From Lingula anatina (Eukaryota; Animalia; Brachiopoda), in the NCBI GenBank assembly GCA_051362555.1, contig CM120640.1, positions 24,166,225 to 24,230,224 on the forward strand: 64,000 nucleotides of DNA, in the 5' to 3' direction. How positions within the stretch are numbered: the stretch's first letter is position 1; each line of letters begins with the position of its first letter. The notes under the pieces are model-generated. The model saw nothing but the letters and a program-made list of their open reading frames with translations. It ran no database searches and was not told the origin of the DNA. Shown one piece after another: positions 1-64,000 of this stretch. Both the position numbers and the translations under genes were made by a program.

Positions 1-3000
1 AAGCATTTTGATTGCCCACACACTAAATACTTCATAAAAGAATTCCAATTTTTATGAAGCTACAAATTGTCTCCTATTGTTGAGTGCCATTGCCTGTTTT
101 GTGTAATTAAAATTACCCAAAACACTGAAGTAAAAGTTTAAAATGTTATGCAGACTAATTTCACCCAAAAGGGTTCTCTCATTTGCATTACCTGAAATTA
201 ACCTTCCTACGATACAAAATGCATTTTGCAAAAACATTCTCACTCCTGCACATGAAGTATTTTCCTTATCACTATAAATACAAAGGGAATCCCTTTAATA
301 ATATAGACAAAATAAAAGTAATTTTAAGCAAAGTCCAATAGATTTACATTTTAATACATACAATCAACAAAATATTCCATGATACTTTCTCAAACTACAC
401 TGGAAATCAAACGAAATTGAATCAAATCAATCAAATTTGGTGTAAACACTGGCAGATTTTGTCAATTTCGCTATCTTATTTCCAAAAGTGCACTTCTTGC
501 ACATGCACAGTCGTTTGACACCTGTGCTATGTGTGCACATATACCCAGGGCATGCACATGCATGCGTTGCACACAGGGTCACACTGAAGAAAAGTCACCA
601 ATATATCAAGGACAAATGACTGTTGTTATATATTTGCATTAACCACACTTAATGAAAATCTGATTTTCTAGAAACCTCCAGGTTTTTAAACAAAATCCCA
701 CAATGCTTCTTATCTTGAACTTAGCAGAAGGAACGCCAACCAAAGAGAACTGAGAGTTAACCCTCTAACTGAACCAATCAAATGGTGAAACACAACCATA
801 AATATTTTAACTACTCTCCATCATAAGTGGCTGTGAGCAGCAACACCAGACATCAGTCACTGGAGCCTTTTCATTATAAATCAGCTTGGCGACATTCAAA
901 TTTCCATAAATGCAATCAGAACTTACCCACACAACTTTGGTATTTGAAGCACTGCTTGATTCAATCTTAGAAGAGCAAATGAGTTCAGAAACCCTTTATC
1001 ATTTCCAACCAACATTTGGTCTTGAATACATATTTTTTTTCTTGATCAGGCAAACAGACTACTTTCCTCAAAAGATGGCTCCATGCAACAGTACATAACC
1101 GTACGCTGGTGGCCATTACGATCCGTAATATTATCAGCTCACTGGTTCTTATTATGTTGGCTAAGACACTATGACAGGTTAAGCTTTCCTGGTCTTCCAC
1201 AGGCATGTGTGTACAGCTTGGAGAAAAATATATACACACAGCTGATTATATCTACCAACCTCTGCATACATCTATTTACCTGACTGTCAGTGGCACAGCA
1301 AGAGACATCAAGATGTGGACACAATCATCTTTGCAGATTTGCAATTCCCCGTAATTTAATCACCATAGTATAATGATGGAACCTCATTGGCTGTAGTTGT
1401 CATAGTAGCAGAATAAATAGAAGGAAGTCCTTGACGCATCTGGCAGTGTCTCGATCTCTGCTTAGCTCTGTTATGAAGATGGCTTCATTAGTGAAGAGAT
1501 GTCCTCTGCATGAGCTTTCAATGTCATCAAGTTTTCCTCTTACACAACAAGTGCAACGAATGATTACATCCTATAGGCAAAATAAGGTTAATACTGAATG
1601 CAATTCAAAGTAATGGAAAAATGATGCCCAGTCATAAGATGATATCAAAAAATACATCTAATAAATTGAAACAGTGTTATACTGATATTACTGAGGAACA
1701 GAGCAAATAGTGCACGATGGATCTTTAAGACCCCATTCCCATAAAAAAACATCCGTCTGCCTGGATCGATCCAACTCTGTAGAGACTCTTCCTGAATCTA
1801 CTGTTATACCCAGTAGAAGTTGGACGCTCACTAGTCTATTCAGTAGTGTGTTGGTAGCCCTTTCGTTATATGGAAATAGGGACTGGAGACCAGGCTGCTA
1901 GGAAGACGAAAATCAAAATAATGATGGCAGTCTAATACTGCAGGCCAAAAGTCTATTTTAAGGTAGACTACTTTTGGCAACATTGACTTCAAGCCAGACT
2001 GACATCTTACCGATGATGACAGTCTATGGTGCACCTCTTAAGTAGTCTTTTTGCAGTTGGGCTCTCTTTTTTTAGAGTAATCTTAGTCCTTTAAGTTATA
2101 TTCTGATTTTAGTAATCAAATAAATTAATAATAGTTATGAAATACTGAAATGCATTAAATTAGAAAAGGTACCTGATACACAAAGAAAAAAGTGATTTTA
2201 AGCAGCAGGGGTCACCAGGGGATGGAATGACTACAACAGTTTAGACCTTAGTCAATATTAAAATTGAATAAAAAACATCCCCAGTTATGTTAATGCCTCC
2301 CCCCCCCAAACACACACACACACACAAAAGGATTTAAGCAATACCAACATTTATTTTTATGTACATGTATTTTATGGGCTCATGAATCCCCTATCCCACT
2401 GTAGCTGTAATGGTCTCATGAATCTCTACCAATATATGAGGATTGAACTTGACAGAGTATTCTGCAAGAAAATAACTAAGTTTTCTTTTCGATAACAAAG
2501 CTATGTTTGCAGTTGTATAATCAAACCACAAACCTCTCTCCAATTACATGCCACTAATTCATTATGGGATTAATAAATGAATGCTACCGCAGAAATCAAT
2601 TATGTATCAAATATACAAGAGAAGAAACCCTTTTGCCCCTACCCGGATCTCCATAGATTAAAGGGTCCATTACCACCCTAACCTTTTTTACTAAAATTTC
2701 ATCTCCATCTTACTATGGCAATATTTCTGATTTCTGCTTTATTAGCAAATGGCTTTTCTCTTTCATTTCACTTGAATACATAATATGGAATAATAATAAT
2801 TTGCAGAATGCACAAGGTCCATCAGGCAACCCTTACAGCTAGTGAAATACATATGCATATATTGCATCAATTATTAACCCATCAATGGATGGTCCAAGTA
2901 TGGTCCATAATGCATAGGAAATAATATTTATAAACAACCAACTCACCACCCAAAAAACGAAAACAGCAAACTACTTGATCCCTAGTCAGACAGGCAACTG

Positions 3001-3683
3001 AAAACATAATTATATTTCAGCTTTCACTTTCCACAATCAATTTTCCAGTCATTCTTTCTAATCCTATTAGTTTAACAAGCACATCTAGTTCACCATATAT
3101 TTCTACCTGCATGCCACTCATCCCCAGTGTCGACCTGGGAAGGGGAAATTAGATTTATTTAATGCAACCGTGACATCTGGACCCTGGGGACAAAAATCAT
3201 CATGACCAAAAAGTCAGACGTCAAAAAGAGTAAAGAAAGAAGATAACTTACCTTTTTTTTTTTTTTTGAAAAATATAATGTATTTCAAAGGTTATTCCGA
3301 ATTTATGATGATGTATTAGTTTATGAGAAAGAAGCCATTTTTCAACTACTTTACTCTAGTGATTCAACTTGACTGGTGCCAGTTACCAAAGACCAAAATC
3401 ATTTCAGAGAAACAAGCCAGAGGGTCAGTAAGATCTTAAAGACCCTTTAATAGTAAGTTAACAACACTCAAGTATGTAATCAAATATTGAAAAGGTTTTG
3501 AATTTTTTCTATTATTAAACACAGAATAATCTGGCACCACTGTAACAGACAGTAAGAGACCCTTCTGAATAATTAAAGAGTGTATGGGAGAAAATTGTTT
3601 CTGCATGAAAAATATTTCTCAAGACCAATTTCTTATTAAAAATATACAATTAAATCATCTGACCAATTTGGATTGATAAGAAA

Positions 3684-3743
3684 TTTGCAAAAAAAGAAAT
3701 GTAGTTAATTCACTTTGCAAAAAAAGAAATGTAGTCAATTTAC
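3684..3743. repeat. 30-bp tandem duplication
   Basis: TTTGCAAAAAAAGAAATGTAGTYAATTYACT, two copies. Confidence 0.8.
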
Positions 3744-6700
3744 TAAATACTAGTAATTAAGATCTTAAACATAGCCAAGGTGAAAAAACTGCAAAATACT
3801 TTCAACTATATAAGCAAAATTATCATAGAGAGAAGGTAATCACAGTCAAACCATCTGCAAAATACCTACAATATATCTCCCCAGATTTGGATGGAAAAAT
3901 CCATTGTTGTTATAAAAATCCATAAACGCTTGCCAGGTTGACAAATACATGATCCATAATCACTATATATCTGACAGTGATACACAGCTCCAGTTGAACT
4001 AACCTGATAGAGTGGTTTACCTTTTTTAAAGCAATTAGTGTTCCTAATGTGCCATTCATTGAATTGATGGACTGACACTAATTTGACAGTTTGCTGAGTG
4101 GATTTTAACAATTGTTTCACTGCTGGGCTCAATACTCAGTGATAAAAGGTAAAGCTACAGGCTGGAGGTTTTTAGCATTTTTTAAGGAACTCAGTGCAGT
4201 GAAGATCAATATCCAATTGATACCTCATTTAATAATGTGCAATGCTCTATAAGGCAGTTTCACTGTGCTTTTCAAATAAGCATGTTCTCTGTAATTGAAA
4301 TATTGACTGAAACCTCAATTCTTATAAATAGACATATAACAAAACAGCCATGATAGCCTTAAACTTGTTTTGGTCAATGTCAGTGGGAAAGCCAATTTAT
4401 GGACCTTGCATTGCAGCATTATTATTAAGCTCTGCCTTCCATAACCTTGAAAAAAAATTTTGTTTTTTTCACATTGTAGACAAACAAAGTGTTTTTCTCT
4501 TTAATCAGTTTTTATCATTGTAAAGCACCCTGAGTTTCAGAGGTCACTGGAACTCGCTGCTATTGTTATTGGCATGCTGTTAACAGAGGCAAGTTTCCAG
4601 TGATCTCTGAGACTCAGGGTGTGTCCTGGCGTACAACTGCAGGAATCTGCCACGTCTTTATGTCTCAATATAATCATGTGTACTGCTCTTTGATTTCAAG
4701 CTCTGAGTACTTTCAACTCGTGACACAATGCCACCTGCGTCACTCTGAGAATGATGATGATGGCTGATCAGGTCAAAATATTTCATGTGAGTGATTAGTT
4801 TTTACTGAGTTTGATCTCTATCCTCTACCAAACTGGTAAAACTATTTTGACAAGGTTGAAACTCTTTGTGCTGGGAAAGTGATCTCATAAAATAATATTA
4901 AAAAAAATGTGAATATGTACTATTGTGTAAAAGACTATAATTCTACAACACTTTAAAGAAAACAATCAGAAAAGTATCTGTAGTCTGCCATTATATTTTC
5001 CCTAAAACTCTCTTCCAAATCTCACTTGACTTAATGCTAAATCACAAGACTGATGGCAATTATGTTAATTATGGATCGTTCCTATTATTTCACATAACCA
5101 CACTGATAATATACAGGATAATCTAAATTATTGGCATTTCAAGTTATAAATGTCTAAATTAATACTTTTTGGATAGTGCAAAGCTCTTTGAGGTATGGTT
5201 TGCTTATTTCTATCTTTACAACTTTACAATCTTGACAAAACAAAACTTTCTTGTTCGTGCCATCATCATGAAGGGCTGGGAATGGACTAAGAAATATCCC
5301 AATATCAATCACTGCTATCATTACCACCTCATCCCTATCTAAAGGACAGCAGTCCATCTTTGTTCACTGACATGATGTTGAGCTGACCCATAGCAACATA
5401 TCCAGCAAGGCTAGCAAATGTACAGAAAATATTGTATGTACGATTGACAACAGGCAAAATTTTAGTGATGAGATATAACTTACTATACAGCTGACTTTAT
5501 GAGAGTTCACTTTACAGAGATGAAAGCAGACCTTTAAAAAAATAAAACAAAACAAAACAAAAAAAAAAAAAAAAAAAAACTAGAAATGAGATAAATCCAT
5601 AGACTTATTTCTAACCTTAAAACAAATAAATATTGAATATAACAGATCAAATGAAAATAACAAAAATCAAATGTCATCACAATGACAATACCATAAAACC
5701 ACCTGATTCAGAGGCAGGTAATCCCTAAATGCTCAGTCTTTTCAAAAAAGAAGAGCTGCAACACTCTTTCCATCCACACCTCCAAATTAACATAGGATCT
5801 TAAAAAGATTATCCACGATTTCCAGTAAGGAAGAATAAAAACGATTTCTATCTCATTCTGATATTGTAAAGACAACCATGATTTCCAGAGTTTTAATGTA
5901 ATTTTCTTCAATCTGATTTAAAGGATAGCCATCATTTGTATTCTAAATTGATCTTACTCTCCTGGGAAGAAGAACAAAGAGTACAGAAAGCACTGTATTT
6001 CAGGATATTATTCATTGATTGCTCCTGGGACTAGACCACTTTCACACTACTTACCGTACCTAGATGCACTTTAATCAGTGTTTAAAGTCTATTTTCCAGA
6101 CAAGTAATTTAGCAATATTTTTCTTACAGTATCTTTGATAAACATGAAAGTACTCCGATAATTATGTCCACCAGCACACACTAGAAAACAAGCAGTTTAT
6201 TTTGTACACAAAATTTAAAATGCAATCACTTCCTCTACAAGCATCTAGATGTTATTAAATTTCTTTGCAATTTAAAGGTTATGAGTAAGCCAGGGTGATT
6301 GGAGAGATACTAGAAGTTAAATGACAGCTTATTAATCCTAATGTCTTCCAATTGCAATAATGCACTTCCTCCTGGATAACTGTCATTCATCTCAAACCTA
6401 GCCTCGTATCTCAGCGCCATTTCCACACAGAAAAAATACTCAATAAACACGATCCTAATCTGCTCTTTGTGTCTTAGCCCCAGCCAAAATAATTATCAAT
6501 AAGCCTGTTCATGATTCCAAGGAATTATATTTACTAATGATTTTAGTGATATTTATAACTTACTTTGGAAAACAAAAAGCAAAACAGCGATATTTGGCTC
6601 TTGTCTCAAAAGCATAATCAGGCTGAATGCCCACAGGTCGTTGGATGTTGGTAGGTCATTCTGCCGTTTAGCACCTCCAGTGAGAATCGTCCATAGGTCA

Positions 6701-7301
6701 ATCAACAACCTGGGGGCATTCAGCCTGGTGATGCTCTTGAGACAAGAGCCAAATATAGCTGTGTTTCACTACAGGAGTCCAGAGAAATTTTTATATATTT
6801 TTTGTTTGAATAAAAGCACAGAGGTACAACGAAATCGATTTTTGTTGATTCGCAGCAGTAGGGAATACTTACAGGTGTGTGTAACAAACTCAATAATGTT
6901 CCCTGGAGTATTGCTTTAACTGACAAAGAATCTGTAAGGCTGCTAACCTCATTTTTTATTTCATTTTTTACCAGTCTTTTGACTAAGTCCCATGAGCATA
7001 TTGGGATTGTCTTGACAAAGGGGTGTACTTTCACTGGAGATAACAGCCCATTAAGGTATGGCAGATAAAACTCATGATAGGCCAATCATTCTTAAAAGCT
7101 CCAACACCAAGACAACAAAGTAGTAGAGCTATCCAATTTTAGCAGTCTAACTAAAGCCCATACACTTTACACTGACTTAAAATTTTAGGTGAAACAGGGC
7201 CTTTGACTAGGAAATAATTAATTTGAAGTTACAATTCCTAGAACTAATCAAACTCCCAACAAAAAATATGACTAAGAATATTGGAGGGAATACCAACCTT
7301 A

Positions 7302-7560
7302 GGCTTCGTTCACATGCAATGTCTATTTTCTATTTTCTATTTTCTATTTTCGGTATGTCTTATGATCACGGTCTGTGCACTGAATATCCCGCGGCGTAAT
7401 TACTGGCAGCGCGAGCCAGTTACTTATAGTAACTTATAGTAACTGGCTCGCGCTGCAAGTAATTACGCCGCGGGATATTCAGTGCACAGACCGTGATCAT
7501 AAGACATACCGAAAATAGAAAATAGAAAATAGAAAATAGACATTGCATGTGAACGAAGCC
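7302..7560. mobile_element. Near-perfect palindromic MITE, PIF/Harbinger-like
   Basis: 259 bp; arms of ~125 bp with one visible mismatch; termini GGCTTCGTTCACATG...CATGTGAACGAAGCC; TTA on both sides (7299-7301, 7561-7563). Confidence 0.85.
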
Positions 7561-8439
7561 TTAGTAAATCAAACCACTAGATTTGATGGTTTGTTTACCT
7601 GATACAATGCTATCTTTACAATGCTGCTAATGTCTCGTTCAAACTCGAACATTCAACATTCATCGTTCACTTATGACACAAATTTTTAATTTCTGATTCC
7701 ACATTTTTTTTCTACGTACACCTGAGTCTGGGAACTAACTAATCTGCATGCATGCAGTCTACAATCTAACTACTTACTACCTAACTACTTAACTATATTT
7801 CTGAAGGGTTTATAGTAAACGTAAATAGTCATATTCCATGATACTTAAAAAAAACTACAGTACATATCTATGATTTGTTACAACAAGTGTCCAACTGGTC
7901 ATTCCAACCTATTCCAAAATACTGGACCTTTGTAACAAAAGCAATTGATATCTTGCCAATTTGAGACTAGAATTTATCTTCTGAGAATTCCCTAGCACCC
8001 AAATTCCGTAAGTTCCTTCTGCTTCAATAACCCTTCTACTTCATTAAACAAACTCAAGATCTCTTTATACTTTCAATTAAACAATGACTTTTTTTAGGGG
8101 GGGGGGGAGATTCTCAGTGGTGTCTGCACAAAATTGAAGCTTACATTGAAGCAACATCAGTATATAATAATTCTAAATAACTGAAACATACAATTTCATT
8201 TTAATTAAAGATGACTGATTACAGTCTCATTAAAAATAATAAAGTTGAAAGCATGCTTTATATTGTTTTATAAAATCAATGGTACAAAACCACTTTGTTT
8301 CTTCTCTCTTTTGTACCTATAATAATTGGATAAATCATAAAAGGCAACCTTGTTGTATTTTTGTCCCTAAAAAGTTTCAATCCCTCTTGTTATCCCTGAA
8401 TAAAAGAATACAATAACATTCATTATCTAGCATATCTTA

Positions 8440-8665
8440 GACTGGCTTCCCACAGATTTAGATCGATCCATCTGGATCGACCTAACTCCCTGGGGGTTCA
8501 CACTAAATTGCTGTCAGCCTCCAGGAGCCGAGCGAGCACAAAAGTTAATTGCCCCCTTACACCTTTTAGTAGGCAGGACAGACATTAAAGCCGGCTAAGC
8601 TGATAGCAATCTAGTGAGACTCCCCAGGGGGATAGATCGATCTAAATGTCTGTGGGAATGGTCTC
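8440..8665. mobile_element. Degenerate MITE with imperfect inverted arms
   Basis: TTCCCACAGATTTAGATCGATC...CTGGGGG at the left end versus CCCCAGGGGGATAGATCGATCTAAATGTCTGTGGGAA at the right; a related terminus lies near 1727-1780. Confidence 0.6.
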
Positions 8666-11600
8666 TTAAACATTTCTAGCAGCATATATTTACAGTATTA
8701 ACCACAAAATAAATACATTTGGTATTCTGCATTCCTTTTCAGCCTGCAATCTATCTACTGTACATGTAGATCAATAAAACACTAGTGAGAAAGAAATCAG
8801 GGACAAGTTTTATCTTCAGGGGGTACATCTTATAATACATGTGCCAGAGTGGAATTATACTGAAGTAAATTTAATATTTGACCTTCAAGGGTGACATTCT
8901 TAACTGACTCTTTTCACATGATACGATTTTATTGATCTTCTAATCTACATATTGAAACTGGAGACAGAAAATAGTGACCTTGCATGCAATTATCAATTGA
9001 TCAGAAGTAATACTTACAAGAAGACAACTGTGAAATCTTCAATCACTCTCCCAATCTGGATCAACCTGGGACAGGGAAGAAAAGGACATCATTAATTTTG
9101 TCCACAGGATTTCAAATGCAGCATTGCTTGTACATGTACATCTTGAAAGGGGCGAATAATCTAAACACAGCTGAATAGCATGCCGCAATGAAGCTTGTGT
9201 GCTACAACCTGGAAAGTAACATAATATTGTTCTTACAATCTTTACTCTTGACATCTTTTAAATTGCCCAAAGATGGGTTTATTTTATAGGAAAATATACT
9301 GGAATATACATGTAGAAAGCCAACAAAGCCTGTTATACAATGCAGTCTCCTTGTTTTTGAGAATGTACATGTAACCATCTAAGTTTGTAACAGCTTTTTC
9401 CTTGCACATTTATATGCAAAAATAAAAATGCTTGTACTTCTAGCAAGCAATCAAAATATATGCAATATTTTCTTTTCTTTTTTCTTGCTTAATTTCCCAG
9501 AACAAATTGTTCACTTGCATGACATGATTAAAATGCAGTCACTGTTATAATTACTTGTTTAGGCTTTTATACAAGAGAATGAAAACAAAATGAACACGTA
9601 AAAAAAACTTATTGGAAGGATATTTCAAAATAAAGTTTGACATTTTCTAATAAACAACAAACCATTACATGAACAATTATCTAACAAAGTTCTGGTATTA
9701 ATCAGATCTACTATATGTGATTAACAACCCTTAATTACAAAATGCAATGGAAACAACATGTTGACATAAATGGATGAATAATGGCACAACTAATTAGTAC
9801 TTGACAGAAATTGAACTTCACATCCAATACGACACAGATCCATTTTTCTGCAGAGAGGCAAGAGGAACAATGTGCTTTATGGTTCTGGTACAGAATAACC
9901 CCAGCTCCTAGGAATAGGCATTATCTAAGATAATAAGGCAGCTAATGACTATTGACCAGAGGGAGGAAATCAAACCCAACATTATCTTTGCTAGACACCT
10001 CCCTTGCATAATTTTCCAAAAGACTTCAAGCAACAATTTTCTTTATTGGATATTGTGCAATCCATTTCCACTTGGCTAAGAAATGACAGTGTTGTCAATC
10101 TCCATTCAATAATGCAACCCAGACACCTCCCTGGAATGTCAACATCCATTTTATTGAACAGTTATTTGCAGCTTTTTGTGATTTTCCAGTGCACATGTAC
10201 GGGCAATTCTTTTACAATTATTCTTACTAACAAAAGAAGAAAAAAACCTTACCAGATTCCCCTTGGTAAAATCCTGTCTATATTGTTCTTTGATCTTTGT
10301 GCAGATGAGAATAAATGTTCTCAATCTGAAGGCTTTTTCACATGCAGTGTTATGAAACTGACAAATAGTCCTTGGGAATATTTGTAATACAAGCAGGTCA
10401 GAAATTGCAATGCAGCTTTCAACAAAATTCATCCAAACAATGTAATGACACCAAATTCCTTCCTTTCTTCTTACACTGACTAATGCATTGCCACATAAAA
10501 CCTCATGTTTAAAATCAAAACAAATCACCTCAAGGTTACCACATGCTTCATTGAACCTAAAATGAACATTGTCTCAGTGTGGACACAGGGCCTGAAGATC
10601 CCAGACAAGGGGTCCCCTTTCAAGCTCTATGGTGTTATTTCACCAACTGATCCCTTGACCCAAGTCTTGTTTTGACCACCTATGAACAATTCGGGTTTTT
10701 TTTACCTAATCCATTCAATGCAATGCATTTTACAGTTTATTATAGTAATTCGAATCAATGCATTCAATGTAATCAATTTTGTAATAGTCATGCAAGATCA
10801 TTTTATGGGACACTGGGAAACCATATCAAGTCCAGGCTAGCTCAAGTTTCATATAAGGCTTGCTCTGCCTCATACTGTCCTTTCACACAACTACATTAAG
10901 TGCTATTTGTTGATTATAAATGTTGACTATTTTTTTTTTTTTTTGTGATTTCAAGGTTTTGATCTTTTGCTTATTTCAAAATTGTTACAGAGTTATCTTG
11001 TGTCAGAAAAGAAAGATTAAAGGCTGGTAAGTCCAGGGGAAATGTTATTTAATTACCCCAGAAAAATAAGTTAAATACGAGTTTTTGGTGGGAAAATATA
11101 TATCCTGGCTTGGAAGGTTTGAACATTATCATAATTTTTTGTTAAGAGAATACATTAAAATTGATCAATTAATGTTTCACTCTTTGAAAGAAAAATATCT
11201 GTCTGTCTGTTCATCTATCTACGTACATATCTGACATATATACAAATAAAGTTAACCATGTAAAAAATCACTAGCAAAAGAGTCAGAGCATGACTCTGTC
11301 ACTGATCTTGGTTATTATACATGCATGCATTTAAATGACAGTTGCATCTACAGCTTTTGATGGGCCAAGGAAAACAGAAGCTGTGTCTGATTCTTTTTTT
11401 TTTCTCAAAAAGTATAAGAATGTCTTGGAATATAGTCAAAATATACCTGATATTACTATGTGACATTTATCCCTTTCTCTATAACTTCCTTCGTGTGAGG
11501 TCAATTTCTACCCTGAATATCAAAAATAGCACATGATTGACTGAGCACTTTCTACCTGGCCTGCTTCATTCTCAATATATACATAAAGTATTGTACATAC

Positions 11601-12218
11601 CACAAGTTCATCCACAGTGGATCAATACTGATTAAACTGAACCTTTGATTAGGTCATCCAATAATAATAAATTATTATCAATAATATGTATTGTGTTTCT
11701 CTGGTCAAATCTCCCAACTTAACCTATAGACTAGACCTTGGCCATTATACATACCTGTCAGGTAACTGAATCACCAACAGCGACTGGGAATTTATTCTTC
11801 TATCATAGCTGTTATCTCACAGTTAGTGTCTGGGACGTGCAAGAAAAAGAACAATAAAATTATAAATCATTAAAATACAGCTGCAAACTGTATGAGTCCA
11901 CAATTATCAGTAAATTAAATGCGACCATCCTCTTTGTTCATGCTACAGAGAGTCATTGCTCCGTCGTAATCCCAATACTTTAAAGTATCAAACAATACTG
12001 AAATCGATTACTACAGCATAACTAACCTGCTGAACAAACATTGTTGAATGAATGAAAATCCTCTGCTTTTAAAAAAGCTTGTGGTCGCTTTCTACTCCAA
12101 ATGTTATAAAATATACTTACAGCACCATGTACAGCGTTTTTCTACGATGTCTTGCTCATCATCTTATTGTCGTAAATGAAAGAACAATTAAAAACACAAG
12201 AAAGCGGCTATAACATAC

Positions 12219-12686
12219 CTGCCTCAATATTGTAAACAAGATATCTGACCGACCACATGCAAGAACTTTTAATATAGGGAGCAGTTATTATACCATATGA
12301 TAAATAAACATAATACAAAAACATTTCCCACCCAAAGATAAATATTAGACTTTTATCATTGAAATATTGGATCAATCAGTGATTTAATTCATATACACTT
12401 TTTCTGGCCATTTTAATATTCTTTAAAAGTATAGTTAAATCTATGTAACGAGTGCTCCCCAATTTAGTTCAAGATAAGCTATTTAAAAACAATGCTCGAC
12501 TCTAGTCCAACGATAATCAATTCTAGGCCGATATATATGTAACAGATGTATTTTGCATCCACATAGCCACATAAGATACACTGAACAAAATTCATCAGTA
12601 TGATTTGGCAGAAATATTCAGTCGGCGCGAAGCGCCATCTATGTTAACGAACATTTATTTTCAGCGTCTCCAACCTTTTCGGAACG
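12219..12686. promoter_or_regulatory. Probable bidirectional promoter (AKIP1 and a leftward gene)
   Basis: Local CpG enrichment; E2F-like GGCGCGAA (12624-12631) and YY1-like CGCCATCT (12633-12640); minus-strand donor CAG|gtatgt at 12219 facing away from AKIP1. Confidence 0.5.
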
Positions 12687-14154
12687 ATGTCCCACCAGGT
12701 GAGGAACACTTTTTAAAGTGTAAAAAACACACTGTGTGTGTTAGTTCAGTACACTTACAGATGTCTGATTACTTTTATTCAGCTACAGTGTTTTTTTCTT
12801 CTTTGGACTTATATTTTGTTGTAGACATCTAGTATTAAACCGAACACCAGCTACATGAATACGAAGTTTCTTGTACCGTTTGTGTGTAAACAAATAATGT
12901 TACAGATTTCAGCTCTGCATCGGTCAGTGTGAATTGGTTCATATTTAAACTTGACCGTGGCTTACAAGTGGATTTGCATTTAACTAGGTTAGATATAACT
13001 CATGTTATGCAAATTACCTGCAAACACTGGAATATTGCATGTTGTTATTTTGCAGCACTCTGAAGAAGACTGGGTTCACTGTACGTTGTGTCGTGCTGAG
13101 AGGCAGGGCCAGGCTGTATTTCATAAAGCCAAACAAAGGAGGATAGACTGGCCCCGAACAAAGCAGTATTCTACTCCACCAGTTCAGGTAGGATAGTTAT
13201 AATAAAGGTGTACACTGTAATTTATGAACCCCTAGATAATGTAATATGAGAGTGTACTTAATTAATGTGATGCATAGTTGTAGGCAGGCTGTCCATTAGT
13301 AATAATGATGATGTCATAGCATATTTATATGAGATTTGTCTTGTTCTATGTAATTACTTGGTCTATTCCATTGAGACAAAGGGAAAAAGAGGAAAAATTG
13401 CAAACCTTCACAAACAAAGCATTTCTGTATATTTTATCTTTCAAGTACAAGTTTTGAAACATTTTAAAAAGGTTAAAGGAAAGGTTCTTGGTGAAACTTT
13501 TACGTGAGAAATGAATTATTGTTTTTTTTTTTTTGTTTTTGTTTATATATGCTAGGACCCTCTAGTCTACACAAGTATCGATGATGCTTTTTCCAGTGTT
13601 CTGCAATACATGACAACAACATCAAGACAGTGCAGGGTAAATCATTCTCATTTTTTGTCAAAAGAACAGTGCTATTCTTATTATATCAGTTGGAAATTTA
13701 TACTCTTAGACTTATATTTTTTTCAAAGATCTGACCAGTTATTGTTTAAAATAACAGGCTTCTATTTACGCTTTAGCGATACTATAGCGGTTGCAGTCAA
13801 ACAAATAAAAATCACCAAGACCAGGATCACTGCAGAAGATTCCACACACCCAAATACACCATGGTGCAGCGAAGAAATCCAGTAAGTATTTATCAAGAAG
13901 AATACTAATGTAAAAAAAAAAAAAAAAAAAAGATCTGCCTTTTTTAATTCCAATGCATAATGTAATAAATAAAAGTCATGATTGCTAATGATTAATTCAA
14001 CCCTTTTCAGCTTCAATCTGCAGAAGATGTCCATGTTGTTGTTCATCCTGGTTCCTATGCCGTGACAGCCGGAGCATGGGGATCTCCCAGACAGCAGACA
14101 CATATAGTTAATGTGGACAGAGGGCAAAGTGTCAATCTAGATTTTGTATTTTAG
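12687..14154 (+). CDS. AKIP1: A-kinase-interacting protein 1 (BCA3/C11orf17), 5 exons, 157 aa
   Basis: All-phase-0 exons 12687-12698 (MSHQ), 13056-13187, 13556-13636, 13777-13881, 14011-14154. Motifs KAKQRRIDW (human RAKRRAVDW), AFSSVLQYMTTTSRQCRRYYSG (human SFRTMAEFMDYTSSQCGKYYSS) and VHPGSYAVTAG...THIVNVDRGQSVNLDFVF* (human VYPGTYSVTVG...THVVAVDSGQSVDLVFPV). Confidence 0.88.
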
Positions 14155-14783
14155 TTGCACATCCTTTTATACCATTCGTGAACATTGGCCTTTTATATTT
14201 GCATAACATAGCAGAATCATTGTCAGCAATTCTTGATACACCATAATTTTCAGATATCCTTAATATCATCATTATAAATCATCCGTTAAATCAAGATGGC
14301 TTTATTAAATACAATCAGACAAGAATCCAGAGTTCATGGCTGTGTAGATGGGACATTTTTATGCATATTTTCTAGCAAAAGTTATTTTTTTCTTTTTGTA
14401 CATTCCTTTTAAATATTTTTTTAAATGTAGTTGGAAGGCACATATTATTTTCCAGTGAAGATGTTTTATAGTTTTCTGAAGATGCTCAAGATCATAGACT
14501 CCATGACACTGCGACCAGTACATACACAACATTTAGTTGTAGTTATAACTTAAACAAACAATCAAAAAAAAATTATTCTCATTTTGCATGTCATACCATT
14601 TTCATATCTGCGCTGGTCTTTTCAGGCATTTTGTCATGCTAGATTGTTATGAGAGAGGAATATGTGAAAGATAGTATGTATTTTGTAGCCTGTATATAAT
14701 TTTAGTAACATTTTGAGTTAGTTTTAACGTACGTTTCTTGATCTAATGTATTTTGTATTGTCCATAAATGTGAAATGAGGTAA

Positions 14784-14789
14784 AATAAA
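14784..14789 (+). terminator. Candidate AKIP1 poly(A) signal AATAAA
   Basis: AATAAA ~630 nt after the stop, followed by T/GT-rich sequence. Confidence 0.5.
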
Positions 14790-14864
14790 TGTATTCTAAA
14801 TTTCCCATGGTTTTCTTGTTAGATTAGTATAGAAAAGCACCAAGCAGAAATTTTAGAACTGCCA

Positions 14865-14870
14865 TTTATT
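14865..14870 (-). terminator. Candidate PAWR poly(A) signal AATAAA
   Basis: tttatt on plus, ~2.07 kb after the PAWR stop and convergent with the AKIP1 signal. Confidence 0.45.
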
Positions 14871-16936
14871 GTTTATAAACAATAAGCAAACATCCCAAAA
14901 TTAGATATAAAGATAATCTCAATGCATACTGTTCTAGAATATAATAAGCAGAGACAGGCAGGTGAGACATTGCTTAAGAAGAGAATAGCTTTCTTTTCTT
15001 TGGTATTAATCTATTTTCTACCACCCAAAATGCCACAGAGCTACTGGAGATTACAAATAAACCACAGTGAGATCAACTTGCAAAACAACAGGAGGGAATG
15101 CAAATATTCTCATGTATCAGGCATGTATACCATATTGTTAACCATAACACCAATCCTACGTGTATACTTATTTAGCATTGCACAGCTTTTTATGTACATG
15201 ATATAGCAAAAATTCATCAATGTTTAAATGCACGCTGTTGACTTAATTTTAATAGGAGAAAACTCCTTGAATAGAAAATGAATTTTCTTCACAGTTCTTA
15301 AAAATATTGATTGACCAACAAATACTTATTGGCTTTTAAATCGAGTTTTTAGTGCTTTAACATTCTGTGACTGACTAATTTAATGACTTCAAAAATTGCA
15401 TAATTTTTAAAAATATTTTTACAAACAATGATATAATTTGTCTAATAATCATAATTGTTCTTGAAATAAACCACTCCACAGACCTGCAAATAAATCCCCA
15501 CAAAATATTATATTCCAAAACTGGAAATACATTTTGGAATAACGAGTTATCACATTGCTAATACTAGCTATCCTTAACAATGAACAAAGTTAATAAACAA
15601 TAGCTAATAAACAGCCTGTAACCTTCAGTAACTAGTTGTCCTGTGCTTCACTCTTGAGAATATTATCAATAACTTAAACAAAGGAATGAAAGTTTAATTA
15701 CTGTTAACTATGCTCAATAAAACTGATTACGTATAACCTGTAAATGTCCTATAAAGAAGAAATGTTCTGATTAACAACATTTGTTCAGAATGCAATATGT
15801 CATGAATGGGAAAAAAGACATCAGATCTATCACACACACATGCTTCTTTTTACATCACAGCCACCTTGACTACCTCAAAGTTTGGTGGTTCATTTCTTTG
15901 AGAAACATGAAATTGCATTAATTAAACACCACATGAGGATCTGTCACCAATAATTTAGCACATGAGAGGGAAAATATGTCACAATGTACAACAATAATGC
16001 CATTTTTTTTTCTAATTTAGCACTAAGTGATAAAATATGGCACAGAAAAGTAGCATAATAAAACACTTCTTTGAAGCAAAAGGTATCTACCAAGAAATAC
16101 ATAGACTACAAACCTCTTCTACCTTAACCTAAATATGCTGCAAATCCTAGGCTTTATGTACATATACAGAAGTTACATTATACCACTCTTCTGCTCAGCA
16201 GAATTCCCTTTTTAAAATCATATTCAGACTTTTAACAGCTACAGAGTCTTTATAGCGGCTGTCATTCATATCACATTACATTTAACAGTACAACATTTAG
16301 TTTCACCAATGCAGATCAAAATGTCCTCATAGAACATGTGCATAATAATTCAAACATGTTACCTTTATCAATATTTTAAATTAATAAATCAATCAATAAA
16401 ATAAAGTTTGTTCAAGTTTTCACAAGTGCACAACTGGCTATTATATGCTTTCACTATAAAGAGATTTTAAATCACTGTCACCTCAAAAGCCTCAATAGAG
16501 AATCTTACACTCTGGTTTTGATATGTTACTGCCATTGCCAAAAAATTCTGAACAATTCCAAAAATGCCTCCCGCATCATATAAGATATGTTATATTACAC
16601 AAAAAAAGTACATTAAATGGTGATGTGTCAGGTATATAACTAAAACAACATGTGGATGCCAATTTCTAAAATCAAAGCATATTTTGAAAAACATTTAAGT
16701 ATAAGTGCCAAGCTATAGAAAAGTTAAAGAAAACATTTAACAATTTGAGTTTTTTTTAATATAATTCTTTCAACTATATGTGACCATTTTCATTTACTGG
16801 TAAATCACCAGCATTGCAGTTTAATCAAAATGAACAAATAAAGTCTACAATAAAGTTAAAGAATATTGACTGTGTTTGTAAATATTGACTTGCATTATAA
16901 TTATTACACAATATGTATACCCAATTAACCATGTTC

Positions 16937-17029
16937 TTAGACATCACTACCAAATGAACGTACACTCTGCAGAAGGACTTTATTTTCTGTGATTAACTTG
17001 ATATTTTCTTCATCCAAGACATCAAGATC
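16937..17029 (-). CDS. PAWR: PAWR exon 6 (leucine zipper)
   Basis: DLDVLDEENIKLITENKVLLQSVRSFGSDV*. Confidence 0.88.
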   Translation of the reverse strand, partial: DLDVLDEENIKLITENKVLLQSVRSFGSDV

Positions 17030-17692
17030 CTGAAAATGTACAACGAAAAAAAAAATTAATGTACTGGTCTGAAAAAAGAAAAAAAAAGAAAAGAAAATAT
17101 TCATTTCATGCAACATCATCACATACCCAAACAGCTTTATAAGTATCTTTTGAAATCAAAAAGCTATATCCTGTTGTAAATTTTTACAAAATCCCATTAT
17201 TTCCCATATTTATTTGTTGCAGGTTTAAACAAGATTTATTAAACCATATTATGCTTTGTAAAGCAATATGAAATATTCAATCAATATGCACCATAATCTC
17301 AGTATTGTGCAAATTTGACAGGAAGGAAATGCATTAAAGTAGAGTAGTATGGGCAGTTGTGACCACTTACAGGAAAACACCTATTCTTATTTTATTACAA
17401 CAACAACAATTAAGGTGTTACAAAGAGAGACATTATACAACCACATTGACCAATATACTGTACAGACATGCCATGAAGTTCAGACAACTTAAGGACATGC
17501 TAAACTATTAACAATCTGCATTCTTTGTGAACCTAAACAAAAGGATCTAATATAAGTAGGAAAACTTGTGTATGCCATGGAGCAAAGTTAAATATGAAAA
17601 ACAGTAATAACTAATAACATTAACATTTATTCATCATGCTTGAGCAGTGTGACCTCAACAACTTAAGTCAGGCTTGATAAAGTTAGTTTTTT

Positions 17693-17723
<31 letters not shown>

Positions 17724-20700
17724 GCATAACAGACAAACTCAGCTATTACTGAAATGTGTGCAATACTGTGTAAACACCCAATTCTCTTTTCTGAAAAAGA
17801 AAAAAGGACTGACATAGGACAAAAAAAATGTGCACAAATAAAAAAGACAATACAAGGAATGCAGTACTAAAGGGGAGCCATTAGAGCTTGGCCTTACCAT
17901 CATCCTGGTTATTGTTTTTTCTTGAAAAGAAAGATCACCTAGTTGTATCAGTGAACATTAACAATGTCTGCAATCTGCATTTGTCAACATGTACAAACAT
18001 CTGATGCACTATTGACTTCTTCTCTATTTAAATATTTTGGTACTGGTATTTTCAAAGGCCTATTCTCTCTTCTCTAAAACAGGAACCATTACATCTCTTT
18101 ATTTAGACGTTTTTTCACACACTATTATCATCCTTACCTGGTTGAGCAGAGCAATTTCCCTTTCCAATCTTGCAATCTGTCTGTCTCTGCCTTCCAACAG
18201 CTCCTTTAGTCTTTGGTTTTCTTCTTTTTCTTTTGCCAATTGCTGCAAAAGAGACACAACTTGCATGTATTTTTTTGTTAAAGTATGATATATTTGCTTG
18301 CAAATAAGACATTTCTTTGTGTAAGAATATTTAAATTATGCCTCAAATTACTTCCTAGTGTTCAGGGTAAATTAACAATGAAAGAGCTAATGGAATCATT
18401 ACAGAGAGATTCAACAGCACATTGAGTTAATTAATTCAGAAACCCATCAGACCCGCCACCATAGAAAACAGACATTTCAAAACCTAACCTTCTCCAACTC
18501 TTTGTTTTTCTCCTGCAATTTAAGCTCCTGCTGAGATGGACGCAATGATGGCCTGGAGTGACTAGAGTCAATGTCTATCAGATTGGTTTTATAACTAAGC
18601 TTGGCAAAGCCAGAAGAATCACGGTCAAATCTATTAAATGCTGACAGAGAAACTCGGCCTCCTACAGTGCTGGCATGGCCTCTGTCTCTGTCTTGGTTAT
18701 TAAAGGTTGTCCTGGCCTCCTCTGTCTTCTGAATTCTGCTGAGTTCTTTTTCTGGTGAATGCTTTGCATAAGTTGATTGGCTTGTTGATGCGGCCGATTG
18801 CCCAATGATGGTGAGATTGGTCTCTGACTGGCTGACAGTGCTGTCATAGTCCTGGTTATCTTCTAAGTCAGCTTCGAGGTCAGAAGGACTGAAAATATCA
18901 TAAGCAGAAACTACATGTGAATAACTTAACAAATTAATATTTAATTTCATATATAACTTTCAATTTCAATGGTTCTGCTTTTAGTAAACTTCCTTCAAAT
19001 TCTATTTACCTTGTTGTATTTATCTTTATTTTCAATACTTAAACCCTTATTGCACTACTGGCTTTAAAGTATCTTGAAAAGATTTCCAGTAACTTTTCTT
19101 ATGTTCACCTTTTATTTCTGCACCTCGAGGCAAAGGATTTTGAAAGTCGGTTCTGAAATAAAAACAACAACAAATCATATTCTTTGCTTCATAAAACACA
19201 ATTTCATTAAAAAGCTGAAAATGAATATACTTTAGTATGAATCATCCATATCTAATATCCTCATGTCAAATGACTGAAAAAATTTTAAATGTTCATAAGT
19301 GCTATTAATTAAAAACTCCACCTTAGATATTGATTGTCTCCTGTGTAGCTGTGGTTTTTGTGCTACAGCAACACTGATACCAGGTATCTCAAGGAGATCT
19401 TGCAGATAGCATGTGTAGATACCAAACCCAATTACCACTCAGTAACTCGCTTTACTGTTACCAATTTTCTCACCCTGTCCAGACATATAGGAACCAAATG
19501 GGAGTAATCCAAAGAGAAATGAAAAGTGACAGTTTTGCTCATTATGTGAAAGCAAAGGCTGCCGCTAATATTTAGGTACTAAGTTAGTTTAGGTCTGGTC
19601 CACTCAGACAGCCTGGTGCCTGATTACAATGGCAGAATGAAAATTGGAAGTGACAAGTTCTGCCCATTATGCAAAAACAGTGTCTGGTTCAAATCACACC
19701 TCTCACAAAATTTGACATTTAGGAAAACCATCAGCTTCCAACTGAATACGGTTCAGTCATTTTGATTTTATGATAAAATCACTTTTTAACAAACATAAGA
19801 TCTAATATTCAATGAAAAGCAGTTTTAATGGAAATCCTGTGCACCTCTCATTCTAGTTAGGAAATGTTAAAATAATTCTAATAGGTGCCAAGAAAACTAA
19901 AAAAGTGTTTGATATTCTGAAAATATAATCAGTACATCACAATGATCTAGAGGTTCAATTATAATAAAACTTGTTCTTCAAGTCTCAGCACAAGGTGGAG
20001 ACACATCAGCAATTCATATTGTAAACAGCAGAAGAAATTGCCTTGAATAAACCCGAGATGAAATGTGTTTCGACTTTCATGCAGATCTTTTCACCTCAAG
20101 TGAAAACACCTTCAAGCAAATGAGATAAGCATGCAGAATTTCCTCCACCCAAACCACAAAGACTTGGCTCTCAAGAGAGGGAAACTCTTATCCAGAAAGA
20201 AATGAAAGCACATGTGGGCATTCCTCGCTCTCCCCAGACAAAGAGGCACCACATGATCCAGCCATCTGAAATGGTGTGGAAAATTAAACTTGACAGAAAT
20301 GCTCATTATGCAGCTACTGTCGAGAAATGACCAATGAGAACCCAGGTGTAAATTTCAGTGGTTTCCATCCAGTTTACACTACCTCATATCACCACCAAAT
20401 GAACATGACAGATTTGCTGATTATGCATTTACGGAGAGGAGCTGACCAATGGAAAACCCCTGTACATATAGATTGCTTCTTGTCAGCTCAGTCAGTTTGC
20501 CTCAGTGCACATCGACACTAATGTGACTTGACAGATATGCTCATTATGCACTTTCAAACGTGTGATTGACCAATACCAAGGCAGGTGAGCACTTAAGGGG
20601 TTTTCCACATCAATATTCTGAGGGTTCCCCAAAGAAACTTTGGAGCTGAATAAATTGGGCAGAACTAATATTGGTTTGTTACTGTTTGGAGTGAAATGCA

Positions 20701-23700
20701 ATGTTATCAGTTTGAATTAATGTGGTATCCTATTTCAGATATGATTTTCAGCCTTGGTATGTCACGATTCATAATAGTAACACCATCTGACACACACGCC
20801 AGGTATTATAACACCATACTTATAGGTGACTCAAGTTGCAAATGCCATAACCAGGAAATTTGACTTTGTTTTCTGTGTAAGATAAAGAGGGGGATAGGGC
20901 ATACTTTTAACAAAATGTGTGTGTGGAGAGATAGTATGGAAGGGCTGGAATATTACAGGTGTAAAAAGTTAATCATCTCCAGGACATATTCTCGATTTCT
21001 CTCTCATAAACAAAAATTTAGACCCTACATATAATATGGTTATCATGCGCCAGATAACAGAATAGTCTTGACTTTGAAGAATTGTGTTCTGCACTCTCAG
21101 AAATCTGGTAGTCCTGCATTTACTAAAAAAAAAAAAACATTAGATTTTCATATGCAAATGATCTATATGAAATCCCCCCACAAACACACATGCCCAAGCA
21201 CCTTGAAGCCCAGTGACTGGTTTTGGGACATGTCCCAGATTTCATTTTCCAACTACTGGCAACTATATGCATATACGTCAGGCGTTTTAATAATAAAGCT
21301 GCTCACTTGCTCAGGTAACTGCCACAGATAAAGGCCTTGATGTGAATACTGATGAAGTCATTGAATCATATTTGATAGAGATCCTCATTATACACAGTTT
21401 TCAGGCTAACCAGTCCTGACTGATGAGAGAACTGTTGTCTAGCATAACTGCTATGATAGAACTGAGGAAATGTGCTCTGCCCTTTACCGAGTTATCACAA
21501 ATCTGAACTATCTCCTCTTAAACATCACCAATTTTCCCCCTAGGGTACACTAAACACATTACCCACAAAAAGATATACTGTTATTAATAAGCATCAATTC
21601 CATCATATGATTTCACACTGTGTGATGTTAATGCTCTGGATATTGACAAAAAAAACTGAGATGTGATTTTTGTGGGCAATCTTTCCTGGCCTATGCCACA
21701 AGGTGGAGACATTACCCCAGCAATGCCTTTAAAATGAGCATTACTTGGTAATGTTAAAGCTATATAAATCAATTCTAAAGATATCATTACACAACATAAC
21801 ATGAATTTTGTCTCAGTCGGATAATTGGTGATAATGTTCAGTGTAATGTCCCTTGGGGCAGAGAGCACTCTGATACATCAAAAAAGCAAAATGCTTTCAT
21901 ATAGTTGTAGAGAAGAGGTCTGTTTGATGCAACTAGTATTGACATTTATCTTTTTTTTTTTTTTGCCTGCTGACATTTTATGCATATTGGAATATTTCAG
22001 GCACCACAGATCAATTCTGAAATTAAAGTAGGAACTAACTCTATTCTCTTTACCCGACAAAAGGTTGAAATATTAAATAATCAGCTGTTCAACTTCTTTG
22101 AGAAATGTTATAATGCATACAAAGGAACAAAATGTTTGTAAACAAGTCTTATTATATTTCTAAAACTAAATATATATTAATAAATATAATTTAAATTCAA
22201 TTGGAATGGTGTAAGAGAGTACACTCAATTTTGATCATAAAAATCTACTTATTCACCTGCAAGGAAAATAAGGACATTACAACTCCAGGCATTCTATAAG
22301 CAGCCAGCAAAAATCGGAGGACAGAAAGTGCAGTAAATTGAAACCAAATTGGCAGCGATTCATGTGTCACAGCTGCTGTTTGGAATATACAGTAGCATTT
22401 GTTCTCATTGGTCAGAGAAAATGTTATCAGTAGTTTGAATCTCCATAATGAGCTGGTGTTTATGTTAGGGGTGCTGTGCTCACTGGCATGGAACACAGGC
22501 AGCTCACAGTGCTGGAAATTGATTATAAAACGGTGTAGATTCTAGGCAGATGGAAACACATCAGGGTTGGATTAGGAAAAGAAATGAATTTCACTGAAAA
22601 AAAGTTGTTCAATTTTAAAATGAACATTTTTTTTTTCAAAATGTTTATTTTCTTTAAAAGTTAGCAGAAGACTGATACTATATTACAATCTCAATTCTGG
22701 AGAAAAAATAAATAAGTTTCTTTTTATTAGCAGAATATCAACAAGTTCCAGGCCATTACTTAATAAACAAAAATAACAAAAAAGCACACTTTATTAAAAG
22801 AATTCTTAGACACGACAGAAATATCAAATAAAACTTTAAAAAACATTTTAAAATGGAAGACTATTTTTACTAATATATCATTTAAATATCACAACTTCTC
22901 TCCCTTAACATACCTCTACTGGTGTTTCTGGGTTGTCATTATCGATGACTTCATTGTACGATGTGTTCTTCTTGGTTTCTACCCCAGCATCTTCTTCATC
23001 AAGAGAATCTCCTGTACTCTGAAAACATAAAACAGTACCATCTCTTTATATCATATCCGGCAACCACTGACGCATATTCCATTTAAAATTAAAATACCAG
23101 AAATTGCCAGAAACAACTTTTATAAATATACTACAAAAAATGACAACTTAATGGTAAGCAAATAACTCGTCTATCAATAGGGAAGGAGGGGTAACATTAA
23201 TTTCAGAACATGAATCTGACAAGGCTTATCGTAAGGGCCACTCCGCAGTGTTTTTTCTCCTCATTGACATGTTTGTTCACTGTAAAACATTTTCCTACAG
23301 CTTATCCTTTAACTTATTTCAAGAAAGTTAAAATGAGGTGGGATTGCTTTTCTTGTTTGTTTTGTGGGTTTTTGAAAAAAAAACTTTAAAAAGGCAACAC
23401 AAACAAGAAGATGTAATTAAGAGAATAAATACTGTAAAACAGCAACTTTAGTTCCACCTTTAAAGTAAAAGGGATACCAATTTGCACCCACAAAACACCC
23501 TTTAAAGCTTAAACCCATTTCATTGTCACTAAATCCTTATCAACTCATTAATAAATGCACAAGACTGGCTCATAAAAAGTCTGCAGAATACAGTTTCCTG
23601 TAGTGCAATGAGACTTACAAGAGAGAACTTATTTCAGCATTTGTAAATTCCATTTAAATAACCCAAGGCATTGTGTTGATCAATGGCAGTGGATATACTT

Positions 23701-26700
23701 GCAAATATTATTGAACATGCATGAAAACTAAAACAGGTCCATGTGTTGTGGTGATCTTATATAATGTATTTGCATAAGTTTGTTTGAATAAAAAGTACAG
23801 GTTATTTCTGTATATACTCCTATCACAGGCACTGTGGGCTTAACTGTTTGTGCTTCTGTTTAACGATTAAGCTGGGGAATGAAGTCAGTGCTAAACTGAC
23901 CTTCAACAAATTGGTACCACAATTATTTCCAAAGTCAACATATGACATCTGGCAGCGCCAGAAAAATATTCCCCTCTCTCGATGTGCCAACCGATTTGCA
24001 TTCACAGCAAAATACTTTGCTGATTTTGAGACAAGGCAATGGTTCGATTCACTCATTCACTCAACTGATTCAATAAGCATGATCAACTGAATACAAAATT
24101 TTTAAAAACTGTTTGCTTTCAACAAATCACCTATTGAACAATAAAGAAATGAGATTTTATAAGTTTAAAGTTTACAGGTTGTTGATTCTTAAAAGGCAAA
24201 TGGCTAAATAAACTAGGTGTCAGAAATTGAGCTTTTGAGTCAAGAACTCAAGATGACAGCTTTGATAGTTTAGTGTACCAAGGGCTTTAAAATACCAAGC
24301 ATTTTTTCACCTTGGCGCTTTTTAAATTCTAGACCTTATTTTCCTCAGTTGAGTTCATTTCACTTATGGTATTTGCACTGGACCAACAAAACTGATGGCA
24401 ACTTTTTTTACATAAATTCTGACTTCAAAGCCTGTTCAATCATAAGTCTTTTCCCCCCCAATCTGATCAAATGAACGAAACCAAGTCTGACCAATATCGT
24501 ACTGAACTCTTGGGAATTTATTGATCACACCATCATCAAATTCATCTTGTCTCCTGGTAAAGTTGTGTAAAATTACAGGCATTACAACATATTCCATGGT
24601 TGGGTTCATTGATTATAAGGACATCAATTCGGAGCACTTTAATATTTCTCAGAGGATTTATTTCTTACAAAGCAATCCATTCAAGCATAAGATTCACATT
24701 TCACCTGCTATAAATTGTGAAAATGGGGGACAGCGCACTGTACCGCATTCAAAGGCACTACTAGTATCAAACTGAATTTAAACCATTTTTTTGCAGTGTA
24801 CGAGTGAAGCTTGGAAAATTATGTACATGTAAATCCTCAATATTTCAAAGAGTTTTAAAAAGTCAATTTTGTGATAAAAACATTTTCAGTCTATCTGTGT
24901 CTCAGTGAGAACGGAAATGCCTCAGAACAGACAGTGTGCACTGGCAGTCTAATGGCAGTAATGGGAAAAGGAGGAGAACATTTTAATCAAATTCACCATG
25001 CCCTAGAGTGTTCTTGATAGTATATAAACAGCATTAGCTCCTCAATATGCTGCCAACAAAATCTTTATATTGACGTAGTTTACTTGGTGTAGAAACACCT
25101 ATTGATTACAAAGATGGCAATGGTCTTAATAAATTATTTTTTCATAAGAAACACACCAATATTTTATTTGACTTGGTGCATATTTTCATAACCTCCTCTG
25201 AAATAGACACCTTACACTGAACAGTCTGATTCAAATACCATTGTCAAGAATGATTCAAATACCATGTCTTTATGGCAATCAGTGGTTTTCTGTTTTGTTG
25301 AGTTTTCCAACCCCCCCCCCTTTCCAATTTTTTTTTCTATAAATGCTTATACTGATTTAGCTATTCTGTAATGAACTCTTTTAGGTTTAATTTTCTCTTG
25401 TAAGTTGGTGGACTGGTCATCTAAAGAATTATGTTTTATTGGGAGAAACTTTTAACGCATTTAATTGAGGATGCCCCTTGCTCTTTCTATGCTATGGTCA
25501 TGTAAACCAGATTACCACCAAGACTTTCACAAATAAACTTTACAGGGGGAATCAGAACCAACAAGACTTGAAAAGTCATAGATTTGTTAAATAAATAGTT
25601 CCCAAACCAAGAACATCAATCCAGACCAGATTCTTTACTCTATTTCCAAGTTTATCTCAGAGTATAAACACCTGTGTTATTGGCAACATACGTCATGCTA
25701 TTTATAAAATTTATCTCAAGACTTACAAATCTTAACTAAAAAATAAAATAAAATAAATAAATAAATGATAAATCAACAGTTTTGATTTACTTACACTCAA
25801 AACTTGGTGACTGTAATAATGTATTTTATGCCCAAGTGTTTACTGAAGGAACAAATTTTTCAATTCAAAAAAAATTTCAAGAGAATCTTCTACAAATCAG
25901 TTTTTACCATTAGTTCTTTTTAATTTCATTTTTTTCACAGAAGTGTTGCATAAGTACATACATTTTCTCTACATAGGAAATGAAAGTTAGAATCTATCAC
26001 ATCAAATGATCATAGATGCAGAAGAATAAAAAAATATAAAAAAGGAATTTCCTGGTAGACACTGATGTCAGTTCTTAGAAATTGGGCTAACTTAATTGGT
26101 ATTGTTAATAGGCATACAATCTCATGCATGTCTCTTTTTTCATTTTTTTCTAAACAAAGATTTAACAGCCCAATAAATCACCTTCAGTGCATCTTTGTGA
26201 TTTAAATTCAGCAACACCAAAACAAAAATAAACGTACTGAGAAACACAAAAAATCTATTCAAAAGAGATTAAAGATGCTGTGTGAAAACAGCCCAGGGCA
26301 CTACATTCCTGGCATTCTTTTCCTCAGTTGATATCAGGACATTTCTAAACTTCTAGTCAACAAGCTTGGTTTAAATTACATTGCATCTAAAAACCTTAAT
26401 ACTCAGGTCAACTGTTTAGAGAGGTATGATAATAAAAGACAGCAGAGTGCTATCCCACTAGTTTGTGATACAATGGGTGACTGGTGAACTTGTGACGTGA
26501 CCTGCATAATATTGTGTGTTTTGATGAAATCAACAGCCCACCTGTGACCTGGCTGTCTCAGTTATCACTGTAGGCAGCTTATGACTTACATATCATAATG
26601 TAACCTTTCTTCTTTAATGGCACTCTGACACAAAGCCCTCGCATGTCCATCAGTTGCAAATCTTCTGCGTTTTCTGCATTTTTTTCCACTGGATTATTTC

Positions 26701-28956
26701 CTAATCACTGACGCAATAAATATGTCTGGCATGATTTATATGCCTTCATGTCAACCAATATTATCGCATTACTTAATCATCTTAACTTTTGCTGCACACC
26801 ATTATGTTAAAATAATATACAGGTAGATGGGTGATCAATTTACAGCAAAATATTCTAATGTCAATTACATGAATGATTTAAGGGCCACTTCAATTACAAA
26901 CAAGTCTGTCTTCATCAGAGTTGTGACCTTCCAAAGAGCCCATTTTCACTCATTTTTGTCTTGGCAAAATCCCCACTCCATCTATTAGCCCCCATTTTCA
27001 CCTTGTATTAAAGGTAACGAGATAATTAAATAACATCAACTTTCTCATCACTGCTAGCTGATGAATGATTCAGCCTTGTAGACACATCATCAATAAATCA
27101 CTCAAAGTGTCAATTCTTTTGTTGCCATACATTGTCAGATATAATGGTGTGAGAACTCCCCCGCTGTATGACTTTGCAACTATTTCTGCCCATAATTCTT
27201 CATGAGCTATTTCAAAATTACACTTTGTCACCCCAGAAATATTTCAGAAGTCAACAATAAGGTAGTTGGATAAAATAAAGCAGATGTGGAGCTCTATTCA
27301 GCACACCATATGATTCAATATTCAGGTGTACCCAGGCAACTTTTGAGATTTATGACCCTAGAATATGACAAAAGAGATTTGTGGTTGTTAAACTAGATGA
27401 TAGACTGATAGTAGATTACCTCACCTATTTCACGGAAGCTGGCCTACACAAGAGTCATAAATGTACCCATCACCATCACCAAGTCATTAAACAATGGCAT
27501 TAGGATACAGTGGGTGCTTTAAAACATGCACAGGTGTCAATTGAAGAGGTATATTCATTGTAGACTAGCATGACCTGGTCATTAATTTTTTTTGGGAGGG
27601 CTGATTCAATCTTTGGCAGAGTACTTTCCCATATGACACGAAGATGGTTCATTTCCTCTATTGTCACTCGTTTGCTGCTGGTTCTATGCTGTCAGTGATT
27701 ACATTTACTGCACATGTAGTTCAAGGCAACAAGTGCATAATATCTCTGGAACCAATCTAGGATGCCTGGCGCTGAACTACTAAGTTCTGAAGGGCTGGTA
27801 TTCACAAACACAAACTGGATGGTTTATAACATGCTAGTGTAGATGCCATGGTACAGACTTGAGATTAAAAATAAAGTTAAACACGTGCCTTGTTTTTTTA
27901 TGTAGAGGAAACTCAACATTTTTTTAGACATAATATGCTTGGAAACACCTGTATACTTAAATAACTCCTACAGTGTTATTCTAGTTAATGTGATTCTCTA
28001 TATTTGTCAAAACTTTCTCCCGATTAACCTGAACAGTTCAGCTGATGAATTTTTTCACATGTATTATAACAACAGCAGCAGATTAATCACATCTTAGCAA
28101 AATGTGAAACTTACAGAAAAATACTGGATGGTATGAATTTTTTTACTGGATATCATAAAGATTCTTTGCATAGGTGTGTTCTCCAAAACCTACACACTGT
28201 TTTCTAAATTCAAAACAGCAAAACAATTGCCAGTTACCTTCTTCAAAAAGAAAAAAATATTAACAGCCATATATTGTAGACTTACAGCTTTTCCTGTTAC
28301 TTGCAATAATTATGAAGATATTTTGCACTGACAGCATCAACAGCTTTACGTGTTAACATACACAGTGTCATAAAAAAATCTTGACAACTATTTGGAATTG
28401 AAAAGGTATTTCAAGAACAAAAAAATAACTGGGGATTCAAAATAAAATTTAAAAAGACATGTCATCATTAAGCCCTATCTGCGAATCGTATAGTTCACTT
28501 CAACAATGGCAAAGCTAAAAATAAACAGAGCAGCTGACAGAGGGTTTAGAGATCACCTTTATTAAAATACTACGAATGACAACACGTACGTACCTCGGAT
28601 GGGAGATGCACGACACCTGTGCTTCTTCTCTTCTCCCTCAATTTTCTTTTGTCCTTGGCCGTCTTTCCTTTGTGTAAATGGTTTGGTCTTCTTTTTGACG
28701 AGTCCTTGGATCTAGAAGGGGTACCTAGACGAGACGGCGACTCGTGGTCTCCGCCACGATTGGGACTTCGATCTGGAAGCACAGGACAGTGACCGTCGCC
28801 GTTCTTGTCCAGTCCATCCCCTGTGTTGTCAGCACTCTCTGGACCGGCTTTATATCCCCCACTTCGACCTCTGGTTGGTTTCAATTTACTTCGACGGCAG
28901 TTTATTTCGTAGTCATCCCTATCTAAGCTTTCTTGACTTAGGGAACTCGACGCCAT
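16937..28956 (-). CDS. PAWR: PRKC apoptosis WT1 regulator (Par-4), 6 exons, ~369 aa
   Basis: Phase-consistent exons 28956-28594, 23018-22914, 19152-19109, 18888-18489, 18242-18138, 17029-16937. Signature KRKLREKRRSTGVV (NLS/SAC region) and C-terminal leucine zipper DLDVLDEENIKLITENKVLLQSV (human DLDDIEDENEQLKQENKTLLKVV). Confidence 0.9.
18138..18242 (-). CDS. PAWR: PAWR exon 5 (coiled coil)
   Basis: QLAKEKEENQRLKELLEGRDRQIARLEREIALLNQ|gtaagg. Confidence 0.88.
18489..18888 (-). CDS. PAWR: PAWR exon 4
   Basis: PSDLEADLEDNQDYDS...KLQEKNKELEK|gttagg. Confidence 0.85.
19109..19152 (-). CDS. PAWR: PAWR exon 3
   Basis: NRLSKSFASRCRNKS; 44 nt, phase 0/2, needed to join exons 2 and 4 in frame. Confidence 0.75.
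19527..20575. promoter_or_regulatory. Cluster of five composite TGACAG+TGCTCATTATGCA motifs (candidate enhancer) in PAWR intron 2
   Basis: Copies start at 19527, 19651, 20291, 20406 and 20529. Confidence 0.5.
22914..23018 (-). CDS. PAWR: PAWR exon 2
   Basis: STGDSLDEEDAGVETKKNTSYNEVIDNDNPETPVE|gtatgt. Confidence 0.85.
28594..28956 (-). CDS. PAWR: PAWR coding exon 1
   Basis: MASSSLSQESLD...AKDKRKLREKRRSTGVVHLPSE|gtacgt. Confidence 0.9.
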
Positions 28957-30499
28957 GATAATGATGATGTAGTCAATATATATCCTACTTGCAAATTGTC
29001 AACAAAGATCAAAATACCCTAATCATAACTCCGTCGGACAAGAACAGTGATTCTATTACAATTAATATGTCACTTTTTCCATAATCAGTACATACTCATT
29101 AGAAGTGAAGCTTGGAATGAACGACAAATACACTATTTTCGAAGGTAAACACTGCCGCGCTCACCTGCATGCTTTTCTCAGCCTCGATTTCATTCATTCG
29201 CCCGAAGGTCACAGTGAGGTCAAGGTGATCAAAACGTGTTTCACTCACTCAGGCCCTTCGCTGTTTTTCCTTTCTTGTGTCTATTTTCATTGAATAACAT
29301 TTTGCGTTTCATGAAAATAAAATGTGATTTCAAAGAATGCATTATGTCATAGCTCAAAAGTAACGAAAACTAAGGATTCCGCAGTTTTACCTGAATAATA
29401 AATCATTTGAGTGTGGCAGCCATGCCGCATTTTCCAATTTTGCTCGTTTTCGCCTACACGCATCTAGGAACGAAAGAAAAAAGAAAGCAGTTGCCCTCTG
29501 CTCTGAATGCAGATCAGCTAACACAATTTTAGAAATAAATGTGCGTTTGAGAGGAACGGGTGGTATTTTGGATATTTGTTGTTTTTATTATTATTACGGC
29601 ACAGGTGTGAATTATTGGCAGGAAAGTACATTAAAACATTTTTATGTTCGAAAGGTTCAAAAGTTATTAAGTTCACAGGTGTGAATGTCATCTCAAAGGA
29701 CACTATTTTAACAACATCTTCAATTCAGTGAGAGCCCTTTCTGTTCTTATTTGAATGTCTCTGGAACTGGTCAATTGTACTTCATTGTAAATATGGAAAT
29801 ATTTTTAAAATGTCCTTTAAAATAATTACCATAGAGGAAAGAGGGAGGTTGTAGTCTCTCAAACAATTCTAAGATTAAATAACTTTTTTTTTATTTAAAT
29901 GACTTTGAAGGTAGTGTTTTGCAAATTATACTTTGTGGTCAAAAGATTTTCCTCACCACTACACAAAGAAAATGAAAAGCAAAATGAAGATGTGGTTGGT
30001 TGGATAGAATGTAATTTTTAATTAATCTCCAAAAATCTGGTTGCTCTGATTCTTGACTACCCCTCTCCCTCCAGTGGAAAACCTGGATCTGAGACCTTGC
30101 ACTTTTGAACACTATGCAACAATTGCCATGTAGTTTTCTTGGTTTGTTAGCAGTAATAATATATCCAAGGGATAAGATGGCCATACTCACAGATCTTACA
30201 AATTGATAGAATCTGGAATTATTAAAATTGCTTTTTTAATAGAACTGATGCAATTTGCAGGTTTCAAAACAAAACTGGATAGTTTAGAAACAAGTAAATG
30301 CAAGGGAGGAAAGGGTTGAGTACAACTGCATTCCATTTTACACAAATTGAAATACCCCTCGTCCACTCTTTTCAGCATTTTAACATGTTATAAATGACAG
30401 CCATATAAGCTTGAATAGCTCAGGTTAAACAGTATTGTGAAAACTGCAAATGGCATAATAAGAAACAACAAACTCAAAAACTTCAAATGCCAAACAGGG

Positions 30500-30505
30500 T
30501 TTAAT
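30500..30505 (-). terminator. Candidate MYPT1 distal poly(A) signal (ATTAAA)
   Basis: ATTAAA on minus followed by a G/U-rich tract (gtttttgagtttgttgtttc); one of several possible sites. Confidence 0.35.
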
Positions 30506-30884
30506 TACTTGATAGATTCATTGCTAACATCTACTTGATAATGCATCAAACATCCCCATGGCCACAGAGAGCCATGAGATTATCAACTGACAAAGATTGT
30601 TATGCTACATTCAGGTATAGATTTGATATTAAACTTAACAGGGAATACATAGCATCTACACACTTGTGGCCCGTTCATGCATATCTCTCAAGTGAAATAT
30701 TCCCCTGGTGGTACCAGATTAAAGCAGCTGTTCTATAAAAAAATTCACATGACTAGAAACGAAAAGTGAAAAACCCCTTTTCAGCAGCCTCAAACTAAGA
30801 ATCAACTCTTCCATGACAACCAGCTATACACAAGTAAAACCAATATAACTGCTTAACACAGAACTTATGCCATAAATCTGCAAG

Positions 30885-32587
30885 CCTTGGGTCCAGCGTG
30901 TCACCCAAGGAGGCTAACCCATATCATCATGTAGTCTGTTCTTCTTTGTAGTCAACAGGACAACAACGAAGAACATCACACCAATAGTACAGAAAGCAAC
31001 TGGTGCAGATTCCTCAAACCGTTAAGTGCTCACAGCAGTTTTAAAATAATAATAATAATGTCCCTTGCATGACAAGAAAAGGAGCAAGGTCTTAGTGGTT
31101 CAACAACCCCAAAGGCCCAACACCCTCTTCCTACCCTTGGAGCAAAGATGCTTCTTCTCTCCATAGGTCCCATGAATATCAAAGCCAGTATTTTGTATGT
31201 GCACATCATTTTGGTGAAGACAGCTGCTTGCATTGATTAAAATAGCACTGTCATGGTGTTGGTAAAAAAAATTTCTGAAAAAAGTTTTTAGATACAAGTG
31301 GTGGTGAATTAGTTTTTTAAGGTGTCCAGAACAAGTTTGCAATTCAAAAAATCCCAAAAATGATATAGCCTGACAAAATAAAGCTAGGATACCAGGTGCA
31401 TGCATGGATACAATTTGAAAGCCCAGCTAAGATGCTGTGGTGGCAAAGAGGCACATTACCAGATGTTTCAACAAGAACCACTTCAAAGTCATCAAAGCCA
31501 GGCTTTCACAATAACAACAAGTGACATATCTATGAGAGATGTTTTACTGGTGTGCAAACCCAGGATCCAACGTGTCACCCTGGGAGTCTGAAACCTACAG
31601 AAACTAGTGCACACCAGCCAAGTCATCTCCAGATATATGACACATGTAAAAAGAAATACCCAATAATCCCAAGCAAACCAAGGTGATTCGGTTCCCACCC
31701 TGCTGCAGAAAAGGTGGTGCCATGTAACAATTGGCATTTTGCTGAGCAGCACACAGAGACTGTCTGCCAGGCATCCTGACCCCACTAACTCTGGTGGTGG
31801 ACTGCTGTGGGATATGGAGAACCACAGTACAAACTAGAGTGTCTCAACACAAGCTTTAGGTCCAGCGTGTCACCTAAAGACACCCTGTAGAGCTGGCAAA
31901 CACTGAAACCAGTCCCCAGGGACTATCATGTAGCAGTGACACACGGTTATACCGTGGTGTTAAATCTACATACTTTGTTATAGTGCCACTTGATGCTGCT
32001 GAGCATGTCCTTATCCTGTCAAGCTATGCGTCACCTTAGATCCAACGTGTCACCTTAGGAAGTCAACAATGGCAACAAAGCCACTGCAACTTAAGTTCAA
32101 CAGGTAGGCATAGAAAAGAAGCATTAGTGACACCATAGAAATTATGCAGACTCCGAAAATTCATTAGGTGCCTCTTAATGAATGTACATTTACATGAGGG
32201 GACATATCAAAAGGACACGAACCCCTGATGCAAAAGTACATCACATTCTTGATGTTCTATTTTTTTGCTTCCACCTTGAAGCAAATAATGCCTTAGTGCA
32301 GAAACAAGTTGCCTCACCACTGTATGCAAACTCTAGGTCCAACATGTCACCTAGAGAGACAGCACTGTCATTGTCCATATGACCCAACCATCGACACTCT
32401 AAAAATGTCGCTGACAGAAGATGCCAGATAGACACAAAACAGGTGTAACTAATGCATACATATAATACAACTCATCCTGGAATATGTACAGATGATGATT
32501 TCAATGAGGATCAAGCAACAAACCACTGTCACTATTGGCTATTTTGTCATAAATGCACAGGCCCTAGATCCAACATGTCACCTAGGG
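30885..32587 (-). repeat. Array of six dispersed 26-nt stem-loops, probable structured RNA elements in the MYPT1 distal 3'UTR
   Basis: Copies at 30885-30910, 31559-31584, 31854-31879, 32034-32059, 32331-32356, 32562-32587; 8-bp stems with compensatory changes; loop GACAYGYUGG on the minus strand. Confidence 0.85.
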
Positions 32588-35534
32588 AGTTTTCAGAAAA
32601 AATTCCATATGACGATAAACAAAATTCCTGCTGAAACAACTGATGTGCATCAATAAGTCATAGTCAGTAGACTGCCAGTGACATGTTTCATAACCTCATG
32701 ATATAATCACCTGTTTGGGTCATGCAGTATGAAATGAGAAAAGTTATCCAAAAGGAAAACCTTGTGATTTCATACTGCATACCTCCAATCACAACCCCCT
32801 GACAAATATAAATACCAGTAGGAATTGTGCAACATTTAACAAATACAAACATCCAAAAATGTCAACAATACAATAAAATTGTCTACCTTCACTACTTGTA
32901 AAAATACTTGACAAATTCATTTGCATCAGAAAGGGGTAACATGTTCAACTGATATATCCCCCTTACAAACAAATGTACACACATCAATATAATACAGCAT
33001 AAGCCAATATGTACAATAACAACCAAATAAGATTCACAGTTGTCATATAGAGACTCTGGGGTATCTTTCTTTTGCACTTCAGTTCATACAACGTTATTCT
33101 TCCACTGAGATCAGAATCCCCTTGAAATTTCCAGCCTATATTGTCTTCTTATATCTCACCACTGTTCAATCAATACTGAGATCAGTATCCAAAGTTTTAT
33201 CTGTCTTAGAAACTTGGCACAAATAGGATTTACGAGTGCAAAACTGACCGTATGTATATGAGTTGCAAGTACACCGATTCTACATTTACTGTCTACCAGC
33301 TATCTTACAAAATGTATAGTACATCATACATATAATACAGCCTGGGGTTTATGCATTCCCCAGGTACAAAAATAATGCTATCAAAAATAAAAGTTCACAA
33401 GATTTATGTATTTACAAAGAAGCATTTTACATCCAATAACAGTCAGGGACATAAATATAATAACAATTTGTCCATTAGGTTTTATGATAAAATCTTAAAT
33501 AAGCTGGTTGTCATGGAATAATCGTGCTACAGAGGCTGTCTTATTATAAGGCCATTCAAATCCCTTAATATTATAACTTTAACTGGTACCACCAATTCAA
33601 ACACCCTTCACTACACACCCAGGCCACATAAATATGCTAACTACATAAATTAGCAAGGATGCATTTAAAGAAAAAAAAGGTTTGTATGCTACATATATGA
33701 AGCAATATCCATTTGAACAGTATCATTGCTGTTAACTGCATGCTTCAGCTGCTTATAAAACACACTGACAAAAGACGGGATGAAAACTGCACCTTCCATA
33801 TACTTAGGAATCTGTGCATTCACACACTGGAACTTCATATTTTTTATCCAATGTTATTACGTTTCTTCACTCCCTACGTGGAGAGCCGTAATCCATTAAT
33901 ATTTAGCCTTATCGACAATACTGACATGAAGGAATTCATCCACTCTGTTCGGTGACATTTGTGGAAGCCATCATGACAAACAACTCCAATTCCACTGTAC
34001 TTTGGGTAGTAAGCCTCCAATCTTGTACAGAGAAGTGTGCATTCAATCCCCAGAGGAAATGGGAGGTACTGATTGATCAATTTTGTTTAGAATTTCAAGC
34101 TTGTTTTTAATTTTTGAAGCATGTGATAAAAAACAGCCAAAAAAGCACTTATTTACCAATAGACAAAGCAAAATCACGATTTAACATAAAAGATTAGTCA
34201 ATCAGTTTGGAATTTATTAACCCACAGGAGATTTCTCCCTTTGACCAATGCACACTTAAAAACTTGCAATGACTTGCTGATAAATACACCTTTCCTTTCA
34301 AATATTCAATGTCTTAACAGCTCCAGACAAAAGTAATTCATAGTCGTCACATAAACAACAATGCAAACTCCAATTGCTGTGCAAAAAACATATTGCACAA
34401 TGTACTAGGTTATAGCCAAGATATAGTAAATATCACTTAGATCACATCTGAACAGGATTGTAGCTAGTGCAGGGTGGGTTGGGTGGGAGTGGCACGCCTG
34501 TTTTTTATTTCCAAGTTTCATTTTTAACTTTTTCTTTCAATCCATTGTATGAAACACTTGAACTGCACATAATGCACAACCAAATGTAATTTTTAAAGTG
34601 CATAAATGATGTCTCAAAATGAACTAGACCTAGAAGGAAATTGATATTATTCTGCGTTTTAATATTTTCACAACTGTTACTGTGCACAGCATATGTACAG
34701 CAGATGCTCTCTGCATCAATAGTGAGTGAATCAACAATCTTCCACTTTGCTTAGTGCGGAAAGGTGTTTGTAATATACAAAACATACACTTATATAGCAC
34801 TAGGTAAACTGTTTTAATTATGCTCTCCCCTTTTTTTCTGAGACAGTTTGTAATACTAGCCAAAATGAGCATATTACGTTCGAATATTTTATAAAATAAA
34901 AACATGAAGTGCTAAAAGAAATTAAAGTAGGGATGCTCTGGCCGGGTGAGCCCAGGATTATTTTAAAGTAATTTCAGTGGTCATCTTACAAACAGTCAGA
35001 TTCCATCAGAGAAGTGGCCATGGTGTTATCCAGATTTCTTCCATATCAAAAGAGATGCCACCCCACCCAACTCGGACCAGCCCTGTGGTTGTCAACACTA
35101 TTTACATGACCAAACTTGAGATTATTTTATCTGTACAAGGAAGACTAGCACTCTATACTCTTCATATATTAATGCAGTAGAAATTCACGAGAACTCCAGT
35201 GTTCTCACAACTACAGTCTACGGGCCTCTTTAATATGGAGGCAGCTATGGCTCTCCCACCTAGTCCAGCCGTATGTTGCTGGGAGAGAGGAATAGCTACC
35301 TCCTGAAGAGGTCATCCGACTCTGCTGTTGGTGATGGCAAATTGTAAGCTGATGTGATGGTAAAATGACAAACAGTCAGTGCTGTATACATTTTTTAGTG
35401 AAACAGTGACCATGGTTGCATGAAGTCCAGAAAAGAACACATCCATTATGGATGTGTCTGGGAATGAGCAGGGTTGGATGTAAGTCTGTGCAAATGAATA
35501 AAGAGAAGTCTTTCGGCACAACTCTTCTTTTTTA

Positions 35535-35621
35535 TCATTTTGATAATTTGCTAATAACTCGTATTAATGCTCCATTCTCTTCTTTTAGTCTCTGGTTATC
35601 TTGCTTGAGTGTTTCCATGAG
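35535..35621 (-). CDS. PPP1R12A: MYPT1 canonical terminal leucine-zipper exon
   Basis: LMETLKQDNQRLKEENGALIRVISKLSK*, TGA followed by TAA. Confidence 0.93.
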   Translation of the reverse strand, partial: LMETLKQDNQRLKEENGALIRVISKLSK

Positions 35622-38600
35622 CTAGGGAATAAAAACATCAGAAGATGATGAGCATACTACATAGGAAAATACATCTTCTTCTGTAAATCATTTACTTATA
35701 AATCTGTTATTATTCTAAGTAAACAACTGTTACATTGTCACTATTTAATAAAACACCTATATGTAAAACATCCATATCAGCAACTTACACAAAAGGGGAT
35801 AAAACTCACATTAACTTATTCTTTACCATTATTAATCAGTTATTAAGTTATAATAGTAACACCAATGCAATTAACTAAATACAAAAAAAATAAAAAATAA
35901 AAAAGGTCTAAATTTCTACCATCAAATAATGTCTTGTCAACAAAACATTGCAATTAAAACCTAAGCATATGCCTCACTAACACTGCAGTAAGTGGGAGAA
36001 AGTGTTGATAAAGGATGACCTACAATTTTGAACATGTGAAAGGCTGTCATAATCATAAACAAGAAATTCACATTTAACAAACTTGCAAAGGATTTGAAGA
36101 CATCACAGTTATTCCAAAAGATTAAGAATTAGAGGGAAGAAACGAGGAAGCATGCTCTATTTTGACAAATTTGTTCTTGTTAAAAGTATCCCATTCAATG
36201 ATTTTACTTCAATGAATGAGGAACTCTCTTTCACCATGGTAATGCAAATTTTGGAAAGAGAAAAAAAAGCAGGCAAAGAAGGCAAGACAGATGGGCGTGC
36301 CAGATTCTATCAAATCTTCATTGATACATTGGATTACATAATTTTAACCATTCTCTTACTTTTTGTTGTTTATACTTTTCATTTTTACTTTTCTCCTGCA
36401 GCAAGCAGAAATCTCCACAACAAAGCATTATTAGGTAAAAAACAATTGAAAACAGCTGTTTGCAACACTGATTCGGTTTTGGCTTTCACTCTGAATGGGA
36501 TGGCAAAATCTGAAGCATGCACAAAGTAACGGGTCTTGCAATTGGTACACATGTATATACAATGCACTAAGACACACAAGGCAATGAATGACCAAAAAAT
36601 GACAATGACTACAAACAGAACCCCTGTTTAAAGATACAAGTACATCATAATTACTTAATCTGGAATGTGTGTCATAGGTTCACCGTACATGCATCTAATC
36701 TGAAAAATTGCATCTAAAACAAGTAATAAAAAAAAATGCATGCTGCATTGGATCAGAACTTTCAACAGATCACTGGGTGCAAAAATTGGGGTTGGGAAAC
36801 TCAAGCACAGAACTGTGTGTTACCTAATGTTTGGATAGTCTGGCAACAACCCGAGTCAAAGCCTTATTTTCCTCTTTTAATTTTGCATTTTCTGCTTTTA
36901 TACTTTCCATTTGCTGAAAAGTACCAGAGAGAAAAAGAGAGAATATAAATATGTGAAAGAATGAAAGGCCCACGTGTGACACCCAGTTAAGTTGCAAAAA
37001 AAGGTGCAAGGGAACTGAAATGTAGGGACTGTACAGGGGGACCACTAAGCATATGCTGGTCATCTTTCAAAGGATCCAGCAACTTAATGTAAGACACCAG
37101 GAAGCCCTACTGGTTTCAACAGAGATATAAAAGGTGGATGAGTCTAGTACATCTGAAGAAATGAACTGAGAGAAAACAGCTGCCTGTGTGACAAGACACT
37201 GCACTCAAGGTAAAGCATAAATAAATAAATAAATGAAGTCAAGGAGCAGCCTGCTTACCTTTAATTCTTCTTCATATTCTGATAACTTTCTTTCTAGTGC
37301 CCTTCTTTCCTGTAAGATCCAAGTATTTAATAAATGCAACAGAATTGCTCTAATTTCATCTCATGTGTAATTGAAAAGTAACATGTTACCTTACAATGTC
37401 TCTGATGTTCTTAAGGGTAACTGAATCTCTTGATGGAAGAAAAACAAAAGTACACAAAGAATACAACAGAGAACTACAAATTGTTGTTAAGCTTAATCGT
37501 AAACTTTAATTAGATAATAAGATACCTTTATGCTTCTTTCAACAGAGATCCGTTATATTCTAATTTTATGTGCTGAACTCTCTATTACTTACTCTTTTAT
37601 CTGAAGTTGAACTATCTACCACCCGTGTATCGTTCTTTTGTTTTAGTTTTTCACTCTCTAACTTTGACTCTGACATTTCTTGTTGCAGCCTCTGAATTTC
37701 TTTCCTAAGTTTCTCATTTTCTGCTTTTTCTTCTTCATATAACTGTGGAAATAAAATTCAATAATGACACTAAACCTAAATATACATGTAGGTAAACCAT
37801 CCATTGTTACAAAATGGACAAGAAAACTAAATAATAAATATATCTCCTGCTCAACTGGGAATATTTTAGAAAGAAAAAAAAAACACTTACCATAGCAATA
37901 AATATGCAGTAAATTAAACACCTTTTTGCAAAAACATCTACTCTCAAAATCTGAAAAGCTGGACTACTTAATTCAAAATCAAAGAGTATCAGCTAATCCT
38001 ATTATGCAGTAAACTGCAGGTCAACATATACAAACTGCACGGAAACTATAAACAATCACAGTGAAGTGAGCAAAACTGATCATAACTGAATTAATTTGGA
38101 AATTGAACTTGAGTGAGACATTCACATAATAAAAAAAACTTCACTTCCAATTTGATGAAAATCCATCAACTACAGAAGATGGTGCATGGCTTAAAAAAAA
38201 GGACAGAAACATATTATCATTTCCACAGACACAGGCTTAAATCAGAAAAGTAATTTCCTCAACATCAACAGATTGATTTCAACCCACATATTATTTCAAA
38301 GGAACTTCAAAGGAATTTAAAAATTCACTTCAACAGTTATTTAAACATTAATTCTTGCAAAGAAAATAGTAATCAATGAACTGAGGACTGAGGAATTATG
38401 TTCAGAAAGAAATATGAATATTGAAATATGAAACATGCAACAGGTTTAAACCATAAACATTTCCACTGATCACCTGAAAATGCATTGCATGGTCAATTCT
38501 GATACACAAAAACATTATTTACTTTTTTGTATTCTTTTGCACTGTCTAAGGAGGATGAGCTGGATCGTGTATAAGCTGAGTATGAAGCAGGTCTTTCTCG

Positions 38601-41600
38601 TTCTGTCCTTTCTGTCCTGTCTGTCCTATCTGTTCTACCAGAGGAGGAGTACCTATCTGAGCCCTCTGAGCCTGCACCATATCGAGAACCTGTGCTGTAC
38701 CTTGAACTGGCCTACAAGACAATAATGGTTATAAAGGAATGAGTTGAAATTAATACAATATCATTCATAGGTAAATATGTCTTATTGAGCTATGTTCTAT
38801 TAACCTGTGAATCAGATGTGGGTTTTCGGATGCAGAGTACACTTTCCTTCCACAATATGAAATAAGAGAAGTTTTGTGGGCTCGTCTCCAAGACAAACCT
38901 TCTGGTCAAATTTATCATACAGTGCACTTCACACCTCTGCAATCCAAATAAACCTGTCTAGAAAGTCTGGAAAGTCAAGGTGCCCATGATTGCCTTATTA
39001 CTTTTAAACTCTCCAACCACATCTTTATCCATGTGTAATAATTGCCTGCCATCATATTTTAGTGATATATAATCAAATTTCAACCACAGAAGGATGTGGT
39101 GTCCCACCTGTTACCACGTCTACCATTACATGACATTTCCAGCAAGCAGCCTCAAGTCACGGCATACTCACCATGGAAAAGGAAAGAAATGAGAAGGAAT
39201 TCGGTTCCTCTGTAACATATTGCAATAACATTAAACACTGGGATTAAAATATCAAAAATAGAGATAAGCTAACCACAATTTGTAGAAATTAAAGTGGCAT
39301 TTCAGATAAGACGGCATGGTCAGCTTTGGTAATTAACCTTTTTACAACCAGACAATGTTTACAAGAGGATTAACATGCCACAGCAAATTCAGCATATCCA
39401 ATTTTCTGTCATACTTAACTACCCTGTGCCCTCCAGAATAAACAGCAGTTGTCATTTCTAATCCATCTCCCAGTAAATGACAGTACGAATGTCAACAACA
39501 TAACTAAAGGGAACTGACAATCATCTACACAGCTGTCGAGATGAAAGAAAAATGATTTCTTTTGACATCGTTGTCATCCATCTCCATTAGTAATTGAGAT
39601 GTCAACACTACATTTGACTAATGGACCTATTTACCTCATCTCTATGTAAGGACAGAAAAACCTCAGTTTTCAGCCTTTGCTTCTGCATTCCTACACCTAC
39701 ATGTGGGTCCAGTCAACTCATGTACAGTATAAAATGCTGTCACCCCAATTGCACAGTGACAACTAGCTGTTTAATATTTGATTTGATATACATAAATAAT
39801 GCAAAATTACATGCTGTGAGCATATTATAAACCCTTAATCTGCTCTAAACTGCCTTGCATTCAGAGGGATATTCATCCAAATCTGATGATTATTGAATCT
39901 GTGTAATGTTTTGTAATCACTTAAAATGCTGTAAAACCAATTATTTCCTGATGTGTTTATTGCATTTTTTGCCTGGGTTAATAAAAGTTACATTAATGTT
40001 TAGCTTTTTCACACTAATTCCCACAGTGATGTGTGTTAACCAGTTCCATGTGGTGTGTATGTAAGGTTTTACTCCTGACATTTGAAGGTTGAAGTTTCTG
40101 CATTAATCATGTGTTCATTTTGATGGCGAAAGCAGATTACAGCTTTTCCAAACTTGGCAAGAAACCTTATTTTTGACCTCGAAAACTGCAGCTAGAATTT
40201 CAATTTAGAAGATGATTCATCTGAATGTGTTATCTTTAATTATTGTTTGTTTTACATTCTAAAACTAGACTGCTGCAATAGCATAACCTTTGACAGTAAC
40301 AACTGGAGTTATGTAATGAAACCATCTTGCCTTTTAAATGCCAATCCAATCTTATATATAGAATGTATGACTATATATTCATATCTCCACTATGGGGGTT
40401 CTTAAAATATGGAAATAATATGGGGATAGCTAGCTGTAGGATGAATGCTCTTCAAAATGATCTAAATACCCAAATGAACTGATATATCATCTGCTTCAAA
40501 CTTTCCAAGGCCAGAGAAAGACCACAGTTATCAGAACCTTTCCTCTTCGTTATCTCTACACAAACAAGTGTGTATAGCATAAAACATAAGATATCTTCTC
40601 AATTTCCTAGAAGAGCTATGGAATCAGTTAGCCTAATGTTACACAGATATCTCAATGTACTAGGACTACCTCCAACTCTCAAACACTTGCCTTTAAGATG
40701 GACTTCAACAAGAATCTGACATTTAGCAAAGAAAATAAAGCTAATCTTAAAATAGGTCCAAAGTTAACAGAAGTTAGTAAAGAGACTTTGAGATGCAGCA
40801 CACCTTGGAATATCTATCTATATTTAGATTTAATCCTTTTTCATTCCCAAACAACCAGCATGACCCAAATAATATACAGACTGTAGACTGTACCCCAATC
40901 CATCATATCAATTATATAAACATCCTGCCAATATACCTGTACACTTCTATTTGGGCAGTACATCACTACAGAGCAAGCCATATACTATTATATAATAATA
41001 ATAATAATAATAACATATTCCGAAAATTCAAAAGAACTCAAAACATTTCCTTACACTTCCTATACTTGAGAGGCTACTTGTGGACCCAGACCTGGACTGG
41101 TAACCTGGTGAATTTAGTCCTGAGGAGTAATTATTTGGAGCTAAAGTCGACCCATACGAGCCTGAGGAAGAGCCAGAGGCCCCAGTTCCACCATAACCAG
41201 ACGATCCAGAGCTGTACGATCCAGGGATGTATGTTGATCCTGTACTACCTGTCCCATAGGAACTGGAACTGTAAGGACTCGAGTATGACCCTGGCACGTA
41301 TGACGATCCATGTCCACCTGATCCATATGTGGTTCCATATGTGTATGGTGAAGTATAGGAAGAGCCTGCACCTCCAGTATATGAACTAGCTGGACTATAA
41401 CGGCTGGAGCCATATGATCCATATCCTCCACCATAAGACATACTGAGGTGCCAAGTTACGGATTATTACTTAAATTACTGGAAATATTCTGTGGTCTGAT
41501 AAACAAGTTCCAATGCCTTCAAACTTCAGCAAACATTGCCCAGGGATTAACACAGCCAATAATAGGATCAGCATCCAATTCTGCAAATCAATCTCATCCT

Positions 41601-44600
41601 ATATAGTGATGTACTGTTGAAGAAAAGTTAACCATGTATACGTCTCAGCTGCTTCAGTAATGATATTTATGGCACAGTTGGTATGAAGCCAGACAAATAT
41701 CCATGTCTGTCTCACCTGTTCTCAAACTATTCAGCTTTCTGCTAATGTAATCTTTTTACCAATATACTATTTAAAAGGTGAGGAATCTAAGTGAAAATGC
41801 CATAAAACTCCAAGGTTACTCTCCACCTTATTATTAAACGAAAGACTGATGAATCAAATAATTCCTTCGAAGAAGTATCCTTGAAACGAGATTCACTACC
41901 TGGACTGGTGCACTGAAAATCACTTTTTTCTGGCTGAAAGTTTATTTCCAGCACAAGTATCCAAAGTGCTCACTTAGTTGTCCCTTCCCAGCTTCAATAT
42001 CAAAGTGCACTTTGGTTTCACCTTGCTGCACAATTCCTCCAGTTATTTACCTGGGCGCAGTGCTGTGCTTACTCATCATAGTGTTGAGATAAAGTTCACC
42101 CCCACACTGAGAGCACGACTGGTATTAGCACTTCTCTTTCCTCCCTATACACAGGGCTATGTTGTATACAGACAGGCCCAAATAGAGCCCCAGTTCTTGT
42201 AATCAATACTTCACCCAATGACTTTTTATACAGGGATTATACAACTTAATCCTTAGTCCACCTGAGGCAATATTATTTACATTGATATTTCTGCCACTCT
42301 CCGTCCCTGATCCAACTGTGCTTATACAGTGACATGTTTGGTCCGTAACCTTTAAAATAAGTCCCAACCACAAGTGGCAATGCAACAACTGGTGCCTTTC
42401 TGGAATATACTCATGAAATAGGTAGGCAGACAAATGGATTTTTAATAAATATGCCTTAACCCCTACTGCCAGGACTACACCAATGCAAATATCCTGCCAA
42501 CATTCTTCCTACAGATGTTTTCAGGTACCGTCTGCATATGTAAGCTGACCAATCCACCTGGCTACCAGCAATGGAGCAGTTAAATGTAGGGCTAACCATA
42601 TAGTAACAACATATCAGCATCAATTGTGTTGCGGCTGGGTGCATTCTATAGAGCAGGCCGATTGTAGCACAATCCTATTGCCTTCTGTGCAGAAACCATG
42701 CCACCTTTTCACATGCTTTATATACAAGAACTACATCTGCATTTGTTGGGTCAAAAGGTCAGTTGGTTTTAGAAAGGAGCTACTTTTAATCAATTCCAGA
42801 GATGAATACAGGCCTCAAAATAAAATTTCTTCCTTACATCCATACTGTTTGAAAAAACTACATCCTTATTTTCCTCCTTGAACCCCCTTTGGTGCATATA
42901 CTTTCTTCTGTATCAGCACATTTCATGGGAATGCCCACCCATAGCCATCAGTTCAGCTACCTTGTACTGCAGCTAATTCACACCTTTTGAGGGACCTTTT
43001 CACCTTTTTATAAGCTTAAGAGAAGGACTGATTAAAGAGAAGAGAAGACTTTTTCTAGAATTGCTCAGATGCACCTTTAAGGTTTTATGCATTATTCAAC
43101 ATTTTGAATCCATATTACTTCAAATTTTATGTGAAAACATAGACATTACAAATAAACTAATTTTTTCTTTCTGTTCACCCCCCAAAATTCCCTGCTGGAA
43201 CTCGTGTGAATTCAGATGAGGTAATTACATGCATTTCCCTTTCCATACTGCCAACTATTCAGCTCCCTTTATAAAATCCTCCCATGCACTTGAGTGCACT
43301 CTAAATATTTATACGTTTTATATGCTAAGCTGGTGCACCGGACTTGACAAAGTAGAGGTAAAAATACCTAGCTAATCTTTAGAATTCACTGACATCTCGC
43401 CAAATAATGCAATTAAAATGCTCGAGGGCGGCAAAATTTAGGGTAGAACAGCTTTCAATAGGAAGCACACACACATTACTGGAAATGGATACAACTCAAA
43501 GTAAACAATGCATTTTGTCCACATAGTAAATACCAAATAAAAGGATTATTTGCAGACCCTATCCACATTGTAAATATTGCATTAACCACAATCTTGATTT
43601 ATGAATCAACATCAATACAACACATTTCTGCCCCCCTCACACACACATCTATACTATCGAAAGTGATACTGATGGTAACAAAGATTCAAAATTACAAGGT
43701 GACAGGGCACATCATGGCAAGGTAGAGCAGAAAAATCCTTTACCCCTTCTATGGTATTCCAGTTATCAGATCGGTCCATGGCTAAGGCCAAATACTTTCT
43801 ATACCAGTCTTACATAACTGTATTTGGTTAAGCAACAAATGCAGTGTGTTACAAATTTAAACCATTCTGCTTTGCAAATATAACATCAAGTAAGTAACCA
43901 GAAATGAGAAAGAGTAACAGAGATCACACGTTTTCATTCAACAATATAAACAACTGTTAAAACTGACTTCGTGATAAATACACCATACATAACAAAGCTG
44001 AAACCTGGTTATTTCCTTCTTCCATTCCGTTATAAAAGCTTACTTTTTACTTGACTATTTTTATAAATTTCTTTGATGGTCAAACATATATTTTTTTCCA
44101 TTCAAAATAATCTGATTTACTTGTTGCTGTAATAGATATTGCTCTTGATATCTTACTTTGGAATCCTTTAGCCCTAAACATGTAACTATGCATAATATCT
44201 ACAAGAAAGCATTGCATTCTGAATCAATCATTTCAAATATTGAAGCGAGAAACATACATCAACATATTATGGAAATGCTACAGAGAAGCATGTAACAATA
44301 CCACTGTCACACTTTGCAAATACCTCAGAAACAATAATCATTTTAGGGATTGTGTTGGATAATCTATATCACACCACTGGTATTCTGACAGGGTGGAAGA
44401 ATTTACTGAATTTGTAGCAGAGACTTAAAATGTCTGTTGACTCAAAGTAACAGATTACAGAATGCAAAAAACAGGAAATACCATTTATTTCAAAGCGTAA
44501 TCCATGCTTGATACTCACATCTGTCCCATTTGTCCCATCTGAGGCTTCTTTTGTTTCTTCTGTCTTCTTTTCTCTGTTCTTTTCTGCTTCCTAAAAACAA

Positions 44601-47600
44601 CATAAAACTAAATAACCAGAATTCGTAAAGCTTCATAAAATAGAGGCAGTCTTTAAGCTTAAGGGGTTATTTCTCTCCAGCATCTCCCCAAGTCCATGAC
44701 ATGTTTAGTCTTCCATCTTTAGTGCAACCAAAATATTTTATCCTTAAAATGAAAGCTTACCTCATTAAAATATACAATGCCAGTAGACCTCCTTTCAGTT
44801 CTTTTTCTTCTGGCACGTATGGCGGACGATTTATCCCTGGGGTCTTCTGTAAAATATGACAACACTGTGACCAACAGCTGAAACTGATACCAGCTTTTGA
44901 TATGTCATAATAAGTTCCTATCACCAAAGCTTTTAGCAAAATGTTAGTTTTTTTACTTAGAAATGTAGATTGCATTAATCCACCAGCTATAATGTGAGCA
45001 TATCAACCAAGTAAATATGAACAAAATAGTAACTGAGTACTCTAAATACAGAAACTGAAAATCAAAGTATTTCATGCGATTTTCTGCAGCAATCTACAAA
45101 TACAATCAATGAGGTAGCAATCACTGTGGGAGATGTAATCAATGGAATCATGCAATAACATCATGCACATGGAAGGAACATGCAGGCCTCGTGTGTCAGC
45201 AATGTGGTGAGTGTAAAATGTACTGTTCCCCTGGGCTATACTGCCAAGCAAAGTTGCCTTTACCTTTGCTTTCCTTATCTTTTTCCTTCTCTTTTTCTTT
45301 GGTGTCCTCCTTCTTTTCTTCCTTTTTATCCTCCTCTTCACTTTTATTATATCTACACCTATATGAAGGAGTCCTATTAAGACCTGTTGTAGTGTCTGTT
45401 AAACTAGATGTGGTTGTAGAGTTTGTGCTATCAGAGAACTGTGAATTTCTTAAACTACGTGGTACATAACCTGGAAAAAGACAAAAATGGGGCATGCAAA
45501 AGTCTCCAACATGCATTAAAAAAATACAGTGAAGGTACTGATATTCCTGTGCACTGAATTCTGTTAAAAAGTTAGTTATTCTCGCCAATGTGCAATTTCT
45601 GATTCATGTCGATGATAAAAGTGCATTAAATAAATGAAATCTCTCATCATCAGTGTAAGAAATACCAGATAAAAATTCTGAGATGAACTCTACATGCTTA
45701 CAACAGGCTAGTGGCATCATTTTTTTTTTTTCAGTCAACTCTGTAACTTTTGTTGCTGGACATTCCAGAAAATTTGAGGTCTGCACACTTTACACACTTC
45801 AGTTAACGAACTAGCATGCCACATATAGGAAAGAATCATGCTTTGGGACACTTAACAGTACTTGTAGTATACAACAATGATCAGGCACACTGTACAGTTG
45901 CAAGTACTTTCAGTAGAAAAAAAAATCGTTTTCCAGTGAGTCAACTTATAAACATGGGACTTATGGACAGAGTCATATTTTAAGGCTTGTTCTGGTAAAT
46001 ATCTGTGTATGTTTCCCTGTGTTGTTTTACATGTGTATTAGGTATAACCACAGAAATAAAGAATTGCGTATAAAGCAGGATGATGGAAAATCTACAGCAT
46101 GCCAGTTCTGGGAAGTTTTACTACATCCATGCCACCCCACCCTCACTTTTAGCACAACATTTGCCACAATTCAAGTTCTCATTAATTATTCAAAAGTCTT
46201 CCAATGGAGCAAACAAGCATGGCATTTCTGCTTCGGGTTCAGCATCAATATTGACAGGCAATCATTACAAGCAAAAGGGAGTGACAATGGGTCAAATAAG
46301 ACAGAAAATGATATAAGGAATAAATTGTTCATACTACTCTAAATGAGCTACTATAACTAATCCTGTGCTGACCTGAGTCATAAGTGCTAGCTGTAGGTGC
46401 TGCAGTTGCTGTATTTGTATCTCTATTTTCTCTTGTCCTTCTTGCACTTCTGCTTTCATCCTGCAAACGAAAATAATTAGATAAGAGTTAACCGTAATTT
46501 TTGCACTTCCAAGATTTCAATTAGTTTGAAAACTCATCTTAAGCATGACAGACACCATGACCTGTAGGTCAAGTACCCCATAAACATGGATCACTGCAGA
46601 TATCTTTATCCTTAATTCAAATGCACAATTTCATGCACAGATGTAACAGTCTAAAGATACCTCTTCTAAGGCTTTCCGCCGTTCTCCACGACTGCTACTG
46701 TCCTCTGTTGCACTCGGTTTTGTAGCTTCCTTGTCTTTAGCCGTGGCTGCAGGTGCTGGGCCTTGTTGAGTCTTCTGTTTGGCAAGGACTTCTTCTAAGT
46801 CTTCTAGGGTCACACCCTGCATACAAAAGATTTTAGGTTATAAAATAAACAGGATTTTAAGTAGATGCTAAGTACTCCAGTCTTTTTTTTTTTTTACAGG
46901 ACACCATCAAATTGTACCCTATAATAGTTCTATAAATTAAAATTTTTTAAAATTATATGCATTATACCTCCTGGTATTAGGTATAATAGTAAATTTACTA
47001 ATTATTGGTGTACTCATTCATTTATCGAATAAGAACTAATACCAGTTTCTCAGAATACATTACCTGTGTCGACCTTCTTGTCTCCCTTGACCTCTTAGCC
47101 CTGGCCTTTCTCTGAGTTTCGCTCTCTTCATCTCTAGCAGGAGGCAAGTATGACCTGAGAAAAGAAACATCACTTAACTTTCTCCACATGCAGTTATTTC
47201 TTTGAAAGATTTTTTAATATATATAAAAATGCATTCAAAGACATATGGATATAACAGTTTCTATGTAGCACTGATCAATCAACCTTACATACTAGTGTGT
47301 GATCATCAACACAATCTCCACATAGCGCTAAAAAACTCTGATGATGAACAATGCACAGGTGATAGAGATGGTGAAGAAACAGATGATACTTCAACTCGAG
47401 GTACGTCCCCAATCCACTTATAATACTATACTTCACACCACACAAGACTAATGCAACCACATCAAATTCCATTCAACTCCATTAATTACTAAAGATCCTC
47501 TGTGATGACTAGTGTTTTGTCTCAATGTTTACCTCCTGACTGGAGTGGTTGTGGTGCCAGTGGTAGCAGTGGCAGGGGAAGGCAAAGTGATGGTATAACT

Positions 47601-48067
47601 GACAGAGGTGGCATCGCCATTTTCTTGCTGCTGCTGCTGCTGCTCCCGTTCCCGCTCTCTCCTCTCGTTCTCCATCTGCCTCCTGCGTGAATATGGCACA
47701 TATGCTGACTGTGTTAATCCGCCCGTGGAATTTTGTAGTGAGTTCAGGTAATTGGCAGTATAGTTGCTACGGGTGGGGTAAGGGTAGGTTATCCTGCAAG
47801 CATGTGGCAAGCACATGCAGAAAAAAAGAAACGGAAACATGCATTGGTTAGAGGGACATCATGCACCAACCAGGGACATTTAATGAGTAATAGTTTCAAT
47901 AACATTTTAGCAGTCTACTTGGTATATTAAACCTTCCTGCTCCTACAAATCAAAAACTATCAAAATCCAGCAAGTGTAAGTGTTACCATGACTGATTCAT
48001 CTGATGTATTAGAATTTGTCAGGTGTCCATATTGTAATAAGCAAATTTATAGAAGATACAGCAATGT

Positions 48068-48125
<58 letters not shown>

Positions 48126-51100
48126 TACTCTTTTAATCTATCCATGTCCCAAACCATCCAAAACTGACACTAATGCTTGTACAGAAACTATGATAAAAAG
48201 CTGCTATGTAACAAACATCATGATAATCAAGCAAAAAATTATCTTATGTGAATGATATCATCAAATTGTTTCCATCTGTTTAATTTTGTAGGGTGAACCA
48301 ATGACGTACTTGGAATACTGTGATTTTGCAAAATCTGCGCTTGCTGGTGGTATTCATTTTTTTTTCAACTTTTTATAACTATTTGATGTTTTATAAAGCA
48401 ATGATTGATGGAGATTTAGAATCAGAAACAAAGCTTTTCAATCAAATCCTACTGTTAAGGTATTTGTCATATATAAAAATAGCCCCCCCCCCAAAAAAAA
48501 AAAAAATTAATTCATTAATTTCATCATTCCAAATAAAAAGTTGAATTTAATATAGAAAGGAGACATAATGTAATTTGATATGGCAATAATTATTTTTAAG
48601 CAGGTTAAATTGAACAAAATTTATTGAGACAAAAGGAATAGGGTGGGTCAAAAGGAAAAAAGCAAAAACAATCCTTTAACTGCACATACCCGTAAGCCCA
48701 TCTGTGTCTAATAAAAATTTAACATACAAAAATAAAATCTCATGAAACAATCCCAATTAAAATAATCCAAATAAACATGCTGTTAACATTTGCAACAAAA
48801 CACACTGAACAGGTCACTTTTAGAATTATCTCATTTCAATTCAAAATATAAAATGCACTGTATCAAAACTGAACCAGCACACATGCACATTTTGCATTCA
48901 CTTTGTTATGCACTTTCCTGAAATCAATTCCCTTTTTGAAAATTTTTAAACAATTGAAGTCAATTCTATTTTGGAAAATGTATGAGAAGGTGATTAAAAA
49001 CTTTTTTGACAAATGTATAAAAACAGTGTGGTTAAAACTGTGCAAAGGTCTAGTATGACAGTAAAAACTAATGTCTGTAATGGCAGCGGCATGTTTCAGA
49101 AAAAAATCTGCCTTAAATCTAACATGGTGAACATACCTATCTCCTCTCTGCCTCTGCTCCAGACTATCCTGTGCAGCACTGCCAGCATATGTACCCCTGC
49201 TTCTTCCTGTAGTCTGTAAAACAAAAGTTCAATATTTCAATTTATGTATTTCACTGCAGAGATTTTCACTCACTCACCTGTACTATTCTAGAAAAGCAAG
49301 TTGCTGCTATGTCATAAGGAACAAACACACAGACAAACAGGTTAACAGAACAATGAAACATAAAAAAGAGAGACAAAGGCTAATGTTTTATCATCTAAGG
49401 GCAATAGAGTTAACAGAAAAGAGAATTTCAGTATTCTGCAACAATGGAATCGCCTCTTTGTTATGTACATACACAAGTGGGTGCAATAAAATATATCAAT
49501 ATTTTCCTGCAGGCCGACTCAGTAGACAAACACACACTGGGTAACAAATACATCAACAATAACAAAAATCTGCAATGGTACAGAAATGAAAAATAAATGA
49601 AAAGCTTTCTTAATTCTGCCAGAAAGCATTCTCCTCCACAGTGGAGGCACACACCAGAGTCCTGCTGACTTACTTCCTCTTTCTTCTCGGAGGCCAGCCA
49701 TGGACTAGATGCAGACCTCTGTACTTTAGACAGCGTGTCAGTCTCTGCATCCTTCTTGCTCTCTGGGACTGCGCTGGAACTACCTGTTTTCCTGAGACCA
49801 GCTCGCCAGGATGCAGGTCCTGCATCGGAGTCAGACATCCTTTGTAGTGGTCTTGGGGAGAAAGTGGGAGCCTGAAGCAAACATGCAAACATGTCAGGCC
49901 AAAACTCAAGGGTTAGTGAACAGTCCAAGGTGTTTCTGTAATATCTGGCAAGTTTGACATGAGATGATACAATGACAACTCATTTATTTCCAGCCACAAA
50001 ATTGTTTTTGCTACTTGGTAATAATTAAAAACAAGAACAAAAGTATTCAAATTCACCAGCCAGATATTACAGTTGTTTCAGGAAATATGATACTTGGGTT
50101 AAAAAAAAAAAAAGATCATGCTTTATATCGAAGGTCTGATCTTCATACCCACACTGCAGGTTACATGCAAATTCTCAAGCTTTATTTTTGAGCACAGGCA
50201 TTGATGCTCTATTCAAATCATGCTAAAACATCAAAAGGAATGACTTACAAAAGTGAAACAGTGTTTCATGTCCTCTGTCTACTATATTATATGTGGTCTA
50301 AGATTTTTTTTTTCTTTTTTAAGTTTCACAAAAAAAAAGGATATTCTTTGTAGTGATAATGATTCAATGTATGCCTTTCAACTACTGTACAGAGCTAACA
50401 CCCAGGCAAGAAATTATTTCTACAATTATTTCATGCTCTTACAGACTGAAAAATATTATGATTTGATACCTGAAAATAAAACAAGGTTTCTGTGATATAT
50501 ATTCTTTTAAGTTTCCTCATGTTAGTTATGTGAGAATCAGTGTGCAATGAAAGAATATAAAGTGCCATCAGTGCAATTATTAAAGATGGTCACTCTGAGC
50601 ACATGTATTGTTTGTGATGAGCCATGAGTCCCATGTGTTTTAGCATTCATTATCTCTAGCAGTACTGAAGCCAGTAGATAATAAGGAGACTATCCTAGTA
50701 CATAACCAATTTCAGTCAATACTATCTACTGGCTTATGTCTGCACCAAATAAGTAACTATGTGCTTAACCTGAGCATCTTGAACTTGACCTTTCCTTTTA
50801 CACAAAAAAACGGAAAAGTATTGGATTTGAATAAAATGAGAATGTACTGAAACAGAATGTAATATGTTGGCACCATGTGTTTTGCTAAACAAGGTGGTAT
50901 TTTTTATAACTGTGGCAAAGATGATGCATGCACAAAGACTGTTACCAACACAAGGCTAACCATGTTCATTCTGGCATATAAACTTTTTTCCACAATAAAT
51001 GTTCTTAAATTTGTGCAAGGAATTAGGTCACCTGTATCTCAAGACAGCGCGTTCAGTTCTTACCTGTCGTTGGCCTGCTATCCTGGCCGGAGCACTGGAC

Positions 51101-54100
51101 TGGCGCTCAAGGTTACTGTGTAAGGTTGCTGGCTGAACTGAGGCCTTCAGAAGCAAAACAACACCAAAAGCAGTCAGCCAAACACCACAATCGCAAGTAT
51201 GCAAACAACAGATTAACACTCAGGGAAATTGGCTCACCACATTTGATTTCATAACTAATTCTTTTTTCATAATTTTTTTCTGAAAATTTTATTTTTCTTA
51301 CAAATTTCTTTCAATCATGTTTTGAAAGTGAAAAAGAGAGAAAGTAAAATATTGAGTTTTCCTTTTTTACAATGGATCATCAAAAATAATAGAGAAAATG
51401 AAAATTTTTCATAATACTACATCAAATGTGTTAGCCGGTCCTCACGCAAGAAGATAGGGAGAACTATAGCAGAATGGAATCTTCAAAAGCAATACAGAGA
51501 AGTCACCACTGAGGTATTTCTGGCAACTGAGCTGTAACTCTAGTATTAAATAAAATATAACTCATATACAACATTTGACTTATGACACCTAAACTAAGAA
51601 ACAAAAAAAATTCCTCTGAAATAAAATGACACCATGCAGCCTTTTTCAGTATAATGTATAAAATCATTACTTAAGTCTGGCCATCATGTAAATTTCTACA
51701 AGCATGAACTGCAATACAAATCTAAATAAGGCATAGTTACAACTCAGTTCATTTACTGTTACTTGCAAAATGATAACAATGGAGAAATATACCTGTAGCA
51801 AGAAACAAGCTTTCCACAGAAGAGACCATCTTGGCCATACTGATTTCACTTACTTTGCAAACATTCTTTTCCTATTCCTGACACAGAACCTTTCCAACTT
51901 CTGCTCAATTCCACTTGAGCGAGCAATTGTCAGCTGATGTTTCAGTAAAATTAATGATTCTTTCCAAAGAACTGGTTGTATTTCCCAGTTTAACATGTTT
52001 ACTTCGAGACTGAATTTAACAACAGGTCATGTTTCCAGGAATACAGTCAAGGTGTGTCAGGTTGGACAACCCCAACACACCAATTAAAGAGATTCAAAAA
52101 AGCTGACACTGATAATCACTCAACAACAAATGACAGCAGAAACCACGTGACTCCATGCTGTCTACGTCTGCCTACCTGATATGCTGACCTTTCAAAACTT
52201 ACTACTGCAGAGTTGAACAGTCAAAATAAATGTTCTTCCATGACTTGAAAATAATGCTTATAATGTTCCAGCTAACCTTTAAATATCACATCAAACACAT
52301 GATTCACCAGCTCAACTTTGAAAGGGTACACACTGTATCTTACCTTTCTTCTATAGATGCCTGACATTTTCCTTTCCACCTAAATTTTCTTAAATTCCAC
52401 ACAAGTTTGTTTTTAAAATCATGTGAAGTGGAAAAAAATTCCATTTTTGAATTGCCACATGGTGCAAATAAATCTGACACATGTTGGAAATATATCATAT
52501 GGGGGCAATTTCTTTCAAACTCAATTGTTTTACATTATTTTCAAACGATGGTTAAACTGCAATTCCAGGCTGTATGCTGAGCAAAATGACACCAACTCAC
52601 AAGCAAAGCACACCTAACTATCAAAACACAGTCTACATGTGGCAATATGAAGCAATGGGCAGGAAATTATTTTCTTATGATTCACTAGAAAGCAAATCAA
52701 TTTTTTTTTTGTGATTGTGATAATGAGAAAAGCATTTCCATGGGGCAACCTATAAAACAAACTTACCTGGCCTCTAAATATCCAAGAACCAGAGGCACAA
52801 CACCTTAGTCTGTCAGTGCAAAGTGTGGTGTGAATTTACAAAACATGGCTATCCAGACTGGGTCAATATATCACTTCTGAGTGTACATACTTCTTAGAGA
52901 ACAAAAGCTTTCCTATTTATTCTCTCTCTCATGACAGTTTATTCAATCATTTTTTAATACCAAAGATAAATATTTATCATTTTTAGGTACATTCAGTCAG
53001 TAATCTGAATATTAGATAAGGTTAAGAAGGATTTCAGTCTTCAGGAATACTACATATAATTGATTCTCCAAGCTAGCCATGTTTTGATATTCTGCAGTCA
53101 CCCCTTCGGATCTTTTTAAATCAAAAGGAATCATAGTATACTGGCAAATAATACAGCAAATGCAATACTCCACCAGAAGTAGTTCCTTATTCACTAAGTT
53201 CCCCCATACCTTATCTTCCGCTTCCCTCTTTTCCTCATCAGTTAATGGCTTCTTTTCTTCACTAGTACCAAACACCTCATTCTTATCCCCATCTTCTCCT
53301 TTCTTATTCTGTTCAGGTTCTTTCTCTTTCTTCTCACTGTCCACAGAGGGACCATCTCCAATTTGAGGTGGCAGAGGCAGTTTAAACTCTGTTGTAATCT
53401 CCTCTATTTTAGGAGTGGGTGCAGGTTCAGAGATTTGAGGTTCAGGTTCTGTTGGAGTCTCAGCAGCAGCAGTAGTGGTAGTTACAGTATCCTTTCAGAG
53501 AAGCAAAGAGAGCAGAGACATAAGCATACACAAGCAATGGCTGCCAACAAGATTACAGCGACATAGTTTAGTATACTGATACAAGCAATGTCTACTAATA
53601 ACCCTTAAGTCCTTAGCAATTTTTGCACAATGCCATAACCAGATGTAAATAAAGTGGAGAGTCTATGAAGATGTGCATCCATTGTGTGGTTCACTAAAAT
53701 ATAGTCTAGTTTTTTTTTTTAATCAACAGCTATGTGATAATATAACACAATAAGAATTATTACTGTACAAGCATAAGTGACGTCATTTGCATAGAAGGGA
53801 CTAAATGACTACTTTAAATGAATTGTACAAAAAAATAACATACCTGTTGATTAAAAAAACTATACAAATTGAATCAAATCAAAGTAAATGTTCTTGAAAA
53901 TAGATAAATGATATATTCTAGGAATTGGTATAAACAGGGTGCAGATTAAGCATTAGGCATTGTAATTTGGGGAGCAGGGGGTACATCTGAATATAATTAC
54001 AATATTTTGCTTCTACAAACTCGAGTTTTCCATCCTGTAACAAACCAAAATTGCTTTACAAGGAAGTAAAGAAAACCAGACCAGATGTAATCAGGTGTAA

Positions 54101-57100
54101 ACAACATGGAAAATCTTTGAAAATGTGTATCCATTGTGTGGTTCACTAACCAGGCAGTTCACCTTCACCTCACCTAATTTAGTATGAAGTGAAAGGAAAT
54201 GGTTCTGCACCCTGTTCAAAATATGCATATGTATATATACATTAGTAAAGTTACCGCTCATGTTGCCGCCACCTCAACCACTAGCTGAAGTACCACTATC
54301 TTTATTTCCCGCACACCATAGCATCAGCAACATAAACTACAGATATGTTTGACTGCATTATATTTCATAGAGCATTTCTAGCATCTAATTGTGAAACTCA
54401 TCATAACACTTGCCAACTAATTGTATGCCTTTGACAGCATGTCCATTGCCATGGACTTAATGCACCAGTACATGCTGCAGTTTACTAAAATGATAAGCTG
54501 ACCAATTATGAATATCATTTATGTGAAAGAGGTAGAGTATCCATTTTGGTTAGCTTATGTTAATATTATATCTGATCCCTGCACCCCAAATTGTTGGTGA
54601 AGTGGCTTAATTATCCCTTACCTGGTATCTGTTAGGTCACACTAGTATTTGTTATACAATCACCCAAGGTCCTTGCATTTCAGCAAAAGTAAACTGTCCA
54701 ATAAATTACTCTGAACTCACCTGCACTTTCTGACATTATCAACTTGTCTCAATCAATCAACATACCACCATGTATTTTTCTACAACAGTGGTATGCAGTG
54801 TGAAAAATGTTATTACTACACAGCGCAGAATATGACCAACCCCTGCCACAACCAATCTCCAGCTTTTGTAGCATCTATGTGATTTGCCTGCTCCAGTACT
54901 ATGAAGAACACTTACCTGTGCTTTGGCTGTGGCCTGTTTATTGATCTCATTCTGTTTTTCTGCAAATTGTAAAAATATGAGTAAGACACTTCCCTTACTT
55001 ATGCAAACACAACTGTAAACAACATTCCAGATCACAAATTATGTTATTCTCTCTCTCTTTTTTTACACTGAAACATGCTATGATATTTAACCCAGGGACA
55101 AAGAGCTTTGATCTTATCCCACCAACCCCTTCAAATGGTTCAGATATTTATTGTCAACATAACAATCTTTCAGACTTAATAGGACCAGCAGTGGAAATGG
55201 CCTCGGTTAGCTAAATCTTAGATTTAGACTGAGAAAAGGTAGACTTATTACGCGACCTTAGACCTATCTGGCTGCACTGCAAGTAAAAAAGGAGAAAAAC
55301 AACTACACCCATAAGGTAGCTACCTGTTTCTGAGTCAGAAGATTCAATTTCGTCGTCCTCCTCCTCACTACTTTCTTCACTACTAGAGCTACTCTTCTTC
55401 CCATCGTCTGTGGGCTGGTTGAGTAAGGCCTCAAGCTGCAGGCGTTCTTGATTTACATTCTGTGATATTATGTGCTGCTTCTGATCTATACTCATTCTGG
55501 TGACAGATGTTCTAAACATAAAAGAAATGACAAATTTTAAATATTCACTTCAGCAAAAAAAAAAAACTTAATTTCACTTGACAGATTTCTTCAATTACAA
55601 TTTACTCATTTTTGGCGATTTATTAGAAAATCTAATCTGAATATAATTTCATATTTGACACAAATATAACAACAGACCCATCACTTAAGTATGTAAGACT
55701 CATACCTCCTCTTCATTGGTTTATTTGTTGTAATAATCTCTTTGTCCAATGTTTTCTTGTCCACTTTGAGCTAAAATGGAATTCAAACTTGCCAGAATAC
55801 ATAATAATCATAACTGCAATATCTAATCTCCACAAAGTTTAAATATAGCCCCACGCCTACCCCCCAAAAGAAGCTTAATATAAAAGAAAATTATAGCAAT
55901 TTTCAAATATACAATGCTGATCATCCTAAAACTACTGTCTCTTGAGTTACCAGTCTGACCACTTACTGTTGCTTGTTTTTTCTTAAGCTCCTCCAGCAGT
56001 TTGAGAAGATCAGTGTCTGCTACATCAAAGACAGTCTGGCCCTAAATTAAGAATGAGATTTAAATGACTAAATTGAAAATATCATCTTTAGACAAAAAGA
56101 CCTTTATATTAAGAACCGAACTTATCAATTAAATTTTTTTCAATACAGATATTCTTTAGAAATAAACTGTGAAATTATGACAATAACACAATATTGTAAA
56201 TCAACATGGCTCTAAGAGAAGATAAATTCCACCTACTGAATTGTTTCTTGCCTCCATATCACACATGTTTTCTACTAGAATCTTACAAGATTCTTCCTGT
56301 CCCCAGTGGGCAGCAGCGTGGAGGGGCGTCCAGCCATCATGGTCTTTGGCATCAATGTCCATCCCAGCTTGAAGGAGAATGCTTAAATAAAAAAAAAATC
56401 AGAAGTACTTCTCAGGGTGTTCTGTTACATTATCTCTGAGATAGAACCAAATGCAAGGAAATTTAAAATCTTTGCATTCAAGTGCCTTTACAGCAACTAG
56501 ATGTTCAGAGCTCATTCCCAGCATTCATCAACTGAATGTTTGTCATAACACAAATGTTTCCGCATAATATGGAGAACAATATTAACAAAGAACTGACTTG
56601 AACTGCAATTACATAAACAAAACCAACACACATATAAGACCTTATGCTTCTGAATGTTTCCAAATATAATAAGCTGTTACCTCATCACTCTGAGGTAGCC
56701 CTTTGCTGCAGCAACGTGGAGAGGAGTAGCTCCTGTTTTTGCATGCACCTTGACTTTGGCCAGCCTTGGGTTGTTCAACATTTGGTTGGCATCTGCCAGC
56801 ATCATTTGTTCTTCCTCTTGTCTTGCAGCCTCAGCATCAATCCCTGCAAAACAACACATACCATAAACTATGATACATAAAATCTTACACAAAATCTAAA
56901 ATGAGAGCTCTCTGTGTAACCTGACATGTCTGTTACATTTACTTTCTCACAGGATTTTCTTTTACATTTCTCATCTTATTCCAATGTACACATGCAAATT
57001 GCAAACATCTTCATACCATTTTTATCCATTTCATCTTCCAGCAACCTTTCCATGTCATCTCCCTCAGCAAGATCAAATGGCAAGTCTCCATCATTGTTGC

Positions 57101-60100
57101 ATGCTGCCACATTAGCACCATTTTCAAGTAACAACCTGAAAACAACATTTGTTTTGTTTATAATTGATTGAGGCAGGTGTGAGCGAAGTTAGTTACTTAT
57201 ATAAAGCAAAATGTGATGTTTGCTAAAAGGGGGATTGTACATAGGGATCTACACTATAAACAAGACCAATTTCATTTGATTCAATGCAGAAAAACACACA
57301 GCACTAAATAAAATTCAGAACCTTTGGGGTAGAGAAAGGGCCATTCCGTGGTATTTGGTCCGCAGACCTCAAAATTTCAAAAAGGAATCCTACTTATAAA
57401 ACTTATAATTTCTGAAACCAGACATCATAAGACACCAGAATCCAAAAGAAATTTTAGGTTTTGATGATTAATTATGATTTTATTGACACTTTTATCTGGA
57501 AAACTTATAAAATAGTGTCACGGAAGGACATTTTTATTTTTGATATATTTTTCATAATAGAGATCATTTTAAACAATAAAGGCTAAATACATTAAATATA
57601 ACCTATTTCTTACATTGAGTCAGGTGCATTAGATGAAAAAAATATTTAATTATGAAATAATGGATTAATCAATATCAATTTGTCCTTCCGAGATGATTTT
57701 GGTACCTATTTTTTAAGTTTTCTCAGTAACTACAAAAGCTAAAAACTTATAACTTCATATTCTCCTCAACCATGAAAGGGGCCAACAAAATATGAAATTA
57801 TTTTTGCTTAGAACCACTTAAGTAAGAAATTAAATCCAAATATATAAGCATTAAACATGACACCTAGCACAGTGGAAGCACGTATGAGGCATTTTGATTG
57901 GACCATAACAGGTCATGTGACCAATGAGCCCCAAAACCCTTATGTCTTTCAAGATAATCTTGAACTTAAAATTCACAATTATTATATATAGAAGCATTTT
58001 TAAACTGAGAAACATTTCATTTGAATGAATAATATTGAAGTTATTATAATTTAGACAATTGATTATATTTATAATTAATAGATTTGGCAAGAATTTCTCA
58101 AAAAATGTCCCAATATTATTTAAAGATGATCAGAGCAGATGAGAACTTATATTATAGTCAAAATATTAGTAACATGTTTGAAGATGAAATATATTACCAC
58201 GGAAAGACATGTTTACATTTGATATTATTCATCAAAATTATGCTGGTATGTATTCATAAAATATTATTATTAGCCTTATTTTACATTTTATTTAGCAATG
58301 GACAAAACGTCCTTCCGAGACGTGTCCTTCCATGACACCTACTTGATTTTTTTATATGCAAAATTTTCAAATTTATTATTTTTTTTCCAAAAAAAATTTT
58401 ATACACTGAGAAAGTAAAATAATCAAATATTCATATTTTGATTTGATTTTAAAAACATCTACACAGACAGAGCAGAATTTAAGTGTTGAAGTTGAAAGTT
58501 AAAATTCCATGTCCATTTCACTTCCTTCCGAGATGCTAACTATTTATTATAATTTTTTCGTAACTTTAATTTTTTTAAACCTAATTTTTTGCCTAATTAT
58601 AACTTACATATAGAAGAATAAACATACAAAAAATGGACCTTATAACTTTTTTACTTTTGAAAATATTTTCATTTGAAGTGTCAAATGTCCTTCCATAACA
58701 GCAAAAAAATACCACGGAATGGCCCGAAAAGGAAATCTGATTAAATTTTCTATCAAATACAGAGCATATTTTTGATAGGCCTTCGAACCAAATACCAGTT
58801 GAACTGTAAAATTGTGTAATTCATTCTTGAAAACATAGTCACCTTCTGCCCCACCCCAAGGGTAACTTTTATGCCTGAGATTCTGTACTCATGTTCTAAA
58901 TAGACACATTGTGTGCACCGATTGTTCCTCGCCAGTCCCAGGGGGTGTGTCAAAAATTATGTCATCTATATAACTTCAAACAAAAAAGGTGTAACCATGC
59001 ATCTCCCGGAGATATTCATTACACACAGTATGCCTTTTCTGGCTTCATCTCACAAGTACAACTTCTTCTTGCTTATCAATGAAGCATTACGCAAAGATTC
59101 AACCCAAACAAACCCAGAGGGACAATGTAAATCACAAACAGTACCACTAGGTATGTGTTTCTTATAGATCTAGTTGAGAATATTTTCAACCGCACATAAT
59201 ATTGGAAAAAGTAATGTCTGTTACAGCCACCCAACTCCTACTATAAAACACGCTTACAAAAATATAACATTCATTTCAGCATTTCTCCTTGATTGACCTT
59301 CTCTATACATACAAACTAGGTAAGAATAACATGATTAAATCTGCCTCAAAAGAAAGTCTCCCACAGAATAAGGAGCATTTTATTCAATTTTAGTTTGCCA
59401 TAGGGCCTTTAACACAAATGTATTTTTTAAGACAACCCAGACAGTTTTTCTTCAGAATTGATGTAATATCTGGTTACAACATATCCAGTTCAATATGAAT
59501 TACAGGAATTCCTGATGAGAAATAGCACAAGCATAGAATATGTTGCTTGGCCTCTCAAGAATGAGGTTGAACATCAGCATAACATGCATTATCTAATAGA
59601 GCTATTCTTATTTCTTAAATAGTCTGCACATCAATCATAAAAAAGCCAAAAGACCATAAATTATCCATGTTGCTTCATGTTTTTTAAGTAATGACAAAAG
59701 TCACTGTTTTACACAAGACACAGAAGTACATCTCTTTTGTCTCTCCACGCTTTTTACAGTCTGACTTCAACAATTCCCAAATTATAAAATTTGAATAGCA
59801 AATTACTCCAATAATTGCTTCAAGCAATATAAGTGGTAAAGGTGGGAGGTAAATGTGTCCATCTTCATCTAACAATGCAATGTTCAACAGTGGACTCACC
59901 ACTCTGACCTCATCAACCATGTCGCTGTCATCAGGACAATTTGATAATCTAATTACAGATATAAACAGATTTATGATACCATAGTTTACCCATTCATCAT
60001 ATAATATGACACATATCACAAGCTAAGAAGGTTTTATGCCAATAATCTTTGCTCAAAACCAGTAATGTATGTTGGAGGTTGCCACCAATTGTTTTTGTTT

Positions 60101-63100
60101 TCACATTAAATTTAATAAATCCATGCAGTTTGTCTTGTAACTAGATTTGAGGATCAAAGCTTCCTCTAGGTATCACTTCATAGTGACAGCTAAAAAAATA
60201 AACCCAACAGATTACACTCACCTTGCAATTTCTACAAAACCACATGAAGCAGTAGCATGAAGGGGTGTCCACCCTTCATTATCACAAACATTCACATCAG
60301 CACCATATTCCAGCAGAAACTCCACCATGTCATAATTGTCATCTATGCATGCCTAAAACCAAAACAATATTAATTTTAAAATGGATTATATCACTGTTAC
60401 ATGTAGAAGGGTAATTTCATGTTGAAAATACAGATTATGATGGCAAGCTGTTGCATTACTTGCAATGGTTATTTTGAACAATCTGACCCACATACACTAA
60501 CAGCTCAACTTTATCAGATCTGAAAATGTGTAATTTATCAGAAATCATATTGCTCAAAACAAAGTGCTTTTCAATTCCATTAGCTTATATACTTGTATAA
60601 AAAATTATGACAATATTATTCAAGAAGAAATGTATGTTACTGGTGTAATGAGAAGATCATACAGGTTTAACAGCACATCTTTGATGTCACCCAGTCCAAA
60701 TCTTTCTGACATAATGTCTGCTCAAAGCCTTCAAATGAATCTCATGACTAACTGTGTATTATATTCTTGACCACAACTTAGTTGAAAAGGATACATTTCC
60801 ATGTACTGTCACTGAAGTGGATATTCCCCCCATGCCCTAATGGTGTCAGGGAGCTCAGGTTTCAAGATGCCATAGTGGGGATACAATAACAAAGTCATGT
60901 AACTCTGATCTCCTATTCAATTTTACATACAGGAGTTCAGAAGTCATGCACTGTATAGTTGAAGTATATGTTTGCAGAATGAGACCCATGGTTAAATTTG
61001 TAAAAGAGACATAAGTTGAACAATTTTCAAAATAAAAATAATCCATCTTCTTGACTACCATTTAAAGCAAAGTTTGAGGTTTGCTTCAGCAAAGTTTACC
61101 AAAACACACACACACACACACACATGTTCATTTACTTTCTATCATGTAAGCCCTATACTGGAAATCATTTTGACCATTTTCTTCAGAAAAAACACACTTT
61201 CAGTCCTCGATAAAGCATTATTACTTCCTGTATTCTTTACGCCCACTTATCAGACAAACCACACAAAAAGATGTTCAGTACCTTTACACAAAACATTTCT
61301 TCATTCCTTCCCAACAAAGTAAAAGGTCAATACCTTCTTCATCATATCTTTCTGACCAAGTGCAACATTTTATGTACCATAAGTTTGTGTATTTTTTATT
61401 GGAATTTAAACCCAAAATCAAAATATGGCATTTCTCCTCTTATAACATCTGTGACGGTTTTTTTCACCAAGATTTCACATCCGACTTGAAATGATATCAA
61501 AAGTGAATGAAAAGTACATATCTTGAAGTAACCCTTGTCCAGTTGTTTGCCTTAAGATTTCACAGATACACTTAAGAGAAAATACCTGTGTCTGCCCATG
61601 CTGGTTGTAACTAAACACTAAATGCACTTAATGGATAAACCGACAAGGTACATGCTCTATGATGTAACAGCTACAAAGCCTAGACTGCCCACTGACATTC
61701 CACAAGAAATGTCCCAATATATCCAAAAACAAAATATGATTCATGGGATTCACGATTTTTATCCTGACAATTACGGAAACAAGCTTCAAATCAAGTATAT
61801 GATAAAATTTTTGTGCATATTAGGTGTGAAGAACTGCTTACATCCAATGTTATTAATATTAGTGCTTAAGTTTGGTAATTGTTACATAATAAACAGTTAT
61901 ACTTCCAGAAGAAATGAATGATGTCATTCCTCAAATATAAAATTTCCATTGAGGTACGTAAACCACTCACATTCAGTTGTTTCTGCTCTCCAACTCATTT
62001 ACTGTGCAATAAGACATCATATTACAACATGCATTAAACAGTTAAATTATATAAATTATATATGCACTTTTTCTGATAACAATCTAGAACTTTGTCTATA
62101 GATGTTAGGAGCATATTTAACATAGGACGGCAGAGTAGCGAAAGGTCCTAAAACATTCCCTTGGAAATTCTGACAACTGATAACAGAAATACCCCTCCAC
62201 TTCCCCCTAAATAAAAAAGATGCATTGCTTACTCTTCGATCAGACAGAAATAGAACATGGTTTCTATCAACACCAGCCTACATAAAAGGCAGACCATAGT
62301 TTAGCAAAAGAATACTAAGTAAAGATTCCCTAGCTTACCAGAAACCTTACCAACCCAATTTTCTAGTTACCAGTGCAATATATTTTAATGACCTAAACTA
62401 TATTTTCCACATCCAAACATAAATTGGTGTACCAGGAGTCACTTATATGGCTTTCAAGGCATACAATGGGCACACAGTGCTCCAAGAGTACACAGGTAAG
62501 AGATCCCTGGTTCAGTGCCCAGTTCCAGATGCTTATCTTCTAATAAGAAACAACCCTATTTCTAGGCAATTAATAATTCTAGGTTGGCTAGCTAAATTGA
62601 TAGCAGCGGTCAACCAGCACTCACTACTGGTGGTGAAGAATGCTACTGGTCATGCCTGCTAACCAATACCATATGTTTTACTAGCCATATGTCAAAACAT
62701 ATCAGCTGCTTTGCTAACATCAGTCTGGAAATTCATTGCTAAACATTGCCAAAGTCTTAAAAATACACATTCCTGGTCTAATAGATAACATATCCCTTAG
62801 AACAAGTTCTTTGCAAAATATCACTGTGATTTATTAACAATTAAATGAATGTCAATACTGCATCATTCTTAATCTATTTTCAGTGCCTGGTAAAACTTAA
62901 AAACACAATGCATTATTTGAAGCACAACAGAAATAATTTACTGGTGCACTTGTCTTCCTTGGCCTACTACTGCTCATGGATGAAACAACAAGTTAAAAGT
63001 ATGATCAATTAAATATTAATTCGATTACACAGCATTTAACAAAAACTAATAATTTGATTATAATGAAATCTAACATTCATTCTAGATGATAATGAAATCT

Positions 63101-63987
63101 TAAACTCATTCAAGATCACAGAGATGTGATAAACCCAAGGGTGTTTTATTGCAGGAAATTAAGGCAGAAATAATGACAAGGTGGAATTTTTTTCAGAACC
63201 CAAAACATTTACAACGAAATATGAAAAGTAATACAATTCCAGCAGTAAACAATGATTACCATAATAAATTATTTTATAAAGTATTTTAAATAATCCACCT
63301 CCTCTATATTTAAAAAAAAAAGGAAATTATAAAAGTTTAACTCACCACTTTTAAAACAGGGTCAGAGAGTGTGTCCAGGTAGATAGATTACATGATAAGA
63401 GAGAAATTCAAATATAAAGGTGTGTTGTACTTTCGTTTTTCACTTGTAGTATTGTGAAAAGATAGACGCGTATGTAATTTGGTCTTTTCCATCCATATAT
63501 TGTTTGAATAAGCTATATGGGGAGTTGTTTTTATGATTTCACTTCGACTCGTGAGAGAAACTGTAAGGATGAGCAAATGACCATCCCCTTCAACGGCGGC
63601 CATCTTGAAAATCAATCCTTTTTGCATGCCCCCTCCCATGAAAGGTTTATCGGTTTTCAAATTATCGTGGTACTGAACAGACAACAAGGACTCCATAGGT
63701 AAATTTCGGGGTTTACTGGTAAAAACGTAAATGAACTGTACCTGATGTAATGCTGTTAATCCATCAACGTTTGCCGTGTTGATGTCTGCACCCTTCTCCA
63801 AGAGGTGCTGTACCTCATCCGTGTCTCCGCTTGAACACGCTGCTAAAAAGACACATCCATCTTGAAACTGAACTTTGACAGGCTGTGTAGGTCGATCAAC
63901 TGCTTCGTTGTTTGTTTCAGAGTTCTGCCACCGAAGTAACTGTTCGTGCCTTCTTATCAAGGCACTTTTCTGTTTGTCGTCCGCCAT
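35535..63987 (-). CDS. PPP1R12A: Protein phosphatase 1 regulatory subunit 12A (MYPT1/MBS), 24 coding exons, ~1083 aa
   Basis: Phase-consistent GT-AG exons: 63987-63742, 60352-60222, 57135-57017, 56843-56681, 56381-56237, 56041-55967, 55770-55706, 55511-55324, 54959-54916, 53491-53210, 51144-51064, 49871-49674, 49213-49137, 47793-47533, 47154-47064, 46816-46661, 46460-46373, 45470-45264, 44846-44761, 44590-44519, 38711-38523, 37742-37593, 37309-37259, 35621-35535. Motifs: MyPhoNE (RHEQLLRW), RVxF (KVQF), ankyrin repeats, acidic patch, WRAGLRKTGS, RSASSP, RRSTQGVTL (T696-equivalent), RRSTG (T853-equivalent), C-terminal ENGALIRVISKLSK*. Confidence 0.95.
36824..36913 (-). CDS. PPP1R12A: MYPT1 alternative terminal leucine-zipper exon (variant LZ)
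   Basis: ttttcag|QMESIKAENAKLKEENKALTRVVARLSKH* followed at once by donor gtaaca; paralogous to exon 35621-35535. Confidence 0.8.
   Translation of the reverse strand, partial: QMESIKAENAKLKEENKALTRVVARLSKH
37259..37309 (-). CDS. PPP1R12A: MYPT1 exon 23
   Basis: ERRALERKLSEYEEELK (vertebrate ERRALERRISEMEEELK). Confidence 0.93.
37593..37742 (-). CDS. PPP1R12A: MYPT1 exon 22 (coiled coil)
   Basis: LYEEEKAENEKLRKEIQRLQQEMSESKLESEKLKQKNDTRVVDSSTSDKR|gtaagt. Confidence 0.9.
38523..38711 (-). CDS. PPP1R12A: MYPT1 exon 21
   Basis: ASSRYSTGSRYGAGSEG...LDSAKEYKK|gtaaat; phase 0/0. Confidence 0.88.
41055..41441 (-). CDS. Putative alternative first coding exon of MYPT1 (Gly/Ser/Tyr-rich) for a short M20-like isoform
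   Basis: ATG-initiated 129-codon ORF MSYGGGYGSYGSS...SSIGS ending at a phase-0 donor (AGT|gtaagg), in frame with exon 38711. Its upstream acceptor (cag|T ATG) is out of phase with exon 20. Confidence 0.7.
44519..44590 (-). CDS. PPP1R12A: MYPT1 exon 20
   Basis: EAEKNREKKTEETKEASDGTNGTD|gtgagt; phase 0/0. Confidence 0.85.
44761..44846 (-). CDS. PPP1R12A: MYPT1 exon 19 (T853-equivalent site)
   Basis: DPRDKSSAIRARRKRTERRSTGIVYFNE|gtaagc. Confidence 0.9.
45264..45470 (-). CDS. PPP1R12A: MYPT1 exon 18
   Basis: YVPRSLRNSQF...EKEKDKESK; phase 1/1. Confidence 0.82.
46373..46460 (-). CDS. PPP1R12A: MYPT1 exon 17
   Basis: DESRSARRTRENRDTNTATAAPTASTYDS; phase 0/1. Confidence 0.82.
46661..46816 (-). 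CDS. PPP1R12A: MYPT1 exon 16
   Basis: GVTLEDLEEVLAKQK...ERRKALEE; phase 0/0. Confidence 0.9.
47064..47154 (-). CDS. PPP1R12A: MYPT1 exon 15 (inhibitory T696-equivalent site)
   Basis: SYLPPARDEESETQRKARAKRSRETRRSTQ, continuing as GVTLEDL in the next exon. Confidence 0.93.
47533..47793 (-). CDS. PPP1R12A: MYPT1 exon 14 (central, possibly alternative)
   Basis: ITYPYPTRSNYTANYLN...polyQ...TTTPVR; 261 nt, phase 2/2. Confidence 0.8.
48071..48123. repeat. (TA)n microsatellite
   Basis: About 26 perfect TA units in a MYPT1 intron. Confidence 0.95.
49137..49213 (-). CDS. PPP1R12A: MYPT1 exon 13
   Basis: TTGRSRGTYAGSAAQDSLEQRQRGDR; phase 0/2. Confidence 0.78.
49674..49871 (-). CDS. PPP1R12A: MYPT1 exon 12 (S445/S472-equivalent region)
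   Basis: PASWRAGLRKTGSS...VQRSASSPWLAS resembles vertebrate PASWRLGLRKTGSY...TRSASSPRLSS. Confidence 0.9.
51064..51144 (-). CDS. PPP1R12A: MYPT1 exon 11 (possible cassette)
   Basis: ASVQPATLHSNLERQSSAPARIAGQRQ|gtaaga; 81 nt, phase 0/0. Confidence 0.65.
53210..53491 (-). CDS. PPP1R12A: MYPT1 exon 10
   Basis: DTVTTTTAAAETPTEPEPQ...KREAEDK|gtatgg; 282 nt, phase 0/0. Confidence 0.82.
54916..54959 (-). CDS. PPP1R12A: MYPT1 exon 9
   Basis: EKQNEINKQATAKAQ|gtaagt; phase 1/0. Confidence 0.82.
55324..55511 (-). CDS. PPP1R12A: MYPT1 exon 8 (acidic patch)
   Basis: TSVTRMS...SSSSSEESSEEEDDEIESSDSET; phase 2/1. Confidence 0.88.
55706..55770 (-). CDS. PPP1R12A: MYPT1 exon 7
   Basis: LKVDKKTLDKEIITTNKPMKRR; phase 0/2 fits neighbours. 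Confidence 0.85.
55967..56041 (-). CDS. PPP1R12A: MYPT1 exon 6
   Basis: GQTVFDVADTDLLKLLEELKKKQAT|gtaagt. Confidence 0.9.
56237..56381 (-). CDS. PPP1R12A: MYPT1 exon 5 (ankyrin)
   Basis: ILLQAGMDIDAKDHDGWTPLHAAAHWGQEESCKILVENMCDMEARNNS. Confidence 0.92.
56681..56843 (-). CDS. PPP1R12A: MYPT1 exon 4 (ankyrin)
   Basis: IDAEAARQEEEQMMLADA...TGATPLHVAAAKGYLRVM; phase 1/2. Confidence 0.92.
57017..57135 (-). CDS. PPP1R12A: MYPT1 exon 3 (ankyrin)
   Basis: LLLENGANVAACNNDGDLPFDLAEGDDMERLLEDEMDKN; phase 2/1. Confidence 0.92.
57338..58725. mobile_element. Non-autonomous DNA transposon (1388 bp) in MYPT1 intron 2, possibly Sola2-like
   Basis: 19-bp TIR GGGCCATTCCGTGGTATTT / AAATACCACGGAATGGCCC; GAAA directly on both flanks (4-bp TSD); repeated internal GTCCTTCCR motifs; very AT-rich; no transposase ORF. 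Confidence 0.8.
60222..60352 (-). CDS. PPP1R12A: MYPT1 exon 2 (ankyrin)
   Basis: ACIDDNYDMVEFLLEYGADVNVCDNEGWTPLHATASCGFVEIA; tag/gtgagt. Confidence 0.93.
61084..61103. repeat. (CA)n microsatellite
   Basis: About 10 AC units. Confidence 0.85.
63595..63607 (-). promoter_or_regulatory. YY1 consensus site near the 5' end of MYPT1 intron 1
   Basis: CAAGATGGCCGCC on the minus strand. Confidence 0.45.
63742..63987 (-). CDS. PPP1R12A: MYPT1 coding exon 1 (MyPhoNE, RVxF, first ankyrin repeat)
   Basis: MADDKQKSALIRRHEQLLRWQ...KVQFQDGCVFLAACSSGD...GLTALHQ|gtacag. Confidence 0.95.
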
Positions 63988-64000
63988 TACTGCCTGCAAC

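Follow-up and report, generated by a model that had tools for sequence, protein, structure and literature searches.

The 64-kb window, by which we mean the whole stretch of Lingula anatina DNA analysed here, carries MYPT1 followed on the same strand by PAWR (28594–63987). The exon upstream of the region of interest is 100% identical to Lingula proteins named PPP1R12A (MYPT1), the Lingula PPP1R12A exons follow one another in the window from 63987 to 37259, and the downstream gene matches Lingula PAWR at 100% identity. Both genes also lie on equally long contigs in two gastropod records, and the order MYPT1–PAWR is that of vertebrates as well. Inside PAWR (19527–20548, minus strand), five copies of CATAATSRGCA-N3-5-TGTCA were found (0 in 100 shuffles), three of them with ATTGGTCA upstream; judging by its motifs, the cluster looks like an enhancer combining what we take to be homeodomain and Meis/TGIF-type sites. 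Elsewhere in the window, MITE-like long inverted repeats are present at 7298–7564 (127-nt arms, 98%) and 6581–6765 (63-nt arms, 89%).

The last coding exon of MYPT1 is followed by a long 3' UTR (Table 1), whose expression was assessed with raw short RNA-seq reads from eight runs (4 + 4), the first four including three stranded libraries. In four runs, the interval from 35621 to about 30400 is covered without a joint, UTR reads are spliced to the exons at 36824 and 37259, and a coverage gap of ~0.7 kb separates the end of the UTR from PAWR. In the three stranded libraries, UTR reads come from a single strand, that of MYPT1. The four further runs end near 30500, with depth stopping in the 30494–30579 bin in three of them. 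Because coverage is continuous, spliced, one-stranded and ends near 30500 at an ATTAAA, the hairpin array described below, 2.9–4.6 kb past the MYPT1 stop, lies in the distal part of a spliced ~5-kb MYPT1 3' UTR, a span given by short-read depth and not by single molecules. The original prediction had assigned 30.5–35.5 kb to the MYPT1 3' UTR on the minus strand, and splice joints, stranded reads and continuous depth bear this out.

Five read starts of a single run fall at 34478 (34478–34509, minus strand), 26 nt past an AATAAA, and no drop in depth was seen near this position. It is a possible minor proximal poly(A) site, use of which would remove the whole array. Junction reads for inclusion and skipping of the alternative exon at 36824–36913 number 39/19, 0/11, 6/23 and 0/5 in four runs; since this exon is spliced to the last exon, the array is present in both C-terminal forms. 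The peptide of the alternative exon is similar to the C-termini (ENRALTRVVAK) that MYPT proteins have in vertebrates and gastropods, and by this likeness the two-ended C-terminal switch of MYPT1 looks ancient.

Table 1. Features of the MYPT1 3' end in the Lingula window, in the order of transcription
Feature	Position	Strand	Evidence or remarks
Alternative MYPT1 exon	36824..36913	-	own stop at splice donor; spliced to last exon
MYPT1 last exon, coding part	35535..35621	-	leucine zipper PF15898, 48.8 bits (cut-off 32.4); splice joints
MYPT1 (PPP1R12A) 3' UTR, ~5 kb	30480..35534	-	3' end approximate; unbroken RNA-seq depth, no internal joints
Hairpin 1	32562..32587	-	8-bp stem, loop GACAUGUUGG
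Hairpin 2	32331..32356	-	loop GACAUGUUGG, then UUUGCA
Hairpin 3	32034..32059	-	loop GACACGUUGG; A-A mismatch in window, U-A in RNA reads
Hairpin 4	31854..31879	-	loop GACACGCUGG; flanking pairings predicted as competitors
Hairpin 5	31559..31584	-	loop GACACGUUGG; pair 7 G.U, read as G-C in two runs
AU-rich block	31347..31391	-	83% over 47 nt common to L012 UTR; between last two hairpins in both
Hairpin 6	30885..30910	-	loop GACACGCUGG, then CUUGCA
ATTAAA, likely main polyadenylation signal	30500..30505	-	read depth stops nearby

Six hairpins in the distal UTR

The sequences and coordinates predicted for six hairpins were all verified on the minus strand. Each element is 26 nt long, with an 8-bp stem closed by a U-A pair and a 10-nt loop. 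The core RGGTGACAYRYTGGAYCY has six matches in the window with up to two mismatches allowed, all of them exact and on the minus strand, while 100 shuffles of the window gave a mean of 0.10 matches and a maximum of 1. Covariance models likewise recovered all six hairpins in the 64-kb window and, beyond them, no match below E 0.26.

The claim that the stems differ in sequence and stay paired through compensatory double changes was upheld. Pairing holds in 47 of 48 stem cells, the sole exception being the A-A mismatch that had been noted in one copy and was found in copy 3 only. Both-sided changes occur at four stem pairs among the six copies, G.U stands at pair 7 in three of them, and the covariation score is 0.447, compared with 0.250 ± 0.050 after shuffling. 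The spacers are unrelated, as had been supposed, with identities of 27% and 25% in the 50-nt flanks. Taken singly, the hairpins have nothing unusual in their stability (z −1.45 to +1.22 in 56-nt context), so the signal of the array lies in repetition and covariation, not in energy. For copy 4, the predicted pair probability is at most 0.03 once at least 40 flanking bases are included, the stem being displaced by other pairings.

Natural variation touches two of the stems. In all seven runs covering position 32056 (one with only two reads), the base read turns the A-A of copy 3 into U-A, which raises its predicted pairing from at most 0.06 to at least 0.88; the window base represents either a rare allele or an error in the assembly. 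In copy 5, G.U becomes G-C at position 31565 in two runs. Both hairpin variants among those listed (40 of 209 and 40 of 99) thus preserve or restore pairing, as 19% of possible changes would, and no variant among those listed touches a loop. Depletion of variants in the hairpins was not significant (2 of the 41 variants between the first and last hairpin among those listed, with 3.8 expected; P 0.26).

Arrays on other contigs and the consensus hairpin

Metagenome contigs were scanned with the 18-nt core only, which gave 122 loci, 80 of them taken with long flanks. Most loci are single chance matches; same-strand arrays of 2–7 copies were found on nine other contigs (seven copies in L061, five each in L009, L011/L012, L018 and L045, four each in L003 and L042/L043, three in L060 and two in L103). 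Of the 17 seed matches in multi-copy loci, 14 have intact pairs 2–4, versus 14 of 109 elsewhere. In the 12 loci chosen (the arrays plus three single copies), every one of the 23 matches to the loop alone that lie outside the seed pattern is paired, compared with none of seven in the 109 other loci; the pairing rate of the array loci is inflated by the fact that they were picked after paired copies were seen. The 65 prokaryote loci (186 kb) hold single matches with no second loop match within 1.5 kb, eight of them with pairs 2–4 paired and one of them (L130, below) turning out to be animal-like DNA, and viral contigs gave one unpaired match, attributable to chance. With the hairpins masked, most arrays are unalignable, the related ones being L060/L103, L042/L045 and L095/L098/L106.

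The last exon of MYPT1 was found upstream of the array, on the same strand and with PF15898 above cut-off, in L012 (24 of 27 residues identical; array 3.7–6.0 kb past the MYPT1 stop) and L045 (22 of 27 residues; array 3.6–5.7 kb past the stop). These are two of the three contigs with more than 3.6 kb of upstream sequence, the third being L061; five further array contigs carry at most 2 kb upstream, and L103 is 381 nt in all. As the scan was made without MYPT1, the linkage between array and gene is independent of the search, and the array, far from being absent from orthologous 3' UTRs, recurs past the MYPT1 last exon in both. Among 120 proteins compared, the L045 exon has its nearest match in a gastropod protein (25 of 28 residues; crustacean 23), and the L012 exon singles out no taxon. 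PAWR was not found beside any array on the other contigs. About 2 kb past the last hairpin, L042 (2991–3095) and L045 (8864–8971) share a 109-nt block, 87% identical and containing AATAAA, which is likely the conserved 3' end of these UTRs.

In view of two contigs, the motif may not be confined to MYPT1. In L061, no MYPT1 leucine-zipper exon was found in the 4.8 kb upstream of the seven copies, and none of the eight frames scanned, out of nine long ones, matched Pfam; the array could be that of a different transcript, or the contig could be a chimera. On the array strand of L061, ~4 kb upstream (~6350–6450, minus), there is a promoter-like stretch with a short exon-like piece ending in GTAAGT. 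The other contig, L191 (L130; G001:C48), is an 11-kb AT-rich, animal-like sequence in a bin titled Ca. Thiodiazotropha, a group of bivalve gill symbionts, and is likely host DNA within a bacterial genome bin. Its one perfect hairpin lies within a 157-nt block of which an inverted duplicate, flanks included, is also present; the loop of that second copy is changed, and repeat remnants surround the block. No MYPT1 exon was found on the 11 kb of this contig, and the copy may have come from capture of part of a UTR, or it may be a repeat carrying the motif.

Removal of three unpaired matches and three near-duplicates from 51 loop matches left a set of 45 copies. Across this set, 95.6% of stem cells pair, double changes occur at all seven variable stem pairs, the stem pairs are the top mutual-information pairs, and the covariation score is 0.597, compared with 0.228 ± 0.019 in a shuffle that ignores relatedness and at most 0.189 with partners slid. 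The loop and its closing pair keep the consensus U-GACAYG-NN-GG-A throughout. Nine positions are invariant (U8, G9, A10, C11, A12, G14, G17, G18 and A19), position 13 is a pyrimidine and positions 15–16 vary (UU, CU, UC, AU, UA); the loop search tolerated one mismatch anywhere, and in paired copies all mismatches fall at positions 15–16. The 5' arm is 91% pyrimidine at positions 1–4, which gives a purine run on the 3' arm, and a conserved YYUG stands just 3' of the stem, with UG three bases after it in more than 90% of copies. A longer stem between the 5' RYYU and 3' YYUG flanks has no covariation in the 45 copies. Spacing between hairpins is irregular (50–1293 nt).

The pattern of wobble pairs bears on the strand. 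Over the 45 copies, G.U outnumbers A.C by 34 to 3, and by 11 to 2 at pairs 1–4, which lie outside the seed constraint; moreover, the sense strand is predicted to fold better in 42 of 45 copies. The G.U excess and the better sense folding together point to RNA structure on the MYPT1 strand, as originally predicted from the Lingula copies.

Comparison with known RNA elements

In the 64-kb window, no Rfam 15 family matched at gathering threshold; a search of 30.2–35.7 kb gave weak matches only, none at the hairpins, and eight array loci gave three weak miRNA matches far below threshold. In keeping with the original prediction, which saw no match to the IRE, SECIS, Smaug SRE or histone stem-loop consensus, the hairpins belong to no known family.

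The 3' UTR of transferrin receptor mRNA carries several short IRE hairpins for one reader protein, and the MYPT1 array resembles it in having several short hairpins per 3' UTR. The IRE loop CAGWGH occurs in 0 of 45 copies, however, and the MYPT1 hairpin has a 10-nt loop and lacks the bulged C. The Smaug/SAMD4 element and the loops bound by U1A and U1-70K, the latter of ~10 nt, are likewise cases of a stem presenting a base-read loop. In the Smaug element CNGG directly closes the stem, whereas here CNGG occurs in 7 of 45 copies and at the 3' end of the 10-nt loop; the U1A and U1-70K motifs occur in none of the 45, nor do those of Rbfox and Pumilio. Unlike a cluster of pre-miRNAs, with long stems, a conserved arm and a variable loop, the hairpins have 8-bp stems, variable arms and an invariant loop.

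The closest likeness in layout is to the MAT2A hairpins hp1–6, the substrates of METTL16 (PMC10578476, in part), which, like the Lingula hairpins, number six in a single 3' UTR and combine a fixed loop with a free stem. Clusters of this type are present in Lingula (six copies), L012 and L045 (five each). The likeness extends to layout only: the gene is different, no copy lies near the stop codon (the first is at 2.9–3.7 kb), and the METTL16 loop UACAGARAA, as given in that part of PMC10578476, is found in 0 of 45 copies.

The original prediction had also likened the inner CA/UG pairs and their triloop to the constitutive decay elements (CDEs) bound by Roquin, in which a YRN triloop on a stem of 6–8 bp is read by shape (PMC6294493, in part). 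In sequence YRN does fit positions 13–15 in all 45 copies. The inner pairs themselves found no support, the A-U pair being broken without compensation in 5 of 45 copies; the contiguous stem under the triloop is 2 bp in 40 copies and absent in the other five, so this part of the prediction failed.

We found no description of such a hairpin element in a literature search that left most subscription journals outside its scope; exact matches to the string occur in papers whose titles point to other subjects. One supplement of PMC6288889 contains no Mbs/MYPT, and PPP1R12/MYPT is absent from the main text of bioRxiv 10.64898/2026.10.24.761493, the supplements of which could list a human counterpart. 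The hairpins thus form a conserved and apparently undescribed family: its kind, the loop-read 3' UTR array, is known, and its loop and gene are new.

Candidate function and alternative explanations

We consider it almost certain that the array functions as an RNA element in MYPT1 3' UTRs. As to what it does, our preferred reading, to which we give a probability of roughly 0.55, is that it controls the stability or translation of MYPT1 mRNA through a putative loop-binding protein. This reading is favoured by its nearest precedent, the distal hp2–6 cluster of the MAT2A 3' UTR, in which redundant hairpins act additively on mRNA stability (PMC10578476, in part). The hairpins would be repeated, redundant sites for a loop-reading protein that sets the stability or translation of the message and, through it, the dose of myosin phosphatase; decay or translation as the output is suggested by analogy with the distal MAT2A cluster only. 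A free stem combined with a fixed loop suggests base-specific reading of the loop, which the stem would merely present. The GACAYG and GG(A) blocks would be read base by base, with the two free positions facing away, and this division of the loop points to two reading surfaces or to one protein wrapping the loop, with the 3' YYUG as a putative extra contact. The irregular spacing speaks for redundant sites that are independent of one another rather than for a single folded unit of higher order, and the multiple copies may provide avidity or a graded response.

Rather unlikely, in our judgement, is that the array is a localisation signal, with a loop-reading adaptor that would couple MYPT1 mRNA to a motor or an anchor and so bring synthesis of the phosphatase subunit to contractile structures. 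The anatomy and conservation of the array would fit such a signal equally, long 3' UTRs are known to localise mRNA through hairpin signals whose effect depends on copy number, and the pyrimidine-rich 5' arm would supply a purine run on the 3' arm. However, we found no such element in the literature on MYPT1 mRNA localisation, and signals of the dynein type are recognised by the shape of their helix, whereas the MYPT1 hairpins combine a fixed loop with a free stem.

It is less probable again that an enzyme that modifies or cuts RNA has the loop as its substrate, for instance by methylating the invariant A in UGACA, with feedback like that between METTL16 and MAT2A. UGACA fits the DRACH pattern in 45 of 45 copies, and the MAT2A layout of a fixed loop, a free stem and about six copies (PMC10578476, in part) is shared, but the loop of METTL16 substrates is missing throughout and DRACH is short and common. 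There are also no read pile-ups or joints at the hairpins, though poly(A) libraries would miss most cuts.

A DNA-level origin, in which the hairpins would be what is left of a small DNA element, mobile or duplicated, with stems kept by palindrome repair and without any RNA function, appears very improbable. It draws on L191, where the duplicated block lies among repeat remnants and one copy has a changed loop. Against it, flanks are unrelated within and between most arrays; homologous flanks such as a transposon or satellite family would have were not found in the window (25–27% identity), L191 being the exception. Within an array the copies share one strand, and wherever the exon is seen this strand is the MYPT1 sense; G.U prevails over A.C both overall and at pairs 1–4, and the window has no further copy.

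We give slightly less credence still to loop–loop kissing through the palindrome ACAUGU, which would make the mRNA compact or dimeric with no protein reader involved: 29 of 45 loops contain this self-complementary motif, but it is broken in the other 16, including four of the six in the Lingula window, and kissing leaves the invariant GG(A) unexplained. Least probable of all is that the hairpins are Roquin-bound decay elements, given that the YRN match is offset by the lack of a 6–8 bp stem (PMC6294493, in part), by mean probabilities of only 0.30 and 0.19 for the inner pairs, and by an invariant loop sequence that shape reading would not lead one to expect.

Recurrence in other animals, together with the lack of a match to any catalogued family, makes the array a likely undescribed landing pad for a protein. 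Few short mRNA elements that covary across distant animals are known, namely the IRE, SECIS, the histone stem-loop and the MAT2A hairpins, and each of them has brought to light a dedicated reader together with a regulatory loop. The sharp consensus and the natural compensatory variants make a putative reader of the MYPT1 hairpins identifiable by pull-down with loop-mutant controls, and a covariance search of animal transcriptomes could map the age of the element and any other target mRNAs. The array sits on the targeting subunit of myosin phosphatase, a central brake on contractility. Tentatively, by analogy with the iron–IRE and SAM–MAT2A systems, and with confidence well short of an even chance, it may be the RNA half of an ancient lophotrochozoan, perhaps wider bilaterian, feedback circuit, in which a putative loop-reader would couple actomyosin tension or cGMP/Rho signalling to MYPT1 mRNA and in which further mRNAs may carry the motif, as L061 hints.
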